From Acidimicrobiia bacterium (GTDB taxonomy: Bacteria > Actinomycetota > Acidimicrobiia > Acidimicrobiales > JANYDT01), in contig JANOJN010000272.1 of assembly GCA_031418775.1 (NCBI GenBank), positions 7,858 through 71,857 of the forward strand: a DNA stretch of 64,000 nt, in the 5' to 3' direction. The notes below the pieces were generated by a model that was not told the origin of the DNA, ran no database searches, and worked only from the letters and a program-made list of their open reading frames with translations. Numbering within the stretch: the first letter of the stretch is position 1; each line of letters starts with the position of its first letter. The position numbers and the translations under genes were made by a program. Below are positions 1-64,000 of this stretch, piece by piece.

Positions 1-223
1 CCTTGGCCAGGATCGAGTCGTCTACGTCGGTGATGTTGCGCACGCAGCGGGTCTCGTGGCCGAGGTCGCGCAGCCGTCGTTGGAGCACGTCGTACGTGAT
101 GAAACAGGCGGCGTGACCGATATGGGTGGTGTCGTAGGGCGTGACACCGCAGGTGTAGATCTTCACGATCGGGTCGGGTTCGAAGGGCACGACCGACCGG
201 CGGGCGGTGTCATAGAGCTTCAT
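1..223 (-). CDS. mshC: 5' part of MshC-like (CysRS-related) class I ligase, runs off the window's left edge
   Basis: My translation from ATG at 223: MKLYDTARRSVVPFEPDPIVKIYTCGVTPYDTTHIGHAACFITYDVLQRRLRDLGHETRCVRNITDVDD. It has CG-x-TPYD, HIGH and NITDVDD; TPYD resembles MshC more than CysRS (TVYD). Not in the ORF track. Confidence 0.6.
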   Translation of the reverse strand, partial: MKLYDTARRSVVPFEPDPIVKIYTCGVTPYDTTHIGHAACFITYDVLQRRLRDLGHETRCVRNITDVDDSILAK

Positions 224-292
224 CGGCACGGCGAACGTTCTAGACGACAGACGGAGACTCGGCAGGCTGCTCGCCCACGCGACGGTGAAGGG

Positions 293-949
293 TCACGCAT
301 CGATCCCGGTCATGCGCAGGGCCGACCGGGTCTTGTAGCGCATGTTGAGTTGGAGCAGAACCGCGGCGAAGGCCTCGATCGGAGCAGCGTTCGACAGTCC
401 ACCGGTGTCGAGCGGGCGACAGCCGGGGATCTTGCGGACGATGTCGGCAGTGACCTCGGTGGCCTTGATGTGGTCGGAGCAGATCAACACGTCGCTCTCG
501 ATAGGTTCGGTGATGTTGCCGAGTTCGCGCGCGGGCAGGTGGTGGAAGGCCCCGGCGACGAGTGCGCGCGGAACGATCGCCTGGACGCTTGCCGCGACAG
601 ATCCTCTCGGCGGAACGAGCGGCTGGAACTCCGGCCCGACCTTGGCGAGGGCGTTCGCCATCGAGATGACGACCTTGTTCTTGAGGAGATCGGCGACGCT
701 CAGGGCGGTCGAGGCGGTGGACTCCCATGGGGTGGCAATGATGACGACGTCGGCCGTGGCCGCGCCGGTGTTGGTGTCGGCCGTCAACGACAGCTTGTGA
801 TCCGGCCAGCGCTCCAGGATCGAGTCGACAGCCTCCATGGCCTTGTACTTCGATCGGGAGCCGATCACCACGTCGTAGCCGACCGATGCGAGTCGGGCCG
901 CGAGCCCGCTTCCGGCCGGACCGGTACCACCAAGGACTGCGATTCGCAT
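293..949 (-). CDS. npdG: NADPH-dependent F420 reductase
   Basis: MRIAVLGGTGPAGSGLAARLA...VIGSRS Rossmann start, SMANAL, AFHHLPA, D-x-G-x-L-x-NA. Start taken at the second Met (949). Confidence 0.85.
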   Translation of the reverse strand: MRIAVLGGTGPAGSGLAARLASVGYDVVIGSRSKYKAMEAVDSILERWPDHKLSLTADTNTGAATADVVIIATPWESTASTALSVADLLKNKVVISMANALAKVGPEFQPLVPPRGSVAASVQAIVPRALVAGAFHHLPARELGNITEPIESDVLICSDHIKATEVTADIVRKIPGCRPLDTGGLSNAAPIEAFAAVLLQLNMRYKTRSALRMTGIDA

Positions 950-1156
950 ACGCCGACTCTTGTCCAAACCAGCAGGTCGGCGCCAACCGAAACGGTGGTG
1001 ACCTCGGTCGCACCGGCCCGGGAAACGTCGTTCTTCGCGCCGGCGCAGCCCGTGAGGCGTAACCTGCTCAACGGCATCACGGTCCGACCCGGGCTGGTCC
1101 AGATGCCGATACGAGTGCCTGGTCCGAGCGGCTGGCCTGAGTGAAGGGTGCGCCAG

Positions 1157-1945
1157 ATGGGGTTGCTCACAGGGAAACGCTTGCTGATCACCGGGGTGCT
1201 GACCGATGCGTCCATCGCCTATGGGGTCGCCCAGACCGCGCTCGACGAGGGTGCCGACATCGTCTTGACGGGCGCTGGTCGGGGCCTGTCACTGACCGAA
1301 CGAATCTCCCGCAAGATTCGACTCCCGGCCGGGATGGATCCGATCGAGGTGCTCGAGCTCGACATCACTTCCTCCGAGCAGATGGACGCCGTGGTCGCCC
1401 GCCTCACCGAGAAGTGGGGAGCCCTCGACGGCTGTCTCCATGCCATTGGCTTCGCCCCGCAATCGTGCCTCGGCGACGACTTCTTCGCCGCATCCTGGGA
1501 CGATGTCGCCACGGCGGTGCAGATCTCGACCTATTCCTACAGCGTCCTCGCCAAGGGTCTTCGTCCGCTGTTTCAGGCAGCCGGCGGAGGCGCGCTCGTC
1601 GGTCTCGACTTTGATGCCACCGTCGCCTGGCCGGCCTACAACTGGATGGGCGTGGCCAAAGCCGGACTCGAATCGCTGAACCGGTATCTCGCCCGCGAGC
1701 TCGGCCCCGACGGTGTCCGCGTGAACCTGGTTGCGGCCGGTCCGCTGAAGACGCTCGCCGCCAAATCCATCCCCGGGTTCTCCAAGTTCGAGGACGTCTG
1801 GACCGAGAAGGCCCCGCTCGGCTGGGACGTCAAGGATTCGTCGGCAGTGGCGAAGGCGTGTTGCGCACTCCTGTCCGACTGGTTCCCGATGACCACCGGC
1901 ACGATGATCCATGTCGACGGCGGCTTCCGGGCGATGGGGGCCTGA
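1157..1945 (+). CDS. fabI: Enoyl-ACP reductase FabI/InhA
   Basis: LITGVLTDASIAY, HAIGFAP, YNWMGVAKAGLES catalytic Y-x6-K, AGPLKT. Confidence 0.92.
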   Translation: MGLLTGKRLLITGVLTDASIAYGVAQTALDEGADIVLTGAGRGLSLTERISRKIRLPAGMDPIEVLELDITSSEQMDAVVARLTEKWGALDGCLHAIGFAPQSCLGDDFFAASWDDVATAVQISTYSYSVLAKGLRPLFQAAGGGALVGLDFDATVAWPAYNWMGVAKAGLESLNRYLARELGPDGVRVNLVAAGPLKTLAAKSIPGFSKFEDVWTEKAPLGWDVKDSSAVAKACCALLSDWFPMTTGTMIHVDGGFRAMGA

Positions 1946-2454
1946 TGGCCGAGAAGCCGGGTTCGCAACGACGGGTCGGGGTGCAGCCGTTCTCCAGAGA
2001 GATGGTGCAGGACCATCTCGACCGGATGGAGCTCAAGTTCGTCACCGACGACGACGGCGACTTCACCGTCGACTTCGGCCTCAACGACGAAGAGGAAATC
2101 CTCCTGCGTGTGCTGATGAGTGCCGAGGGTCCGAACGAGGACATCTTCGTGATCCGGGGCGTGACCAACCTGATGGTGCCGAAGACGCTGTGGCCCAAGG
2201 TCATGGCCGGCTGCAACCAGTGGAACCAGGAGCGCCGCTACCCGAAGGCGTATCTGTTCGTGCCCGAGAACGAGGAAACGCTGTTCGGGACGATCCATCT
2301 GGAAGGCCAGTTCCCGCTGGGCGCTGGCGTCACCCAACCGCTCGTCGACGAGCTCATCACCACGTTGGTGCAGACATCCTTCGCGTTCTGGCAGGACGCG
2401 TTCGAGTCGGGCCTCCTGGCAGAAGAAGAAATGCCGGAGACGCCGAACGACTGA
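1945..2454 (+). CDS. YbjN-like domain protein
   Basis: ATG overlaps fabI TGA (TGATG); acidic ~170 aa protein with CNQWNQERRYPKAY resembling YbjN/CesT-like folds. Confidence 0.55.
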   Translation: MAEKPGSQRRVGVQPFSREMVQDHLDRMELKFVTDDDGDFTVDFGLNDEEEILLRVLMSAEGPNEDIFVIRGVTNLMVPKTLWPKVMAGCNQWNQERRYPKAYLFVPENEETLFGTIHLEGQFPLGAGVTQPLVDELITTLVQTSFAFWQDAFESGLLAEEEMPETPND

Positions 2455-2479
2455 GTTCGGGGATCGTCAGCCGGCGGCG

Positions 2480-3862
2480 TCAGCCCGCCGCGTGTCTGGG
2501 GTTGGCGATGGCCACTCGGACATCGACGACTGACCGCAGCGCGGCGAGGACCTCGTCGTGGCGCGCGTCGAGGTGTCCGTTCTTGATGGCGTCGGCGAGG
2601 GCCGCTTCGCCGTCGTAGCCCAACGTCGTGGCGGCGGCTCGTTGGGCGGCTTCGAGTCGGGGCCGCAAGGCAATCTCGCGTTCGACGATCGCCAAGACGT
2701 TCTGAGCAACTCGTGCGTGGAAGGCGATGCGTCCTTCGGTCGCGGCCATGACATCGCGTTCGAGGTACCCGCGCACGGCATCGAGGAGGTGACGAGATGA
2801 CGGAAAGCCGATGTCGTCTCCGCTCTCCGCGGCGGTTGCAGTCGGGGTCACGGGCGCAACCGTGATGGTCGTCGCGGGCGGTGCCCCCATGAGCGTCAGG
2901 AGATCGTGTTCCTGTTCGGCGATCCGGCGACCGATGGCGGCGAGCTCGACGCTCGGCAACCCCCCGGACGTGTGGGCATTGCCCTGGGTCACGCACATCA
3001 CGCCCCACATGAGCGTGCCGGCGACGATCCACCAGTGCACGCGTGCGGCGTCGACCTGAGGATGTCCGTTGGCGAGGTGGTACGCACGCAGAAGATCCTC
3101 GATGGATCCAATGCCGGCGACTTCATGCGGGCTCCCGAAGCGCCACGCCCGCACGCTCAGCCAACCGAGGTCCTCGGCCGGGTCGCCGAGATGGGCGAGT
3201 TCCCAGTCGAGAACAGCAGCCAATCCGGTGGGTTGGACGATCACGTTGCCGAGGCGAAAGTCGCCGTGAACGATCACCGGGTCGATCGGCTTCGGGCGAT
3301 GCGCATCGAGCCAACGAAAGGCGAGCTCGAACGTTGGGCTGTGATGCCCGAGGAGGTCGAGAACCTCGCGATACTTCTCCAGGGGGTGCATCTCGCCGAG
3401 TCCTGGCACGGATTCGGGGGCGACAGCGTGGAGCAGCGCGGCGGCTTCGCCAAGCTGGCTCACGAGAACCGATCGTGCGTGTGCATAGGGTTCGTCACGA
3501 AGGATCTTGCGGGCAATCGTCTCGCCGTCAACGTGGTCCATCACGAGAAAGCCCGTCTCGAGCACGTTGTCATCGGCGTCGCCGCTCGCCCGGATCGTCG
3601 GGACGGGAACACCGGCCCGGGCCGCCGTCTCGAACAGGATCGCTTCCAGCGGCATCCCGCCGGTGCGGCCGATGGGGAGCGGGAGCCCTGGTGGGTCGCG
3701 CCGCAGAATCAGCGGTCGGGTCGCGCCGTCAGCCTCCTTGGCGTCGAACGACCACGTCTCCCGACTGGCGCCGCCACTCAAACGACGGAGCCCGTCGATC
3801 TCGGCACCGAGCAGGCGAGCCAACCGGTCGCGAAGGTCAGCGGTGCTCGTCGGAGAAGTCAC
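2480..3862 (-). CDS. APH-family phosphotransferase (acyl-CoA dehydrogenase-associated type) with C-terminal helical domain
   Basis: LSGGASRETW, HGDFRLGN, DWELAHLGDPAEDLGW. Confidence 0.85.
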   Translation of the reverse strand: MTSPTSTADLRDRLARLLGAEIDGLRRLSGGASRETWSFDAKEADGATRPLILRRDPPGLPLPIGRTGGMPLEAILFETAARAGVPVPTIRASGDADDNVLETGFLVMDHVDGETIARKILRDEPYAHARSVLVSQLGEAAALLHAVAPESVPGLGEMHPLEKYREVLDLLGHHSPTFELAFRWLDAHRPKPIDPVIVHGDFRLGNVIVQPTGLAAVLDWELAHLGDPAEDLGWLSVRAWRFGSPHEVAGIGSIEDLLRAYHLANGHPQVDAARVHWWIVAGTLMWGVMCVTQGNAHTSGGLPSVELAAIGRRIAEQEHDLLTLMGAPPATTITVAPVTPTATAAESGDDIGFPSSRHLLDAVRGYLERDVMAATEGRIAFHARVAQNVLAIVEREIALRPRLEAAQRAAATTLGYDGEAALADAIKNGHLDARHDEVLAALRSVVDVRVAIANPRHAAG

Positions 3863-3924
3863 AACGTGAGCTTGGCAGTTGTGGCCGGGCTCGGCCCAGT
3901 CGTCGGCGTCCTACGCTGGAGACG

Positions 3925-4524
3925 ATGGGCCGCCGCGGATCACCAATCCAACGACGCGTCGTCAGCCTGGTGTCGCTCGCCATCACGCTGGCCGCGGTGC
4001 TCGTGCCGACGATCAGCAATCTCCGGTCGTCACCACGGGCGGAGGCACAATCGACCCGCGCCTCGCAGTCGGTGGGGGCGTCGTCGTCGGGGCCGGGGTC
4101 GTCGGCCTCGTCTGCGTCTTCATCCTCGTCGTCGTCGGCCTCGTCGGCCTCGTCGTTATCCGCTTCGTCGGTGTCGTCGTCGTCGAAATCGGCTTCGTCG
4201 TCGTCGGCAACGTCCAACCGCACCGATCCTCGGCTTCGGCGCATCGGCTTCGCGTCCGAGCGTGGACTCGACTCGCACTGGCGAAAGCACGGGTCGGAAT
4301 TCAACGTCTCATCCAAGGCGCAGTACCTCGCCATGGCCCAGCACCTGCGCGACGCGCCTTTGTCGAGCCGGGTGATCGAGGCGCCCCAGGCCAACGGCTC
4401 CTACGCGCGTTTCGACCGGACCACCGGCGCGTTCGTCGCCTTCAACCGCGACCTCACCATCCGCACCTTCTTCCGGCCCGACGACGGCGAGTCCTACTTC
4501 CTCCGAGCCGTCAACCGCCGGTAG
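3925..4524 (+). CDS. Secreted/membrane-anchored protein: signal/TM, Ser-rich linker, C-terminal toxin-like (putative RNase) domain
   Basis: GGAG before ATG 3925; hydrophobic VVSLVSLAITLAAVLVP; poly-Ser tract ~4060-4215; HWRKHGSEF...QYL...RFDRTTGAFVAFNRDLTIRTFFRP. Confidence 0.65.
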   Translation: MGRRGSPIQRRVVSLVSLAITLAAVLVPTISNLRSSPRAEAQSTRASQSVGASSSGPGSSASSASSSSSSSASSASSLSASSVSSSSKSASSSSATSNRTDPRLRRIGFASERGLDSHWRKHGSEFNVSSKAQYLAMAQHLRDAPLSSRVIEAPQANGSYARFDRTTGAFVAFNRDLTIRTFFRPDDGESYFLRAVNRR

Positions 4525-4533
4525 GCGCGCTGG

Positions 4534-5532
4534 TCACGGGAGCTTCGTGGTGACCGGTCCGGACGGCGGGATCGCGACGGTTCCCGTGAAATTGAGGTCT
4601 ACTGCGAACGCCTTGTTCCACGTGGTGATCGAGATGGTTCGGCGATTCGGTCCGGGAGTGGTGGAGACGTAGACAAAGGCCGTGATCGTGGCCCCGTCGA
4701 CGGTTCTCCGCCAACGGCTGACGACGAGCGTTGGCGACGTTGCCGTCTCTTCGAGGGCCCAACCGCTCGCGGTCATCTGGTCGGCGGCCAGCGCGTGCAA
4801 CTCGGCCACGGCTCGGGGCGTTTCCACCGTGAAGTCCGCAGTGTCCGAGGTCAGCGAGCCGGTGCCCGCCTTCTGGTTCACGATGACGATACCGGGGGAT
4901 AACGTCAGCTTGGGAACGCGCATGGCGTTCTGCAACTCGGTGAGTTGCGGCAGCCCCGACGCCGTCCCGCACGGCCTCGTGAGGTCGACGACGATCACGG
5001 TGGTGGCTGCGGGCACTGGAGTGCTACGGACCGAAACGGCCCTGTTGCCGCGGCAGTAGGTCCGGGACTGCGGTGCGTTGAATGGGACCTGACCGATCGA
5101 CGGGCTCGGGGTTGGCTGCGTCCAGCCGTCGGAAAGGAACCGTTGGTGCCACTGATCGAGCGTGGCTGATGAAGCGTTCGGGACATCGAAGTAGGTCTCC
5201 GAGATCGTGGAGGGCGTGGCGTTCCCACCTGCAAACGGGGGTTCGAAGACGCGGTCGATCGTTCCCAATGTCGCCCAACCCTTTGGGATGGGCGGGAGTG
5301 CCGAGCGCAAGGCAGGGTCGACAAACCCGGGACGGAGCCGCAACTTCACTGGCGCGCCCTGCGCGAGCGCTCGTTCGGCAAGACGTTTCCATGCGTCGAT
5401 CGAGGTGCTGCCGGCATTGGCGTTCGCAACGAGTGATCCGCCCATGACGACAACAACGAGTGCCACGGCCATTGCCGATTGAAACGGGCGTCGCGAACGG
5501 CGTTCGGTGGACCTGCTGCGTGTTGACGACAT
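4534..5532 (-). CDS. Hypothetical secreted protein
   Basis: Basic N-terminus plus hydrophobic segment ending ANANA; two similar segments with F/M-xxx-GW motifs (FLSDGW, MTASGW). Confidence 0.6.
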   Translation of the reverse strand: MSSTRSRSTERRSRRPFQSAMAVALVVVVMGGSLVANANAGSTSIDAWKRLAERALAQGAPVKLRLRPGFVDPALRSALPPIPKGWATLGTIDRVFEPPFAGGNATPSTISETYFDVPNASSATLDQWHQRFLSDGWTQPTPSPSIGQVPFNAPQSRTYCRGNRAVSVRSTPVPAATTVIVVDLTRPCGTASGLPQLTELQNAMRVPKLTLSPGIVIVNQKAGTGSLTSDTADFTVETPRAVAELHALAADQMTASGWALEETATSPTLVVSRWRRTVDGATITAFVYVSTTPGPNRRTISITTWNKAFAVDLNFTGTVAIPPSGPVTTKLP

Positions 5533-5640
5533 TGCCGGCTCCCTTTCTCGATTTCCACCAAGTCTTCCCGCATCGGATCGTCCACGCGTAGATCAGACGA
5601 ACTCACGCACACCTCGGCGAATAGTGCTTGAACCTGCCCG

Positions 5641-5810
5641 GCGGATCTGGGTGAGGTGCGCGTGGAAGCGGGCCAGGTGCGCGTGAAGCGCCGCAGATCG
5701 CCTCGCCGGTGCCGCAGATCGACCGTTTTTCGTGCCTGAACGTCGGGAAAGTGGTCGATGTGCGGCGTGGAGCTGTCGATGTGCGGCAGGAAGTCGTCGA
5801 TGTGCGGCGG
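5641..5810. repeat. Intergenic direct-repeat array with 21-bp periodicity
   Basis: GTCGATGTGCGGC at 5754, 5775, 5796; AGGTGCGCGTG at 5654, 5675; GCCGCAGATCG at 5690, 5711. Confidence 0.8.
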
Positions 5811-5820
5811 AACGGTTCCG

Positions 5821-6561
5821 CTACTCGACCAGGCGGAGGCCGGTGGGGGCGATGGAGCTCTCGACCTGGGGGAGATCGACGACGAACTCGGTGCGGTGGG
5901 CGGGGAAGACAAACTCGCTGAGCAGGATGGCTTTGCCGTCGGTGTCGTTGGTGATGCGCTCGCACCGGAGCACCGGCGAGAGGGGCGGTATGCCGAGGAG
6001 GACGGCATCAGCGTCCGACGCCGCGGCGGCCCCGATGGTCTGGGTGGCGCCGCCGACCCGGACGGGGAGCACGTCATAGAAGGTCGTCCGTTCGATCGCG
6101 GCCCGGGAGATCTCGGCACCGAGATGTTCCGGAACCCACACCGTCACGCGGGCGAAGGGCGTCCCGTCGGCGAGGTTGAGTCGCCGCACCTGGAGGACGG
6201 TATCGACGCCGAGCACCTCGCGAGCCCGCTTCGGGGCGCGCACGAAACCGAACTCGAGCACCCGCCGTTCCGGGGTGATGCCGTTCTCGGCGAGCTGATC
6301 CTCCAGGGTTCCGAGACGGCCGAGGGACTGACGCAGCGGCGTAGCGGCGACGAACCAGCCGAATCCCTGACGGGAGTCGACCAGCCCCTCGTCGCGGAGC
6401 GCGGCAAACGCCTTGCGGACCGTGACCCGGGAGGCTTCATGGGCGGCGGACAGCTCCGACTCCGACGGCAAGAGCGCACCTGCGGCCAGTTCGCCCGAGG
6501 CAATCCGAGCCCGCAGGGCGTCGGCGATGGCCCGGTACCGAAATGCCCCACGCTCGCTCAC
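5821..6561 (-). CDS. GntR-family regulator, HutC/UTRA subfamily
   Basis: [13 protein letters not shown]...LLPSESEL...SRVTVRKA...GFGWFV wHTH followed by UTRA domain; GTG start at 6561 inferred. Confidence 0.9.
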
Positions 6562-6585
6562 TTGTACTATACTTGTCTTGTTTTC
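6562..6585. promoter_or_regulatory. AT-rich segment with overlapping divergent -10-like hexamers (gntR / aconitase)
   Basis: TATACT on + (6568-6573), TATAGT on - (6571-6566) 4 nt before the gntR GTG; CTTGT at 6561, 6572, 6577. Confidence 0.4.
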
Positions 6586-6642
6586 CTGCCGAAGCAACTA
6601 CCAGCCGCCGTCGTAGTCGAAACCCGAACCGAGGAGTCCCCC

Positions 6643-8922
6643 ATGGCCGTCGTCGCCAACACCCCGCTCAGCCTCGTCGAGGTGGTCTACTCCAAGCTCG
6701 GCGCCAACGTCGCCATCGGCCGCCGGCGTCTCGGCCGGTCAATGACGCTCGCCGAGAAGATCCTCTTTGGCCACATGCGAGACGCCAACACCGACGGGTT
6801 CGACCGCGGGGTGACCTATGGCGACTTCTTCCCCGATCGGGTCGCCATGCAGGACGCCACCGCACAGATGGCGCTCCTCCAGTTCATGACCGCCGGCCTG
6901 CCCCAGGTTGCCGTGCCGTCGACCGTCCACTGCGACCACCTGATCCAGGCCCGGGTCGGCGCGATCAAGGACCTCGAAGTCGCCAACGACACCAACCGCG
7001 AGGTCTACGAATTCCTCCGCTCGGTGTCGGCCAAGTACGGCATCGGCTTCTGGAAGCCCGGTTCGGGCATCATCCACCAGGTCGTCATCGAGCAGTACGC
7101 GTTCCCTGGAGGCATGATGATCGGCACCGACAGCCACACCCCGAACGCCGGCGGCCTCGGCATGATTGCCATCGGGGTCGGCGGCGCCGACGCCGTCGAC
7201 GTGATGGTCGGTCTGCCGTTCGGTGTCCGCTACCCGAAGCTCATCGGCGTGAAGCTCACCGGCCGCATGAGCGGGTGGACGAGCGCCAAGGACGTGATCC
7301 TCAAGGTCGCCGACATCCTCACCGTCGAAGGTGGCACCGGTGCGATCGTCGAGTACTTCGGCCCCGGCGTGGCGAACATCAGCGCCACCGGTCGGGCCAC
7401 GATCTGCAACATGGGCGCCGAGATCGGGGCGACCACTTCACTGTTCCCCTACGACCACGAGACCGCGCTCTACCTCAAGGCCACCGGGCGTGAAGACATC
7501 GCCGACCTCGCTGATAAGCACACTGATCTTCTGCGCGCAGATGAAGACGTCGAAGCGAATCCGGCCAAGTACTTCGATCGGATCGTCGAGATCGACCTCG
7601 ACACCCTCGAACCGCACATCAACGGCCCGATGACGCCCGATCTCGCCCACCCGGTGTCGAAGATCGGTGCCAACGCCAAGGCGGCAGGCTGGCCTCTCGA
7701 ATTGTCAAGCGCGCTTATTGGCTCATGCACGAACTCGTCGTATGAAGACATGACGCGTGTCGCCTCGATCGCCCGTCAGGCCGCGGCCTCGGGGCTGACG
7801 GTGAAGACGCCGCTCCTCGTCACTCCCGGCTCTGAGCGGGTGCGGGCCACGATCGAGCGCGACGGCATCCTCGCCGACCTCGAAGCCATCGGCGCCACCG
7901 TGCTCGCCAATGCCTGCGGGCCGTGCATCGGCCAGTGGAAGCGCGACGACATGGCCGACGGCACGCCGAACTCGATCATCAATTCCTACAACCGCAACTT
8001 CCCGAAACGCAACGACGGCTATGGCTCGACGAACTCCTTCGTCGCCTCGCCCGAGACCGTCATCGCCTATGCACTCGCCGGCACGCTCGACTTCAACCCG
8101 CTGACCGATGCCCTCACGGCGACCGACGGTTCGTCGGTGATGCTGGCCGAGCCGATGGGGGAGAAGCTTCCGGCGAAGGGCTTCGAGTCCGGCGACACGA
8201 TGTTCGAAGCACCGCCGGCCGACGGCTCGGGCGTCACCGTGAACGTGTCACCGACATCGGACCGTCTGCAGCTGCTCGACCCGTTCAGCGTGTGGGACGG
8301 CAAGGACTTCGAGAAGTTTCCCGTGCTCATGAAGGCCAAGGGCAAGTGCACCACCGACCACATCTCCATGGCGGGGGTGTGGCTGAAGTATCGAGGTCAC
8401 CTCGAGAACATCTCCGGCAACCTGTTCATCGGTGTGAACAACGCGTTCACCTCCGAGCCGGGCATGGGATGGAACACGCTCACCCAGTCCGAGGCCATGA
8501 TCCCCGACGTTGCCAAGGCTTGGGGCACAAGCGGTGTCCGATGGGTCGCCGTGGGCGATCAGAACTACGGCGAGGGCTCGTCACGCGAGCACGCCGCCAT
8601 GGAGCCCCGTTATCGCGGTGCGGCGGTGATCATCTGCCGGAGCTTCGCCCGCATCCACGAGACGAACCTGAAGAAGCAGGGCGTGCTGCCCCTCACTTTC
8701 GCCGATCCGGCCGCCTGGGAAAAGATCGGCAAGGACACGCGGGTGTCCGTCGTCGGTCTCGCATCGCTGGCTCCCGATCAGCCGGTGAAGGTGCTGCTGC
8801 ACCAGGTCGACGGTTCCGTCGACGAGATCAGCTGCAAGCACACGATGAACGACGAGCATCTCGGCTGGTTCCGTGCCGGCGGCGCGCTCAACCTGATTCG
8901 TGCAGCCGCCGGCAACCGCTAG
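6643..8922 (+). CDS. acnA: Aconitate hydratase, mitochondrial/Bacteroidota-type (~759 aa)
   Basis: GAGGAG RBS; [84 protein letters not shown]. Confidence 0.95.
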
Positions 8923-8923
8923 C

Positions 8924-9078
8924 GTCGCGAATCGGAAGTGGCTCGCGGAATTCGCGAGTCAGATTTCGTTGTGGCAAGGACGCAGGAGGCAGCGCCTGCC
9001 TTGTCCAACCGCAACGACGAGGACGCCGCCACGGCGGAATCTGGCCGAGAATCCCGCAGCGGACTTGCGATTCGGGAC
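8924..9078. repeat. Long imperfect inverted repeat (about 50-nt arms) between convergent genes
   Basis: Arm 8924-8975 pairs with 9028-9078; internal hairpins CTCGCG/CGCGAG and CAAGG...CCTTG. Confidence 0.7.
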
Positions 9079-9120
9079 ACGAAGCACGCGTAGCCTTTTG
9101 CCGGTAACCCTCTGCTGACG

Positions 9121-11019
9121 TCAAGCGCGTTCGGCGAGGGTTCCGGCGAGACGGCGGGTTGGAGGCGTGCGGCGACCGCTGTCGCGGACGACCGACTCGC
9201 CTTTCGGTTCCTTCTTCTGCTTCGACTTCTTGGGTGCCTTCCGCGTCCGCTCCATCGTCGTCTCAGCGGCAGCGAGCAGGGCGGCTGATGCGTAATTCGT
9301 TGTCGTCGACGACGCCCGCGCCGGGGTCGGGGCCGGCGCGCGCTCGGCCGCGACAGGGACTTCGACCGGCGACGCTGTCGTGCTGCGCGGCGTTGCGCGC
9401 TTCGCGGATGGCCGGTCACGCTTCGGCACGACAGGAGTCGGATCGGCCTTCGCCGTGGCGCGGGGTCGGGCGACCGGCTTGCGCTTGGCGGGCTGACGCT
9501 TGCCCTTGGAGGCCGCGTTCTCCGTGACTGGCTCGGTGATCGGCTCCGCCTCGACCTGGCGCCGGTTTGCCTTCGTCTTCGGTGCCCCGGTACCGGCCGC
9601 GGGCCGGACGATGGATGCCGACGGCACACGTCCGTCGGGGGTGGTCTTCGCCAACTCGTCCGCCGACACCTCGCGGGCGACACGGGCCTCGCGCGGGAGG
9701 GTCGCCATGATCGCGGCCATGACCCGTTCGGTGTCGGCGCGCACCGACGCCTCGGACGACGCACTCCGCGCAAGGCCGGAGACCGCAGGCCCGAACGTCA
9801 CCGACACGTGACGCGGGTCGGTGACCTGCCACAGATTGGGGACCTTGGCCGAACGGGGCCACACCTGCTCGGTGCCCCACACGCCGCCGGGAATGACCGG
9901 GATGTCGGGAAACAGCGCGGCCAGTCGGCCGACTCCCGTCTTGCCGCGCAGGATCGGGTCGAAGAACTCCTCGCCGCGCGGGATCGTCCCCTGGGGCAGG
10001 ATGACAACGCATTCGCCGGCCTCCAACCGCTCTGCAGCCGCTCGGATCGGGGCGTCAGATCCGGTCCCGCGGTCCACGCGGATGCCACCCATCGCCCGGG
10101 CGAGCTGCCCGACAACCGGCGCGTCGAAGACCTCTTTCTTGCCGAGGAACCGGGCATTGCGGCCCGCCTTCGCGATGGCCAGGGAGATCACGAGGGGATC
10201 GAAATAACTGCGGTGGTTCGTGGCGATGATCACGGCGCCGGTGCGGGGGAGGTGCTCAATCCCGGCAAAGGCGAATCGCACCCCGGGAAAGAACTCCGGG
10301 CGCGTGAACTGGCGGAAGAGGTCGAACGGTTCGATGCCGTTCACCGACGGCACGCCTTCCGGGGTGTCGAGCGAGCGAACGGGCCACCGACGCACGACGG
10401 CAAGTGCCCGAAGGCGGTAGTCCGGGTTCACCGCAGTCGGGCGTCCGACCGCGCCCAGCAGGGGTGCGTCGAAGACCGAATCGGAGTACGCCGCGCTGGC
10501 GTCGAGATCGACGTCGTGCTCGTCCGCCCACGCGGTCACGGCCGCGAGCTTCCCGGGCCCCCACACGAAACCTCCGTCGAGGTCCCCGGTGTAGGTCCCC
10601 TCGAGTTGTCCGTAGCGGGTGGCGACGACGGCGTCGAAACCGAGCCGTCTCGCCAATGGGGCGACGAGGTCGTAGGGCGACGTTGTCGCCAGCACCAACA
10701 GGTCCCCGGAGTCGCGGTGCGAGCGGAGAAGCGCCGGAGCGTAGGGCTGGACCTTCGGGAGGAGCACGTCGGCGGCCCATTCGGCAACCCGGGCGACGTC
10801 GTCGCGGCGGAGTCCCTTCGCCCGTGATGACGCCCGCTTGGCCAGCTGCATCACGAGGTACGACTCGCCGACCAGGTCGAAGAAGCGAAACAGCAGGTCT
10901 TGACCCGGGATGTGAGGCGTCGGCACGCCGAGTTGGGCGAATGCTTCGGCGAACACCGGTCCGCTCGCTCCGGCCAGCAGGGTGCGGTCGAGGTCGAAGA
11001 ACGCGGCGGTCCTGGTCAT
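9121..11019 (-). CDS. HAD-IB hydrolase / lysophospholipid acyltransferase (PlsC) fusion with long basic C-terminal tail
   Basis: AAFFDLDRTL and YSDSVFD (HAD); NHRSYFD, FLGKKE, PQGT (acyltransferase); K/R/A/P-rich tail ~9121-9640. Confidence 0.88.
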   Translation of the reverse strand: MTRTAAFFDLDRTLLAGASGPVFAEAFAQLGVPTPHIPGQDLLFRFFDLVGESYLVMQLAKRASSRAKGLRRDDVARVAEWAADVLLPKVQPYAPALLRSHRDSGDLLVLATTSPYDLVAPLARRLGFDAVVATRYGQLEGTYTGDLDGGFVWGPGKLAAVTAWADEHDVDLDASAAYSDSVFDAPLLGAVGRPTAVNPDYRLRALAVVRRWPVRSLDTPEGVPSVNGIEPFDLFRQFTRPEFFPGVRFAFAGIEHLPRTGAVIIATNHRSYFDPLVISLAIAKAGRNARFLGKKEVFDAPVVGQLARAMGGIRVDRGTGSDAPIRAAAERLEAGECVVILPQGTIPRGEEFFDPILRGKTGVGRLAALFPDIPVIPGGVWGTEQVWPRSAKVPNLWQVTDPRHVSVTFGPAVSGLARSASSEASVRADTERVMAAIMATLPREARVAREVSADELAKTTPDGRVPSASIVRPAAGTGAPKTKANRRQVEAEPITEPVTENAASKGKRQPAKRKPVARPRATAKADPTPVVPKRDRPSAKRATPRSTTASPVEVPVAAERAPAPTPARASSTTTNYASAALLAAAETTMERTRKAPKKSKQKKEPKGESVVRDSGRRTPPTRRLAGTLAERA

Positions 11020-11202
11020 ACCCCAGTCTGTCCTACCCGTTGCCGATGCATCACCGGCCCTTCCCTCTCCGGACGCGATTGACGGGCTGGCGAGGGGGCA
11101 CACCAGCCCGTCGAGTTACAGGATCAGATTGCCCGATGCCGGCTCAGCTGTCGAACAGTTGTCCGTGATGTCTCCGATCATCAGGACAGATGCCTGTTCC
11201 TG

Positions 11203-11235
11203 TTGACACTCCCCCTACCTACTAGTAGGTAGGCT
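11203..11235 (+). promoter_or_regulatory. Perfect 20-bp palindrome (putative operator) overlapping the desaturase promoter
   Basis: CCTACCTACTAGTAGGTAGG at 11214-11233; TTGACA at 11203; TAGGCT at 11230-11235, 7 nt before ATG 11243. Confidence 0.65.
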
Positions 11236-11242
11236 GGCGATC

Positions 11243-12265
11243 ATGCCTTCCACGATGACCGATGTGCGCCCCGAGGACCGGGCGCTGCTGGCGGAACTGT
11301 CGGGTGCAGCAGAGCGTCTGCTGGAGCGCCACCTCGCCACGTCCAAGCCCTGGTACTCCCACGAGATCATCCCCTGGTCGCTCGGGCGGGACTTCGTCCC
11401 CGGCGAAGCCTGGTCGCCCGACGACGTCGTCCTTCCGGATGCCGTCCGGAGCGCGTTGTTCGTCAACCTGCTGACCGAGGACAACCTCCCGTACTACTTC
11501 GAGACCATCGACCGGATGTTCGGCAAGAGCGACATCTGGGGTACCTGGTCGCATCGATGGACGGCGGAAGAGGCACGGCATTCCATCGCCATCCGCGACT
11601 ACCTGGTCGTCACCCGGGCCATCGACCCGTGGACACTCGAAGATGCCCGCATGGGGCAAATGAGCGGCGGTGAGGTGCCCCAGCCGCAGACCGCGGCCGA
11701 CGGGTTCGTCTACGTGGCGCTGCAAGAGCTCGCCACCCGCATCTCTCACCGCAACACCGGCAAGCTGCTGCAGGTCGAGATGGACAAGTCGGAGCATCCC
11801 GCGGCGCGTGCCGGCTACGACGTCATGGCCCGCGTCGCGGCCGACGAGAACTTCCACTACCTCTTCTACCGCGACATCACGTCGGCGGCCATCGAGGTCG
11901 ATCCGTCGTCGGTCGTCTGCGCCATCGACCGCCAGATCAGCGACTTCGAGATGCCGGGCACGGGGATCGTCGGCTTCTCCGAGCACGCTCGGGCGATCGC
12001 CAGCGCCGGGATCTACAACCTGCCGATCCACTACAGCCAAATCCTCGCGCCGGTCGTCCTTCGTCATTGGAACCTCGAAAGCATCGAGGGCCTCAGCGCC
12101 GAGGCCGAGCAGGCCCGCGAGCGCATCGTCACGCTGCTCGGCCGACTCGAGAAGGCGTCGGCGCGGATGAACGAGCGCACGGAGCGGCGGGCGGCGCGCG
12201 CCGAGGCCGACGGCGAGCCGGCCCGCACGGTGATCGCCGCCGACGACGACCTCGTCACCGTCTGA
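11243..12265 (+). CDS. desA1: Acyl-ACP desaturase (DesA1-like, ferritin-fold diiron)
   Basis: NLLTEDNLPYY, WTAEEARH, QELATRISH, DENFH diiron ligands. Confidence 0.9.
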   Translation: MPSTMTDVRPEDRALLAELSGAAERLLERHLATSKPWYSHEIIPWSLGRDFVPGEAWSPDDVVLPDAVRSALFVNLLTEDNLPYYFETIDRMFGKSDIWGTWSHRWTAEEARHSIAIRDYLVVTRAIDPWTLEDARMGQMSGGEVPQPQTAADGFVYVALQELATRISHRNTGKLLQVEMDKSEHPAARAGYDVMARVAADENFHYLFYRDITSAAIEVDPSSVVCAIDRQISDFEMPGTGIVGFSEHARAIASAGIYNLPIHYSQILAPVVLRHWNLESIEGLSAEAEQARERIVTLLGRLEKASARMNERTERRAARAEADGEPARTVIAADDDLVTV

Positions 12266-12355
12266 CGGACCGCCCCGTGGGCTGGTGCCCGAGACGAGCC
12301 GGGCCCGCCGACCCGGCTGTGGCGCGCCGGCTGCATCTGGCGGCCCGTCCCCCGA

Positions 12356-12425
12356 TGCGGCCAAACACCTCCCAGCGCTGTTCGGAGGTGTTTGACCCCC
12401 ATATACGGGGGCAACCTCTCTCCCA
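12356..12425 (+). repeat. Dispersed two-hairpin intergenic element, copy 1
   Basis: TGCGGCCAAACACCTCC-cagcgctgttc-GGAGGTGTTTGACCCCCATATACGGGGGCAACCTCTCTCCCA; matches 26940-27009 and 38763-38832. Confidence 0.85.
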
Positions 12426-12452
12426 CCGGGCTCGGGCCGGTACGGTGGTGGG

Positions 12453-13856
12453 GTGTCTGTCGATCTTGGTGTGGGAGCGTTGTCGACGACGCAGGCGTTG
12501 GCGTTCACCTCTCGGGTGCGGGCCGGGCACAAGGGCATCGTCAGCGCCGGGTTGACCACTCTCGACGGCCGCCTTGACGAACGCGAGATCGTGGCGTTCG
12601 TCATCGAGCAGTCCGACCGCGGGGGTGCGATCGACGCCGACGACGGCGAGGTTCTGGCCGAGGCTGCGCATCTGGCGCGTTCGCTCCGGCGGCCCCTCGT
12701 CGGGGTTCTCCACTCAACGGGCGTCGACGTGAATGCGGGTCTCGCTGCGCTCCATGGCTGGGGGCGCGCCGCCCGGGCGCTGGCGGACTGTTCCGGCCTT
12801 GTGCCGGTCGTGCTCGTGGTCGATGGCGCGGCCGTGTCGGGTGCCGCTCTGCTGCTCGGACTGGCCGACCTCGTGATCATGACCAACGTGTCCTACGCCT
12901 TCGTCAGCGGTCCGTCGATGGTGGCCGACTTCACCGGAATCGTGCTCGACAAGGAGACGCTCGGGGGCGCGGCAACGCACGCCCGCCAGTCCGGCCTTCC
13001 CGCCGCAGTGGTCGACGACGTCGCGTCGGCGCTCGATGTCGTTGCGACACTCCTGTCCTACCTTCCGGACCATGGCGACGCGCTGCCCGCGGCTCTCCCC
13101 ACCGACGACCCGACGGAGCGCACCGCCCCGGAACTCAACGATCTCATCCCGGCCTCGTCGACCGGGAGCTACGACGTGCGGTCCGTCGCCCGCGCCGTGT
13201 GCGATGCCGACTCCGTCTTCGAGGTCCGGGCCCGGTGGGCGCCCAACCTGGTCACGGCATTCGCAACCGTGGGTGGCCAACCGATCGGTATCGTCGCCAA
13301 CCAGCCGCTCGCCCTCGCCGGAACGCTCGACATCGCCGCGGCCCAGAAAGGCGCCTGGTTCGTCGCCCTGTGCGACTCGTTCAACCTTCCGATTCTGACC
13401 CTTGTCGATACGCCGGGCTACTTTCCGGGCAAAGACCTGGAATGGCGGGGAATGATCCGCCACGGTGCGCAGATGGCCTTTGCCTACGCCGAGGCCACCG
13501 TGCCGCGGGTTTGCGTCGTACTGCGCAAGGCCTACGGAGGTGCCTTCATCGTCATGGACTGCAAGACCATGGGCAACGATCTGTGCCTTGCGTGGCCGGT
13601 CGCCGAACTGGCCGTCATGGGGGCCAAGGGCGCCGTACAGATCCTGTACCGCCGCGAGACGGACGAAGAACGACTGGTGCGCGAACTCGATTACGCCGCC
13701 GAGTACCTGAACCCCTACGTTGCCGCCGAGCGTGGCTACGTCGACGCAGTTATCGAACCGGCCGAGACCCGGCGCCTCGTCGCCCGGTCATTCTCCCTAC
13801 TACGCACCAAGCGGGAGATGCTCCGCGGGAAGAAGCACGGCAACTCACCACTATAA
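12453..13856 (+). CDS. Acyl-CoA carboxylase carboxyltransferase (beta) subunit
   Basis: GIVANQP, LTLVDTPGYFPG, RKAYGGA, AVMGAKGA, NPYVAAERGYVDAVIEP, KKHGNSPL. Confidence 0.88.
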   Translation: MSVDLGVGALSTTQALAFTSRVRAGHKGIVSAGLTTLDGRLDEREIVAFVIEQSDRGGAIDADDGEVLAEAAHLARSLRRPLVGVLHSTGVDVNAGLAALHGWGRAARALADCSGLVPVVLVVDGAAVSGAALLLGLADLVIMTNVSYAFVSGPSMVADFTGIVLDKETLGGAATHARQSGLPAAVVDDVASALDVVATLLSYLPDHGDALPAALPTDDPTERTAPELNDLIPASSTGSYDVRSVARAVCDADSVFEVRARWAPNLVTAFATVGGQPIGIVANQPLALAGTLDIAAAQKGAWFVALCDSFNLPILTLVDTPGYFPGKDLEWRGMIRHGAQMAFAYAEATVPRVCVVLRKAYGGAFIVMDCKTMGNDLCLAWPVAELAVMGAKGAVQILYRRETDEERLVRELDYAAEYLNPYVAAERGYVDAVIEPAETRRLVARSFSLLRTKREMLRGKKHGNSPL

Positions 13857-13879
13857 GTGAAGTTCTTCCTCCCTTGGAC

Positions 13880-13907
13880 TAAAGATCCCACTCTGAGTGG
13901 TCGAAAG
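13880..13907 (+). promoter_or_regulatory. Possible sigma28/WhiG-type promoter
   Basis: TAAA(G) at 13880, 16 nt spacer, GTCGAAAG at 13900, close to TAAA-N15/16-GCCGA(T/A)A. Confidence 0.35.
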
Positions 13908-13914
13908 CTGTGAG

Positions 13915-14580
13915 GTGCCCAGCCTTTCCGCTTACGAACGCCTTCCGGTCGCCGCGCCTCGCCGCCGCGGATTCGCCGTTGCGCTTGCCCTGACGCTCGG
14001 CGTCAGCGGCGTGACCGCCGTCGTCGCGCCGACGATGGCGTCGGCGCAGGCGGCCGACCGAGATCCCAACACGCTCGAAGTGCAGTTCATCGCCGGGGTG
14101 AACTCACTTCGGACCAGCCAAGGGCTGGTCCCGTTCATCGTCGACGCCGAGATCCGGCCGGTGGCGATGGGCTGGACGGAGAAGATGGCCGCGGCGGGCA
14201 GCATCTCCCACAACCCCAATCTCGCCAGGGAGATCACGGCGTCGTGGCGCAAGCTGGGCGAGAACGTCGGAACGGGACCCGACGTCCCGTCGGTCGAGGA
14301 CGCCTTCGAGAACAGCCCGGGACATCGCCGGAACCTCCTCGATCCCGAGTTCACGCACGTGTCGATCACGGTTGTGGTCCGAGGCGACCGGATCTTCGTG
14401 ACCCAGCAGTTCCGCACTCCGTCGGCGCCGGTGGCGCCAGCGACTCCGACGGGAGCGCCGACGGAGCTAGCACTTGCGGTCGCGCCGAAGACGATGGCGA
14501 CGGCAACGAAGTCGACCGGGTCGGCGAAGCCGGTCAAGGCCAGCACCCGCCGTCGGGTCCGCCCCGCTTCGCGGGTCTGA
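13915..14580 (+). CDS. Secreted CAP/SCP-domain protein 1
   Basis: Signal peptide; VNSLRTSQGL, ISHNPNL, GENVG, FENSPGHRRNLLDPEFTHV; start uncertain (13897 or 13915). Confidence 0.85.
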   Translation: MPSLSAYERLPVAAPRRRGFAVALALTLGVSGVTAVVAPTMASAQAADRDPNTLEVQFIAGVNSLRTSQGLVPFIVDAEIRPVAMGWTEKMAAAGSISHNPNLAREITASWRKLGENVGTGPDVPSVEDAFENSPGHRRNLLDPEFTHVSITVVVRGDRIFVTQQFRTPSAPVAPATPTGAPTELALAVAPKTMATATKSTGSAKPVKASTRRRVRPASRV

Positions 14581-14725
14581 AGCCGAACACCTTCGGTTCG
14601 TCGGGCGGTTCTCCACGGGTGGCGTGCGCTGCCCGGCCGAGTCGCGAGTCGCAACGAATCCGGGGAACGGCACTCCGTTCGACGCCTGTCACAAAAGAAC
14701 GCCATTCTTCGTACACTCAGTTCCC

Positions 14726-15718
14726 ATGACCAGGACACCACTCCGGAAACGACGCGCTCTGCTGCTCGTCGCCCCAGCCTTCCTTCTCGGCCTCAGCGCG
14801 TGCGGCAGCGATGCGGCCGACACCACCGCGGCACCGGCCGAAACCGAAGCCGTTGCCACCGAGGCGGCACCCGCGGAAACCGAGGCAATGGCCGCCGAGA
14901 CCGAGGCTATGGCCGCAGAAACGGAGGCCGCGGCGGCCGACACCACTGCTGCCCCCGCCATCAGCGCCGACTGTGCGAAGGACAAACTCAGTCTGAAGAA
15001 CGCCGGCACGCTCACCGTCGGCACCGATTCCCCGGCTTATCCGCCGTGGTTCTCCGAGGACGACCCGACCAACGGCAAGGGCTTCGAGAGCGCCGTGGCC
15101 TTCGCCGTAGCCGAAACCCTCGGCTTCACGAAAGAAGAGGTGAAGTGGATCAAGGTGCCGTTCAACTCCTCGTACGCCACGGGCAAGAAGGACTTCGATT
15201 TCGACATCAACCAGATCTCGATCACCGATGAGCGCAAGCAGGCGGTCGACTTCTCCGACGGCTACTTCGACGTCAACCAGGCCGTCGTCGCGCTGAAGGA
15301 TTCGCCGGCCGTCTCGGCGAAGACCGTTGCCGATCTCGCCAAGCTCAAGTTCGGTGTGCAGCAGGGCACCACGAGCCTCCAGTTCGTCACCGACGTCGTG
15401 AAGCCCTCGTCGGAGCCGTTCGTCTACTCGACGAACAATGACGCCAAGGCGGCCCTCGCGGCGAAGCAGATCGATGCCATCGTCCTCGACCTTCCGACCG
15501 CGTTCTACGTGTCGGCGGCCGAGATCGAGGGTTCGGTCGTGGTCGGCCAGTTCCCCAGCCAGGGTGGCGGCGAGCAGTTCGGCATGCTGTTCGAGAAGGG
15601 CAGCCCTCTCACCCCGTGTGTCAACGAGGCACTGGCCGTGCTGAAGTCCTCCGGCAAGCTGGCGGAGATCCAGACCGCTGAGCTGTCGACGGCAACCAAC
15701 GCTCCGGTCTTCGGCTGA
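14726..15718 (+). CDS. Polar amino-acid ABC transporter substrate-binding lipoprotein
   Basis: Lipobox LLGLSAC; LTVGTDSPAYPPW, GFESAVA, DFDINQISITDERK, GVQQGTT. Confidence 0.9.
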   Translation: MTRTPLRKRRALLLVAPAFLLGLSACGSDAADTTAAPAETEAVATEAAPAETEAMAAETEAMAAETEAAAADTTAAPAISADCAKDKLSLKNAGTLTVGTDSPAYPPWFSEDDPTNGKGFESAVAFAVAETLGFTKEEVKWIKVPFNSSYATGKKDFDFDINQISITDERKQAVDFSDGYFDVNQAVVALKDSPAVSAKTVADLAKLKFGVQQGTTSLQFVTDVVKPSSEPFVYSTNNDAKAALAAKQIDAIVLDLPTAFYVSAAEIEGSVVVGQFPSQGGGEQFGMLFEKGSPLTPCVNEALAVLKSSGKLAEIQTAELSTATNAPVFG

Positions 15719-15890
15719 TCGACGTTGCACCCGTCCCCGCTCGCCGATGCCCGGGCCATCGTGGTCCCGGGCACGGCCGGCGAGGCGGAGACCGCGCGCC
15801 GATGTGCCGACGTGACCACGTGAGGCGGGCGTTCTCGGGACGTTCAGAGCCGCGTCGTCCGGTCCGGCCCGAGTCCGGTCGAGGCACGAC

Positions 15891-16700
15891 GTGAGCGGCC
15901 GAACCACTCGCCGCAACGCTGCGGCATGGCGTGGTGGCCTCATCGCCGCGACATCGACCGTTGCGGTGTTCGCCGCGATCATCATCGGGATCACCTCGAC
16001 GCCGGGCTGGTCGAAGTTCCACGAGAGCTTCCTGTCGGGCTTCCACTTCCGCAGGAGCTTCCCGCTGGTGCTGAAGGGCTTCGCCCTCAACGTCCGCGTC
16101 TTCGTCGTCGCGTTCGTGCTCTGCCTGATCCTCGGCATGATCGTGGCGGTCGTCCGGATGATCCCCGGGCCGGCGTTCTTCCCGTTCCGCCTCATCGCCA
16201 TCATCTACACCGACGTGTTCAGGGCGGTTCCATCGATCGTGCTGATCTATCTTTTCGGCTTCGGTGTTCCCGGCCTCGGCCTCGATCGCCCCTGGAACAA
16301 CCCGGTGATCTGGGGCACGGTTGCGATCGTGCTCAACAGCGCGGCCTACGTGGCCGAGGTCTTCCGCTCGGGCATCAGATCGATCCATCCCTCGCAGATG
16401 GCTGCGGCCCGTTCTCTCGGACTGTCACGTGTGCAGGCGCTCCGCTTCGTCATCGTTCCACAGGCGATCCGCCGTGTGATTCCGCCGCTCATCAACGATT
16501 TCATCGCGGTGGTGCAGAGCACGGCCCTGCTGTCGACGCTGGGACCGCTCGAAGCCCTGCGACGCGCCCAGAACTATGCGAGCTTCCGATTCAACTTCAC
16601 CGCGTACCTCGGGGCGACGTTGCTGTTCCTCGCGGTGACGATTCCCTTGGCCCGCCTCGGCGACACCCTCGTCGCCCGCCAGGAGCGTCGGAGCCGATGA
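15891..16700 (+). CDS. Amino-acid ABC transporter permease
   Basis: YTDVFRAVP, AAYVAEVFRSGI, AARSLGLS EAA loop, PQAIRRVIPP. Confidence 0.9.
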   Translation: MSGRTTRRNAAAWRGGLIAATSTVAVFAAIIIGITSTPGWSKFHESFLSGFHFRRSFPLVLKGFALNVRVFVVAFVLCLILGMIVAVVRMIPGPAFFPFRLIAIIYTDVFRAVPSIVLIYLFGFGVPGLGLDRPWNNPVIWGTVAIVLNSAAYVAEVFRSGIRSIHPSQMAAARSLGLSRVQALRFVIVPQAIRRVIPPLINDFIAVVQSTALLSTLGPLEALRRAQNYASFRFNFTAYLGATLLFLAVTIPLARLGDTLVARQERRSR

Positions 16701-17464
16701 ATTCGACCGAACAGGGCGATCGGCAACTGATCGAGCTACGCGACGTCTTCAAGTCGTTCGGGAAGAACCAGGTGCTGAGGGGTGTGGACCTCACCGTACG
16801 TGCACATAGTGTTGTGGGCCTCATCGGTCCATCCGGCTCCGGGAAGTCCACCCTGCTTCGGTGCATCAACCTGCTCGAGCCGGTCGACTCCGGAAGCGTG
16901 TTCGTCGGCGGCATCGAACTCACGGCCGGGGGCGTGGATGCCGATGATGTCCGCAAACGCATCGGCATCGTATTCCAGTCGTTCAACCTGGTCCCGCATC
17001 TCAGCATCCTCGACAACATCACGCTGGCCCCTCGGCGCGTTCGTGGGATCGGCCGCGGCGCGGCAGAAGATGCTGCGCGGGTTCTGCTCGAACGTTTCGG
17101 CCTCCTCGATAAGGCCTCGTCGTTCCCGGACCGACTTTCCGGTGGACAGCAACAGCGGGTCGCGATCATTCGAGCGCTGGCGATGGAACCCGAGGTGATG
17201 CTCTTCGACGAGGTCACGTCAGCGCTCGATCCCGAACTCGTCGGCGAGGTCCTCGCCGCCGTCCGCGAGCTCGCTGCATCGGGCATGACCCTGGTACTGG
17301 CCACCCACGAGATGGGATTCTGCCGCGACGTCGCCGATCAGGTCGCGTTTCTGAAGGACGGTCGGATCGTTGAGCAGGGCCCGCCGGCGAGGCTGTTCAC
17401 CGACCCGCAGCATCCGGACACCCAGCACTTCCTGCGCCGGGTCATCGAGGCCGGCCGCCTGTAG
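16697..17464 (+). CDS. Amino-acid ABC transporter ATP-binding protein (GlnQ family)
   Basis: GPSGSGKST, LSGGQQQRVAI, MLFDEVTSALDPE, THEM; ATGA overlap with permease. Confidence 0.92.
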   Translation: MNSTEQGDRQLIELRDVFKSFGKNQVLRGVDLTVRAHSVVGLIGPSGSGKSTLLRCINLLEPVDSGSVFVGGIELTAGGVDADDVRKRIGIVFQSFNLVPHLSILDNITLAPRRVRGIGRGAAEDAARVLLERFGLLDKASSFPDRLSGGQQQRVAIIRALAMEPEVMLFDEVTSALDPELVGEVLAAVRELAASGMTLVLATHEMGFCRDVADQVAFLKDGRIVEQGPPARLFTDPQHPDTQHFLRRVIEAGRL

Positions 17465-17471
17465 CTCCCAG

Positions 17472-17552
17472 ATCGCCGGCTACCACTGGTTTCGTCGCCC
17501 GCAAGCGCCGTTTCGCCCCCGAATCCGTGCCCAAACTGACGTAGCGGGCGAT
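17472..17552. terminator. Hairpin between convergent genes
   Basis: ATCGCCGGCTAC (17472-17483) pairs with GTAGCGGGCGAT (17541-17552), one mismatch. Confidence 0.45.
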
Positions 17553-17563
17553 GGCCGGAAGAA

Positions 17564-18217
17564 TCAGCGCGCGTACATATCCAGGGCACGCTCCAGGGTG
17601 GTGCTGACGACGCCGTACTCGTCGATCACGGCGTCGAGCCAAGGGGCCCGGGCATGGGCCACTACGGCGACCGGTGTGGGGAGACCGGAGATCTCGACGG
17701 CGCTGCGGACGAACGACGTTGCGTAGTCCTTGGGACGGATGTCGGAGCTGAGCTCCATCAGTGCGTACGGGTCGGGAGTGCCGTCCGAGACGCGCTCGTC
17801 GGGGAACTCGACGGTGGTGGAACCAGGGCGGGTGCCGCCGCCGGCCAGACCGGTGCCGTCGTCGATGATGACACCACGGACGAGGTCGGGTCGGGCGCCC
17901 GCGATGAGCACACCGATGTAACCGCCGAGCCCCCGGCCCAGCACCGTTGCCGGACCGATCGCCGCAAGGGCGGCGTCGGCGTCGGACATGAGCTGCTCGC
18001 ACGAGTAGCCACCGCCGATGGCGGACTCGGACTCGCCATGCCCGCAGAAGTCGAGCGCGTGGATCGGTCCGGACCACGAAGCCAGCTCGTCGGGGACAGC
18101 CCTCGGCGAGGATTCACCAAGTCCGTGGAGCATGAGCAGTGCGGTACCGTCGCCGTCTCGGAGGGTGTGCAGCGCGAGGCGGAGACGTCCGTTCGTGAGC
18201 ATCGTCGTCGTGCTCAT
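17564..18217 (-). CDS. Short alpha/beta-hydrolase-fold protein lacking the nucleophile Ser
   Basis: LHGLG, ALDFCGHGES, elbow GRGLGG (Gly at the Ser position). Confidence 0.75.
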   Translation of the reverse strand: MSTTTMLTNGRLRLALHTLRDGDGTALLMLHGLGESSPRAVPDELASWSGPIHALDFCGHGESESAIGGGYSCEQLMSDADAALAAIGPATVLGRGLGGYIGVLIAGARPDLVRGVIIDDGTGLAGGGTRPGSTTVEFPDERVSDGTPDPYALMELSSDIRPKDYATSFVRSAVEISGLPTPVAVVAHARAPWLDAVIDEYGVVSTTLERALDMYAR

Positions 18218-19206
18218 GAGAGGAACTCCAAGATCACATTGGCGGTCTCGGCGGGGCGTTCGATGTGAATGAAGTGCCCAGTCTCCGCGAACGTCTCGAG
18301 GTGGCCGCCGCGAGGCAGTCGGCCTCGGAGGTCATCGGGCACGGTGCCCCACCCCATCTGCTCGACCTCGAGACCGAGCAGACCGAGAAAGGGCATGGGC
18401 AAACCCGGGAGGCCGTCGAGCGACCACGCCGGGCGCCACGGACCGAACCCGCCCATTCGCATCATCGGGTCGATCTTCCAACGCCATCCCTCGGCATCAT
18501 GCTTTGCGCCGACGGTGACGAGGTAGCTCAGCCATTCCTTGGTGAGGCGTGGATTCATCCGGGCGCGGCGCTTGGCCAGGTCGGCGATGGTGCCGGGCTT
18601 GCGCTGGCCGTCGGCGGACTTCCGTTTGTGGTCGAGCCAGCCGCCGAGATCCTGCTGGAGCAGACGGGTTCGTTCATGGTTCGACACGTCCGGAGCCGGC
18701 CGCATGGAGGGCAGGCCGTCGATGTTGACGACGTGGCTGAACCGGTGAGGGAGGGCCTGGGCGAGGCGCAGCGCCATCGCCCCTCCCTTCGAGTGGCCGA
18801 GAACGGGGGCAGGCTTCGATGTGACCATCGAGATGACGGTTGTGGCGTCGCGAATGTCGGCCGCCCAGCTGGTGAACGGCGTGGCGTCGGAGTCGCCGTG
18901 GTTTCGGTGGTCCCAGCTCACGACCCGCCATCCGCCGGCCGCGAGCATCGGAGCGAAGACATCGAACGTGCGGGAGAAGTCGAAGCCGCCGTGGAGCAGG
19001 AACAGGGGAGGGGCATGCTCGCTCCCCCACTCGCACACGGCGATCCCGACACCGTCGGCATCGGCTCGCCAGTGCCGGTCCGGGACCTGGGCGCCGGGGA
19101 AGCTCACGCCGTCTTCGGAGACGACGGCGCCGACGGACAGGTCGGCCAGGGTGACACCACCCTTGGCCCGGGTGCTGCTGATTCGGGTGGCCAACGAGGT
19201 GGTCAT
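18214..19206 (-). CDS. Alpha/beta hydrolase
   Basis: LHGGFD, DHRNHGDS, GHSKGG, GHFIHIE. Confidence 0.88.
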   Translation of the reverse strand: MTTSLATRISSTRAKGGVTLADLSVGAVVSEDGVSFPGAQVPDRHWRADADGVGIAVCEWGSEHAPPLFLLHGGFDFSRTFDVFAPMLAAGGWRVVSWDHRNHGDSDATPFTSWAADIRDATTVISMVTSKPAPVLGHSKGGAMALRLAQALPHRFSHVVNIDGLPSMRPAPDVSNHERTRLLQQDLGGWLDHKRKSADGQRKPGTIADLAKRRARMNPRLTKEWLSYLVTVGAKHDAEGWRWKIDPMMRMGGFGPWRPAWSLDGLPGLPMPFLGLLGLEVEQMGWGTVPDDLRGRLPRGGHLETFAETGHFIHIERPAETANVILEFLS

Positions 19207-20750
19207 CGGAGCTCCATGCGGTTGGGGGTGCCGGGTTCCTTCGGGTCGTCCGACGGCACGCCGCCGGTCACGTGCACGGCCCGACCGATGCCCTCTGATG
19301 TCATCAGCGCGCGTACTTCTTCATCTGTGCACGTACCGTTGCCGACGGTTCGACGTCCATCGGCGAAGCGGACGACGATGATCGTGCGGACCGCCGTCCC
19401 GTTACGGTCATGCTCCACGGTGTAGGTCTCGATCACAGCGTCGCCGCTTACCCCGTCGACGAGCTCCGGGCCGGTGAGCTCGCTCGGTGGAAGGACGACC
19501 TTGGTGGCCCGACCGTCCGCACCGGAGAACGTAGAGGGGTCGGTCGACAAGACGTTGTATGCGTGCTTGGTGGCGGTCATCCCAAGCGAGCTGACAAGGC
19601 CGACCGTGGCGGGGTCGCCGGGGTCGCGCAATCGCTGCGTCATGGCCGCGAGCCCGTGGAGGGCATAGCTGTTCCCCGGTCCTCCGGCATACGCCAGACC
19701 ACCGGTGACCGTGACTCCGCGCGGGTCGTCGTCGGCAACGCCCAACTCGGCCAGGGCCATCTCGACCGCTGACGGGAAGCACGAGTACAGATCGAACAGA
19801 TCGACCCGGTCCACCCCGAGCCCGGCATGTGCGAATGCCGCGGCCGACGATGCCCGCATCGCCGGTGAAGTGGTGAAATCCAGGCGTTCGGTGGGGGTCC
19901 ACGCGTCGACGGCGCTGGCACCGCCGAGGAACGCGACCTGATGCACGGGGGCGATGCCGCGACGGTCAGCCTCCTCGTTGCTCATGACCACGACAGCCGC
20001 CGAGAGGTCGACCTCCATGATCGCGTTCATGCGCTTCGGGTACGGGAAGCAGACCCATCGGTTGTCCGCCGTCGGAGTGGCGATCTCTTCCGCGGTGTAG
20101 GCGACCCGGAACCATGCATAGGGGTTCGTCGCCGCCACGGCGGCGTTCCGGGCCATGAAGGTGCCGAGGAATGCCTGATGCGCGTCGACGGTACGCCCGG
20201 CTTTCGCCCGCAATGCGTTCTCGTAGAGCGGATAGCAGTGGATGGGTCCGGTCATGCCGTGGCGCGCTTCGAGCGGGTTGGTGAGCGATCGCTGGCCTTT
20301 GAGGAAGTCGCGATGGCCCTCGAACGGGGTCCACTCGAGAGGGATCTGCTCCTTGATGGCCCGCCTTCGGCCGTAGACGCATTCCGACCCGGCGAGGATT
20401 GCCACCTCGGCATCGCCGGCCAAAATGCGATTGGCCAGCGTGTTGAGGAGCTCGCCTGGTGAGTTGCCGCCCGGGGGCACGGTCAAGCCCTCGGGCGCGG
20501 AGGTGACCCCGGCGAGCCCGGCGACCGTGGCACACAGTTCGGTGTAGCCCCACGCCAGCGGATCGACGCAGGCCAGCAATGCTGTCGATGCCTCGATCGG
20601 TTCGCCGGTCGCTCCGAGCGACACGGTGTCGGCAATGGCCCGGCGGATCGCCTCAGCCATCATCGCCGCCGGCTCCCAGGGCTCGAAGGGTCCGTCCAGC
20701 TTGGGGTTGCGCCGGTATTGTCCGGCACCGACGAGTACGGCTTTACGCAT
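19203..20750 (-). CDS. Thiolase-like protein (TLP1-type, extra C-terminal domain)
   Basis: MRKAVLVGAGQ, GGNSPG in place of the thiolase Cys loop, YPKRMNAIMEVD, DLYSCFP, VTGGLAYAGGPGNSY; AGGAG RBS. Confidence 0.85.
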   Translation of the reverse strand: MRKAVLVGAGQYRRNPKLDGPFEPWEPAAMMAEAIRRAIADTVSLGATGEPIEASTALLACVDPLAWGYTELCATVAGLAGVTSAPEGLTVPPGGNSPGELLNTLANRILAGDAEVAILAGSECVYGRRRAIKEQIPLEWTPFEGHRDFLKGQRSLTNPLEARHGMTGPIHCYPLYENALRAKAGRTVDAHQAFLGTFMARNAAVAATNPYAWFRVAYTAEEIATPTADNRWVCFPYPKRMNAIMEVDLSAAVVVMSNEEADRRGIAPVHQVAFLGGASAVDAWTPTERLDFTTSPAMRASSAAAFAHAGLGVDRVDLFDLYSCFPSAVEMALAELGVADDDPRGVTVTGGLAYAGGPGNSYALHGLAAMTQRLRDPGDPATVGLVSSLGMTATKHAYNVLSTDPSTFSGADGRATKVVLPPSELTGPELVDGVSGDAVIETYTVEHDRNGTAVRTIIVVRFADGRRTVGNGTCTDEEVRALMTSEGIGRAVHVTGGVPSDDPKEPGTPNRMELR

Positions 20751-20805
20751 TGGTTGCTCCTGCGCGTGGGCTGGGTCCGGCACCGACGAGTACGGCTTCT
20801 TGCAT
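20721..20805 (-). repeat. 23-bp direct repeat duplicating the thiolase 5' end, creating a 20-aa upstream ORF (20743-20805)
   Basis: TCCGGCACCGACGAGTACGGCTT at 20721-20743 and 20776-20798; uORF MQEAVLVGAGPSPRAGATNA versus gene start MRKAVLVGAGQ. Confidence 0.8.
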
Positions 20806-21069
20806 GCGCTCACTGCTCCTTGGTCGTCATCGTCCCCTCGCGCCCCAGTCGGCGGCAGCGGGACGCACGGCGTCGTCGGTCCGCGGCCTGCCGGCGACGA
20901 GGAGCGTCCAGCGACACGGGTCAGGCTACGAGGTGATCGCCCGGCGAAGCCATCTGGGGCCGGAGGGCCGGCCCAACTTCTCGTCGGGGGTAGGCCCTTC
21001 GCATCATTTCTGCGGCTGCCGACGGCCAACAGCCGATGACAACGGGGTCGGTATCCGTCGTCGGTAGGG

Positions 21070-21873
21070 TTGGTGATCATGTCCCGCAAAGAGTTCGTCG
21101 TACCTGGGCCTCGTCGGGTGGTCCTCTCGGGGCCGTTCTGCTTCCTGACCGGTGCACTTCTCCTGACCGTCGTCGTTGCTCCGACCGCCGTGGCCGCCGT
21201 CAAAGCCGCTCCCGTCAAGGCCGCACCCGTCACGGCAGCGCCGGGGGATTCATGCGCTGGAGCGGCCCGGGCCGCGGTCGACGAGGCCGGCCGTCAACTG
21301 CAATGCGTAACCACCTCGGTCGGCAGGATCTGGGCGTGGGGCCGAGCCCCCACGGAACTCGCCCTAGCCGTCGCGCCGGCGTCGTGGTCGGGCGTGTTGG
21401 CCGACGAGAGCGGCGCCAATGCCGAGGCGCCCGTCCCTGCCCTTCCGGGTCGCTATGCGAACAGGGCAGCCATGGAGGCACGTCTCGTCGAGCTGGCCAA
21501 CGATGCCCGTGCGGCCAAAGGGCTGCGACGTCTCATCGTCGATCCACGCCTGACCCGTCTCACCAGATGGTGGGCGGCGAGCGCTGCTCAACCGGCCTAC
21601 GCCGGGCGGGGCACGAACCACTGCCCGGCGAATCTGTGCGCGGTCCGAGCTGCCGAGATCGGCTATCCGAGCTTCGGTGAGGTGATCCGTGCATGGAACC
21701 CCTTTCCGATGGGTGACATGGCCGGAGAGCGCTTCTTCGTCGACTCACCGCGACACATGGCGATCCTCACGAATCCGAAGGTCACCCACATCGGCTTCGG
21801 GGTTCAGATCGTCGGGGATGCGACGAATCCGCAATCCGTCATCGTGGTCGGCCAGGTCGGCCGGGCCCGGTAG
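21070..21873 (+). CDS. Secreted CAP/SCP-domain protein 2
   Basis: Signal-like N-terminus, small Cys-pair module, ELANDARAAKGL, GEVI, FVDSPRHMAILTNPKVTHIGFG. Confidence 0.8.
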   Translation: MVIMSRKEFVVPGPRRVVLSGPFCFLTGALLLTVVVAPTAVAAVKAAPVKAAPVTAAPGDSCAGAARAAVDEAGRQLQCVTTSVGRIWAWGRAPTELALAVAPASWSGVLADESGANAEAPVPALPGRYANRAAMEARLVELANDARAAKGLRRLIVDPRLTRLTRWWAASAAQPAYAGRGTNHCPANLCAVRAAEIGYPSFGEVIRAWNPFPMGDMAGERFFVDSPRHMAILTNPKVTHIGFGVQIVGDATNPQSVIVVGQVGRAR

Positions 21874-21889
21874 CGCCCGGCCCGGTGGG

Positions 21890-21935
21890 AGCTTCGGGGT
21901 CTGAGTTGCTCTGAGAGCAACGGATACCCCGAGCT
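21890..21935 (+). terminator. GC-rich compound hairpin downstream of CAP gene 2
   Basis: AGCT-T-CGGGGT...ACCCCG-AGCT enclosing GTTGCTC-tga-GAGCAAC; no U tract. Confidence 0.5.
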
Positions 21936-21992
21936 ACGACGGCGCCGAGGTCACCTTCACGGTTCGTCCGGCGTCGTGGCAGCATGGCGGCC

Positions 21993-22790
21993 ATGAGCGA
22001 GAACCTCGTCGGAGTCCATGTCGAAGACCACGTGGTCGTGGTTGAGCTGCAGCAGGGTCCGCACAACTTCGCGTCCGCCCCCTTGCTGCACGCGGCTGTT
22101 GACGCCGTGCTCGCCGCAGTTGCCGACGGCGCCCGGGCGGCGATGCTGTGCTCGGAAGGGAAGTCCTTCTGCGCTGGCGCGCAGTTCTCCGGTGGAGCGG
22201 GGCAGAAGGCAGCCAGCTTCGGCAGGTATGTCCAGAACGACACTGGATCAGAGATCGGCCCGTTCTACGAGGCGGCGCTTCGGGTGTTCGAGGTCACTGT
22301 GCCTATCGTCGCCGCCGTCCACGGTCCTGCGGTGGGCGCAGGTTTCGGCCTCGCCACGGCGTGCGACCTGCGGGTGACCTGTCCTGAAGCCTTCTTCGCC
22401 ACGAACTTCGTCAAGCTCGGTATCCACCCGGGTTTCGGCATCTCGATCACGTTGCCCGAACTGATCGGACCGGCGCAGGCGGCCGACCTGCTGCTCACCG
22501 GACGGCGGATCGCCGGGGAAGAGGCGTTCGCACTTGGACTCAGCAACCGGCTCGTCGCCCAGAACGACGTCCGCTCCACGGCGCTCGCGCTGGCCAAGGA
22601 GATCGCCGCGAACGCGCCGCTTGCCGTCCAGGCGACCCGGGCCACGCTTCGTGACGGGCTCGCCGCTCGTGTCCGAACCGCTCTGCTCCACGAGCGCCGC
22701 ACTCAGGACCGACTCGCGGCAACCGCCGACGCAGAAGAGGGCATCGCCTCGATGCTGGAGCGCCGGCCGCCGGTCTTCCACGGGAAATAA
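21993..22790 (+). CDS. Enoyl-CoA hydratase/isomerase
   Basis: SFCAGA, AAVHGPAVGAGFGLATACDLR, FVKLGIHPGFG, NAPLAV. Confidence 0.9.
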   Translation: MSENLVGVHVEDHVVVVELQQGPHNFASAPLLHAAVDAVLAAVADGARAAMLCSEGKSFCAGAQFSGGAGQKAASFGRYVQNDTGSEIGPFYEAALRVFEVTVPIVAAVHGPAVGAGFGLATACDLRVTCPEAFFATNFVKLGIHPGFGISITLPELIGPAQAADLLLTGRRIAGEEAFALGLSNRLVAQNDVRSTALALAKEIAANAPLAVQATRATLRDGLAARVRTALLHERRTQDRLAATADAEEGIASMLERRPPVFHGK

Positions 22791-22801
22791 GCGCGCTTAG
22801 C

Positions 22802-23827
22802 TCAGTCGCCCCAGCGGCGAAGAAGGTCGCGCCACCCCGGACCCCATGGTGCGGCTGACCCGTCGGGAAACAACGCGTGCTCGCAGCGGGCGGAGTATGC
22901 GAGCGCGTTCTGCACTCCGGCGTGCGCAAGGGCGCGTTCATCGGCGCTGAACGGCACCGTGCGTGCCGTCTCGTAGTCACCGATGAATCCCAGGACTTCG
23001 TCGATCATCGGAATCATGGGATCGGCAAGCGACCAGTTGGTCGAGAAGGCTCGGGCGACGCCGCCGACGACCCACGGTTCGGCGTCGGCGATCAGGCTGT
23101 CGAGGTCGTAGATGGAGGTGACGCGGGGCGTCGGGGCCTCAGTGACGAGGATGTTCTCCGGACGGAGGTCGCTGTGTGCGACGACCAGGCGTCCGACGCC
23201 TTCGGCCGTCAGGCGCGTCTTCGCCGCGAGAGCCCGGGCGTTGAGTTCGTCGATCCATTCCGCCCCGCCTGTGGTTGCAACGAAATCGAAGATGGGGGAG
23301 TGGGGCGGCGGGTAAGGGCCTGTCCATCCCGGACGCAGGTCCGCAAGGGTCTCGGCGTCGAGTGCCTGCACGATGTCGTGCAGTGCGACGGCTAGTGCCC
23401 GCCGCAGTGGCGGTGGGCGGACATCGAGGGTGGTGCCCGCCTCGAGCCAGGTCTCCACGACTGCCCAACCGTTCCCCACCGGGATCGGTTCGAGGGACAG
23501 TGGGACGGCGACCGGAAGCCCCGCCGTTCGCAACACCCGCTGGGCCCGCAGGACGCCGGTCAGCCGATCGCCGGAATGACCCCGGTGCACCTTCAGCACG
23601 ATGCGCCGGCCGCCGGTGAGGTCGAACCCGACGACGATTCCCGAACCGGAGCGGACCAGAACCACCGCGACAGGAACGCCGAACGGGGAGGCCGCATCGA
23701 CGATGGCAGCCGCCGCGGCGTGGAACGATGCCTCTTCGCTCGGCTGACCGTCGCCGAACAGCTCTGCGACCAAAGGACCGGCAGAGGCTGAGCGCAGCGC
23801 GTTGGTCAGAGCGCCCGTGAGAGTCAT
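22802..23827 (-). CDS. APH/ThrB-II-like phosphotransferase
   Basis: VLKVH, HSDLRPENILV, IYDLDS; ATG at 23827 inferred. Confidence 0.75.
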   Translation of the reverse strand: MTLTGALTNALRSASAGPLVAELFGDGQPSEEASFHAAAAAIVDAASPFGVPVAVVLVRSGSGIVVGFDLTGGRRIVLKVHRGHSGDRLTGVLRAQRVLRTAGLPVAVPLSLEPIPVGNGWAVVETWLEAGTTLDVRPPPLRRALAVALHDIVQALDAETLADLRPGWTGPYPPPHSPIFDFVATTGGAEWIDELNARALAAKTRLTAEGVGRLVVAHSDLRPENILVTEAPTPRVTSIYDLDSLIADAEPWVVGGVARAFSTNWSLADPMIPMIDEVLGFIGDYETARTVPFSADERALAHAGVQNALAYSARCEHALFPDGSAAPWGPGWRDLLRRWGD

Positions 23828-23880
23828 CGGAAAACAGTCTCGCCGTCGGAGTGATGCGTCGTGGCACGACTCGCCCGTCG

Positions 23881-23912
23881 AAAAAACCGGCGTAAACACT
23901 TTGTAAAGCCGG
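23881..23912. promoter_or_regulatory. AT-rich putative regulatory site in the divergent kinase/PLP intergenic region
   Basis: CCGGC-GTAAACACTTTGTAAA-GCCGG; GTAAA at 23892 and 23903. Confidence 0.3.
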
Positions 23913-23926
23913 ATCCGCGTACCAGT

Positions 23927-25471
23927 ATGAGTCGGGTGAGTACGACTTCGACTTCGCGAACCCTCAGCCCGGACCTCCGGCTTGGTCTGACCTCGGAGAT
24001 GGTCGACCAAGGCTCCTTCGATCGGGCAGTCGAGCGATTTCGGGAGCGCAAGATCGCTCTGCCGACGTTCGCTCAGGTGGCTGATCCCACCCTCCAGCCA
24101 GCTGGCGCCCTGGCGTCCCTCCAGGGCGTCGATCCCGATGCGGCCGACAACCGCAACCTCTGGCGGGTCAACTGGTTCAACGGCTCCGATCGCAAGAGTC
24201 GTGTCGAGGTGCCCGTCCATGTGGTCCTCCCGTCATCGCTCACCGGGGTCGAGGCCACCATCGTCGTGATGCTGGGCAACAAGTTCCCCATGATTCGTGC
24301 CCACAAGGTGCAGGCTGCCTACGCCGTCCTTGCGCCGAGGCTTGTCACGGGGCAGTTCGACCCGACGTCTCAACGCGCTATCTGGCCGTCGACCGGAAAC
24401 TACGCGCGCGGAGGAGTTGCCATCTCGCGTCTCATGGCGTGCCGCGGCACGGCGGTGCTCCCGGAAGGGATGTCGAAGGAGCGATTCGACTGGCTGGCGC
24501 AATGGACGGAGGACCCCTCTGATGTCGTTCGCACGCCGGGCACCGAGTCCAACGTGAAGGAGATCTACGACACGTGCAACGAGTTGGCCAAGGACCCGCA
24601 GAACGTGATCCTCAACCAGTTCAGCGAGTTCGCCAACTACCTCGGGCACTTGCACGTGACGGGGCGAGCCCTGGGCATGGTGTTCGAACACGTGGCATCG
24701 CAGATGCCGTCAACGGCCCACCCGAAACTTCGGTGGTTCACCAGTGCCACAGGTTCCGCAGGAACGATCGCCGCCGGCGACTACCTGAAGGAGCGTTACG
24801 GCACGAACATCGCGGCGCTTGAGGCGCTCGAGTGCCCGACGATGCTGAAGAACGGCTTCGGTGAGCACAACATCCAAGGCATCGGCGACAAGCACATACC
24901 GCTGATCCACAACGTGATGAACAGCGATGCGGTCATCGCCATCAGCGACAAGGCCACGGACAATCTCGACATCCTGTTCAACACCGCCGCCGGCATGGCC
25001 CACCTGCGTGATCGCCTTGGCGTGCCAGGTGCCGTCATCGAGCAACTCACCCACTTCGGCTACTCGGCCATCTGCAACACGCTCGGCGCGATCAAGTTGG
25101 CCAAGGAGTTCCGCATGACGGCCGACGACGTCATCGTCACCGTCGCGACGGACGGATCGGAGCTCTACCCGAGTGAGCGGGAGAAGTTCCTGGCGCGCGA
25201 CTACTCGCAGGGCTTCGGGGCGGTCGACGCTGCGGAGGTGACGGGCCGATACCTCCAGGCGGTCGACCGCGAGAACATGATCCAGCTCACGGAGATGGAT
25301 CGCGAGCGGGTCTTCAACCTCGGGTACTACACGTGGGTCGAGCAGCAGGGCACCTCGTTCGCCGACTTCACCGCCCGCAAGGAGCAGTCGTGGTGGAAAG
25401 CACTACGCGACCTTGTGCCCGTGTGGGACGAGCGGATCACCGACTTCAACCAGCGCACCGGGATGGCGTGA
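23927..25471 (+). CDS. PLP-dependent fold-type II enzyme (cysteine synthase-like beta family)
   Basis: RAHKVQAAY PLP-Lys, LVTGQFDP, WPSTGNYARGG, SATGSAGTIAAGDYLK, HNIQGIGDKH. Confidence 0.85.
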   Translation: MSRVSTTSTSRTLSPDLRLGLTSEMVDQGSFDRAVERFRERKIALPTFAQVADPTLQPAGALASLQGVDPDAADNRNLWRVNWFNGSDRKSRVEVPVHVVLPSSLTGVEATIVVMLGNKFPMIRAHKVQAAYAVLAPRLVTGQFDPTSQRAIWPSTGNYARGGVAISRLMACRGTAVLPEGMSKERFDWLAQWTEDPSDVVRTPGTESNVKEIYDTCNELAKDPQNVILNQFSEFANYLGHLHVTGRALGMVFEHVASQMPSTAHPKLRWFTSATGSAGTIAAGDYLKERYGTNIAALEALECPTMLKNGFGEHNIQGIGDKHIPLIHNVMNSDAVIAISDKATDNLDILFNTAAGMAHLRDRLGVPGAVIEQLTHFGYSAICNTLGAIKLAKEFRMTADDVIVTVATDGSELYPSEREKFLARDYSQGFGAVDAAEVTGRYLQAVDRENMIQLTEMDRERVFNLGYYTWVEQQGTSFADFTARKEQSWWKALRDLVPVWDERITDFNQRTGMA

Positions 25472-25519
25472 CGGTTCGATGGTTGCGGCGGTTCTCTTGG
25501 CGTCGACGGTGAACATCGC

Positions 25520-26911
25520 GTGAGCGTCTCTGTCGTCCTCCGATGCGCGGGGTGCGCGGCGACGGTCGACCCGCTCGATGTCGGCGCTCCCGCGCCGTTT
25601 CGCTGTCCGAACGCCGGTCGCGCCCCGAACGTCGACCATGTCCTGACCTGGGACCCGCTCCTCGGCGGAGTGCGCGGCTGGCCCGACGATACCTCGACCA
25701 ATCCGTTCGTCCGCTATCGGACGCTGCACCACAGTTACCACCTCCACCTCGGCCTCGGGGGCACCGACGCCGAATACGTTCGCCTGGTCGAGCGCATCGA
25801 TGCCGCATTGATCAAGAACGGCGGACCCGGGTTCCGCGTCGCCCCGGTGCTTCCGCTCGACGCGCTGAGTGCAGCCACGGGAGTGGATGTCTGGGGTCGC
25901 GACGACACGATTGGTGTTGCGGGATCGCACAAGGCCCGTCATCTCATGGCGATCCTCCTGCACCTCGAGGTGCGCAAGGTCCCGCTGCGCACACCTCTTG
26001 CCATCGCTTCGTGCGGCAACGCCGCCCTCGCTGCGGCAACCCTGGCCCGGGCTGCAGGCCGAACCGTTCAGGTGTTCGTGCCGACATGGGCGAACCCCGC
26101 GGTGCTCGTCGAACTGCGGGCCCTCGGCGCCCGAATCGTGGAGTGCCAGCGCAAGGACACGGATCCGCCGGGTGACCCCTGCCTGCATCGCTTTCACGAA
26201 GCGGTGGGAAAAGGTGCGCTTCCCTTCTGCGTGCAAGGTACCGAGAACGGGTTCACGATCGACGGCGGAGCGACCTCGGGACAAGAGTTCGTCGATGCGT
26301 TCGCCATGCTCGGTGTACCTGATCGACTCTTCGTGCAGGTGGGGGGCGGCGCCTGGGCCTCGGGGGTGTGGCGGGGACTGCGCGACGGTCGCGGTCTCGG
26401 GGTGATCGATCGACTCCCGGCCCTTCACTGCGTGCAGGCCCAAGGGTGTGCGCCGCTCGTGGAGGCTTGGCGTGCGGTGGCCGGCCGGGCCCTTCGGGCG
26501 TTGGGGCATGACGATTTGTTCGACGAGGGCTTCGACGTGGTTGCCGCCGCGTTGGTGACGAACGAGGCGCGCAGCGCCGTCGAATCCGCCATGCAGTGGG
26601 CGCTCACCCACCGACCCGCCGTGATGCCGGTGTGGCATGACCCGCACAGCATCGCCACCGGGATCCTCGACGACGAGGCCTACGACTGGGCGGTGCTGGT
26701 GCGCAGCATGCTGGTGAGCGGCGGGTGGCCGGTCACCGTGTCGGACGACCAGCTCACCGCGGCAACCACATTCGTGAACGGCGGGTCGATCGATGCCGAC
26801 GAGACAGGGTCGGCGGCGGCCGCCGGCCTGCTGGCGTTTCGGGACCGCGGGTGGGGTGCCGCCGACGAGCGTGTCGCCGTGACCGTCACGGGAATCCGCC
26901 GGCGTCGATGA
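25520..26911 (+). CDS. Threonine synthase-like PLP enzyme with N-terminal Cys motif
   Basis: CAGC...CPN, GSHKARH, ASCGNAALA, VQVGGG, SIATGILD, ETGSAAAAG. Confidence 0.8.
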   Translation: MSVSVVLRCAGCAATVDPLDVGAPAPFRCPNAGRAPNVDHVLTWDPLLGGVRGWPDDTSTNPFVRYRTLHHSYHLHLGLGGTDAEYVRLVERIDAALIKNGGPGFRVAPVLPLDALSAATGVDVWGRDDTIGVAGSHKARHLMAILLHLEVRKVPLRTPLAIASCGNAALAAATLARAAGRTVQVFVPTWANPAVLVELRALGARIVECQRKDTDPPGDPCLHRFHEAVGKGALPFCVQGTENGFTIDGGATSGQEFVDAFAMLGVPDRLFVQVGGGAWASGVWRGLRDGRGLGVIDRLPALHCVQAQGCAPLVEAWRAVAGRALRALGHDDLFDEGFDVVAAALVTNEARSAVESAMQWALTHRPAVMPVWHDPHSIATGILDDEAYDWAVLVRSMLVSGGWPVTVSDDQLTAATTFVNGGSIDADETGSAAAAGLLAFRDRGWGAADERVAVTVTGIRRRR

Positions 26912-26939
26912 CCAACGAGCCGGTAGCGGGTGCGGAAGG

Positions 26940-27009
26940 TGCGGCAAATCACCTCCCAGGGTCGTTGGGAGGCGTTTTGCCCCCAGATATGGGGGCAACC
27001 TCTCTCCCA
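26940..27009 (+). repeat. Dispersed two-hairpin intergenic element, copy 2
   Basis: TGCGGCAAATCACCTCCCAGGGTCGTTGGGAGGCGTTTTGCCCCCAGATATGGGGGCAACCTCTCTCCCA. Confidence 0.85.
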
Positions 27010-27067
27010 ACGTTCCCCTGAGGAGTTCCGCCGGGCTCCGGTGATGACGGGCTAACCTGGCGAACGA

Positions 27068-27688
27068 ATGTTCGTCATCGGCATAGATCCAGGGCTGACG
27101 AGGTGCGGGTTCGGCGGCGTCCGTCGGACGAAGGCCGGGCTCGAAGCAGTCTGTCACGGGGTGCTGGTGACGGCGCCCGATTCCCCCCATCCCCGTCGTC
27201 TGCGTGACCTCCAACGCCAGCTCGTCGCGCTGATCTCCGAGCACCGGCCCGATGTGGTCGTCGTCGAGCGGGTGTTCTTCCAGACGAATGTCCGGACCGC
27301 CATCGGTGTTTCCCAGGCCAGTGGACTGGCGTTGGCGGCGGCCGACGAATTGGGGTGCGACATCGCGCAGTACACCTCGAACGAAGTGAAGCTGGCGATC
27401 ACCGGCGACGGCGCGGCGGAGAAGAAGCAGACCCAGGCGATGGTCGCCCGGACGTTGAAGCTGACCGAGCTCCCCCGTCCCTTCGACGCCGCTGACGCTC
27501 TGGCGCTTGCCATCCACCACCTCGGTATGGCGAGCTACGCCCGCCTTGCGTCGAGCTCGTTCGGTGCCACGCCGCACGCGGCGCCGGCGGGCGATGGCAT
27601 CGGCAATGCCCGGATCGCCACGTCCTTCGGCGGGGTGCGTCTCGCGGCGACACCGTCCGGTCCGTCCACCAAGGTGCGCGACCGGTGA
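27068..27688 (+). CDS. ruvC: Holliday junction resolvase RuvC
   Basis: IGIDPGLTRCG, VVERVFFQTN, EVKLAITGDGAAEKKQ, DAADALALAIHH. Confidence 0.95.
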   Translation: MFVIGIDPGLTRCGFGGVRRTKAGLEAVCHGVLVTAPDSPHPRRLRDLQRQLVALISEHRPDVVVVERVFFQTNVRTAIGVSQASGLALAAADELGCDIAQYTSNEVKLAITGDGAAEKKQTQAMVARTLKLTELPRPFDAADALALAIHHLGMASYARLASSSFGATPHAAPAGDGIGNARIATSFGGVRLAATPSGPSTKVRDR

Positions 27689-28323
27689 TCGGCTATCTAC
27701 GAGGCAACGTCGTCGACCGCACGCTCAAGGGGGAGCTCACCGTCGATGTCGGAGGAGTGGGGTACCGCGTCATCGTTCCCACGGCTCAGCTCGCCAGGAT
27801 GCTCAGCACACACGCGATGTCGTCGAATCCCGAGGTCACGTTGTTCGTGCACACCAGCGTGCGGGAGGACGCGATCACGCTCTACGGCTTCGCCACCCGC
27901 GACGACCGCACCTGCTTCGAGCTCGTGCTCACTGCCCACGGGGTCGGACCGTCGTTGGCGCTGGCGATTTTGAACATGCACTCGCCGGATTCCCTTCGCA
28001 CCGCACTCGCCACTGACGACGTCGACGCGCTCACCGCCGTGCCCGGTGTCGGCAAGAAGACCGCAGCCCGACTGCTCGTTGAACTCAAGAGCAAGCTCGC
28101 CGACCTCAACGACTACGACGGAGCGATCGCTGCGGCGGGAGACGCCTCACCGCTGCCGGTCGACTTCGTCGCCGATGCCAGGGCCGATGTGCGCGCCGCG
28201 TTGGCCGGGCTGGGTTACGGGGCCGACGAGATCCGGGCCGCCATCCGTCGGCTTCCCAGCGATGTGACCGATCCGTCGGCGTTGCTCAAACACGCTCTCG
28301 GTCTTCTCTCCACCGGTGTCTGA
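27685..28323 (+). CDS. ruvA: Holliday junction branch migration protein RuvA
   Basis: [49 protein letters not shown]. Confidence 0.96.
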
Positions 28324-29372
28324 TGAGCGTTCCCCAAGATGACGACATTTCCGACGACGGCCTCGAGTCGCTCCGCCCGCGCAGTCTCGCGGAATTTGTC
28401 GGACAACCGCAGCTCAAGGAGCACCTCGGGATCGTGCTCGAGGCGGCGCGCAAGCGTGGGCAGGCGGCCGATCACCTGTTGTTCGCCGGCCCTCCCGGGC
28501 TTGGCAAGACCTCGCTCGCGGCGATCGTTGCGCTCGAGATGGGAGTCGGGTTTCGGATCACGTCGGGTCCGGCCCTCGAGCGCGCCGGCGATCTCGCCGC
28601 CATCCTCACAAATCTCGCCGAGAACGATGTGCTCTTCATCGACGAGATCCACCGACTGCCCCGCGCGGTCGAAGAGGTGCTCTACCCGGCGATGGAGGAC
28701 TTCCAGCTCGACATCGTGCTCGGCAAGGGGCCAAGTGCGAGGAGCCTGCGCCTCGATCTCCCCCCGTTCACGCTGATCGGTGCGACGACGAGGGCCGGCC
28801 TCATCACCGGTCCGTTGCGGGACCGCTTCGGCCACACCGCACGGCTCGACTACTACGGCGTCGACGATCTCCGCCGAATCGTCGAGCGGGCTGCTCGCAT
28901 CCTCGATGTGTCGATCGAGGCGGAAGGTGCCCACGAGATCGCGCGCCGCTCGCGAGGCACGCCGCGCATCGCGAACCGCCTGCTCCGCCGCATCCGCGAC
29001 TATGCAGAAGTGCGCGCTGAAGGCATCATCGACCTCGCCGCCGCGCGCAACGGCCTCGCCGTATTCGACATCGACGAACTCGGCCTCGACCGCGTCGATC
29101 GTGCCATCCTCCGCGCGCTCATAACCCGCTTCGGAGGGGGACCGGCCGGGCTCTCCACCCTCGCCATCAGTATCGGTGAGGATCCCGACACGCTCGAGTC
29201 GATGTACGAGCCGTTTCTCATCCAGATGGGCCTCATCAAGCGGACGCCGAAGGGCCGCGTGGCCATGCCCGCGGCCTGGGAACATCTTGGTCTCCTCGCG
29301 CCGAGTGATACCGCAACGACGCTCTGGGGGGATGACGGCGCTCCACCGTCTGACCGGCGCCTTTTCGACTGA
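28323..29372 (+). CDS. ruvB: Holliday junction helicase RuvB
   Basis: [53 protein letters not shown]. Confidence 0.97.
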
Positions 29373-29446
29373 CCATTTCCATGACGACCACGGCCGAGTC
29401 CTCCTCCAACGCGTACGAGTCTCCGCGCCCTCCCTCGGGCACGCGG

Positions 29447-30475
29447 ATGGACGACTACGACTACGACCTTCCGTTCGCCTCCATCGCCCAGACACCGATC
29501 GAACCGCGCGATGCCGGTCGTCTGCTCGTCGCGCTTTCCGCGAACGCCGCCCCACAGCATCGCCACATCCTCGATCTCCCGTCCTTGCTCGAGCCCGGCG
29601 ACCTCCTGGTCGTCAACGAGACCCGGGTGATCCCCGCCCGACTGCATCTCCGCAAGCCCAGCGGCGGTGCGGTCGAGGTGCTGCTCCTGGAGCACCGCTC
29701 CGATCAGACGTGGCAGGCACTCGTGAAGCCGAGCCGCAAGGTTGCCGTCGGGACACGCCTACGGCCAGGTCCGGGGCTTGTCGTCGAGATCGGCGAGACG
29801 ACGGGTGGCGGCCAGCGCGTCGTCCGACTGCTCGGCGACGACGGCGAGCCGCTCGCCCACGGCGACGAGGAGAGAGCACTCGAGACGTTCGGGGAGGCTC
29901 CTCTACCCCCGTACATCACGGAACCCCTGGCCGACGCATCGCGCTATCAGACCACCTACGCGCGGGTGGCGGGGAGCGCCGCGGCGCCGACGGCTGGGTT
30001 GCACTTCACGCCAGCCCTGTTCAGCGCCCTACGCACGCGAGGCATCGAAGTGGCCAAGGTCGATCTAGCTGTCGGGCTCGATACGTTCCGTCCGGTCTTG
30101 GTCGATCGGCCGGAAGAGCACGACATCCACTCCGAGCGATACGACGTTCCGGCCGACACCTGGGACGCCGTCGTACGGACGCGGGCCTCCGGCGGCCGGG
30201 TGGTCGCGGTGGGTACCACGACCGTTCGTTCACTCGAGACGGTCGCCGCATCCGGTGTGCTCGCCGGTCGTACCAAACTGCTCATCTACGGGAACTATCC
30301 GTTCTCTGTTGTCGACGTCCTGCTCACCAACTTCCACCTTCCGCGTTCGTCGCTGCTACTCCTCGTCGAGGCATTCGCGGGGCCGCGTTGGCGGGACCTC
30401 TATGCCGAGGCCATCGACACCGGGTACCGATTCCTTTCCCTCGGCGACGCCATGCTCCTCGGACGCGGGGCCTGA
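29447..30475 (+). CDS. queA: S-adenosylmethionine:tRNA ribosyltransferase-isomerase
   Basis: DYDYDLP...IAQTP, NETRVIPAR, PLPPYI, YQTTYA, AAPTAGLHFT, VGTTTVRSLE, TNFHLPRSS, YRFLSLGDAM. Confidence 0.95.
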   Translation: MDDYDYDLPFASIAQTPIEPRDAGRLLVALSANAAPQHRHILDLPSLLEPGDLLVVNETRVIPARLHLRKPSGGAVEVLLLEHRSDQTWQALVKPSRKVAVGTRLRPGPGLVVEIGETTGGGQRVVRLLGDDGEPLAHGDEERALETFGEAPLPPYITEPLADASRYQTTYARVAGSAAAPTAGLHFTPALFSALRTRGIEVAKVDLAVGLDTFRPVLVDRPEEHDIHSERYDVPADTWDAVVRTRASGGRVVAVGTTTVRSLETVAASGVLAGRTKLLIYGNYPFSVVDVLLTNFHLPRSSLLLLVEAFAGPRWRDLYAEAIDTGYRFLSLGDAMLLGRGA

Positions 30476-30579
30476 CGCGTGCCGTCGAATCGAGCGTCGG
30501 TGACCATCGCGGTTGCCCGTTGTGGGTATTGTCATACAGTCCTCGTTTCTGCTCCGCTCAGGTCATAGGGTTTTCCCTC

Positions 30580-31320
30580 GTGAAGTTCGTCGTCGCAGAG
30601 TTCATGCTGTATGCGCTCGCGGCATTCGTCGTGGGGGTCGCCGCGGGCACCACGTGGCAGCGGCGACCGATCCGCCGCGCCGGTGACCGCGTCCGTGTTC
30701 TCGAGCGGGCCAAACTCAGTGCCGACCAACGGTGGATCGGCGTCGAGCGCGAGCGCGAGGCGTTGAAGGTCGAACTTGCCGAGGCTCGAGCGATGCTCGG
30801 TTCGGTGACCGAACTGCGATCACGGCTTGCCGAAGCCCATGCGGAACGTCAGGCCGCTGTTGCCGCCCGCGAAGCCGCGGACCATCACGTCATCCGACTG
30901 CGCGCCGACCTCGATGCCCGGACACTGCCCATGTTCACCCCTGTGCAACTGACGGTTGACGATGGCGAGGACAGCAGCGAACTTCTCGGACGACGGGCAG
31001 AGCAGGATCGACAGGTCGAACGCGACCTCGCCGATCGGCTCGAACTCGTACGTCGCAACGAGGCGCTCAACGCGTCGCTCACCGAGCGACTCCTCGCGGC
31101 GGAGCGCCACGTGCGAGATCTGCAGCACCGGCACAACAGCTACGTACGGTCGGCGCAGGCAGCGTTGACCGCGGCCGTCGTCCGGGCGGAACAGGCCGAG
31201 GCGGGCCTCTCCGTGGCCCGTGCCGCTCTCAGTCGCGTAGAGTCCGGCAACGCTGCTGCAACCGTGATCGATCTGCGCACGTATCAACCCGCAGGCGCGT
31301 CGGGTCCCGAACCGGTGTGA
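30580..31320 (+). CDS. N-terminal TM plus coiled-coil protein (ArfB/C-like N-terminus)
   Basis: GTG 30580: VKFVVAEFMLYALAAFVVGVAAG then heptad E/R/L/A-rich helix; GTGA overlap with next gene. Confidence 0.65.
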   Translation: MKFVVAEFMLYALAAFVVGVAAGTTWQRRPIRRAGDRVRVLERAKLSADQRWIGVEREREALKVELAEARAMLGSVTELRSRLAEAHAERQAAVAAREAADHHVIRLRADLDARTLPMFTPVQLTVDDGEDSSELLGRRAEQDRQVERDLADRLELVRRNEALNASLTERLLAAERHVRDLQHRHNSYVRSAQAALTAAVVRAEQAEAGLSVARAALSRVESGNAAATVIDLRTYQPAGASGPEPV

Positions 31321-32222
31321 TCGTCAAGCCGAGGTCGGCGTTCGGCGTCCAGAGCGGGGAACCCGACCTAACCTTCTCGGACGGTGATTTCCTGCCCGGT
31401 CGCGCCACGGCCGTGCTCATCGGGGTCGTTGGTCTTGTCGGTGTGATCTCGTTCGGTTCGATCGTCGGCATTCCCCATGTGGAGCGCCACCTTCGCTCCG
31501 ACGTCGAGGCCAATGTCCTCGGCGGGACTGACGTCGAGGTGCGCTTCGATGGTCGAGTCGCAGTGCTCTCCGGGTCGGCGCGCTCATCCGATGAGCGGCG
31601 CGCCGTGATCGATCGGGTCGCTCGCCGCTGGGGCGTCGCGCGTGTCGACGCCGACCGGCTCACCGCACCCGCCCGGCCGAAGAGCGCGCCGTCGTCTCCT
31701 CCGCGCATCGCAGGGGCATCCGATGTCCGCGAAACGAAGCGGCCGTCCGTTGGCCCGACGACGGCAACCGCCCGAGCCGCGGTACTCAGCCCCGTCTCGA
31801 CGCCGCCGACCACGACGATCGTCATCGACGAAGCCGAAGTCGTCAGGTTGGCGACCGAACTCGCGTCGATCGGCCGCTCCTCGCCGATCACCTTTGCCCG
31901 TTCGAGTCCGACCCTGCTCCCCTCGGCAGAGATCACGCTCGATCGCATCGCGGCGGCCCTGGCCAAGACGCCTGTGCCGATTCGGATCGAAGCACACACC
32001 GACTCCAGTGGCGACCCCGGTCGCAACGCCGCGCTGAGCACCCAACGGGCCGAGGCTGTACGTGCTGCTCTGATCCTCCGGGGCACCAACCCGTCGATCG
32101 TGTCCGCAGTTGGACGAGGGGAGTCGAGCCCGATCGCCAGCAACACCTCCGCCGCAGGACGAGAACGAAATCGACGAGTCGAGTTCGTCGTCGTCGGACC
32201 GGGAGCGCCGGTGAGTCCCTAG
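31317..32222 (+). CDS. TM-BON-OmpA(C) protein (ArfA-like)
   Basis: TM; VRFDGRVAVLSG...WGVARVD (BON); HTDSSGDPGRNAALSTQRAEAV, GRGESSP, RNRRVEF. Confidence 0.88.
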   Translation: MIVKPRSAFGVQSGEPDLTFSDGDFLPGRATAVLIGVVGLVGVISFGSIVGIPHVERHLRSDVEANVLGGTDVEVRFDGRVAVLSGSARSSDERRAVIDRVARRWGVARVDADRLTAPARPKSAPSSPPRIAGASDVRETKRPSVGPTTATARAAVLSPVSTPPTTTIVIDEAEVVRLATELASIGRSSPITFARSSPTLLPSAEITLDRIAAALAKTPVPIRIEAHTDSSGDPGRNAALSTQRAEAVRAALILRGTNPSIVSAVGRGESSPIASNTSAAGRERNRRVEFVVVGPGAPVSP

Positions 32223-32355
32223 CTCTGGTGTTCCCTCTCGCTGTGCGCCCGCCGTGACCGATTGCCACGAATCGGGACCGCCGGGGAACTACGTTCGTTG
32301 GCCCAGCCGGGTTTCGTCGTGTCTCGGCGAGTTCTGTGAGACCTGAGGTCAAACG

Positions 32356-33588
32356 ATGTCGTTTCTCATTGCCCACTCGTTCGTTCTTCTCCTGATCGCT
32401 ACCGCCGTCGGTCTTGTCGCCGGCTGGCTCATCTGGGGAGGCAACACCCGCGCCGAGCAGACCGGCGTCGTCAACGCGACTTCGATGTCAAGCGAGCTCG
32501 AGGCGCTGCGCGGTGAGCTCGACGCACGTACCGGCGACGTTGCCCGTCTCCGTCGCAAGCTCAAGCGGGCCGTGGAAGAGCTTGAGAGCCACGCCACGCA
32601 ACTCGCCGAGGCCGAAGATCGGATCGCAACACAGAGCTCCTCGGCCTACGTGGGAGCACCGCTGCTCGTCGAGGACCCCGAGCTGATGGCCGAGGTCGTT
32701 GCGCTGCGCGAGCAGCTCGCCTTCGATCGTTCCGCTCTCAACGACGCGAGGGCCGCCCTCGAAAGCCTTCGCGCCGAACACGAAGACGTGCTCCACCAAC
32801 TCCGCGCCGCCGAAGCCCGCTCGGCGGAACTCGACGACGACCTCGGCGTGGCGCGGGCGCAACTTGTGGGTGCCGAGGATGGTCAGGCCGCCCGGGCGCA
32901 GCTCACCGTTCTCGAGGGCGAGTTGTACGAGGCCCAGACCCTGATCCGTGATGCCGCCGAACGGGTGACGTATCTCGAGCGACAGGCCTTGCTGTGGCAG
33001 AACGAGGCGGACCGGCTCCAAGCCGCCATTGACGACAACGCCGCCGCCGAGGCGCAGCGCCTCGAGACGAGCGAGCGGGAGAACCAGGCGCTCCTTCGCG
33101 AACACGAGACGGCGTTGGCGTCGCTGCGGATGGAGGCGTCGAGCAGTCGACTTCGCGCCGACGCGGCAGCGGAGCACCTTGTTCGGCTGCAGCGTGAGTT
33201 CCGAGCTGTTCAGGAGCGTTCCTCCGTCCACCTCGAAACGACGCAGGCCGCAATGGCCGACCTCGACCGCCAGCTCGCCGCTGCTCATGCCACGCTCAGC
33301 GACGGCGCCCCGCAGCGGGTGGCCGAACCGTCGTCGGTAGCGCTCGACCCGGCCGGGCTGCTCGCCCTGCCCGGAATGACCGAGCAACTCGTTGAGCATC
33401 TCCACGACCTCGGGGTGGATTCGTTGACTGAGGTGTCCCGGTGGTCGCCCGACGACATCGCCCGCATCGCCGCGTGGCTTCCCGAGCATCCGGACGTGAT
33501 CACCGCGAATGACTGGGTCGTGTCCGCACGAGCGCTGCTCTCGGGCGGCTCGGACAACTCCGTCGGCTCAAACACGACCGGGTTCTGA
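32356..33588 (+). CDS. N-terminal TM, coiled coil and C-terminal helix-hairpin-helix-like (COG3743-type) domain (ArfC-like)
   Basis: MSFLIAHSFVLLLIATAVGLVAGWLIWG; long heptad region; LLALPGMTEQLVEHLHDLGVDSLTEVSRWSPDDI...DWVVSARAL. Confidence 0.7.
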   Translation: MSFLIAHSFVLLLIATAVGLVAGWLIWGGNTRAEQTGVVNATSMSSELEALRGELDARTGDVARLRRKLKRAVEELESHATQLAEAEDRIATQSSSAYVGAPLLVEDPELMAEVVALREQLAFDRSALNDARAALESLRAEHEDVLHQLRAAEARSAELDDDLGVARAQLVGAEDGQAARAQLTVLEGELYEAQTLIRDAAERVTYLERQALLWQNEADRLQAAIDDNAAAEAQRLETSERENQALLREHETALASLRMEASSSRLRADAAAEHLVRLQREFRAVQERSSVHLETTQAAMADLDRQLAAAHATLSDGAPQRVAEPSSVALDPAGLLALPGMTEQLVEHLHDLGVDSLTEVSRWSPDDIARIAAWLPEHPDVITANDWVVSARALLSGGSDNSVGSNTTGF

Positions 33589-33589
33589 C

Positions 33590-34903
33590 GTGGCACGGTC
33601 GACCCGGACGGAGCAGCGGCTCGAATCACGCGTCGACGGATCGGTTGCCGATGACATTCCGCTGCTGAGTGATCGCCGTCGCCGGAGATCCCTTGCCGTC
33701 GCCTTGATCTTGGCGGAACTCGTGTTGCTCACTGCTGGCGTCGTCTTGTTCCGCCGCAACGCCATCGAGAACCAACTCGAGCGGTCGGTCCTCGATGCCG
33801 TCCTGATCGATCATCCGGGTTTGAAGGTGACCGCCAGCGGTCGGGACATCAAGATTTCTGGTGTCGTGAAGGACGCAACGGCGAGGGGGGTCGTGGCCAA
33901 GATCGCCCGGAGCCGTCCGGGCGTGCGGAGCGTTGACGTTTCCGGAGTCGGCAAGGCATCCCAACTCGACCCCGCCAACACCGGAACGATTCCCGATGGA
34001 ACGCCCGTTCCGACAACAGCAATGCCGCCGGTTCGTCCCCCTCAGGTTTCCGCCGTGTTCGCCCCGTCAAAGGTGACGTTGCGCGGTGAGGTGCCGAATG
34101 CCGAGGCCAAGACGGCCTTGCTTGGGCGACTTCTCGAACGCGTCGACGAGTTGAAAGTACTCGACGAGTTGGTTGTGACGACCAAACCCAAAGAGCGTCC
34201 GGACCTTGCGCAGTACCGTCGGCTCGGCACCTTCCTCGACACGATCGCCCGCCTCGACCCGCCTCGGGCCACGGTGAACTTCGACCGCACGATCCTGTCT
34301 CTCGACGCCGATGTGTCCACCAGCGCCGATCGAGATCTGCTGCGCCGCGAGAGTGTCGTGCTCGTTGGAGGATCGCCTGATCGCGTCCGCGGCGAGATCA
34401 ATGTCACCGCTTCGTCGGATACAACGACTGCCACCGAGTCGACCATCGCGGGGGCGGCGACCACCACGATCGCGGGGTCCACGACCACGGCGACCGACGG
34501 AGCGTCGAACACTGTCCCCCCGATTCCCTCCACGCCGCAGGCGCAGGCTGCGCAGACAGCGATCACCACGGCGATAGATAGCAGGTCGATCTCCTTCGCC
34601 AGGAGCTCGGCCTCCCTGAGCGACGAGGGCAAGTCGGTCGTGGCGGACGTCGCTGCGGCCCTGAAGCAGTCGACGGCGAAGATCGAAGTCGGCGGCCACA
34701 CCGACTGGAAGGGCCCCGCGCCCGTGAATCTCGAGCTCTCCCAGGCGCGGGCCGACACCGTGCGAGGGGCGCTCATCAAGGCCGGGATCGATCCTGCCCG
34801 GATCACGGCGAAGGGATACGGGGAAGAGATCCCGGTCGCGTCGAACGACACCGATTCCGGTCTCGCCAAGAACCGGCGCATCGAAATCCGCGTCGTCGGG
34901 TAG
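33590..34903 (+). CDS. TM-BON-OmpA(C) protein 2 (ArfA-like)
   Basis: TM; VTASGRDIKISG...PGVRSVD; VTLRGEVP; HTDWKGPAPVNLELSQARADTV, GYGEEIP, KNRRIEI; GTG start inferred. Confidence 0.88.
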   Translation: MARSTRTEQRLESRVDGSVADDIPLLSDRRRRRSLAVALILAELVLLTAGVVLFRRNAIENQLERSVLDAVLIDHPGLKVTASGRDIKISGVVKDATARGVVAKIARSRPGVRSVDVSGVGKASQLDPANTGTIPDGTPVPTTAMPPVRPPQVSAVFAPSKVTLRGEVPNAEAKTALLGRLLERVDELKVLDELVVTTKPKERPDLAQYRRLGTFLDTIARLDPPRATVNFDRTILSLDADVSTSADRDLLRRESVVLVGGSPDRVRGEINVTASSDTTTATESTIAGAATTTIAGSTTTATDGASNTVPPIPSTPQAQAAQTAITTAIDSRSISFARSSASLSDEGKSVVADVAAALKQSTAKIEVGGHTDWKGPAPVNLELSQARADTVRGALIKAGIDPARITAKGYGEEIPVASNDTDSGLAKNRRIEIRVVG

Positions 34904-34990
34904 GTCGTTCTCCGTCCGAACTCGCCCTCCGGACCGCTTCGGCCTGGCGCGAGTTGGTGGCGATCAGCTGTTCGCGGCGAGGATGTCTCC

Positions 34991-35791
34991 ATGGCATGGA
35001 ACGACAGAACCGGTGACGAGCTCCTCTACGACGTGACTGGCCATGTGGCCACGATCACGTTCAACCGCCCGGACCAGATGAACACGATCACCGGACCGAT
35101 GCTCGACCTCCTCAGCGAGCTGCTGATCAAGGCCGACAAGGACAACGAGATCAGGTGCATCATCCTCACCGGGAACGGGCGCGCCTGGTGCGCCGGCCTC
35201 GATGTGAGGGCGCAGAGCAAAGGTGGTGGTCTGTCTCTCGGTGGCGTGCCTGAGATCGAGATGCGGTCCACACCGCCGATCGTGCTCTACGGAATCGACA
35301 CGCCGATCATTGCCGCGCTCAACGGTGGAGCCGCAGGCTACGGTCTCGATGTCGCCCTCGGTTGCGACATCCGCCTCGCCGCTCGCTCGGCCAAGTTGGC
35401 GTTTGCCTTCGCCAAGCGCGGCGTGCTCCCCGAGAGCGGCGGCACCTGGCTGCTCCCGCGGATCGTCGGCCGTTCCCTCGCCGCGGAGCTCATGCTCACG
35501 GGCCGGACCCTCGATGCCGATGCGTCGCTCGCGGCCGGCCTGGTGAGCCGGGTCGTCGACGATGCCGAACTGGCAGAGGTCGCGATGTCGGTGGCCCAGG
35601 AGATCGCAGCGAACGCTCCGCTCGCCACCCGCGCCATCAAGCGGATGCTGCGCGCCGGCGAGGGAGAGCAGTTCGACGCTCACATCCACCACGTGTTCCT
35701 CCAGCTGCTGCCCCTGGTCGGTTCGAAGGACTTCGCCGAGGGCGTGGCGTCGTATCTCGAACGCCGCCCGCCGACGTTCATCGGGCGCTAG
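34991..35791 (+). CDS. Enoyl-CoA hydratase/isomerase
   Basis: ITFNRPDQMN, AWCAGLD, AALNGGAAGYG, AFAKRGVLPESGGTWLLPR, NAPLA. Confidence 0.9.
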   Translation: MAWNDRTGDELLYDVTGHVATITFNRPDQMNTITGPMLDLLSELLIKADKDNEIRCIILTGNGRAWCAGLDVRAQSKGGGLSLGGVPEIEMRSTPPIVLYGIDTPIIAALNGGAAGYGLDVALGCDIRLAARSAKLAFAFAKRGVLPESGGTWLLPRIVGRSLAAELMLTGRTLDADASLAAGLVSRVVDDAELAEVAMSVAQEIAANAPLATRAIKRMLRAGEGEQFDAHIHHVFLQLLPLVGSKDFAEGVASYLERRPPTFIGR

Positions 35792-35801
35792 TGCACTGAG
35801 T

Positions 35802-35884
35802 CGGAAGTTCCTGTTACATCGATCCTTCGGACAATGCGCCGAAGTACAACCAATCAGCGCCATTCGATGTCACAGGAACTTCCG
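35802..35884. repeat. 21-bp inverted repeat (one mismatch) flanking a 41-nt spacer
   Basis: CGGAAGTTCCTGTTACATCGA / TCGATGTCACAGGAACTTCCG; internal CTTCGG...CCGAAG. Confidence 0.75.
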
Positions 35885-35953
35885 CGAAGATGCGCTCGTG
35901 CGAGGGGCGATGCACCTGCGCCCATAAGTTGAGCGATCGATTAGCTTGGGTGG

Positions 35954-37048
35954 ATGGTTTTCCGCTCGCGCCGCTCGCTATGCGCCGGGCTTCTGGTCAC
36001 GCTTGTCGTGGCGGGATGCGGCAGCGACAAAGCTGCCTCGACCGACGCCGTGGATGCCGTCACCGAAACCTCCGCCGCCACCGGTGCGCCTGCGCCCGCC
36101 GGGAGCGGATGCGGGGGAGGGGCGCCGGTCATCGGTCGGCCCCTCATCGTCGCCACCACGGTTGCGCCGATCACCAGCATCATCGCCAACCTCACGAGCG
36201 GCACCGACACCATCGTGACCGGTCTCGTGCCGGAAGGCACGAACTCGCACACGTTTGAACCCCCGCCCTCGGCGGCGAAGACCGTGTCCGACGCCGACAT
36301 CGTCTTCATCAACGGACTGAAGCTCGAAGAGCCGACCAAGGATCTCGCCGCCACGAACGCGAAGGGCGGCTCACAGATCTGCGAGCTCGGTACGGCGATC
36401 CTGCCCGAATCCGAGTGGATCTTCGACTTCTCCTTCCCCAAGGACGGCGGCAAACCGAACCCGCACCTGTGGACCAACCCACCGATGGCCAAGGACTACG
36501 CCCGGGTCGCGTTCGAGACCCTCGTCGCCCGTGACCCGGACGACAAGGCCGTCTACGAGCGGAACTACGTCGCCTACGCCGCCAAGATCGACGAGCTCGA
36601 CGCCGCCATGGTCGAAGCAACGGCCAGCGTGCCTGCCACCAACCGCCAGCTCCTCACGTACCACGACGCCTACGCGTACTTCGCCAAGCACTACGGCTGG
36701 GAGGTCGTCGGCGCGATTCAGCCGTCTTCGTTCGACGAGCCCACAGCGAAGGAAGTGGCCGGTCTGATCGAGCAGATCAAGGAGAAGAAGGTCCCGGCCA
36801 TCTTCGGCTCCGAAGTCTTCCCCTCTCCCGTGCTTGAGCAGATCGGCAAGGAGACCGGCGCGAAGTACGTCGACGTTCTCCGTGACGACGACCTTCCCGG
36901 TACTCCGGGCGATCCCGAACACTCCTTCCTCGGCCTCATGCGCTTCGACTACGTCACCATGGTCGGCGCCCTGGGCGGAGACGCAAATGGTCTCAAGGCC
37001 CTCGACATGACCGACGTCGGACCCGACTCGGCAAAGTATCCGCAATGA
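35954..37048 (+). CDS. Metal (Zn/Mn/Fe) ABC transporter substrate-binding lipoprotein
   Basis: Lipobox VVAGC; NSHTFEP, NGLKLE, NPHLWTNP, TYHDAYAYF, GSE, LRDD. Confidence 0.92.
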   Translation: MVFRSRRSLCAGLLVTLVVAGCGSDKAASTDAVDAVTETSAATGAPAPAGSGCGGGAPVIGRPLIVATTVAPITSIIANLTSGTDTIVTGLVPEGTNSHTFEPPPSAAKTVSDADIVFINGLKLEEPTKDLAATNAKGGSQICELGTAILPESEWIFDFSFPKDGGKPNPHLWTNPPMAKDYARVAFETLVARDPDDKAVYERNYVAYAAKIDELDAAMVEATASVPATNRQLLTYHDAYAYFAKHYGWEVVGAIQPSSFDEPTAKEVAGLIEQIKEKKVPAIFGSEVFPSPVLEQIGKETGAKYVDVLRDDDLPGTPGDPEHSFLGLMRFDYVTMVGALGGDANGLKALDMTDVGPDSAKYPQ

Positions 37049-37111
37049 CCTCGGTATTTTGGCGCGGCAGGGCGTCGGTCGGCATCGGGTGTCGCGTACG
37101 AAAGGGCGATC

Positions 37112-37870
37112 ATGCTTGAGATCTCCCATCTGAGCTGTTCCTACGGCGGGCCGGTCGTCGTCGACCACGTCGATCTCCACATCCGCCCGGGCGAGCTCGT
37201 CGGCATCGTCGGGCCGTCGGGCTCCGGCAAGACCACCCTGTTGCGGGCGATCCTCGGCACCGTCGAGCCGATGCACGGTTCCATCACCAAGCCCGACGGA
37301 CTTTCTGTCGCCTACGTACCGCAGGTGGAAACCGTCGACTGGAACTTCCCGGTGACCGTCAGTGAAGTCATCGTGATGACCATGCGCCGACGATCGTGGT
37401 GGCCGGGCATCTCGAAGACCGAACGGGCGGAGGTCGACGAGCTGCTCGACCGGCTCGGGCTCGGCGGACTTGGGCAGCGCCATATCCGCGAGCTCTCCGG
37501 CGGGCAGCAGCAGCGGGTGTTCCTCGCCCGCGCGTTGGCGCGGCGGCCCGACCTGCTGGTGCTCGACGAACCGACGTCCGGCGTCGACGTGCGCACCCGC
37601 CACGAGATCCTCCATCTCCTCACCGATCTCAACGCCGACGGCCTCACCATCGTGCTCACCACCCACGACCTCAACGGGCTCGCCGCACACCTCCCGCGCA
37701 TCGTCTGCTTCAACAAGACGGTGATCGCCGACGGCGCCCCCATCGACGTCCTCCGTCCCGCCGTCCTCGAGGCGACGTATGGCGCGCCGCTCGAGGTACT
37801 CATCCACGGCGGCATGCCCGTGGTGCTCGACCATGCCCCGTCCCTTCGCTCCGTCCCGAGGCCGGCGTGA
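37112..37870 (+). CDS. Metal ABC transporter ATP-binding protein
   Basis: GPSGSGKTT, YVPQ...WNFP, LSGGQQQR, LDEPTSGVD, THDL. Confidence 0.92.
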   Translation: MLEISHLSCSYGGPVVVDHVDLHIRPGELVGIVGPSGSGKTTLLRAILGTVEPMHGSITKPDGLSVAYVPQVETVDWNFPVTVSEVIVMTMRRRSWWPGISKTERAEVDELLDRLGLGGLGQRHIRELSGGQQQRVFLARALARRPDLLVLDEPTSGVDVRTRHEILHLLTDLNADGLTIVLTTHDLNGLAAHLPRIVCFNKTVIADGAPIDVLRPAVLEATYGAPLEVLIHGGMPVVLDHAPSLRSVPRPA

Positions 37871-38730
37871 GTGTCGCATCGATCGTCGCCGCGGTCGACC
37901 TGCTTGAGCCGCTTTCGTACGGGTTCTTCCGTCGCGGACTCACTGTGGCCGTGCTGGCCGGGGCGCTCTGCGGCCTCGTCGGCGTCTACGTCGTGCTCCG
38001 GTCGCTCAGCTACATCGGCCACGGGCTCTCGCACGCGGTGTTTGGTGGAGCCGCCGCCGCGGCGGTGGCGAACGTCAACTACTTCCTCGGCGCGGGCGCC
38101 TGGGGCATTGCTTCGGGACTGATGATCGGACGGGTGACCCGGCGCAAGCTGCTCTCGGCCGACGCGGCTATCGGCATCGTCACGACGGCGTCGTTCGCCG
38201 CCGGAATCGTGCTGTTCAACAAATTCGGTCAGGCGCGGCGCAGCATCGACGCAGTGCTGTTCGGAGACATCCTCGGGGTCGCGCGGAGCGACGTGTTCGC
38301 CGTCGTCGGCGTCGGTCTCGCCGTGGTCGCGGTTGTGCTCGGCGCATATCGACCGCTGCTCTATGCCACGTTCGACTCCGAAGTGGCGCGAGTGACGGGC
38401 GGGCGTCCCGACCTTCTCGACGCGGTGCTCATGGTGATGCTCTCGCTCACCGTGCTCGTCACAATGCGGGTCATCGGCGTGTTGCTGATCTCGGCGCTTC
38501 TCGTTCTTCCGGCGTCCACGGCGCGCATGCTCACCGACTCGTTTGCCCGCATGCTCGTCATCGCCCCACTACTCGGCGCGCTTACTTCCTTGGTCGGGCT
38601 GAACCTGAGCTATCACGTCAACACTTCGCCGGGCGCGACCGTCATCCTCATCAACGCCTTCGTGTTCCTCGTGGTGTTCCTGAGCACCGGGCGGGCCGGC
38701 CGGCGTCGGGTGGCTCACGTCCACGTCTGA
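37867..38730 (+). CDS. Metal ABC transporter permease (ABC-3)
   Basis: GVYVVLRSLSYIGHGLSHAVFGG, LFGDILGV, TFDSEVA, GVLLISALLVLP. Confidence 0.9.
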   Translation: MSVASIVAAVDLLEPLSYGFFRRGLTVAVLAGALCGLVGVYVVLRSLSYIGHGLSHAVFGGAAAAAVANVNYFLGAGAWGIASGLMIGRVTRRKLLSADAAIGIVTTASFAAGIVLFNKFGQARRSIDAVLFGDILGVARSDVFAVVGVGLAVVAVVLGAYRPLLYATFDSEVARVTGGRPDLLDAVLMVMLSLTVLVTMRVIGVLLISALLVLPASTARMLTDSFARMLVIAPLLGALTSLVGLNLSYHVNTSPGATVILINAFVFLVVFLSTGRAGRRRVAHVHV

Positions 38731-38762
38731 CGGGGCGGCGTCCAGGGCCCACGTGCTCGGAT

Positions 38763-38921
38763 TGCGGCCAAACACCTCCCAGCGACGTTCGGAGGTGTAT
38801 TGCCCCCATATATGGGGGCAACCTCTCTCCTAGTGTCAGTGCCACTCGTGTTGCGAGCAGTCGAGCGAAGCGAGCGGCGCAGCGCCAGTCGAGTGGAGGG
38901 GCAACCTCTCTCCTAGTGTCA
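38763..38921 (+). repeat. Dispersed two-hairpin element, copy 3, with duplicated 3' tail
   Basis: Core 38763-38832 includes perfect palindrome TTGCCCCCATATATGGGGGCAA; GGGGCAACCTCTCTCCTAGTGTCA repeated at 38815 and 38898. Confidence 0.85.
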
Positions 38922-40196
38922 CGTGAGGAGCCATTCGGGTCCGGAGGGGGTGTCGCGGACCTCGATGCCGGAGGTGGTGAGGCGGTCGCGGATGAGGTCG
39001 GACAGGTCGTAGCGCTTGTCCTTGCGCACCTCACCACGAAGCTCGAGCAAGGTCTCGACGAATGGCGCCACCCGCTCCCGAGGGTCGGCCAACCCCTGGC
39101 CGGCTGCCTCACCGAGACGGCTGATCATCGAGCGCATCATCCGCCGCGCCTCGTCGGCTTCCTCGGACTGCAGGGTGTCGGCCGACCAGGCGTGGATCGC
39201 CGCCTCGAGGTCCAACGCGGCGCGCACGGCGCCATCGCCGTTACCGGCGGCAAGGGATTCGGCAAAGGCCGCGCCGAGTCGCTCCGTGGTGGCGCCGAGT
39301 GACGCTGCGTCGGTCGCCGCTTCTGAGTCGGTGGCGGCCGGATCGGCGACGGCTGGGGTCGTGACAGGGCGGCCGATGGCATGCGTGCCCGCAGCACCGG
39401 GGAAGCGCAACGCGTCGATCGGAACAACCGTTCCGGCCGGGTAGGTCACCGTCGACCCACCGTGACGGACCGACACCACGCCACGACCGACCACCGCTGC
39501 GGTGTCGGCGTCGAGATCGAGAATGACGGCCGTGTGCTCGTCGACGCCCAGCACGTGATGACCCTCCGGCAAGACCGCCTCGAGCATCCTCAGGCGTCGT
39601 TCGCCGAGATAGCAGAACCTCGTGTCGTGATGGCCGCCTTCGGCGTTGTCGTAGTGGGGGATGAGCGCGACCGGAAGGCCGATGGAGCCGAGGACGTCCA
39701 GTCCGTCGAGCCAGTGCGGTTCTTCTCCGGCCTTGTAGATCTCGTACACCGGGACGGTGACGCGCCCGAGCGTGAGGGCGGCGGCGGAGGCGAACGTGAC
39801 CGCGCCACCGGTTCGGAGCTTGTCGGCCAGGATCGTGTGCAGCGGCGATCCCGTCCACTGATGAAGCGCATAGGTGGGCGAGCCCGGCCCGGCGAACACG
39901 TAGGTGGATGCACGCAGAAGGTTGAAACCGCGTTCGAGAGCCACCGGATCACCGCCGACGATGCGGGTCAGCCCGGCCACGCTCAGCTCCGTCACCACCG
40001 ATTCGGCAAAGTACTGCACGGCTTTCTGGGCCAGTTCCGAGGCGTTCTCCTGAAACCCGTAGGGCGTGTCGAGCAGCGCGGCCCTGGCCGCGACTCCGAG
40101 GCGTCCGACGACCTCTCGGTGGACCTTCACCATCGTTGGTGCGGTCTCACCTGAGCCCATCAGGGTGAGGATGCGGGGAAGAGGAGCAGTCGTCAT
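38919..40196 (-). CDS. Peptidase S51/cyanophycinase-like hydrolase fused to a CysRS-type DALR/anticodon-binding domain
   Basis: LMGSGE, VFAGPGSPTY, FASAAA elbow, IPHYD, GVDEHT; C-terminal ELRGEVRKDKRYDLSDLIRDRLTTSGIEVRDTPSGPEW. Confidence 0.75.
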   Translation of the reverse strand: MTTAPLPRILTLMGSGETAPTMVKVHREVVGRLGVAARAALLDTPYGFQENASELAQKAVQYFAESVVTELSVAGLTRIVGGDPVALERGFNLLRASTYVFAGPGSPTYALHQWTGSPLHTILADKLRTGGAVTFASAAALTLGRVTVPVYEIYKAGEEPHWLDGLDVLGSIGLPVALIPHYDNAEGGHHDTRFCYLGERRLRMLEAVLPEGHHVLGVDEHTAVILDLDADTAAVVGRGVVSVRHGGSTVTYPAGTVVPIDALRFPGAAGTHAIGRPVTTPAVADPAATDSEAATDAASLGATTERLGAAFAESLAAGNGDGAVRAALDLEAAIHAWSADTLQSEEADEARRMMRSMISRLGEAAGQGLADPRERVAPFVETLLELRGEVRKDKRYDLSDLIRDRLTTSGIEVRDTPSGPEWLLT

Positions 40197-41164
40197 CGTG
40201 GTGTCGAGCCGTTTTCTGGTGAAGTCACCGGAGCGACCGGTCGTGAGGCAGTGTTCGAGGCGGGCTGTTGCGCCGCTGCGTGTGTCTTCTCGTGCAACCG
40301 GATCAGCGAGTCGGCTGTTCGAAGCGGATGCTGGGCATGGAGGTCGTGGTCGGCGTCGGCGAACCATTCGATGTCGACCGACACGGGGCTGGCGTTGGCG
40401 CACTCGGCTGCGCCGACCGCCTTGTCGTGGCTCCAATCGGCGGCGCTGTCGGCGAGAAGGAGCGCGGCGGGTACCGCGAGCCGGGCGAAGCTGGCGACCG
40501 GATCGTGTTCCCAGAGTGCCCGCAGAATCGCGAGATGGCGGTCACGGCTGAGCCACGCGGCGATCGTGCCGTCGTGTCGCACCTCGAAGTTTGCGAGTGA
40601 CCCTTCGATGCCGCTCTCCGGCCAGTCCGGATGGGCGCTCGTCATCCACGCTCGGATGCGTTCGACCGGTGTCCCGGCGAGGTCGGGAGGGGCGAGTCGT
40701 GACTCGCATTCGGCCCAATCGGGGAACCGCTCGGCGAGCTTGATGACGCCGCCGTCGATCGCCGCGACGGCCCGGACGCGGCCCGGGTGGTTCGCAGCGA
40801 TCTCGACGACCACGTTGCCGCCCCACGACTGTCCGACGATCGTGGGCCGGCGGTCGTCCACCAGGCCTTCGTCCTCCAAGAGTTGCAGGACATCGGCGGA
40901 GACCGCATCGAATCCGTAGCCCGGCTCCTCGTGTCCCTCGCCGCGCACCGGCGGCTTCGGGGACCGACCATGTCCGCGTAGGTCCACGGCGATGGACGCG
41001 TACCCACGGTCGGCCAGGGCCGCACCGACCCCGTCCCACATCCGGGCGTTCGATGCGAGCCCGTGGATCAGGACGAACTCCGGAGCGGCGTCACGCGCGG
41101 GTATCTGCTTCGAGCGGGGCGTCGCCCCGGCGTGCGAATGACGGACGACGGCGAGGCGGACCAT
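40193..41164 (-). CDS. Alpha/beta hydrolase
   Basis: IHGLASNARMW, VDLRGHGRS, GQSWGG, DHDLHAQHP; overlaps next gene start (ATGA). Confidence 0.88.
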   Translation of the reverse strand: MVRLAVVRHSHAGATPRSKQIPARDAAPEFVLIHGLASNARMWDGVGAALADRGYASIAVDLRGHGRSPKPPVRGEGHEEPGYGFDAVSADVLQLLEDEGLVDDRRPTIVGQSWGGNVVVEIAANHPGRVRAVAAIDGGVIKLAERFPDWAECESRLAPPDLAGTPVERIRAWMTSAHPDWPESGIEGSLANFEVRHDGTIAAWLSRDRHLAILRALWEHDPVASFARLAVPAALLLADSAADWSHDKAVGAAECANASPVSVDIEWFADADHDLHAQHPLRTADSLIRLHEKTHAAAQQPASNTASRPVAPVTSPENGSTPR

Positions 41165-41379
41165 GGACGATCGAGGCTACGGCCAGTCGGCGTGATAGCT
41201 GTGCGCTTCAGCGCTCATCAGCGGTCAATGCGATCTGCGCAGTGCGGTGCCGGTCGGTCCGGGTGAGCGGTGTTGCGACTTCCGTGGCGGCTTGGCGCCG
41301 CGTTGTCGACTTGGCGACGCGCTCAAGCGGACAACTGGGCGCCAACTCGCCACACAACGCTGGTTGTTTTCGAATTGGC

Positions 41380-41910
41380 TCACGACAACCGCCGAGCAGC
41401 CCATTCCGCTCGTCCGGAGCGGACAGCGGTGGAGGAGACCTCCGCCAAGGTCGGGTCAGCGAGTTCGAGCACGGTCATCGCTTCGCGTGCTGCGACGATC
41501 GGTGAGTGCGGCGGCCGGGGGACGAGCGCCACGTGGGGGAGCGATGCGACAGCGGCATCGCGGCTCGTCTCGTCGGCGTACCAGCTCGGGTCAAGCACCT
41601 GCGCCCATTTGTCGGCTCCGACGACCACGACGTCGTAGCCCCGGGCGATCTCCGCGATGAAACGTGCCGAGGTGACTTCGACGACGAAGCGCTGATCGTC
41701 GACGAGTGTCCGAAGGTGGAGCGCCCGTGCGTCAACGGTGTTCGAATGGTCTTCCTTGCCGAGCGCAGCACGCGAGAGTACGAACGTGAGCGAGTCGCAG
41801 CGGCATTGCTCGAGCGTGGCGACAGCGATGGCGAGATGGGCAATTGTCAGTGGATCGAAGCTCCCCGGATACACCGCCCGCCGAGCACCTCGCCTGGACG
41901 TTCGGCTCAT
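41380..41910 (-). CDS. NadD/CoaD-like nucleotidyltransferase
   Basis: YPGSFDPLTIAHL, VGADK, VSSTAVR. Confidence 0.75.
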   Translation of the reverse strand: MSRTSRRGARRAVYPGSFDPLTIAHLAIAVATLEQCRCDSLTFVLSRAALGKEDHSNTVDARALHLRTLVDDQRFVVEVTSARFIAEIARGYDVVVVGADKWAQVLDPSWYADETSRDAAVASLPHVALVPRPPHSPIVAAREAMTVLELADPTLAEVSSTAVRSGRAEWAARRLS

Positions 41911-42659
41911 GACCCTGGTCGGCCGCTCACGAGCGCCGCGGCGTCATGGTCGGCGAACACGATCTGATCCGGCGCGCCGACGAGACCCGCCGGAATGGTC
42001 CGGTCTCCGTCCATGAGCCGGCGAAGGGGTTCGGCCTTGGCCGCCCCGGTCACCAGCCACACCACGATGCCGGCGCGATCAAGGGCTGCCCGGGTGAGGG
42101 TGAGCCTGCGGGTTCCGCGGTAGACGCCGGTCAGCGCGACCGGCGCATCGGTGACGTTGAGCACCGCGTCGCCGGGGACGAGTGAGGCGGTATGCCCGTC
42201 GTCGCCGAGTCCGAGGACGGCGACGTCGAGGCCCCGCGGGGCGATGCGCTCCAAGGTTCGTGCATAGAGCGAGGGCGGGTCGGTGCTGTTCACCGGCATC
42301 AGGTGACGATGGGCGGCGCTGACATCCGTCGGATCAAGGAGGAGGGCGAGGAGCTCGTTCGCGTTGCGCTGGGGGTCGCCGTCGGGTGCGATGCGCTCGT
42401 CGATCTGGAAGACGTGGGTGCGGGCCCAGCCGGCCGCCATTTCGGGGTCCCCCAGGATCTGCTGCGCGAGGGACCGGAACATCGTTGCCGGGGTCGTCCC
42501 ACCCGAGAACGCAATCGTCAAATGGGGTCGGGCGGCACGTGCGGCGCCCCGGACCCGGCGGGCGATCTCCTCGGCACACGCCCGCGCGACGGCAGCCGGC
42601 GTGGGGGCGATGTGGAGGTGGCGGCGAGGCCCGAGTGGAGGTGGAGGGGAGGAGGGCAT
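41907..42659 (-). CDS. pgl: 6-phosphogluconolactonase
   Basis: AFSGGTTP, FQIDERIAP, LGLGDDGHTASL, RLTLT, VTGAAK; ATG 42659 inferred. Confidence 0.85.
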   Translation of the reverse strand: MPSSPPPPLGPRRHLHIAPTPAAVARACAEEIARRVRGAARAARPHLTIAFSGGTTPATMFRSLAQQILGDPEMAAGWARTHVFQIDERIAPDGDPQRNANELLALLLDPTDVSAAHRHLMPVNSTDPPSLYARTLERIAPRGLDVAVLGLGDDGHTASLVPGDAVLNVTDAPVALTGVYRGTRRLTLTRAALDRAGIVVWLVTGAAKAEPLRRLMDGDRTIPAGLVGAPDQIVFADHDAAALVSGRPGS

Positions 42660-42750
42660 GAACTCGTGGGTCGCGTTGGCGGGTGGAACGGGGTGTTCTT
42701 GCTGGTCGGGGCGGGAGCGGGAAAAAGTTGCTGAATGCGCGTCACCAAAC

Positions 42751-42806
42751 GTGCGGCGCTGTGGAGCCAAGTGGTAGGTTCTGGAGCTATGGGGAGGCAG
42801 GTGGAG
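42751..42806 (+). promoter_or_regulatory. MraZ-binding direct repeats (10-bp period)
   Basis: GTGCGG 42751, GTGGAG 42761, GTGGTA 42771, CTGGAG 42781, GGGGAG 42791, GTGGAG 42801, upstream of mraZ. Confidence 0.75.
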
Positions 42807-42926
42807 GACATACGCGTTCGGTGCATCGCGAATGCAGCGTGCGCCGACGCCGGGGTGCTCGTGCCGGTCCAGCCGGTCATGGTCGTGTTGCTCGGTTCTC
42901 CGTTCGCGATCGTGGGGGCCTAGACC

Positions 42927-43349
42927 ATGTTGGCAGGCTCCGCCCGGGTCAAGCTCGATGACAAGTGGCGCTTCGTGCTCCCGGTCAAGTTCCGCGCCGA
43001 CGCCGGCGCCGTGATGCACTTCGCGAAGGGCGACCAGGGGCAGCTCCAGCTGCTCACGGCCGAGGCCTACCAGGTCGAGGTCGACCGACACCTCGCTGCC
43101 TTCGGGGAAGGCCGAGACCCCGATCGGTGGGCGATGCGCATGTTCATGGAGACGGTGGAGTCCGTCGACCTGGACAGCCAGTCCCGGGTGCCAGTGATCG
43201 ACCGCCTGCGTGGCTACGCATCTCTGCGCGACCGCGGCGAGCTCCAGCTGATCGGCATGGCCGACCGTCTCGAGGTCTGGGATCTCGAGACGTACGAACG
43301 CCGTCGCGCCGAAGCGCGGGGAGAGGGCGCCCCACATGGTGGACAGTGA
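42927..43349 (+). CDS. mraZ: Division/cell-wall cluster regulator MraZ
   Basis: KLDDKWRFVLP and LDSQSRVPV paired motifs, IGMADRLEVW. Confidence 0.88.
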   Translation: MLAGSARVKLDDKWRFVLPVKFRADAGAVMHFAKGDQGQLQLLTAEAYQVEVDRHLAAFGEGRDPDRWAMRMFMETVESVDLDSQSRVPVIDRLRGYASLRDRGELQLIGMADRLEVWDLETYERRRAEARGEGAPHGGQ

Positions 43350-44442
43350 CGACGCCGATGACCTGGTGCAGCGGGACGACGCCGATGGCTTCTCCCACGT
43401 TCCCGTCCTGCGCGACGAGACCGTCCACTGGATCCGCCCTGTACCGCCCGGGCTCTTCGTCGATCTCACCCTCGGCGGTGCCGGCCACGCACGCGCCGTG
43501 CTCGACGCATGTCCGCACCTGCACCTCCTCGGCCTCGACCAGGACCCCGTCGCCGTGGCCGCAGCCACCACGCGACTCGCCCCGTACGGCTCCCGCGCCC
43601 GTGTCGTGCACATCCGCTCGGACCGTCTCGGCCACGCCCTGGTCGATGACGTCCGCGTCCGCGGGGCGATGCCGGTGACGGCGATCCTCGCTGACCTCGG
43701 CGTCTCGTCCGTGCAGTTCGACGAGAGCGAACGAGGCTTTTCGTACCGCTCCGATGCGCCGCTCGACATGCGCATGGACACGAGCACCGGGCGGACAGCG
43801 GCGGAGTTCGTGAACGAAGCATCGTTCGTGGAGATCGCCGACGCTCTGCGCATCTACGGCGACGAGCGCTTTGCCGGGAGGATCGCCAAAGCGATCCTGG
43901 CGAACCGTCCCGTCCTGACGACCGGCCAGCTCGCCAAGGTCGTGACCAACGCCATCCCGGCGGCAACTCGCCGCACCGGCGGGCACCCGGCCAAGCGGAC
44001 GTTCCAGGCACTGCGCATCGTCGTGAACGATGAGCTCGATGTGCTGGCGACGATGGTCACCGCCGGCCTCGACACCCTGGCCCCGGGCGGACGCTTCGTC
44101 GTCCTCTCGTACCACTCGGGTGAGGACCGCATCGTCAAGGAACTGTTTCGAACCGCCGAATCCGGCGGATGCTCGTGCCCTTCCGGACTGCCGTGCGTTT
44201 GCGGCGCCCTTCCCCGAGGCCGGATGGTGCGAAGAGGGGTCACCAGACCCCAGGCAGCGGAAGTCGCTGCCAACCCGCGAGCCGCCAGTGCGGTGGCGCG
44301 CGTGTTCGAGATGGCCGTTCCGGGCGCAACCGCTCCCGGAACGGCGTCTCGAAGTGAAACCCGGTCGTCCGTTGGTCCTGTTCCTCCGTCCGTCGTTCGC
44401 CCCGAGAAACTCGGCGGGTCGGACACTCCTTCCCGTACCTGA
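43336..44442 (+). CDS. rsmH: 16S rRNA m4C1402 methyltransferase
   Basis: HVPVL, DLTLGGAGH, DLGVSSVQFD, RGFSY, PLDMRMD, HPAKRTFQALRI, SYHSGEDRIVK. Confidence 0.95.
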   Translation: MVDSDDADDLVQRDDADGFSHVPVLRDETVHWIRPVPPGLFVDLTLGGAGHARAVLDACPHLHLLGLDQDPVAVAAATTRLAPYGSRARVVHIRSDRLGHALVDDVRVRGAMPVTAILADLGVSSVQFDESERGFSYRSDAPLDMRMDTSTGRTAAEFVNEASFVEIADALRIYGDERFAGRIAKAILANRPVLTTGQLAKVVTNAIPAATRRTGGHPAKRTFQALRIVVNDELDVLATMVTAGLDTLAPGGRFVVLSYHSGEDRIVKELFRTAESGGCSCPSGLPCVCGALPRGRMVRRGVTRPQAAEVAANPRAASAVARVFEMAVPGATAPGTASRSETRSSVGPVPPSVVRPEKLGGSDTPSRT

Positions 44443-44450
44443 GGTCGTCT

Positions 44451-45260
44451 GTGTCTTCCTTGCTCGCCTCTCGACGTCTGCGCACGCCGGCCGAGGCCTT
44501 CGCCCTGTGCCTGCGACCCCTTCCGGCCGCGTTCCACCCCGACGTCCGCCGAGAGCCAGCCCCGACGCCGTCGCCATTCGTGTCGTCCGGCCGAACCGCG
44601 GCGCGTCAACGGGCGGCGGGTCCGCAGACCTCCGCCATCCCGGGCGGACGCGCCCCGGCGGGGCGACCGGAACGGACGGCTCCCGTCACCCGTCCGTCGC
44701 GCCCGATGCCGTCGACGGCGTCCGCGGTGACGAATCGCGCCACCCGACGTCCGTCCGTCGCCCCCACGGTCCGGCGCACGACCGGTGGGTCCGTCGCCAG
44801 CGCCGCAATGGGCTACCGGACAGACCGGGGCTCCGGACGGGCACACGCAACCGTCGGAGCGACCGCACTTCTCGATGACCTTGCCCCGGAGAGCGTCGAA
44901 CTCGCCGCTGAGCCGCGCCGCGTTCTCGGTCGGGCGACCGCCTTACGCGCCGTGCCGGCCGCCCGGGCAACCGTGGGTCGATCGGTTCCGGTTGTTCGCT
45001 CGCATCGCTGGAGGCGGCGAATCCGCATGCTGCTGGCCGGGACGCTCCTGTCCGGTGTGGTGCTCATCGCGTTCGCGGCGGTCGCCATGCACTCGCAACT
45101 GGCGAGCCGCCAACTCCGTCTCAACGTTCTTCGCACGGAAGTTGACACCGCGGAGCGCGAGCACCAGCGCCTTCGGCTGACTGTTGCCGAGCTCGACACG
45201 CCGGAGCAGGTCGTCTCCAGTGCATACCGGCTCGGACTTGTCGGTGCCGCCGAGGTCTAA
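44451..45260 (+). CDS. ftsL: FtsL-like protein with long low-complexity N-terminus
   Basis: Between rsmH and ftsI; TM LLAGTLLSGVVLIAFAAVA then coiled coil and ELDTPEQV...AYRLGLV; start uncertain. Confidence 0.65.
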   Translation: MSSLLASRRLRTPAEAFALCLRPLPAAFHPDVRREPAPTPSPFVSSGRTAARQRAAGPQTSAIPGGRAPAGRPERTAPVTRPSRPMPSTASAVTNRATRRPSVAPTVRRTTGGSVASAAMGYRTDRGSGRAHATVGATALLDDLAPESVELAAEPRRVLGRATALRAVPAARATVGRSVPVVRSHRWRRRIRMLLAGTLLSGVVLIAFAAVAMHSQLASRQLRLNVLRTEVDTAEREHQRLRLTVAELDTPEQVVSSAYRLGLVGAAEV

Positions 45261-45340
45261 TTCCTTCCCACAGCTTCGACGATGCCGGCATCCGCCCGAA
45301 CCGCGGGCCCGACGGTTCCCGACCTGACACGAGGACGCTG

Positions 45341-47689
45341 ATGGCCCTGTCACGAATCGGGGGGAACTCTCCCGGCCGGCGCGGAGACATCCAAGCAAAA
45401 GGCACCCGGGCCAGAGGAGTGCAGCGACCACCGGTCACCCGGTCGAACCGTCGCGGGCCGACCACGAAGGCCGATCCGACGATCGGCGGTGTCTCGGCGG
45501 TCGATCGTCGTCGTTCGCGGCGCCGGCTGGTCGGACTGAACAGCTGCGGAATCCTTCTTGTGGTCGCCATGATGGGGCGATCCGCCCAGCTGCAGATCGT
45601 GCAGCGAGACGTCCTCGCCGAACGCGGTGACCGTCAGCGACTCCGCGAGACGACGATCCGCGCCGAACGCGGCGACATTCTCGATCGGTTCGGTGCGCCA
45701 CTCGCCATGAGCGTGCGCGACTGGCGACTGATCGCCGATCCGCAACTCGTCGCGAGTCCGGCGGTGACCGCCGACCTTCTTATGGCTCAGCTTCCACCGC
45801 ACGCAGTCGATCGCCCCTGGCTCGTCAGCAAGCTCAGCGAACCCACCCGCTACGCGATCCTGGTCAACGGAGTCGACGACGACCTCAAGGCGAAGGTCGA
45901 AGCGGCAAAGATCAAGGGCGTCTACTTCGCCGAACGCTTCCGCCGCGAGAACCCGGCGTCCGATCTTGCCCGTTCCATCGTCGGACGAGTCGATACCGAA
46001 CAACGAGGGACCTCTGGTCTGGAGAAGATGCTCGAGGACGAGCTCACCGGACGTGACGGGGAACTCATAAGTGAACGTAGCGAGCGGGGATCGCAGATCC
46101 CCGGAGGCAAGCGGACGCTGCGTCCCGCCGTGTCCGGTCGGACGTTCGTGACGACAATTGACCGGTCGCTTCAGTATGCGGTCGACGGAATGAACTCGAA
46201 AGGCATCGCCGACTCCGGTGCGAGGGGCGGCATCGTGATCGTCTCCGATGTGAAGACCGGCGAGATCCTCGCGCTCTCGAACATGGAGGTCGCCGATGAC
46301 GGCGGTGTCCGCTCCACGGGGCGAAACACCGCGCTCGTGTCGGTCTATGAGCCGGGCTCGGTGAACAAGGTCATCACCATGGCAGCCGCGATCGAGGAGC
46401 GGGTCGTCACGCCGCAGACGGCGCTGATCGTTCCCGACCTTTACCGGGTCGGTAACCATCGTTTCAAAGACGACGTGGGACACAAGACGATGCGATGGAC
46501 GATTCGCGACGTGCTCGTGAACTCGTCGAACGTCGGCACCATCAAGGTCGCCCAGGCACTCACGAAGTCCCGCCTGGACCGGTACCTCCGTGGCTTCGGC
46601 CTCGGTTCGAAGACGGCGATCGACTTCACGGGCGAATCCGCGGGGATCATGCTGCCCCTCAACAAATGGACCTCGACCTCGATCGGCACCGTCCCGATCG
46701 GCCAGGGCATATCGGTGACCGCGGTGCAAATGCTCAGCGTGTACAACACCTTGGCCAACGGTGGCGTGCGAATGCCCATGCGCCTGCTCCGGTCGAGCGT
46801 CGACGATCGTGGTGTGGAGACGCCGATCGCGCTCCGTGAACAACCGGTGACCGTCGTGTCCCCGACGACCGCGGCGACCATGACCTCCATGCTCGTCGAC
46901 GTGGTCGACAAGGGAACGGGGCGCGCCGCACGCGTGAAGGGCTACCGCGTGGCCGGCAAGACCGGGACGGCACAGAAGCCCAACGAACGCAGCCGGGGAT
47001 ATCGCGCCGGAGCCTATGTCGCCAGCTTTGCCGGGTACTTTCCGGCGGAAGCGCCGCGACTCTCCGTCATCGTCGTGCTCGATGAACCGCAGACCTCGAT
47101 CTACGGCGGAGTCGTTGCCGCCCCGCTGTTCGCGGAAGTGGCCCGCTGGGTCGGCCAGCACTACAGGATTCCGCCTTCGGCCGGTTCTCGGGTCGTGCTT
47201 TCGCCCGATCCGTCGACGGTGCTCAGCGCAGAGATGCGCGCAGTCGCCCGGACCGGCAGCTGGCGGTCCGCGACCATTCGCCGGAACGCCCTTCCTGCTG
47301 CGGCGAGCATCGCTGCCCGCCCGTCGGACACGACGGTCCCGTCAGCGACTGTTCTCCCGTCGACACGCCGCGAGCCCGCCGCATCCACCGCCGTCCCCGT
47401 AGCCGGCGTGGTGCCCTCGAGCACCGCTCCGTCGACGACGCCAGCACCGACGGTTGTCCCCGCCGCGTCGGCCCCTGCCACGACAACCGCCCCTCGCCCG
47501 ACCGCACCTGACCTCGCGCGCCGCGAGCCGGAGCGCCCACGCGCCACCGTCGCTCCGACGGCTCCTCCCTCATCGGCCACGGTCACGGCAGCAGGCGCGC
47601 AGACCTCCGATGCCTCCTCGACTCAGGCGAACGCCGTCGTCGCGACGGGCGGCGGAGTCGTCTCGAGCGTGGACGCCCCGAACCCGTAA
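45341..47689 (+). CDS. ftsI: Class B PBP (FtsI/PBP3) with Pro/Thr/Ala-rich C-terminal tail
   Basis: RGDILDR, YEPGSVNK (SxxK), SSNVG (SxN), AGKTGTAQK. Confidence 0.92.
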   Translation: MALSRIGGNSPGRRGDIQAKGTRARGVQRPPVTRSNRRGPTTKADPTIGGVSAVDRRRSRRRLVGLNSCGILLVVAMMGRSAQLQIVQRDVLAERGDRQRLRETTIRAERGDILDRFGAPLAMSVRDWRLIADPQLVASPAVTADLLMAQLPPHAVDRPWLVSKLSEPTRYAILVNGVDDDLKAKVEAAKIKGVYFAERFRRENPASDLARSIVGRVDTEQRGTSGLEKMLEDELTGRDGELISERSERGSQIPGGKRTLRPAVSGRTFVTTIDRSLQYAVDGMNSKGIADSGARGGIVIVSDVKTGEILALSNMEVADDGGVRSTGRNTALVSVYEPGSVNKVITMAAAIEERVVTPQTALIVPDLYRVGNHRFKDDVGHKTMRWTIRDVLVNSSNVGTIKVAQALTKSRLDRYLRGFGLGSKTAIDFTGESAGIMLPLNKWTSTSIGTVPIGQGISVTAVQMLSVYNTLANGGVRMPMRLLRSSVDDRGVETPIALREQPVTVVSPTTAATMTSMLVDVVDKGTGRAARVKGYRVAGKTGTAQKPNERSRGYRAGAYVASFAGYFPAEAPRLSVIVVLDEPQTSIYGGVVAAPLFAEVARWVGQHYRIPPSAGSRVVLSPDPSTVLSAEMRAVARTGSWRSATIRRNALPAAASIAARPSDTTVPSATVLPSTRREPAASTAVPVAGVVPSSTAPSTTPAPTVVPAASAPATTTAPRPTAPDLARREPERPRATVAPTAPPSSATVTAAGAQTSDASSTQANAVVATGGGVVSSVDAPNP

Positions 47690-47697
47690 GCGCACCT

Positions 47698-49149
47698 ATG
47701 TCGGTCTCTCTCGCATCCATCGTTGCCGAACTCGAACGCCGACTGCCTCGGTCGGCGGCCGAGGTCGTCCTCGGAGGTCCGTCCGACGACAGAGCAACAG
47801 AGATCGCCGACGTCACGCACGACTCGCATGAGGTGTCCGGCCTGCCGTCACCGATGTTCTGCTGCGTGCCGGGCCTTCGGCGTGACGGCCACGACTTCGC
47901 CGGCGATGCGGTCGCGGATGGCGCAGTCGCACTTCTCGTCGAGCGTCCGCTGCGCGTCTCCGTCCCACAACTTCAGGTCCGCGACGCGCGCGAGGCCATG
48001 GGTCATGTCGCCTCGATCGTGCACGGTGATCCGGCGTCCTCACTCGACTTGGTCGGCATCACCGGAACGAACGGAAAGACGACGACGGCGCATCTTCTCG
48101 GCGGAGTCCTCCGGGCGGACGGACGACACGTCGCGGTCCTCGGGACGCTCACGCAGACGCGCACGACTCCGGAGGCGACGGACCTGCACCGACGCCTCGC
48201 CGCGCTCCGATCGGAAGGTGTCACCGATGTGGTGATGGAAGTGACTTCACATGCGATGGAACTCCATCGGGTCGCCGGTTGTCATTTCAAGGTTGCTGCG
48301 TTCACCAACCTCTCACAGGACCATCTGGATTTCCATGGGACGATGGAGGCCTATTTTCGGGCGAAGGCGAAGCTGTTCGTGCCTGAATACAGCGATCATG
48401 CATTCGTTAACCTCGATGATTTGTACGGATCTCTGCTCAACGACTCCGCCATCATTCCGACTTCCGGGGTACGGCTGACCGACGCCGAGGACTTGGTCCT
48501 CCGGCCGAACGGCAGCACCTTCCGCTGGCGGGGCGTGGAGATCGCGCTGCCGATGGCCGGCGACTTCAACGTCCGCAACGCGGTCTTGGTGGCAGCCGTG
48601 GCAAAACACGTCGGCGCCGATGATGCGGCACTGGTCAGCGGCCTGTCATCGGCTGCCGTCCCGGGCCGTTACGAGATGATCGACGGAGGTCAGCCATTTG
48701 CCGTGGTCGTCGACTACGCCCACACCCCCGATGGTCTCGTACGGGTGCTCCAAGCCGCCCGCCGGACCGTGCAGCCGCCGGGCGCGGTGATCGCCGTGTT
48801 CGGGTGCGGCGGCGACCGGGACCGCGGCAAGCGGCCGATGATGGGGCAGGCTGCGGTGGCGAACGCCGATCGGGTGATCGTCACCACGGACAACCCGCGT
48901 TCCGAATCACCGACCGCGATCATCGGCGAGATCCTCGCCGGCATCAGTCTCACGGACAACGTGCAGGTCATCGAGGATCGCTGGGAGGCTGTCGCAACCG
49001 CGATCGCCATGGCCCGACCGGGCGATGTGGTGGTCATCGCCGGGAAGGGCCACGAGACGGGCCAGGAGCGCGATGGTGTGATCACGCCGTTCGATGACCG
49101 AGAGGTTGCCCGGGAGGCGTTGCAGGCGATCTCCGGGAGGACACGATGA
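47698..49149 (+). CDS. murE: UDP-MurNAc-dipeptide--DAP ligase
   Basis: GITGTNGKTT, TTPE, MEVTSH, FTNLSQDHLDFH, VDYAHTPDG, DNPRSE (m-DAP motif), IAGKGHE. Confidence 0.96.
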   Translation: MSVSLASIVAELERRLPRSAAEVVLGGPSDDRATEIADVTHDSHEVSGLPSPMFCCVPGLRRDGHDFAGDAVADGAVALLVERPLRVSVPQLQVRDAREAMGHVASIVHGDPASSLDLVGITGTNGKTTTAHLLGGVLRADGRHVAVLGTLTQTRTTPEATDLHRRLAALRSEGVTDVVMEVTSHAMELHRVAGCHFKVAAFTNLSQDHLDFHGTMEAYFRAKAKLFVPEYSDHAFVNLDDLYGSLLNDSAIIPTSGVRLTDAEDLVLRPNGSTFRWRGVEIALPMAGDFNVRNAVLVAAVAKHVGADDAALVSGLSSAAVPGRYEMIDGGQPFAVVVDYAHTPDGLVRVLQAARRTVQPPGAVIAVFGCGGDRDRGKRPMMGQAAVANADRVIVTTDNPRSESPTAIIGEILAGISLTDNVQVIEDRWEAVATAIAMARPGDVVVIAGKGHETGQERDGVITPFDDREVAREALQAISGRTR

Positions 49150-50516
49150 CCACAGACGGGCGGCCAGTTCCGAAGACCCGTGCGGCGTCCGCCATTGCCG
49201 CGGCGGCGCAGGGACAACTGGTCGGTCCGGACTGCGACGTGTCCGGGGTGTATACCGACAGTCGCATCGCCCGAGCGGGGTCCCTGTTCGTTCCGCTCGT
49301 CGACCAGCGCGACGGACATGACTTCATCGGGGCGGCGCGAAGAGCAGGAGTCGTTGCGTGGTTCACGTCCAAACCCGAGGGCACGCCGGGCGAGATCGTC
49401 GTGGAAGACACCGCTGCCGCCCTGACGGCATTCGGACGTGCCGCCCGCCAGGAGCTTCCCGAAAGAGTCATCGCGGTCACCGGTTCTTCAGGGAAGACTT
49501 CGACCAAGGATCTACTTTCGGCCATCTTCCGACAAGAAGGTCCGGTGGCAGCCAGTGAGAAATCGTTCAATAACGAGATCGGCGTGCCGCTGACACTAAC
49601 CAATGCGCCCGAAGGGGCAGTAGGTGCCATCATCGAAATGGGGGCCCGCGGGCTCGGTCACATTGCCACGCTCTGCGCGATTGCACAGCCTACGGTAGGA
49701 ATCATCGTGAACATCGGGACCGCGCATCGAGAGCTTTTCGGCAGCGCGGAAGGGACGGCCGACGCGAAGTCGGAGATCTACGACTGCATCGGTCCTACGG
49801 GCGCCTCGGTCGTGAATCGCGACGACGCCCTCTTCGAACGGATGCGAGCCCGCGCCCGCGGGCGCGTCGTCGCATTCTCGGCGAGTGGACATCGCGACGC
49901 GCTCGTCGTGGCCGACGAGGTCTCCGTCGACGACGAGGTCCGGGCGCGTTTTGTGCTCCGAACGGCTTGGGGTGAGATGTCAGTCCGCCTCGGTGCCCGG
50001 GGGGTCCACCAGGTCGAGAACGCGCTCGCCGCATCGGCGGCGGCGCTTGTCAGCGGCGTCACTCTCGAGCACGTCGCCGCCGGACTCGAGACCACCGATC
50101 TCTCGCCGATGCGTATGGACCTGCAGACCGGCGACAGCGGTGTCCGCGTGCTGAACGACGCGTACAACGCCAATCCGTCATCGATGCGCGCCGCCCTGGT
50201 CGCGCTCTCGCAGATGCCCGCGACCCGACGCTTCGCCGTGCTCGGAACCATGGCTGAGCTGGGACGCGGGAAGCTTGCCTTCCACTTGGAGATCGGGGCT
50301 CTCGCCCGTGATCTCGGCATCACATTCGCCGTCGCCCTCGGCGAACAGGACTACGGACTGGTGAACGTGGTGTCGGTCGACGAGGTCGCCGAAGCCCTCG
50401 GACCACTCGGCGAAGGCGACGTCGTTCTCGTGAAGGGGAGTCGCGTCGCCGGGCTCGAGCGCGTCGCCGAGGCGCTGCTCTCCAGCGGTGGGAACGCCAA
50501 AGGGGCGTACCCGTGA
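49146..50516 (+). CDS. murF: UDP-MurNAc-tripeptide--D-Ala-D-Ala ligase
   Basis: TGSSGKTSTK, SFNNEIGVP, IEMGA, NDAYNANPSSM, LGTMAELG, VKGSR. Confidence 0.95.
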   Translation: MTTDGRPVPKTRAASAIAAAAQGQLVGPDCDVSGVYTDSRIARAGSLFVPLVDQRDGHDFIGAARRAGVVAWFTSKPEGTPGEIVVEDTAAALTAFGRAARQELPERVIAVTGSSGKTSTKDLLSAIFRQEGPVAASEKSFNNEIGVPLTLTNAPEGAVGAIIEMGARGLGHIATLCAIAQPTVGIIVNIGTAHRELFGSAEGTADAKSEIYDCIGPTGASVVNRDDALFERMRARARGRVVAFSASGHRDALVVADEVSVDDEVRARFVLRTAWGEMSVRLGARGVHQVENALAASAAALVSGVTLEHVAAGLETTDLSPMRMDLQTGDSGVRVLNDAYNANPSSMRAALVALSQMPATRRFAVLGTMAELGRGKLAFHLEIGALARDLGITFAVALGEQDYGLVNVVSVDEVAEALGPLGEGDVVLVKGSRVAGLERVAEALLSSGGNAKGAYP

Positions 50517-51550
50517 TCGCGCTGCTCGTTGCCGGCATCATCTCGTTCTTCACGTCACTGCTCGGGATGCCTTTGCTGATTCGTTGGCTCGCTGCGAACG
50601 GCATCGGCCAACCTATCCGGACCGACGGCCCGCAGACCCACCTGAAGAAGACCGGCACGCCGACTATGGGCGGCATCGCCATCGTCATCGCCGCCGTCGC
50701 CGGTTACATCGTGCCCCATCTCGTGACGACGCTGCCGTTCAGCCGGCGGGGCCTTCTCGTCGTCTTCGCCTTCGTGGGAGCCGCCCTCGTCGGCCTGGCC
50801 GACGACTGGATCAAGATCAGTCGCAAACGCAGCCTCGGGTTGAACAAGCGCGCCAAGATCGTCGGTCAGTTCCTCGTCGCCGGCATCTTCGCCGCTCTGG
50901 CGATCTCGTGGGCGAAGCTCGATCCGGTGCTCGGGTTCACCCGGCCGCAACGGCCCGGGTGGCTGCTCCCGACGGTGCTCTGGGTCGTCGTGATGATGTT
51001 CGTGGTGATCGGCTGTTCCAACGCCGTGAACCTCACCGACGGACTCGACGGGCTCGCCGCCGGAAGTTCGGTCTACGCCTTCGGCGCCTACACCGTGATG
51101 GCGTTCTGGATGTTCCGCAACTTCGGCGACTATCGAATCGACAACGCGCTCGACGTCTCCGTGGTCGCTGCGTCGATGGTCGGCGCGTGTGCCGGGTTCC
51201 TCTGGTGGAATGCGGCGCCCGCACGCATCTTCATGGGCGACGTCGGCTCACTCGCCATCGGTTCGGCGCTCGGTGCGATCGCCGTGGTGACCTACACGCC
51301 GCTGCTCCTGCCGATCATCGGAGGGCTTTTCGTGATGGAGACACTCTCGGTCATGCTTCAGGTCTTCACGTTCCGCCTCATGGGCGGGCGGCGGATCTTC
51401 CGGATGGCGCCGATCCATCACCACTTCGAGCTCAAGGGCTGGCCGGAGACGACGGTGATCATCAGGTTCTGGATCCTGGCCATGATCGCCGCGGCCGTCG
51501 GGCTGGGTCTGTTCTACGCCGACTTCCTCCGCCTCGGCGGCCTTGGCTGA
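50513..51550 (+). CDS. mraY: Phospho-MurNAc-pentapeptide transferase
   Basis: KTGTPTMGG, ADDWIK, NAVNLTDGLDGLA, FMGDVGS, MAPIHHHFE. Confidence 0.97.
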   Translation: MIALLVAGIISFFTSLLGMPLLIRWLAANGIGQPIRTDGPQTHLKKTGTPTMGGIAIVIAAVAGYIVPHLVTTLPFSRRGLLVVFAFVGAALVGLADDWIKISRKRSLGLNKRAKIVGQFLVAGIFAALAISWAKLDPVLGFTRPQRPGWLLPTVLWVVVMMFVVIGCSNAVNLTDGLDGLAAGSSVYAFGAYTVMAFWMFRNFGDYRIDNALDVSVVAASMVGACAGFLWWNAAPARIFMGDVGSLAIGSALGAIAVVTYTPLLLPIIGGLFVMETLSVMLQVFTFRLMGGRRIFRMAPIHHHFELKGWPETTVIIRFWILAMIAAAVGLGLFYADFLRLGGLG

Positions 51551-51605
51551 CCATGCATGTTCCTTCCACTTCAGCGACTTCCACCGGACCGGAAAGCGAC
51601 ACCCG

Positions 51606-52961
51606 ATGACCCGAGCTTTCGTCCCTCCCCTCCGGCGACGCGCACCCCAGCGCGTTCGTTCCGGTGCCACCGGTGCGGCGCGCCGCGTCGGACCGGATGT
51701 TCCGGCGATGCGGTCGACCGCCCAGACAGGATGGACGCCAGCGGCGCTCGGCCTCGTCGTCTTGGTGGTCCTGCTCATCGCCACGGGTCTGGTGTTCGTC
51801 GCGTCCGCATCGTCGATCCACTCGCTGACGGTCTACAAGGATCCGTGGTACGTCTTCCGCCGCCAGATGTTGTGGATCGCCATGGGGCTCGCCGCCGGTC
51901 TCGTCGCGATCTTCTTCCCGTACACCGCCTGGCGTCGGCTCGCCAAGCCCATGTTCGCGGTGTCGGTGCTCGCCACCCTCGTGACCCTCACGCCGCTCGG
52001 GCACACGCGCGGCGGCTCGCGTCGCTGGGTCGGTCCGGAGTCGATTGCCGTCCAGCCCACGGAACTGCTCAAGCTCTCCCTCGCGTTCGCGCTTGCCTCG
52101 TTCGTGTGCGCCAGGAGCCATCACCTCGCCGAGCCTGACCACGTCAGGCATTACTTCCTGCGTCCGTTCCTCGTGATCTCGGGAATCGCGATCGTGCCCG
52201 TCCTGCTCCAGCCGGACATGGGAACAGCCATGATCCTGGTACTGATCTGCGCCACGATGGCGGTCGCGTCCGGCCTTGCCGGAAAGACCCTTCTTCGTCT
52301 CGGTGCGGTCGGAGCCGTGCTCGTCTTCCTGTTTGCGAAGGTCTCACCGTACCGATGGGATCGGGTCGTCGCCTTCCTCAAACCGGGTCACGACCTGCAA
52401 GGCATCGGCTATCACGTGTACCAGTCGAAGCTGGGCTTCGCCTCCGGTGGTCTCGTCGGTCGGGGGATCGGTGCCAGCCGGGCCAAGTGGGGGTTCCTCC
52501 CCAACGCGCACACGGACTTCATCTTTGCGATCATCGGCGAGGAGACGGGGCTGATCGGTGCAGTGGTCGTCCTCGGCCTCTACGGATCGCTGATCTTCGT
52601 CGGCATGCATGTGGCCCGGCGGGCGCGTGACCGATTCGCCTCGCTTGTCGCTGCCGCCATCACCACATGGATCGCGACGCAGGCCGTCATCAACACGGGG
52701 GCCGTGCTCGGTTCGATGCCGGTTACCGGAGTGCCGCTGCCATTCGTCTCGGTCGGCGGATCCTCCTTCATTGTCCTGATGGTCGCGACCGGAGCACTCG
52801 TCAACATCGCCCGGACGGGAATGTTCGATCCCACGACCGATCGGGCGACACGATCGCCGACGGGAACGGCGGGGGTCGGACTCGGCAACCGCCGAATCCC
52901 GAAACTGAGCGCAACCACCCTCAAGGGAGCCCGTCGATCGGCGCCGAGACCTCGACCATGA
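51606..52961 (+). CDS. ftsW: SEDS peptidoglycan polymerase FtsW
   Basis: GSRRW, QPTELLK, LQPDMG, LPNAHTDFIFAIIGEE, GVPLPFVSVGGSS; start uncertain (51543 or 51606). Confidence 0.95.
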   Translation: MTRAFVPPLRRRAPQRVRSGATGAARRVGPDVPAMRSTAQTGWTPAALGLVVLVVLLIATGLVFVASASSIHSLTVYKDPWYVFRRQMLWIAMGLAAGLVAIFFPYTAWRRLAKPMFAVSVLATLVTLTPLGHTRGGSRRWVGPESIAVQPTELLKLSLAFALASFVCARSHHLAEPDHVRHYFLRPFLVISGIAIVPVLLQPDMGTAMILVLICATMAVASGLAGKTLLRLGAVGAVLVFLFAKVSPYRWDRVVAFLKPGHDLQGIGYHVYQSKLGFASGGLVGRGIGASRAKWGFLPNAHTDFIFAIIGEETGLIGAVVVLGLYGSLIFVGMHVARRARDRFASLVAAAITTWIATQAVINTGAVLGSMPVTGVPLPFVSVGGSSFIVLMVATGALVNIARTGMFDPTTDRATRSPTGTAGVGLGNRRIPKLSATTLKGARRSAPRPRP

Positions 52962-54133
52962 CCACAGCCCCCTGGATCATCGTTGCCGGCGGAGGTACCG
53001 CTGGCCACGTGCTCCCGGCCCTGGCCGTGGCCGACACGCTGGTCGCCCGCGGCGTCGACGCCACGAGCATCGTGTTCGTCGGATCGCAACGCGGCGTCGA
53101 GAAGCGACTTGTTCCGGCTGCCGGCTACGCGCTCACCATGCTCTCGGGCCGAGGGCTGCTGCGCTCCTTCGCCCCTCGGGCGGTCCTCACGAATCTCCGC
53201 TCATCGCTCGGGCTCCTCGGGGCGACGCTGAGGACGGTCGTCTCGTTTCTCCGCGCCCGGCCGGCTGTCGTTCTCAGCGTCGGCGGGTATGCCTCGGTGC
53301 CCGCATGCCTCGCCGCCCGACTGACGCGGGTGCCCCTCGTCATCGCCGAGTCCAACGCCCGAGCGGGTCGCAGCGTTCGGGCCTTCTCGAAGTACGCGAA
53401 GGCTGCCGCCGTAGCGTTCCCGACGACCGGCCTTCCCCGGGCCGTCGTGACCGGCAACCCCGTACGCCGCGAGATTCTCGATCTTGCCCGCAAGCCGGCC
53501 GATGTCGCGCGAGCTGACGCCCGAAACGAACTCGGCATCGACTCGGCGACGCAAGTGGTGACCGTCTTCGGTGGCTCGCTCGGAGCCCGTCGGATCAACG
53601 AAACCGTTCTTGCCCTCTGCGACCGCTGGGCAGGGCGCCGGCTCCTGATCCGTCACGTGGTCGGGCCGCGAGATCTCGATTGGGCGCAGGAGCGCCGCAA
53701 CGCGTGGTTGTCGGATCATCCGGAGGCAATGCTCGACTACCAGCAGGTCGCGTACGAGGACCAGATGCCGCGTTGGTACGTGGCCTCCGACGTGATCGTG
53801 TGCCGAGCCGGCGCGACCTCGGTCGCCGACCTTTCGGTTCTCGGGGTTCCGGCCATCCTCGTCCCGCTGCCCGGTGCAGCCGAGGACCACCAGACCGCAA
53901 ACGCGCGTGCCGTCGTCGATGACGGGGCCGCGGTCCTGCTCGCCGATCGGGACCTGGGGGCAGAACGACTGGCCGAAGCGCTCGATCAGTTGCTCCACGA
54001 TCCTGACCGCCGATCGGCGCTCGCTGCCGCGCAACGTCGCCGGAGCCGTCCCGACGCCGGCGACGCCATTGCCCAACTCCTCTTCACCCACGCGGCCCGC
54101 CAGCCTTCACTCGTCGGCCGCTCCCAGGGGTGA
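52958..54133 (+). CDS. murG: Lipid II GlcNAc transferase
   Basis: AGGGTAGH, VTGNPVR, FGGSLGA, RAGATS, HQTANA. Confidence 0.96.
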   Translation: MTTAPWIIVAGGGTAGHVLPALAVADTLVARGVDATSIVFVGSQRGVEKRLVPAAGYALTMLSGRGLLRSFAPRAVLTNLRSSLGLLGATLRTVVSFLRARPAVVLSVGGYASVPACLAARLTRVPLVIAESNARAGRSVRAFSKYAKAAAVAFPTTGLPRAVVTGNPVRREILDLARKPADVARADARNELGIDSATQVVTVFGGSLGARRINETVLALCDRWAGRRLLIRHVVGPRDLDWAQERRNAWLSDHPEAMLDYQQVAYEDQMPRWYVASDVIVCRAGATSVADLSVLGVPAILVPLPGAAEDHQTANARAVVDDGAAVLLADRDLGAERLAEALDQLLHDPDRRSALAAAQRRRSRPDAGDAIAQLLFTHAARQPSLVGRSQG

Positions 54134-55536
54134 CTCAGATGTTCTCCCTCCACCGTCCGGCGCGTGTGCACATCATCGCCGTCGGTGGCGCCGCAATGGG
54201 ACCGATCGCCACCATCCTGCACGCCTGCGGCCATACGGTGAGCGGAAGCGACCAGGCGGAGTCGGCCATGCTCGACACGCTTCGAGAACTCGGTGTGGTC
54301 GTGCATGTCGGCCATCGCGCCGAACATGTCACCGGCGTCGACGTGGTCATCCATTCGGCGGCGATCAAGCCGGGAAACGTGGAACTCGACGCAGCGCTCG
54401 AGGGTGGCGTTCCCTGTCTCAGCCGGGCTGATGCGATGGAGGTGATCTGCGCCGACAAGCGGGTCATCGCGGTGAGCGGGGCACACGGCAAGACGACGAC
54501 CTCCGCAATGCTGGCCACGCTCATGGTCGATGCCGGGGAGGACCCGTCGTTCCTGGTCGGCTCCACCGTCGCCCGTTTCGGCAGCGGGGTGCGCTGGACC
54601 AACTCCTCGGACTGGTTCGTCCTCGAGGCCGACGAGAGCGATGGCTCGTTCCTCCGGGCGAACGCGGAGGCGGTGATCGTCACCAACGCAGATCCGGACC
54701 ATCTCGACTTCTGGGGGACTGAGCAAGCGCTCCTCGACGGCTACGGGCGATTCATCGATTCCGCGGCGATCGCCGTCGTCTGCGTCGAGAACCCCAACTC
54801 GGCGAGTCTCGCCCATGCCTTTTCCGGCGATCATATGCATACCTATGGTTGGGACCCGAATGGAGACTGGAAGATCGGGCACTTCGTACCGGAGCGGCTC
54901 GGCTCCCGTTTCGACGTGATCGAGCCGGACGGCAGCTCGACCGCCGTGGTCATCCACGTGCCCGGCGACCACAACGCGCTCAACGCCACCGCCGCCTTCG
55001 CGCTCCTGCGTCGTCTCGGTCTCGACGCATCGGTGCTGGCCCGCTCCATGGCCGCCTTCGGTGGCGTGTCGCGGCGATTCGAATTCCGCGGCGAAGCGAA
55101 CGGTGTCACCTTCGTCGACGACTACGCACACCTTCCCGCTGAGGTCGCCACGAACGTCGCTAGCGCCGTCAGGGCCAATTGGTCCCGGGTGATCGCCATC
55201 TTCCAACCGCACCGCTACACCCGCGTGAGAGATGTCGGCCGCGAGTTCGGGACATCGTTCGCCGGTGCCGACGTCGTCATCATCTGCGGTCTCTATGCCG
55301 CAGGGCAACAGCCGATCGAAGGGATCTCGGGGAGGACGGTGTTCGACGCCGTCGCCCGAGCACGACCCGACGGTGAGCAGTACTACTGCGAGACCCGGGC
55401 CGAGCTCGCCGATCTGGTCCCGCGGGTCGTGCGGTCCGGTGATCTCGTACTGACCATGAATGCAGGCGATCTCACGACCTTCCCCGACGAGATGCTCTCG
55501 TCGGACTGGGCGACCGGCCGGGCAGGGCATCGATGA
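54130..55536 (+). CDS. murC: UDP-MurNAc--L-Ala ligase
   Basis: AVGGAAM, SGSD, GAHGKTTTSAM, EADESDGSF, DDYAHLP, FQPHRYTR. Confidence 0.96.
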   Translation: MTQMFSLHRPARVHIIAVGGAAMGPIATILHACGHTVSGSDQAESAMLDTLRELGVVVHVGHRAEHVTGVDVVIHSAAIKPGNVELDAALEGGVPCLSRADAMEVICADKRVIAVSGAHGKTTTSAMLATLMVDAGEDPSFLVGSTVARFGSGVRWTNSSDWFVLEADESDGSFLRANAEAVIVTNADPDHLDFWGTEQALLDGYGRFIDSAAIAVVCVENPNSASLAHAFSGDHMHTYGWDPNGDWKIGHFVPERLGSRFDVIEPDGSSTAVVIHVPGDHNALNATAAFALLRRLGLDASVLARSMAAFGGVSRRFEFRGEANGVTFVDDYAHLPAEVATNVASAVRANWSRVIAIFQPHRYTRVRDVGREFGTSFAGADVVIICGLYAAGQQPIEGISGRTVFDAVARARPDGEQYYCETRAELADLVPRVVRSGDLVLTMNAGDLTTFPDEMLSSDWATGRAGHR

Positions 55537-56570
55537 GCGGGGCCGAGGTGATCGCCCGCGCCGCCGCTCTGCTCGGGCCCCGAGCCGAACACGGCGTGGA
55601 GCTGGCGCCGTTCACCACCTTCCGCATCGGCGGACCGGCGCGGCTCGTCGTCCGTGCCCAGAGCGCCGACGACTTCAGCGCGTTGCACGACGCCGTCTGC
55701 GCCACCGGTGTCGATGTTCTGGTCATCGGACAGGGTTCGAACCTGCTCATCGGTGACGACGGGTGGCCTGGCCTCGTCGTGGTCGTCGGTGGCGGCGAGG
55801 GCGACGCGATCGACATCGAGCGCACGGCCGATCACGAGTTCATGGTGCGGGCGGGCGCCGGAGTGAAGCTGCCGGTACTCGCACGGCGATCGGTGGCCGA
55901 AGGGGCCACCGGCCTCGAATGGATGGTCGGTGTGCCCGGCTCGGTCGGCGGTGCGGTGAGGATGAACGCGGGGGGTCACGGATCGGACGTGGCCACGAAC
56001 ATCGTCAGCGCCGACGTCGTCGACCTCGCCGACGATGTCGGCATCGTCCGTCGTTCATCCGGGTCCCTGGGCCTCGCCTACCGACACAGCGACCTCTCTG
56101 CTTCGGAGGTCGTCATCAATGCAGCATTCCGGTGTGGCGTCGGCCCGAGCGCGGCGGGGGAGGAGACGCTCCGTGAGATCGTCCGGTGGCGACGCACCCA
56201 TCAGCCCGGCGGCGCCAACTGCGGCTCGGTGTTCACCAACCCCCCGGGCGACTCGGCCGGCCGCCTGATCGACGCGGCCGGATTGAAGGGGAACCGGATC
56301 GGCGGCGCATCCGTGTCCGACAAACATGCCAACTTCATCCAGGCCGACCCGGGCGCATCCGCCGCCGATGTCTGGGCGCTCATCACCGACGTACGGGCGC
56401 GGGTGTTCGAACGCTTCGGCGTGGTGCTGACCCCGGAGGTGCGCACCGCCGGCTTCCTCGCAGAACTGCCCGTGCTCGCCCCGCAAGGTTCGCGGAACGA
56501 CGTTCGTGACGAAGACCATGCTCCTTCGCCGACCGGCCGATCGGTCGCCGAACCCGAACACAACCACTGA
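55533..56570 (+). CDS. murB: UDP-GlcNAc-enolpyruvate reductase
   Basis: TTFRIGGPA, GQGSNLL, GVPGSVGGAVRMNAG, CGSVFTNP, HANF. Confidence 0.96.
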   Translation: MSGAEVIARAAALLGPRAEHGVELAPFTTFRIGGPARLVVRAQSADDFSALHDAVCATGVDVLVIGQGSNLLIGDDGWPGLVVVVGGGEGDAIDIERTADHEFMVRAGAGVKLPVLARRSVAEGATGLEWMVGVPGSVGGAVRMNAGGHGSDVATNIVSADVVDLADDVGIVRRSSGSLGLAYRHSDLSASEVVINAAFRCGVGPSAAGEETLREIVRWRRTHQPGGANCGSVFTNPPGDSAGRLIDAAGLKGNRIGGASVSDKHANFIQADPGASAADVWALITDVRARVFERFGVVLTPEVRTAGFLAELPVLAPQGSRNDVRDEDHAPSPTGRSVAEPEHNH

Positions 56571-57781
56571 TGTCTCGTTCCCACCTGTCTGGAGTCCGTC
56601 CCGTGTCAGATCTCATCGATCAAGCGTCGCCCGGTTTCGCCGATCCCGCCGTCCCGTCGGCAACGGCGACGACCGCCGTGCTCGACCGCGGCTCCACCGA
56701 GGGTCGGCCGCTCGAATCCTTTGCACCGGTGGCGTCGATGCGGATGCGTCCGGCTCCCGAACCAGCACGGTCGATGACCCCGACCAGCAACAAGGACGCG
56801 CCGACGCCCGCTGCGGGACCAGCCGGCGGTGGTTCCGTCAGTTCCGGCCCGTCCCGGCCATTCCCGTCGGGTTCGAGGCGCCCGGGAGCGGTTGGAGGGG
56901 TGACCGTCCGCGCCCCGCTCCTCGATCCCACGAGAGCAGCACCGACCCCGCAAGCCCGCCCGCACGTGTCTTCGTCGGGTCGGCGACAGGCGCCGGCCCA
57001 TCCACGGCTCGCCGACCGTCAGCGTTCCATCCGTCGCACCGAGCGCGTCGCTCTTCTGCGGCCATTCCTGGTTCCCGTGGCGCTGGTCGCCACGCTCGCC
57101 TCCGGCGCGTGGGTGGCGCTGCTGTCGCCTCTGCTGTCGGTGTCGACCGTCGTGCTCCGCTTCAACGGCTCAGCGGCAGAACAGCAGGAGATCTCCCGCA
57201 TCATCACGCCGATGCGCAACAACAACCTGCTCCGGCTCGACGTCGGAAACCGCGAGTCAGCGCTCCGCTCGTTGCCGTGGGTCGCGACGGCGACTGTGCG
57301 GCGCTCGTTCCCCCGGACCGTGGAGGTGAGCGTGACGGCACACGACGTCGCGGGCGCCGTGCAACTCCCGAACGGCCGCGTCGCCCTGACCGCCACCGAC
57401 GGGTCGGTCCTCTCGATCGTCGACGCCGATGATGCGTCGGTCCTCGGACTGCCGTCGTTCGACCTGGGTCTGACGGCCATCCCGGCCCCCAATGATTCGC
57501 TGGCCGACCCGGCTCCCGCGGTGCTATCCAGCGCGAAGGCCATCGAACGTCGGCTCCCGGGTCGGCTGCTGCGGGTCGTGCTCCGCGACAGCGGAGTCGA
57601 GTGGTTGCTCAAGCCGACGGACGGGGGCTCGGCGGCGCGGGTGCTGGTCGGTCGACCAAGGGACTCCGACGTTCCAGCCGCCGCGCTCGCGTCGGTGCTC
57701 AGTCGCCCGGGGCCGATGCCGAAGACGATCGACTTGCGCACTCCCGACACCCCGATCCTCACCTTCGCTGCCGTCGGCTGA
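56570..57781 (+). CDS. ftsQ: FtsQ/DivIB with long disordered N-terminus
   Basis: TM then POTRA (LLSVSTVVL...LPWVATATVRRSFPRTVEVSV), C-terminal IDLR. Confidence 0.85.
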   Translation: MSRSHLSGVRPVSDLIDQASPGFADPAVPSATATTAVLDRGSTEGRPLESFAPVASMRMRPAPEPARSMTPTSNKDAPTPAAGPAGGGSVSSGPSRPFPSGSRRPGAVGGVTVRAPLLDPTRAAPTPQARPHVSSSGRRQAPAHPRLADRQRSIRRTERVALLRPFLVPVALVATLASGAWVALLSPLLSVSTVVLRFNGSAAEQQEISRIITPMRNNNLLRLDVGNRESALRSLPWVATATVRRSFPRTVEVSVTAHDVAGAVQLPNGRVALTATDGSVLSIVDADDASVLGLPSFDLGLTAIPAPNDSLADPAPAVLSSAKAIERRLPGRLLRVVLRDSGVEWLLKPTDGGSAARVLVGRPRDSDVPAAALASVLSRPGPMPKTIDLRTPDTPILTFAAVG

Positions 57782-57948
57782 CGCGCCCCGGGTAGCCCGC
57801 CTCGGTCCGTCCGCCTCGTTGCCGCGCGCAATCGGCGAGGCAGGTCGTGCAGCGACTTGCCACGTCCAATCCCATCCCCGGCACTAACCTGCCCCCAATC
57901 ACTCGGGTGGTCCGCACTACGCGCCTGCCCCACTCTTCGGAGGTCCTT

Positions 57949-59067
57949 GTGGTCCCACCACAGAATTACCTGGCTGTCATCAAGGTTGTCGGTTGCGGCG
58001 GCGGTGGCGTCAATGCCGTCAACCGGATGATCGAGGCCGGGCTGAAGGGGTCCGAGTTCATCGCGGTGAACACCGATGCGCAGGCGCTGCTGATGAGCGA
58101 CGCCGATGTCAAGCTCGACATCGGCCGCGAGCTCACCCGTGGTCTTGGCGCGGGATCCGATCCCGAGATTGGCCGTCGGGCCGCTGAGGAACACATCGAG
58201 GAGATCCGGGAGGCCATCAAAGGTGCTGACATGGTCTTCGTGACCGCAGGCGAGGGTGGTGGCACCGGCACCGGTTCGGCTCCGGTCATCGCGGAGGTGG
58301 CGAAGTCCATGGGTGCGTTGACCATCGGTGTCGTGACCCGTCCGTTTTCGTTCGAAGGCCGTCGCCGTTCGGTGCAGGCGGAGAACGGCATCCAGCACCT
58401 CAAGGAGAAGGTCGACACCCTCATCGTCATCCCGAACGACCGCCTCCTCACCGTTGCGTCCGACAAGACGACCATGGTGACGGCGTTCAAGATGGCCGAC
58501 GAGGTGCTGCTCCAGGGTGTGCAGGGCATCACCGACCTGATCACGATCCCCGGACTCATCAACACCGACTTTGCCGACGTGCGGGCCATCCTCCAAGATG
58601 CGGGCACCTCGCTCATGGGCATCGGCTACGGCACCGGCAACGGACGTGCGGCGACCGCAGCTCGCACGGCGATCTCGTCTCCGCTCCTCGAGTCCTCCGT
58701 CGAGGGGGCCCGTGGCATTCTGCTGAACATCACCGGTGCACACGACCTTGGCCTCTTCGAGGTCAACGAGGCTGCGGAAATCATCCGGGGCGTGGCCCAC
58801 CCCGATGCCAACATCATCTTCGGAACGGTGATCGACGACGCCATGGAAGATGTCGTTCGTGTCACCGTCATCGCCGCCGGCTTCGACCGCTGGGACGACC
58901 AGCGCAAGAGCTCGTCGCCGGCGACCAGCAGCGGTGGTCCGGGAAGCTCCGAGAAGGGTCTGCGCGCCGTACCGAATCCGGCTGACGACATCTTCACGTC
59001 GCCCGACGACGGCGGCGGCTACAGCGGTGACGACGACGAGTTCGACGTCCCTTCGTTCTTGAAGTAG
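57949..59067 (+). CDS. ftsZ: Cell division protein FtsZ
   Basis: [36 protein letters not shown], acidic tail ending FDVPSFLK; GTG start after GGAGG. Confidence 0.98.
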
Positions 59068-59101
59068 CCACGTCCGGCCGTCGAGCACAGCGCACGCTTT
59101 C

Positions 59102-59779
59102 TTGCCGGTCCCGACCCTCGACGTCGACGGGTGGTCCGTCTGCTTCACCGACCGTCGCGACGGTGACTTCGGGCCGTCGAGCGTCGGTGTGGCGGAGCGC
59201 CGTGCCGCCATCGTCGGCGCCTTGCCCGTTGCGTGGCTCCGCCAAACACACGGATCGGGCGTGGTGCTGTTCGCCGGCCCCCACGCGGTCGGCCAGTTGG
59301 CGGGCGCGGACGGAGATGCGGCCGTCACTGACGCGCCCGGCGTCGCCCTGTGCGTCGTGACCGCTGACTGTGCCCCGATCGCGATCGTCGCGGGACATGT
59401 CGGTGCAGTCGTGCATGCCGGCTGGCAGGGTCTTCTCTCTGGGGTGATCGAAGCGGCGGTCGCGGCGGTCGGGCGGCTCGCCGGCCCGGACGCGTCGCCC
59501 CGCGCAGTCCTCGGTCCGTGCATCCACCCGGGTTCGTATGCATTTGGCGCCGACGATCTTGACCGGGTGGCAGCGCGCTACGGGGAACAGGTGCGCAGTC
59601 ACACCGTGGACGGCCGACCTGCGCTCGACCTTCCCGGCGCCGTCGAAGCGGCGCTGTCAGCGGTGCAGGTTCCGGTATCGCTCGCCTGGAATACCGACAC
59701 CTCGTCGCCGAGCCTCTACTCGCACCGGACCAGGGCCGATCCCGAGCGACAGGCGATGTTCCTCTGGCGGGACCGATGA
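59102..59779 (+). CDS. pgeF: YfiH/PgeF laccase-like purine nucleoside phosphorylase
   Basis: QTHG, DAAVT, TADCAPI, HAGWQG, LGPCI, YSHR. Confidence 0.9.
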   Translation: MPVPTLDVDGWSVCFTDRRDGDFGPSSVGVAERRAAIVGALPVAWLRQTHGSGVVLFAGPHAVGQLAGADGDAAVTDAPGVALCVVTADCAPIAIVAGHVGAVVHAGWQGLLSGVIEAAVAAVGRLAGPDASPRAVLGPCIHPGSYAFGADDLDRVAARYGEQVRSHTVDGRPALDLPGAVEAALSAVQVPVSLAWNTDTSSPSLYSHRTRADPERQAMFLWRDR

Positions 59780-60474
59780 CCGATCCGCTCGTCGGCCAGC
59801 CGGCCGAACGCGAACTTTCTCATGCGATCGCCGAGCGACTTGGCGTTGTCCGACAGCACATCCTTGCGGCGGGCCGTCGACTCGACGAAGTGACGATCGT
59901 CGCCGTGACCAAGGGGTTCGGCGCAGACACCGTGCGCGCCGCTCGAGCCGCCGGGCTCACCCTGTTCGGCGAGAACTACGCCGACGAACTCGTCGCGAAG
60001 GCTACCGAACTCACCGCGGAAGGGTTCGACGGTCGATGGACGTTCCAGGGCCGGCTCCAGTCCAACAAGATCAATCGACTGGCGCCGATCGTTTCTCTGT
60101 GGCAGACGGTCGGGTCGGTGGACCAGGCGGCGGCGTTGGCGAAACGGGTGCCGTCGGCCGAAGTTCTCGTGCAGGTGAACCTCACCGGGCGCTACGAGCA
60201 GGGCGGCGTCAACGTCGAAGAGGTCGCTCCGGTGATCGAGGCAGCCCACCTCGGCGGGCTCGTCGTGCGCGGACTGATGGGAATCGGCCCCGACACCGAG
60301 GATCACTTCGCCCGGCGGCAGTCGTTCGCCATCCTGCGTCGGGCGACGCTGCTCCATGGTCTCGCCGAGACTTCGATGGGGATGTCCGAGGACTACATCG
60401 ATGCGCTCGCCGAAGGCTCGACGATGATCCGTCTCGGCAGCGTTCTCTTCGGTCGCCGTCCGACGCGTCCGTAG
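59776..60474 (+). CDS. yggS: PLP homeostasis protein
   Basis: VAVTK, FGENY, GRLQSNK, RGLMGI, SMGMSED, TMIRLGSVLFG. Confidence 0.93.
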   Translation: MTDPLVGQPAERELSHAIAERLGVVRQHILAAGRRLDEVTIVAVTKGFGADTVRAARAAGLTLFGENYADELVAKATELTAEGFDGRWTFQGRLQSNKINRLAPIVSLWQTVGSVDQAAALAKRVPSAEVLVQVNLTGRYEQGGVNVEEVAPVIEAAHLGGLVVRGLMGIGPDTEDHFARRQSFAILRRATLLHGLAETSMGMSEDYIDALAEGSTMIRLGSVLFGRRPTRP

Positions 60475-60622
60475 TTCGTCGGCCGCGTGGCCGGCACGAT
60501 CATCTCCTCGGGGACGTCGGTCGAGGCCTCGCGCGACCCCGTTCTCCGGAGAACACCGCTGGCCGACGACCGGACCACTAACATGACAGGCTTGATCGTC
60601 GGATACTCCGACCGGAGGATGC

Positions 60623-61162
60623 ATGGCAGGGTTCTTCAACAAGGCAATGGATTATCTGGGCCTGAGTGACAACGACGCGTACGGCGACTATGAGCCGTAC
60701 GAGGATCAGGGCCAATCTGCGCCGCCCCGGCGGCAACCCGACCGTCACGCCTATGAGTTCGATCAGCCCAACGTCCGTGCCGTTCCGGTGGTTCCCGTCG
60801 AATCCGGTGTCGGTATGGTTACGCCGCAGGTCCGGGCCGTGCCGTCATCGAGCAACGGCGGTTCCGGGTCGGTTCGGCCCCTCCCGGGAGCTTCGGCCAC
60901 CAAGGTGCACGCGGTCACGCCCAGTTCGTTTGCCGACGCCCAGGAGATCGGAGAGCGTTTCCGCGCTGCCCAACCCGTGATCGTCAATCTCGGTGAAGTC
61001 GACCGCGAGGTCAAACGGCGGCTGATCGATTTCGCGGCTGGTCTGACCTTCGGACTCAATGGCTCGATGGACCGGGTGTCCGACGTCGTCTACATGCTCA
61101 CGCCCCGGGATCTGCCGTCTCCGGCCCTCGGAGCCGACGACCGGTCTCGCCCAGTCGGTTGA
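60623..61162 (+). CDS. sepF: Cell division protein SepF
   Basis: KAMDYLGL, PSSFADAQEIG, VIVNL, RLIDFAAGL, YMLTP. Confidence 0.93.
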   Translation: MAGFFNKAMDYLGLSDNDAYGDYEPYEDQGQSAPPRRQPDRHAYEFDQPNVRAVPVVPVESGVGMVTPQVRAVPSSSNGGSGSVRPLPGASATKVHAVTPSSFADAQEIGERFRAAQPVIVNLGEVDREVKRRLIDFAAGLTFGLNGSMDRVSDVVYMLTPRDLPSPALGADDRSRPVG

Positions 61163-61190
61163 GCCCGGTCCCCTCGGAGACGGAAGCACC

Positions 61191-61877
61191 ATGACGATCT
61201 CGGGCGAGTCCATCCGCAAGATCGAGTTCCGCGAGGGCTGGCGGGGCTACAACCAGGTCGACGTCGACGTGTTCCTCGAAGAGGTTGCTGCAGATGTCGA
61301 CGAACTCCACGCGACGTTGGGAGAAGCGAAGGCCCGCGCGGAACGGGCCGAGACGAGGGTGACCGCTCCCGGGGTTACCCCGGAGACCGACGAGACCGTC
61401 CGCCGGACGCTCACCCTCGCGCAGCGGGCCGCTGACCTCGTCGTCGGTGAGTCGAAAGCCGTCGCCGAGCGCATTGTCGCCGATGCGACGACACAGGCGA
61501 CTCGCCTTCAGGCGGAGGGTGCCGCCGCCGCAGCAGCGGCTGCCGCCGCAGCACAAGCCGACGCGAACGAGGCCATCGCGAAGCGAATGAGCGAGGCCGA
61601 CATCCAGCACTCGCACCACCTGGCCGCGCTCGACGCGCAGCGCCAGACGATCGCCGACGAACTCGATCGTCGACGGCACGAGCTCGACGACCTCCGCTCA
61701 CTCACGGCGGCAACGCGCGATCGGCTGCGCGCTGCGCTCACCGATCATCTGGCTCGGCTCGACCAACTCGACGAGGGTGGCGATGCGTCCGTGCCGATGA
61801 TCGTGGTGCCGGACACGTTCTCGTCGGCGTCGGCAGATGCGGACGCCGAGCCGATGGTGGCCGCACTCTCCGATTGA
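61191..61877 (+). CDS. divIVA: DivIVA/Wag31 domain protein
   Basis: IRKIEFREGWRGYNQVDVDVFL, RTLTLAQRAAD, coiled coils; ATG 61191. Confidence 0.88.
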   Translation: MTISGESIRKIEFREGWRGYNQVDVDVFLEEVAADVDELHATLGEAKARAERAETRVTAPGVTPETDETVRRTLTLAQRAADLVVGESKAVAERIVADATTQATRLQAEGAAAAAAAAAAAQADANEAIAKRMSEADIQHSHHLAALDAQRQTIADELDRRRHELDDLRSLTAATRDRLRAALTDHLARLDQLDEGGDASVPMIVVPDTFSSASADADAEPMVAALSD

Positions 61878-62059
61878 GCGCCGAGCCGGCCGGAGCGGCC
61901 GACGGTCCGGGTGCCGGCGGATGACGAATCGTGACATGGGTCATGTCGACGAACGACCTTCTGGCGGTCAATGGCGCGAATTCGGGTCAGTGACGCAGTA
62001 GTCTGCCCGCCTTCCCGGGGATCTCGCGGTCCCTCCGGCACCGTCAACGGGAGTACATC

Positions 62060-63724
62060 GTGGCTGCATCGTCGAAATCGATTCCTGCTCGCAAACCGGC
62101 GAAATCCGCCGTAGCAAAGAAGGCGTCGCCGGCGCCGAGCAAGACTGTCGCCAAGGCGGCGGTCAAAGGTGGGGGGCCTTCGTCCAAATCCGGGAAGCCG
62201 TCCGCTTCGAAGGCGGGCACGAAGGCGACAGCCCCCAAGTCGACGGCCGGTAGGGGAGCGGTGGCCAAGGCGAGCCCGAAGGCTGCGGCCGGCGCGACGA
62301 AGTCCCGCTCGACGGCCTCGAAGAACGTGCTGTCACTGAAGACGGCGCCCGCAACCAAGAAACCCACTCCGTCGAAGATCCCGAAAGCCAAACCAGGCAC
62401 CACCACCAAGCCAGGTACCAAAGCAGCAAAAGCAGCACCCGCGAAGACCGCGGTCCCGGTGAAGCGCGCCTCGGCGAGTGTCACCAAAGCGAAAACGGCA
62501 CCTTCCCCCACCCGATCGGCGTCACCAACCACCATGAAGTCTCCACGTACCTCCAGCGGCACGGCGAAACAGCCCGCAACGACAAACGCGTCAGCCAAGG
62601 CTGTCGCTCCTCCCGCCAAGGCGAGCGCCGAGCAGTCGAAGACTCCGGCGGCCAAGGCCTCCGCTGCCAAGGCCACTCCGGCAACGTCGCCGGTGAAGGC
62701 CGCTCCGGCCAAGCCCGCGGCTCCGGTCAAGGCTGCGGCTCCGGCCAAATCTGCTCCGGTGAAGGCCGCGGCTCCGGTCAAGGCCGCCGCTCCGGCCAAA
62801 TCTGCTCCGGCGAAGGCCGCGGCTCCGGTCAAGGCTGCGGCTCCGGCCAAATCTGCTCCGGTCAAGGCTGCCGATCCGGTCAAGGCCGCCGCTCCGGTCA
62901 AGGCCGCGGCTCCGGCGAAGACCGCCGCTCCGGCGAAGACCGCTACCAAGGTGGCGCCCTCCGCGGTCGAAGCGCCGAAGCCGGCAAAGGGGTCGGCATC
63001 CAAGGCTGCGCCCGCTGCTGACCCGGTTGTCGCAGCACCGGCCCCGGCCGAGCCGACGCCGGTTGTCGCCGAAGTCGCACCGCCGCCGCCCCCTCCGCCC
63101 GCCCCGGTCAAAGAGGCGAAGGTTCCGACCGGGAAGAACGCGCCCATCCCGGGAGCCATGGTCGCTCCGGCCTCTCCCGAGGCCCGCGCCGCTGCGCTCG
63201 CCCGCTCGGAGAACCAGCCGGCGCGAGCAGTCGTGTCTCTTCGACCAGCCGGTCGCTCGATGCCCGCTGCGGTCCCGGTGCGCACGCCGGTGAAGCTGCT
63301 CAAAGCTCCTGCGATCAACCTGGACGACGAGTTCGACGGGATCGAGGCACTGAGCGAAGGCCAATTCCTGACCCAGCAGCGAGACCTCCTCACGATTTCG
63401 CGTGACGCCCTGCAGCGTCAGGCCGAGGCGTTCCAGGAGGAGGCGGACCAACTGGCCAGGGAGATGGAACCCGGGGATGTGCAGTTCGACGACGAGTCCG
63501 GCGAGGGCGGGACGCTCTCGATGGAGCGCGAGCGCGATCTCGCGATGTCCGCGCAATTCCTCCTGAAGGTCGAAGAGGTCGAAGAGGCCCTCGTTCGGAT
63601 CGGTACTGGCGAGTACGGCTACTGCGGCCACTGTCAGAAGCCCGTCACCCGCATGCGTCTGCGTGCCCTGCCGTTCACGACGCTCTGTATCGAGTGTAAG
63701 AACGGTGGTCTGTCACGTCGGTGA
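62060..63724 (+). CDS. dksA: Histone H1-like (K/A/P-rich) N-terminus fused to TraR/DksA C4 zinc-finger domain (DdbA-like architecture)
   Basis: ~400 aa K/A/P/S-rich region; C-terminal MERERDL...RIGTGEYGYCGHC-x17-CIEC. Confidence 0.85.
   Translation: MAASSKSIPARKPAKSAVAKKASPAPSKTVAKAAVKGGGPSSKSGKPSASKAGTKATAPKSTAGRGAVAKASPKAAAGATKSRSTASKNVLSLKTAPATKKPTPSKIPKAKPGTTTKPGTKAAKAAPAKTAVPVKRASASVTKAKTAPSPTRSASPTTMKSPRTSSGTAKQPATTNASAKAVAPPAKASAEQSKTPAAKASAAKATPATSPVKAAPAKPAAPVKAAAPAKSAPVKAAAPVKAAAPAKSAPAKAAAPVKAAAPAKSAPVKAADPVKAAAPVKAAAPAKTAAPAKTATKVAPSAVEAPKPAKGSASKAAPAADPVVAAPAPAEPTPVVAEVAPPPPPPPAPVKEAKVPTGKNAPIPGAMVAPASPEARAAALARSENQPARAVVSLRPAGRSMPAAVPVRTPVKLLKAPAINLDDEFDGIEALSEGQFLTQQRDLLTISRDALQRQAEAFQEEADQLAREMEPGDVQFDDESGEGGTLSMERERDLAMSAQFLLKVEEVEEALVRIGTGEYGYCGHCQKPVTRMRLRALPFTTLCIECKNGGLSRR
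62689..62949 (+). repeat. Intragenic tandem repeat of 15/18-nt units (PVKAAA / PAKSA), about 15 units
   Basis: Repeated GCTCCGG(T/C)(C/G)AA units with a higher-order 17-aa (51-nt) period. Confidence 0.9.
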
Positions 63725-63768
63725 CCAGCCCGCCGGGCCGGTCCGATCGTGGCTCCGACCTCCGTGCG

Positions 63769-64000
63769 ATGACGAACGATTCCAACCCGTCGACCTCTCG
63801 GTCCCGTGGCCGCGCCCTTTCGGCGCGCACGTGGGGGCTCCTGGTCGCGGCCCTCGTTGTCGTCATCGACCAGCTCACGAAGTCGCTCGTGGTGAGCCAC
63901 ATCGGTGCAGCCGAAGAGGTCCGTATCGGCGGTGGGGTGCGTCTGATCCGACGGTTCAACACCGGCATGGCCTTCTCCCGGGGGAGCGGTTCGGGGGCGG
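63769..64000 (+). CDS. lspA: Lipoprotein signal peptidase II, 5' part, runs off the window's right edge
   Basis: VVVIDQLTKSLV and RFNTGMAFS; position after the dksA-like gene; start 63769 or GTG 63721. Confidence 0.85.
   Translation, partial: MTNDSNPSTSRSRGRALSARTWGLLVAALVVVIDQLTKSLVVSHIGAAEEVRIGGGVRLIRRFNTGMAFSRGSGSGA

What the first reader, a model, noticed from the sequence alone, without database searches (positions are those of the whole stretch)
12356..12425. Dispersed ~70-bp two-hairpin intergenic element, three copies in 64 kb
Seen: copies at 12356-12425, 26940-27009 and 38763-38832, all intergenic and all in the same orientation. Shared layout: TGCGGC(C)AAA, hairpin 1 (CACCTCC...GGAGG(T/C)G), hairpin 2 (TTGCCCCC-A(T/G)AT-..GGGGGCAA), tail CCTCTCTCC(C/T)A. 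Differences fall mostly in loops, and the unpaired tail is invariant. No GTAG REP tetranucleotide and no terminal inverted repeats. Inference: a lineage-specific REP/PATE-like family (HUH-transposase-mobilised elements use hairpin ends), or a structured RNA motif. The minus-strand tail GGAGAGAGG is SD-like.
Basis: partly seen in the sequence, partly recalled or inferred. Interest (0 to 1): 0.65.

Follow-up and report, generated by a model that had tools for sequence, protein, structure and literature searches.

The report
Hairpin repeat family with nuclease partner
The three 70-bp copies belong to a family of about 90 hairpin-forming intergenic repeats per genome in a group of uncultured Acidimicrobiia, and the family appears to be paired with one DNA-binding nuclease gene that sits between two copies, much like the REP/RAYT systems of proteobacteria but with an unrelated enzyme.

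Summary
The three copies sit at the stated coordinates, all on the + strand. They belong to 86 copies in this 5-Mb genome. No Rfam family matches.

The anatomy needs correcting:
- Hairpin 1 is a 12-16-bp covarying stem that overlaps hairpin 2.
- The invariant part is a 14-nt box, GGGCAACCTCTCTC.
- 12 copies are symmetric doublets with 18-21-nt terminal inverted repeats.

The box side lies 3-32 nt from a convergent gene's stop codon far more often than chance predicts. The family is old: 84 of 87 relatives' copies sit at the same place here. It occurs in only two genera, and each genome has its own version of hairpin 1.

No RAYT/Y1 transposase exists in any of 12 genomes. Instead, one single-copy gene (AbiEi-type wHTH plus DUF559/Vsr-like nuclease, G000:C29:1382-2377) is flanked by two inverted copies in every lineage that carries the family. 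Genomes without that gene have no repeats, or only degenerate ones. Distant homologues in other Acidimicrobiia are flanked by their own unrelated hairpin repeats, which are also dispersed genome-wide.

Best reading: a REP/REPIN-like system with a non-HUH enzyme, with copies secondarily serving as 3'-end hairpins. Enzyme activity and mobility are inferred, not shown.

The parts
12356..12425 (+). Copy 1 (singlet, 70 nt). Head TGCGGC. Hairpin 1 at 12357-12373 with 12383-12399. Hairpin 2 at 12395-12401 with 12406-12412. Box GGGCAACCTCTCTC at 12409-12422, tail to 12425. Lies between co-directional + genes (11255-12265 and about 12516-13856).
   Evidence: The orthologous copy is present in G002, G003, G005 and G008.
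26940..27009 (+). Copy 2 (singlet). Box at 26993-27006. Lies 28 nt after the stop of the + gene 25520-26911 and 58 nt before the + gene 27068-27688. The minimum-energy fold uses the alternative helix CGUUGGGAGG / UCUCCCAACG, which encloses hairpin 2.
   Evidence: The locus in G001 (L132) has no element.
38763..38832 (+). Copy 3 (singlet, first part of a composite). Box at 38816-38829. Lies 32 nt after the stop of the + gene 37867-38730.
   Evidence: The loci in G004 and G001 have short spacers without the element.
38843..38897 (+). Body of module M2 (CACTCGTGTTGCGAGCAGTCGAGCGAAGCGAGCGGCGCAGCGCC...), a separate dispersed repeat inserted after copy 3.
   Evidence: 27 of 86 copies carry it. It is present in the genomes G004 and G001, which lack the M1-type copy, each time with locus-specific flanking duplications. 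It is absent at this locus in relative L037.
38898..38921 (+). Second tail plus flank, GGGGCAACCTCTCTCCTAGTGTCA, a duplicate of 38815-38838. TCA at 38919-38921 is the stop codon of the convergent gene 38919-40196 (-).

Best explanation
The element is a REP/REPIN-like, non-autonomous hairpin repeat.

Layout: head TGCGGC, a long covarying hairpin, a GC hairpin, then an invariant single-stranded box GGGCAACCTCTCTC.

Proposed history and mechanism:
1. It spread in the ancestors of two genera of one uncultured Acidimicrobiia family. It landed in intergenic DNA, preferentially with its box end a few bases past a gene's stop codon.
2. Since then it has been inherited vertically.
3. Its proposed partner is one single-copy gene, G000:C29:1382-2377 (outside the window). 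This gene encodes an AbiEi-type winged-helix DNA-binding domain fused to a DUF559/Vsr-like PD-(D/E)XK nuclease, and it lies between two inverted copies with their boxes facing outward.
4. Inferred mechanism: the winged helix reads the box, and the nuclease nicks or cuts the extruded hairpin. Repair or copying then spreads the repeats and keeps them homogeneous within a genome. When the gene is lost, the repeats decay.
5. The symmetric doublets equal the gene cassette with its interior deleted between the two palindromic hairpins, which makes them a MITE-like form.
6. Fixed copies probably also serve the neighbouring gene as 3'-end hairpins.

Shown: the anatomy, copy number, positions, age, covariation, the gene-repeat association and its replication in other lineages.
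Inferred: binding, cutting, mobilisation and any RNA role.
For: The family:
- 86 copies in this genome, and 75-91 in five congeners.
- The box occurs only in genera g1 and g6 among 301 genomes of the order.

Position:
- The box side faces a stop codon in 57 of 84 copies (p = 0.0014). A box lies 3-32 nt from that stop in 48 of those 57, directly in 28 and through M2's duplicated tail in 20. The head side is neutral, 42 of 83.

Age:
- 84 of 87 syntenic copies from relatives have a copy at the same place here.
- Congeners without the family show short, empty spacers at 6 loci.
- Copies in genus g6 sit at different loci, so insertions there were independent.

Structure:
- Hairpin 1 has 8 of 12 pairs changed on both sides. 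Covariation score is 0.198 against 0.108 in shuffles (0 of 500 as high), and the slid controls score 0.03-0.08.
- Each genome has its own hairpin-1 type at orthologous loci: G000 AACACCTCC, G001 TTACCTCGA, G004 TCACCTCCG.

Partner gene:
- No Y1/RAYT in any of 12 genomes.
- The wHTH-nuclease gene is flanked by inverted copies in G000, G001, G004, G005 and G008. Copies are seen on one side only in G002, G006 and G018.
- G004 has only 11 boxes, and 2 of them flank this gene.
- Orthologues occur only in genomes that carry the repeat.
- G003's contigs end exactly at the two flanking copies. G007 lacks both the gene and the repeats. G013 has a hairpin scar at the locus, and only 4 of its 26 boxes are exact, against 28 of 52 in G018 and 35 of 41 in G001.

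Replication in other lineages:
- Homologues at about 25-33% identity in G022, G027 (three paralogues), G028, G032 and G038 are each flanked by their own hairpin repeat. Each of those repeats is dispersed at roughly 15-90 places.
- In 77 named Acidimicrobiia loci, flanking inverted repeats exceed the 95th percentile of mismatched-flank controls in 44 loci.
- AACCT/AGGTT recurs in 13 of 44 arms, against 4% of control windows.

The protein:
- The N-terminal 210 residues have the AbiEi fold (Foldseek 6y8q, E = 9.5e-6).
- The D..ExD..H..D motif is conserved across the family: E, D, H and the last D are invariant, the first D nearly so.
Against: - Nothing shows that the protein binds or cuts the repeat. 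The link is positional and phyletic.
- The phyletic pattern rests on few independent events: about three losses.
- The nuclease domain matches Pfam MTES_1575/DUF559 only below the gathering scores. It is modelled at low confidence (pLDDT below 50 for residues 215-264).
- No insertion polymorphism was seen among the close species, so current mobility in this clade is not shown.
- No target-site duplication or cleavage site was identified.
- All genomes are MAGs, and gene positions come from my own crude gene caller.
- The family-wide conservation of CCTC/GAGG and of the box could reflect an RNA or protein-binding function unrelated to the nuclease.
- The earlier notes of this scan that reach the same idea are AI notes, not independent evidence.
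Confidence: 0.6

Rival explanations
1. The element is primarily a structured cis-acting RNA: a 3'-UTR terminator or stabiliser, or a two-state switch. It is kept by selection at each locus, and the nuclease gene merely happens to carry copies.
For: - The box lies 3-32 nt after stop codons.
- In tight convergent gene pairs the element fills the whole spacer.
- Hairpin 1 covaries.
- Folds are strong (z = -4 to -6) and two alternative conformations exist.
- At one orthologous locus, G000 has a plain GC hairpin where G001 has the element.
- REPs in general lie downstream of genes (PMC3733652).
Against: - Orientation relative to transcription is mixed: 31 antisense and 18 sense between co-directional genes, and 9 in divergent spacers. 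Sense copies, including window copies 1 and 2, are just as well conserved.
- G-T and A-C mismatches are about equal: 72 vs 63 and 21 vs 39.
- There is no U-tract, and the terminator scan does not flag the copies.
- This reading does not explain why unrelated repeats flank homologous nuclease genes in other lineages.
Confidence: 0.15
2. The wHTH-nuclease protein is a DNA-binding regulator or defence protein, and the dispersed copies are its binding sites (a regulon or chromosome-organising sites). The protein plays no part in spreading them.
For: - The N-terminal domain has the fold of the AbiEi antitoxin and of Rv2827c. From my own knowledge, AbiEi represses its own promoter by binding inverted repeats there.
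- The box and the predicted recognition region are both conserved across subclades, while hairpin 1 varies.
Against: - Copies are strictly intergenic and sharply bounded, and they include doublets and tandem arrays. The families differ completely between lineages and even between paralogues in one genome. This is the pattern of mobile repeats, not of an evolving regulon.
- The nuclease motif is invariant.
- Copies sit at gene 3' ends rather than at promoters.
Confidence: 0.15
3. It is an ordinary MITE derived from a DDE-transposase insertion sequence with matching terminal inverted repeats, which has since been lost or was not assembled.
For: - 12 of 86 copies have 18-21-nt terminal inverted repeats.
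- MAG assemblies break at repeats and often miss insertion sequences.
Against: - No target-site duplication is seen at doublets or singlets.
- 74 of 86 copies have only one such end, yet they share an identical 5' boundary.
- In this genome no element bounded by these termini carries a transposase. The inverted pairs enclose ordinary genes or the nuclease gene.
Confidence: 0.06
4. It is a classical REP/REPIN or PATE mobilised by a Y1 HUH transposase (RAYT or IS200/IS605 TnpA).
For: - Hairpin ends, an absence of target duplications, intergenic location, and the mix of singlets and doublets all resemble REPs.
Against: - PF01797 gives no hit at E <= 0.01 in six-frame searches of 12 genomes, while 6 of 14 control genomes give hits.
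- There is no GTAG tag.
Confidence: 0.03

Closest known systems
REP/REPIN repeats with their RAYT gene (REPtrons) of Proteobacteria (PMC3116915; 10.1101/2021.07.10.451892; PMC3733652)
   Same: - Short hairpin repeats at tens to hundreds of intergenic copies, mostly downstream of genes.
- Both singlets and inverted doublets occur.
- One single-copy gene is flanked by inverted copies.
- Inheritance is vertical and long-lasting.
- Each lineage has its own repeat sequence that tracks the gene.
- The repeats decay when the gene is lost.
   Different: - The flanked gene is a wHTH plus PD-(D/E)XK (DUF559/Vsr-like) nuclease, not a Y1 HUH transposase. None exists in 12 genomes.
- There is no GTAG tag.
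- The unit is longer (70 nt): two overlapping hairpins plus a 14-nt invariant box.
- The host is Actinomycetota.
CGTC-tagged REPs (PMC3733652)
   Same: - REP-like palindromes with an unpaired tail.
- That paper reports that they lack a dedicated tyrosine transposase.
   Different: - There is no terminal CGTC tag here.
- Here a candidate dedicated enzyme is identified.
MITEs such as Correia or Nezha elements (own knowledge; mentioned in PMC3733652)
   Same: - The doublet form is about 110 bp with 18-21-nt terminal inverted repeats and strong secondary structure.
- It sits next to genes.
   Different: - No target-site duplication.
- No DDE parent element.
- Most copies are one-ended singlets.
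AbiEi antitoxin / Rv2827c (PDB 6y8q, 1zel)
   Same: - The N-terminal ~210 residues of the partner protein have this fold.
- From my own knowledge, AbiEi binds inverted repeats.
   Different: - The domain is fused to a nuclease domain.
- The neighbouring genes are an acyl-CoA synthetase and a small membrane protein, not an AbiEii toxin.
- Its cognate repeats are dispersed genome-wide.
Intrinsic terminators and repeated terminator motifs (for example the TRIT motif of M. tuberculosis; own knowledge, not checked here)
   Same: - A GC-rich hairpin directly after stop codons, repeated across the genome.
   Different: - No U-tract.
- Copies occur in both orientations.
- The invariant box is not explained by termination.

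Membership tests
REP/REPIN-RAYT system | Short palindromic repeats at high copy number, in extragenic DNA | tested here: met
   86 copies, and 9 of them overlap one of my gene calls by more than 20 nt
REP/REPIN-RAYT system | Cognate RAYT (Y1 HUH transposase, PF01797) in the genome | tested here: not met
   0 hits in G000 and 11 relatives, while the control genomes give hits
REP/REPIN-RAYT system | Conserved GTAG (or CGTC) tag at one end | tested here: not met
   The consensus TGCGGC...CTCTCCCA(ACG) has neither tag at an end
REP/REPIN-RAYT system | A single-copy gene flanked by inverted copies of the repeat | tested here: met
   Met, but with a different enzyme: G000:C29:1382-2377 and its orthologues in G001, G004, G005 and G008
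REP/REPIN-RAYT system | Vertical inheritance, and decay after loss of the gene | tested here: met
   84 of 87 copies are shared with relatives. G007 lacks both gene and repeats. G013 has a scar at the locus and degenerate boxes. Only a few independent events support this.
MITE of a DDE insertion sequence | Terminal inverted repeats on every copy | tested here: not met
   Only 12 of 86 copies have them
MITE of a DDE insertion sequence | Target-site duplication | tested here: not met
   None is visible at the ends of doublets or singlets. The filled/empty comparisons are too diverged to give exact junctions.
MITE of a DDE insertion sequence | A parent element with the same termini that encodes a transposase | tested here: not met
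   Inverted pairs within 5 kb enclose ordinary genes or the nuclease gene. No gene family recurs next to copies.
Any Rfam RNA family | A match at the gathering score | tested here: not met
   There is no match on the element. The best E-value is 0.44, to unrelated miRNA models.
Intrinsic (Rho-independent) terminator | A GC hairpin followed by a U-tract | tested here: not met
   The hairpin is present but has no T-run, and the scan does not flag the copies
AbiEi-DUF559 (Vsr-like) protein family (the partner protein) | N-terminal AbiEi winged-helix fold | tested here: met
   Foldseek 6y8q E = 9.5e-6, also 1zel. pLDDT is above 80 for most of residues 1-210. The Pfam AbiEi_4 and AbiEi_3_N hits are below their cut-offs.
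AbiEi-DUF559 (Vsr-like) protein family (the partner protein) | C-terminal DUF559/MTES_1575 nuclease domain with catalytic residues | tested here: inconclusive
   Pfam MTES_1575 E = 4e-4 to 9e-4 in 6 of 11 orthologues and DUF559 in 1 of 11, all below gathering. The D..ExD..H..D motif is conserved (first D nearly invariant, the rest invariant) and aligns with canonical homologues (IIExDGRRWH). The structure model is poor in this region.

The most novel reading that the evidence does not exclude
AbiEi-wHTH/DUF559 (Vsr-like PD-(D/E)XK) proteins are a second, non-HUH class of host-resident enzymes, and each one creates, moves and homogenises its own population of REP-like hairpin repeats. This window's element would be one such population. 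It would be kept for millions of years together with its single nuclease gene and would decay when that gene is lost. That makes it an actinobacterial counterpart of the REPIN-RAYT partnership that arose independently.
Probability: 0.45. Interest if true: 0.85.

Novelty: new variant of a known kind. Interest (0 to 1): 0.72.

Why it matters
- REP-type repeats are among the commonest non-coding features of bacterial genomes, but RAYT is the only enzyme known to be dedicated to them. Whole classes, such as the CGTC REPs, have no known mobiliser.
- A nuclease of a different fold that is bracketed by its own dispersed palindromes in many Acidimicrobiia lineages would give a very large, uncharacterised protein family (AbiEi-DUF559) a concrete DNA substrate.
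- It would also show that the 'resident enzyme plus repeat population' lifestyle evolved at least twice.
- It offers a directly testable system: one protein and one 70-nt substrate.
- On the practical side, these repeats break MAG assemblies exactly at the partner gene.
- They also occupy the 3' ends of dozens of genes, where they may set transcript ends.

Tried and rejected
- Rfam at the gathering threshold and at permissive E-values: nothing matched.
- RAYT/Y1 transposase: absent.
- Autonomous element between inverted copies: C233, C290 and C293 hold ordinary genes.
- A gene family recurring next to copies: none.
- Small ORF or SD function of the tail: the ATG in the hairpin-2 loop is present in only about 65% of copies, and no start codon lies at a fixed distance.
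- Calling the transcribed strand from G-T vs A-C mismatches: balanced, so uninformative.
- Clean empty sites among the close species: none. The three exceptions are a partial deletion between internal TGGGAG repeats (C209) and a replaced spacer (C135).
- Canonical terminator scan: copies are not flagged.
- Sequence search of the partner protein against PDB and NCBIfam: nothing.
- The search for related loci with the most diverse protein alignment failed because no block was conserved enough. A narrower alignment worked.
- An apparent M2-like hit at window 17157-17176 is the ABC-ATPase signature region, a chance match.

Full report
**Observation.** The three copies are at 12356-12425, 26940-27009 and 38763-38832, all on the + strand. 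They align without gaps over 70 nt, and similarity stops sharply at both ends. The window is C272:7858-71857 of a 5.04-Mb, 315-contig assembly with 66% G+C. Earlier notes and record titles name the organism as an uncultured Acidimicrobiia bacterium from stream metagenomes. An HMM of the three copies finds 86 non-overlapping copies (48 +, 38 -) in this genome. A fourth + copy lies just upstream of the window (C272:235). Rfam has no match, at the gathering threshold or at permissive E-values.

**Anatomy.** The consensus is TGCGGCAGAACACCTCCCAGCGGCGTTCGGAGGTGTTCTGCCCCCATATATGGGGGCAACCTCTCTCCCA.
Positions 2-18 pair with 28-44.
- Hairpin 2 (40-46 with 51-57) shares GCC(CC) with hairpin 1, so the two full stems are mutually exclusive.
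- A third pairing also competes: the 3' arm plus loop end, CGTTGGGAGG, with the tail, TCTCCCAACG. It is the minimum-energy fold of window copy 2 on both strands.
- Folds are strong: -37 to -52 kcal/mol, z = -2.5 to -6.
- 12 of 86 copies are symmetric doublets of about 110 nt. They begin with the inverted tail (C)GTTGGGAGAGAGGTTGCCCC and an extra GC hairpin, so they have 18-21-nt terminal inverted repeats.
- No target-site duplication is visible.

**Context.** Gene positions come from my own codon-usage gene caller, in which stop codons are exact and start codons approximate.
- The box side faces the stop codon of a convergent gene in 57 of 84 copies (binomial p = 0.0014).
- In 28 of these the distance is 3-32 nt. 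In 20 more it is 77-104 nt, because module M2 intervenes and its own duplicated tail abuts the stop.
- The head side is neutral (42 of 83) and sits farther from stops. Over all copies the median is 56 nt on both sides, but without the M2-spaced copies the tail side is much closer (Mann-Whitney p = 2e-4).
- Spacer classes: co-directional antisense 31, co-directional sense 18, convergent 23, divergent 9. The genome background is 66% co-directional, 17% convergent and 17% divergent.
- Window copies 1 and 2 belong to the minority 'sense, co-directional' class. Copy 3 lies between convergent genes.
- The same box-to-stop proximity is seen in the other subfamilies, in G004 and G018.
- The copies are not canonical terminators: there is no T-run and the scan does not flag them.

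**Distribution and age.**
- The full pattern occurs 75-91 times in five congeners. It occurs once in G001, not at all in G004 and G007, 5 and 21 times in two genomes of genus g6, and nowhere in 30 other relatives.
- The box alone (<=1 mismatch) occurs in only G000 and the two g6 genomes among 301 genomes of the order.
- With looser matching, G001 has 41 boxes, G004 11, G007 0, G013 26 and G018 52.
- Of 115 copies fetched from five named MAGs, 87 have both 400-bp flanks on one G000 contig. Of those, 84 have an element at the same place, covering 51 distinct G000 loci.
- The three exceptions are a partial deletion and a replaced spacer.
- So this clade's copies predate its speciation, and none is demonstrably recent.
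- Genomes without the family have short spacers at six tested loci, including the loci of window copies 2 and 3.
- G001 copies absent from G000 give filled/empty pairs. In one of them G000 has a plain GC hairpin where G001 has the element.
- Copies in genus g6 lie at loci that are empty in G000. The family therefore did move on a deeper time scale.

**Constraint and concerted change.**
- In 82 orthologous pairs the immediate flanks are 50-60% identical (ungapped), and the loops and positions 7, 8, 38 and 39 are 57-80% identical.
- Positions 11, 13-17, 31-33, 35, 41-44 and 53-67 are 100% identical.
- Across subfamilies, hairpin 1 keeps its structure through double changes in 8 of 12 pairs. The covariation score is 0.198 against 0.108 in shuffles (0 of 500 reach it), and slid controls score 0.03-0.08.
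- Each genome has one hairpin-1 type even at orthologous loci: G000 AACACCTCC/GGAGGTGTT, G001 TTACCTCGA/TCGAGGTAA, G004 TCACCTCCG/CGGAGGTGA.
- That pattern means homogenisation within genomes, or co-evolution with a trans-acting factor, rather than simple decay.
- The core CCTC/GAGG and the box GGGCAACCTCTCTC are conserved family-wide: the core is invariant, the box nearly so.

**The partner.**
- No Y1/RAYT gene exists in G000 or in 11 relatives. No gene family recurs next to copies.
- One gene, G000:C29:1382-2377, lies between two inverted copies with their boxes facing outward.
- Orthologues at 48-99% identity exist only in G000, G001, G002, G004, G005, G006, G008 and G018. All other relatives have at best paralogues at 35% identity or less.
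- The gene always sits next to the same acyl-CoA synthetase gene. Both flanking copies are present in G000, G001, G004, G005 and G008.
- In G002, G006 and G018 copies are seen on one side only, because of a degenerate tail, a contig end or a remnant.
- In G004 and G018 the cassette is inverted, as expected for recombination between inverted repeats.
- G004 has only 11 boxes, and two of them are these flanking copies.
- G003 seemed to lack the gene, but its two contigs end exactly at the flanking copies.
- G007 has the synthetase and the downstream gene 125 nt apart, with no nuclease gene and no boxes anywhere in the genome.
- G013 has a bare hairpin scar (CGAGAGAGGCTGCCCCC-ACGGC-TGGGGGGACCCTCTCTCG) at the locus. 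Its boxes are mostly degenerate: 4 of 26 exact, against 28 of 52 in G018 and 35 of 41 in G001.
- For REPINs, the literature states that populations decay once the RAYT gene is lost (10.1101/2021.07.10.451892).

**Replication elsewhere.**
- Homologues at about 25-33% identity in other families of the order are each flanked by a different hairpin repeat. Those repeats are dispersed in their genomes.
- G027 has three paralogues with three private families: at least 24, 25 and 15 places. The 46-nt palindromes are mostly 100% identical.
- G028 has about 20 places, G032 more than 40, G022 40-90 and G038 19.
- In 77 loci from named Acidimicrobiia, flanking inverted repeats beat the 95th percentile of mismatched-flank controls in 44 and the control maximum in 19. 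The set includes Microthrixaceae, Iamiaceae, Ilumatobacteraceae and the cultured Actinospongicola halichondriae.
- The arms lie about 87 nt before and 63 nt after the gene. They contain AACCT/AGGTT in 13 of 44 cases, against 4% of control windows. The box here contains the same AACCT pentamer.

**The protein.**
- Only 12 close orthologues exist among 5.8 billion proteins.
- Residues 1-210 model confidently as the AbiEi antitoxin fold (6y8q, E = 9.5e-6; Rv2827c).
- The C-terminal part matches Pfam MTES_1575/DUF559 only below the cut-offs, and it is poorly modelled.
- However, R256, D258, E269, D271, H276, D285 and R286 are invariant among the orthologues. They align with the canonical IIExDGRRWH...D motif of the wider family.
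- No AbiEii-like gene is adjacent.

**Mechanism.**
- Shown: a repeat family that is old, vertically inherited, structure-constrained and subtype-homogeneous per genome, and a wHTH-nuclease gene bracketed by it in every carrier lineage. The same layout is replicated with unrelated repeats in other lineages.
- Inferred, step 1: the winged helix reads the invariant box, and the nuclease cuts at or near the extruded hairpin.
- Inferred, step 2: copying or repair then spreads and homogenises the copies.
- Inferred, step 3: because hairpins 1 and 2 are palindromes, recombination between the two inverted flanking copies can delete the gene. This leaves exactly the doublet (a join in hairpin 1) or the G013-type scar (a join in hairpin 2). 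The doublets would then be the MITE-like derivative.
- Inferred, step 4: fixed copies probably act as 3'-end hairpins for the gene that ends at the box side, since in tight convergent pairs nothing else fits in the spacer.

**Rivals.**
- A purely RNA function is weakened by the mixed orientation, the balanced G-T/A-C mismatches and the cross-lineage gene association. Transcript data could not be obtained.
- A binding-site regulon, a DDE-type MITE and a RAYT-mobilised REP are weighed separately among the rival explanations.

**Module M2.**
- 27 of 86 copies, including window copy 3, are followed by GTGTTGCGAGCAGTCGAGCG...GCGCAGCGCC and a second tail.
- The M2 body also occurs in G004 and G001, which lack the M1-type copy. 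There each copy is flanked by locus-specific, imperfect 15-35-nt direct repeats that often include a stop or start codon.
- 'Tail 2' in the window (38898-38921) is therefore a duplication of tail 1 plus its flank, associated with M2 insertion. M2 presence or absence differs between orthologous loci.

**Novelty and caveats.**
- Library searches found no paper linking DUF559/AbiEi proteins to dispersed repeats. Known dedicated REP enzymes are tyrosine transposases, and CGTC REPs have none (PMC3733652).
- Other agents of this scan reached the same gene-plus-palindromes idea starting from the gene side in other genomes. I read those notes only after reaching this reading, and they are not independent evidence.
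- All genomes are MAGs. The phyletic support rests on few independent loss events. No biochemical or transcript evidence exists.

Noticed in passing
window 38843-38921; also L148-L157 (G004, G001): Module M2 is a separate dispersed repeat (GTGTTGCGAGCAGTSRAGCGAAGCGGAGCRGCGCAGCGCC). Its copies are flanked by locus-specific, imperfect direct repeats of 15-35 nt that often include a gene's stop or start codon. This is an unusually long target duplication and the mechanism is unknown.
   Followed up: partly
window 11570-11636 (-): An Rfam hit to the ASdes TB sRNA (RF01781, 42.4 bits, gathering score 40) lies antisense inside the + gene 11255-12265. It may only reflect conserved coding sequence of a desaturase-like gene.
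   Followed up: no
L212-L231 (G027): The 46-nt perfect palindromes of G027 are 100% identical at 25 or more sites. They have C-rich 5' flanks and G-rich 3' flanks, and many are bordered by locus-specific short tandem repeats. This suggests recent activity and repeat-induced local duplication.
   Followed up: partly
G003:C259 end and C184 start; G006:C289 start (L316, L312, L185): MAG contigs break exactly at the copies flanking the nuclease gene, so the partner gene drops out of assemblies. A simple presence/absence screen would wrongly score it as absent.
   Followed up: yes
G000:C209:~8990-9060 vs L059: One G000 copy lost its tail, hairpin 2 and half of hairpin 1 through a deletion between the internal direct repeats TGGGAG(AGAGG) and TGGGAG(GTG).
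   Followed up: yes
L190 (G004), L191 (G018) vs L184 (G000): The repeat-gene-repeat cassette is inverted relative to the neighbouring acyl-CoA synthetase gene in G004 and G018. This is consistent with recombination between its inverted repeats.
   Followed up: partly
L195 (G022, same family, genus g4): The repeat flanking G022's nuclease homologue (CGACGTTGGGAAGATCGCGTACCTGGGAGGTGG...TTCCCAACGTC) shares the CGTTGGGA / GGGAGGTG / TCCCAACG motifs with this window's element. The two repeat families may have a common origin.
   Followed up: no
window 12290-12340: The gene upstream of copy 1 has its own GC hairpin (AGCCGGG...CCCGGCT) before the element. In the sense orientation, therefore, the element does not replace that gene's 3' hairpin.
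   Followed up: no
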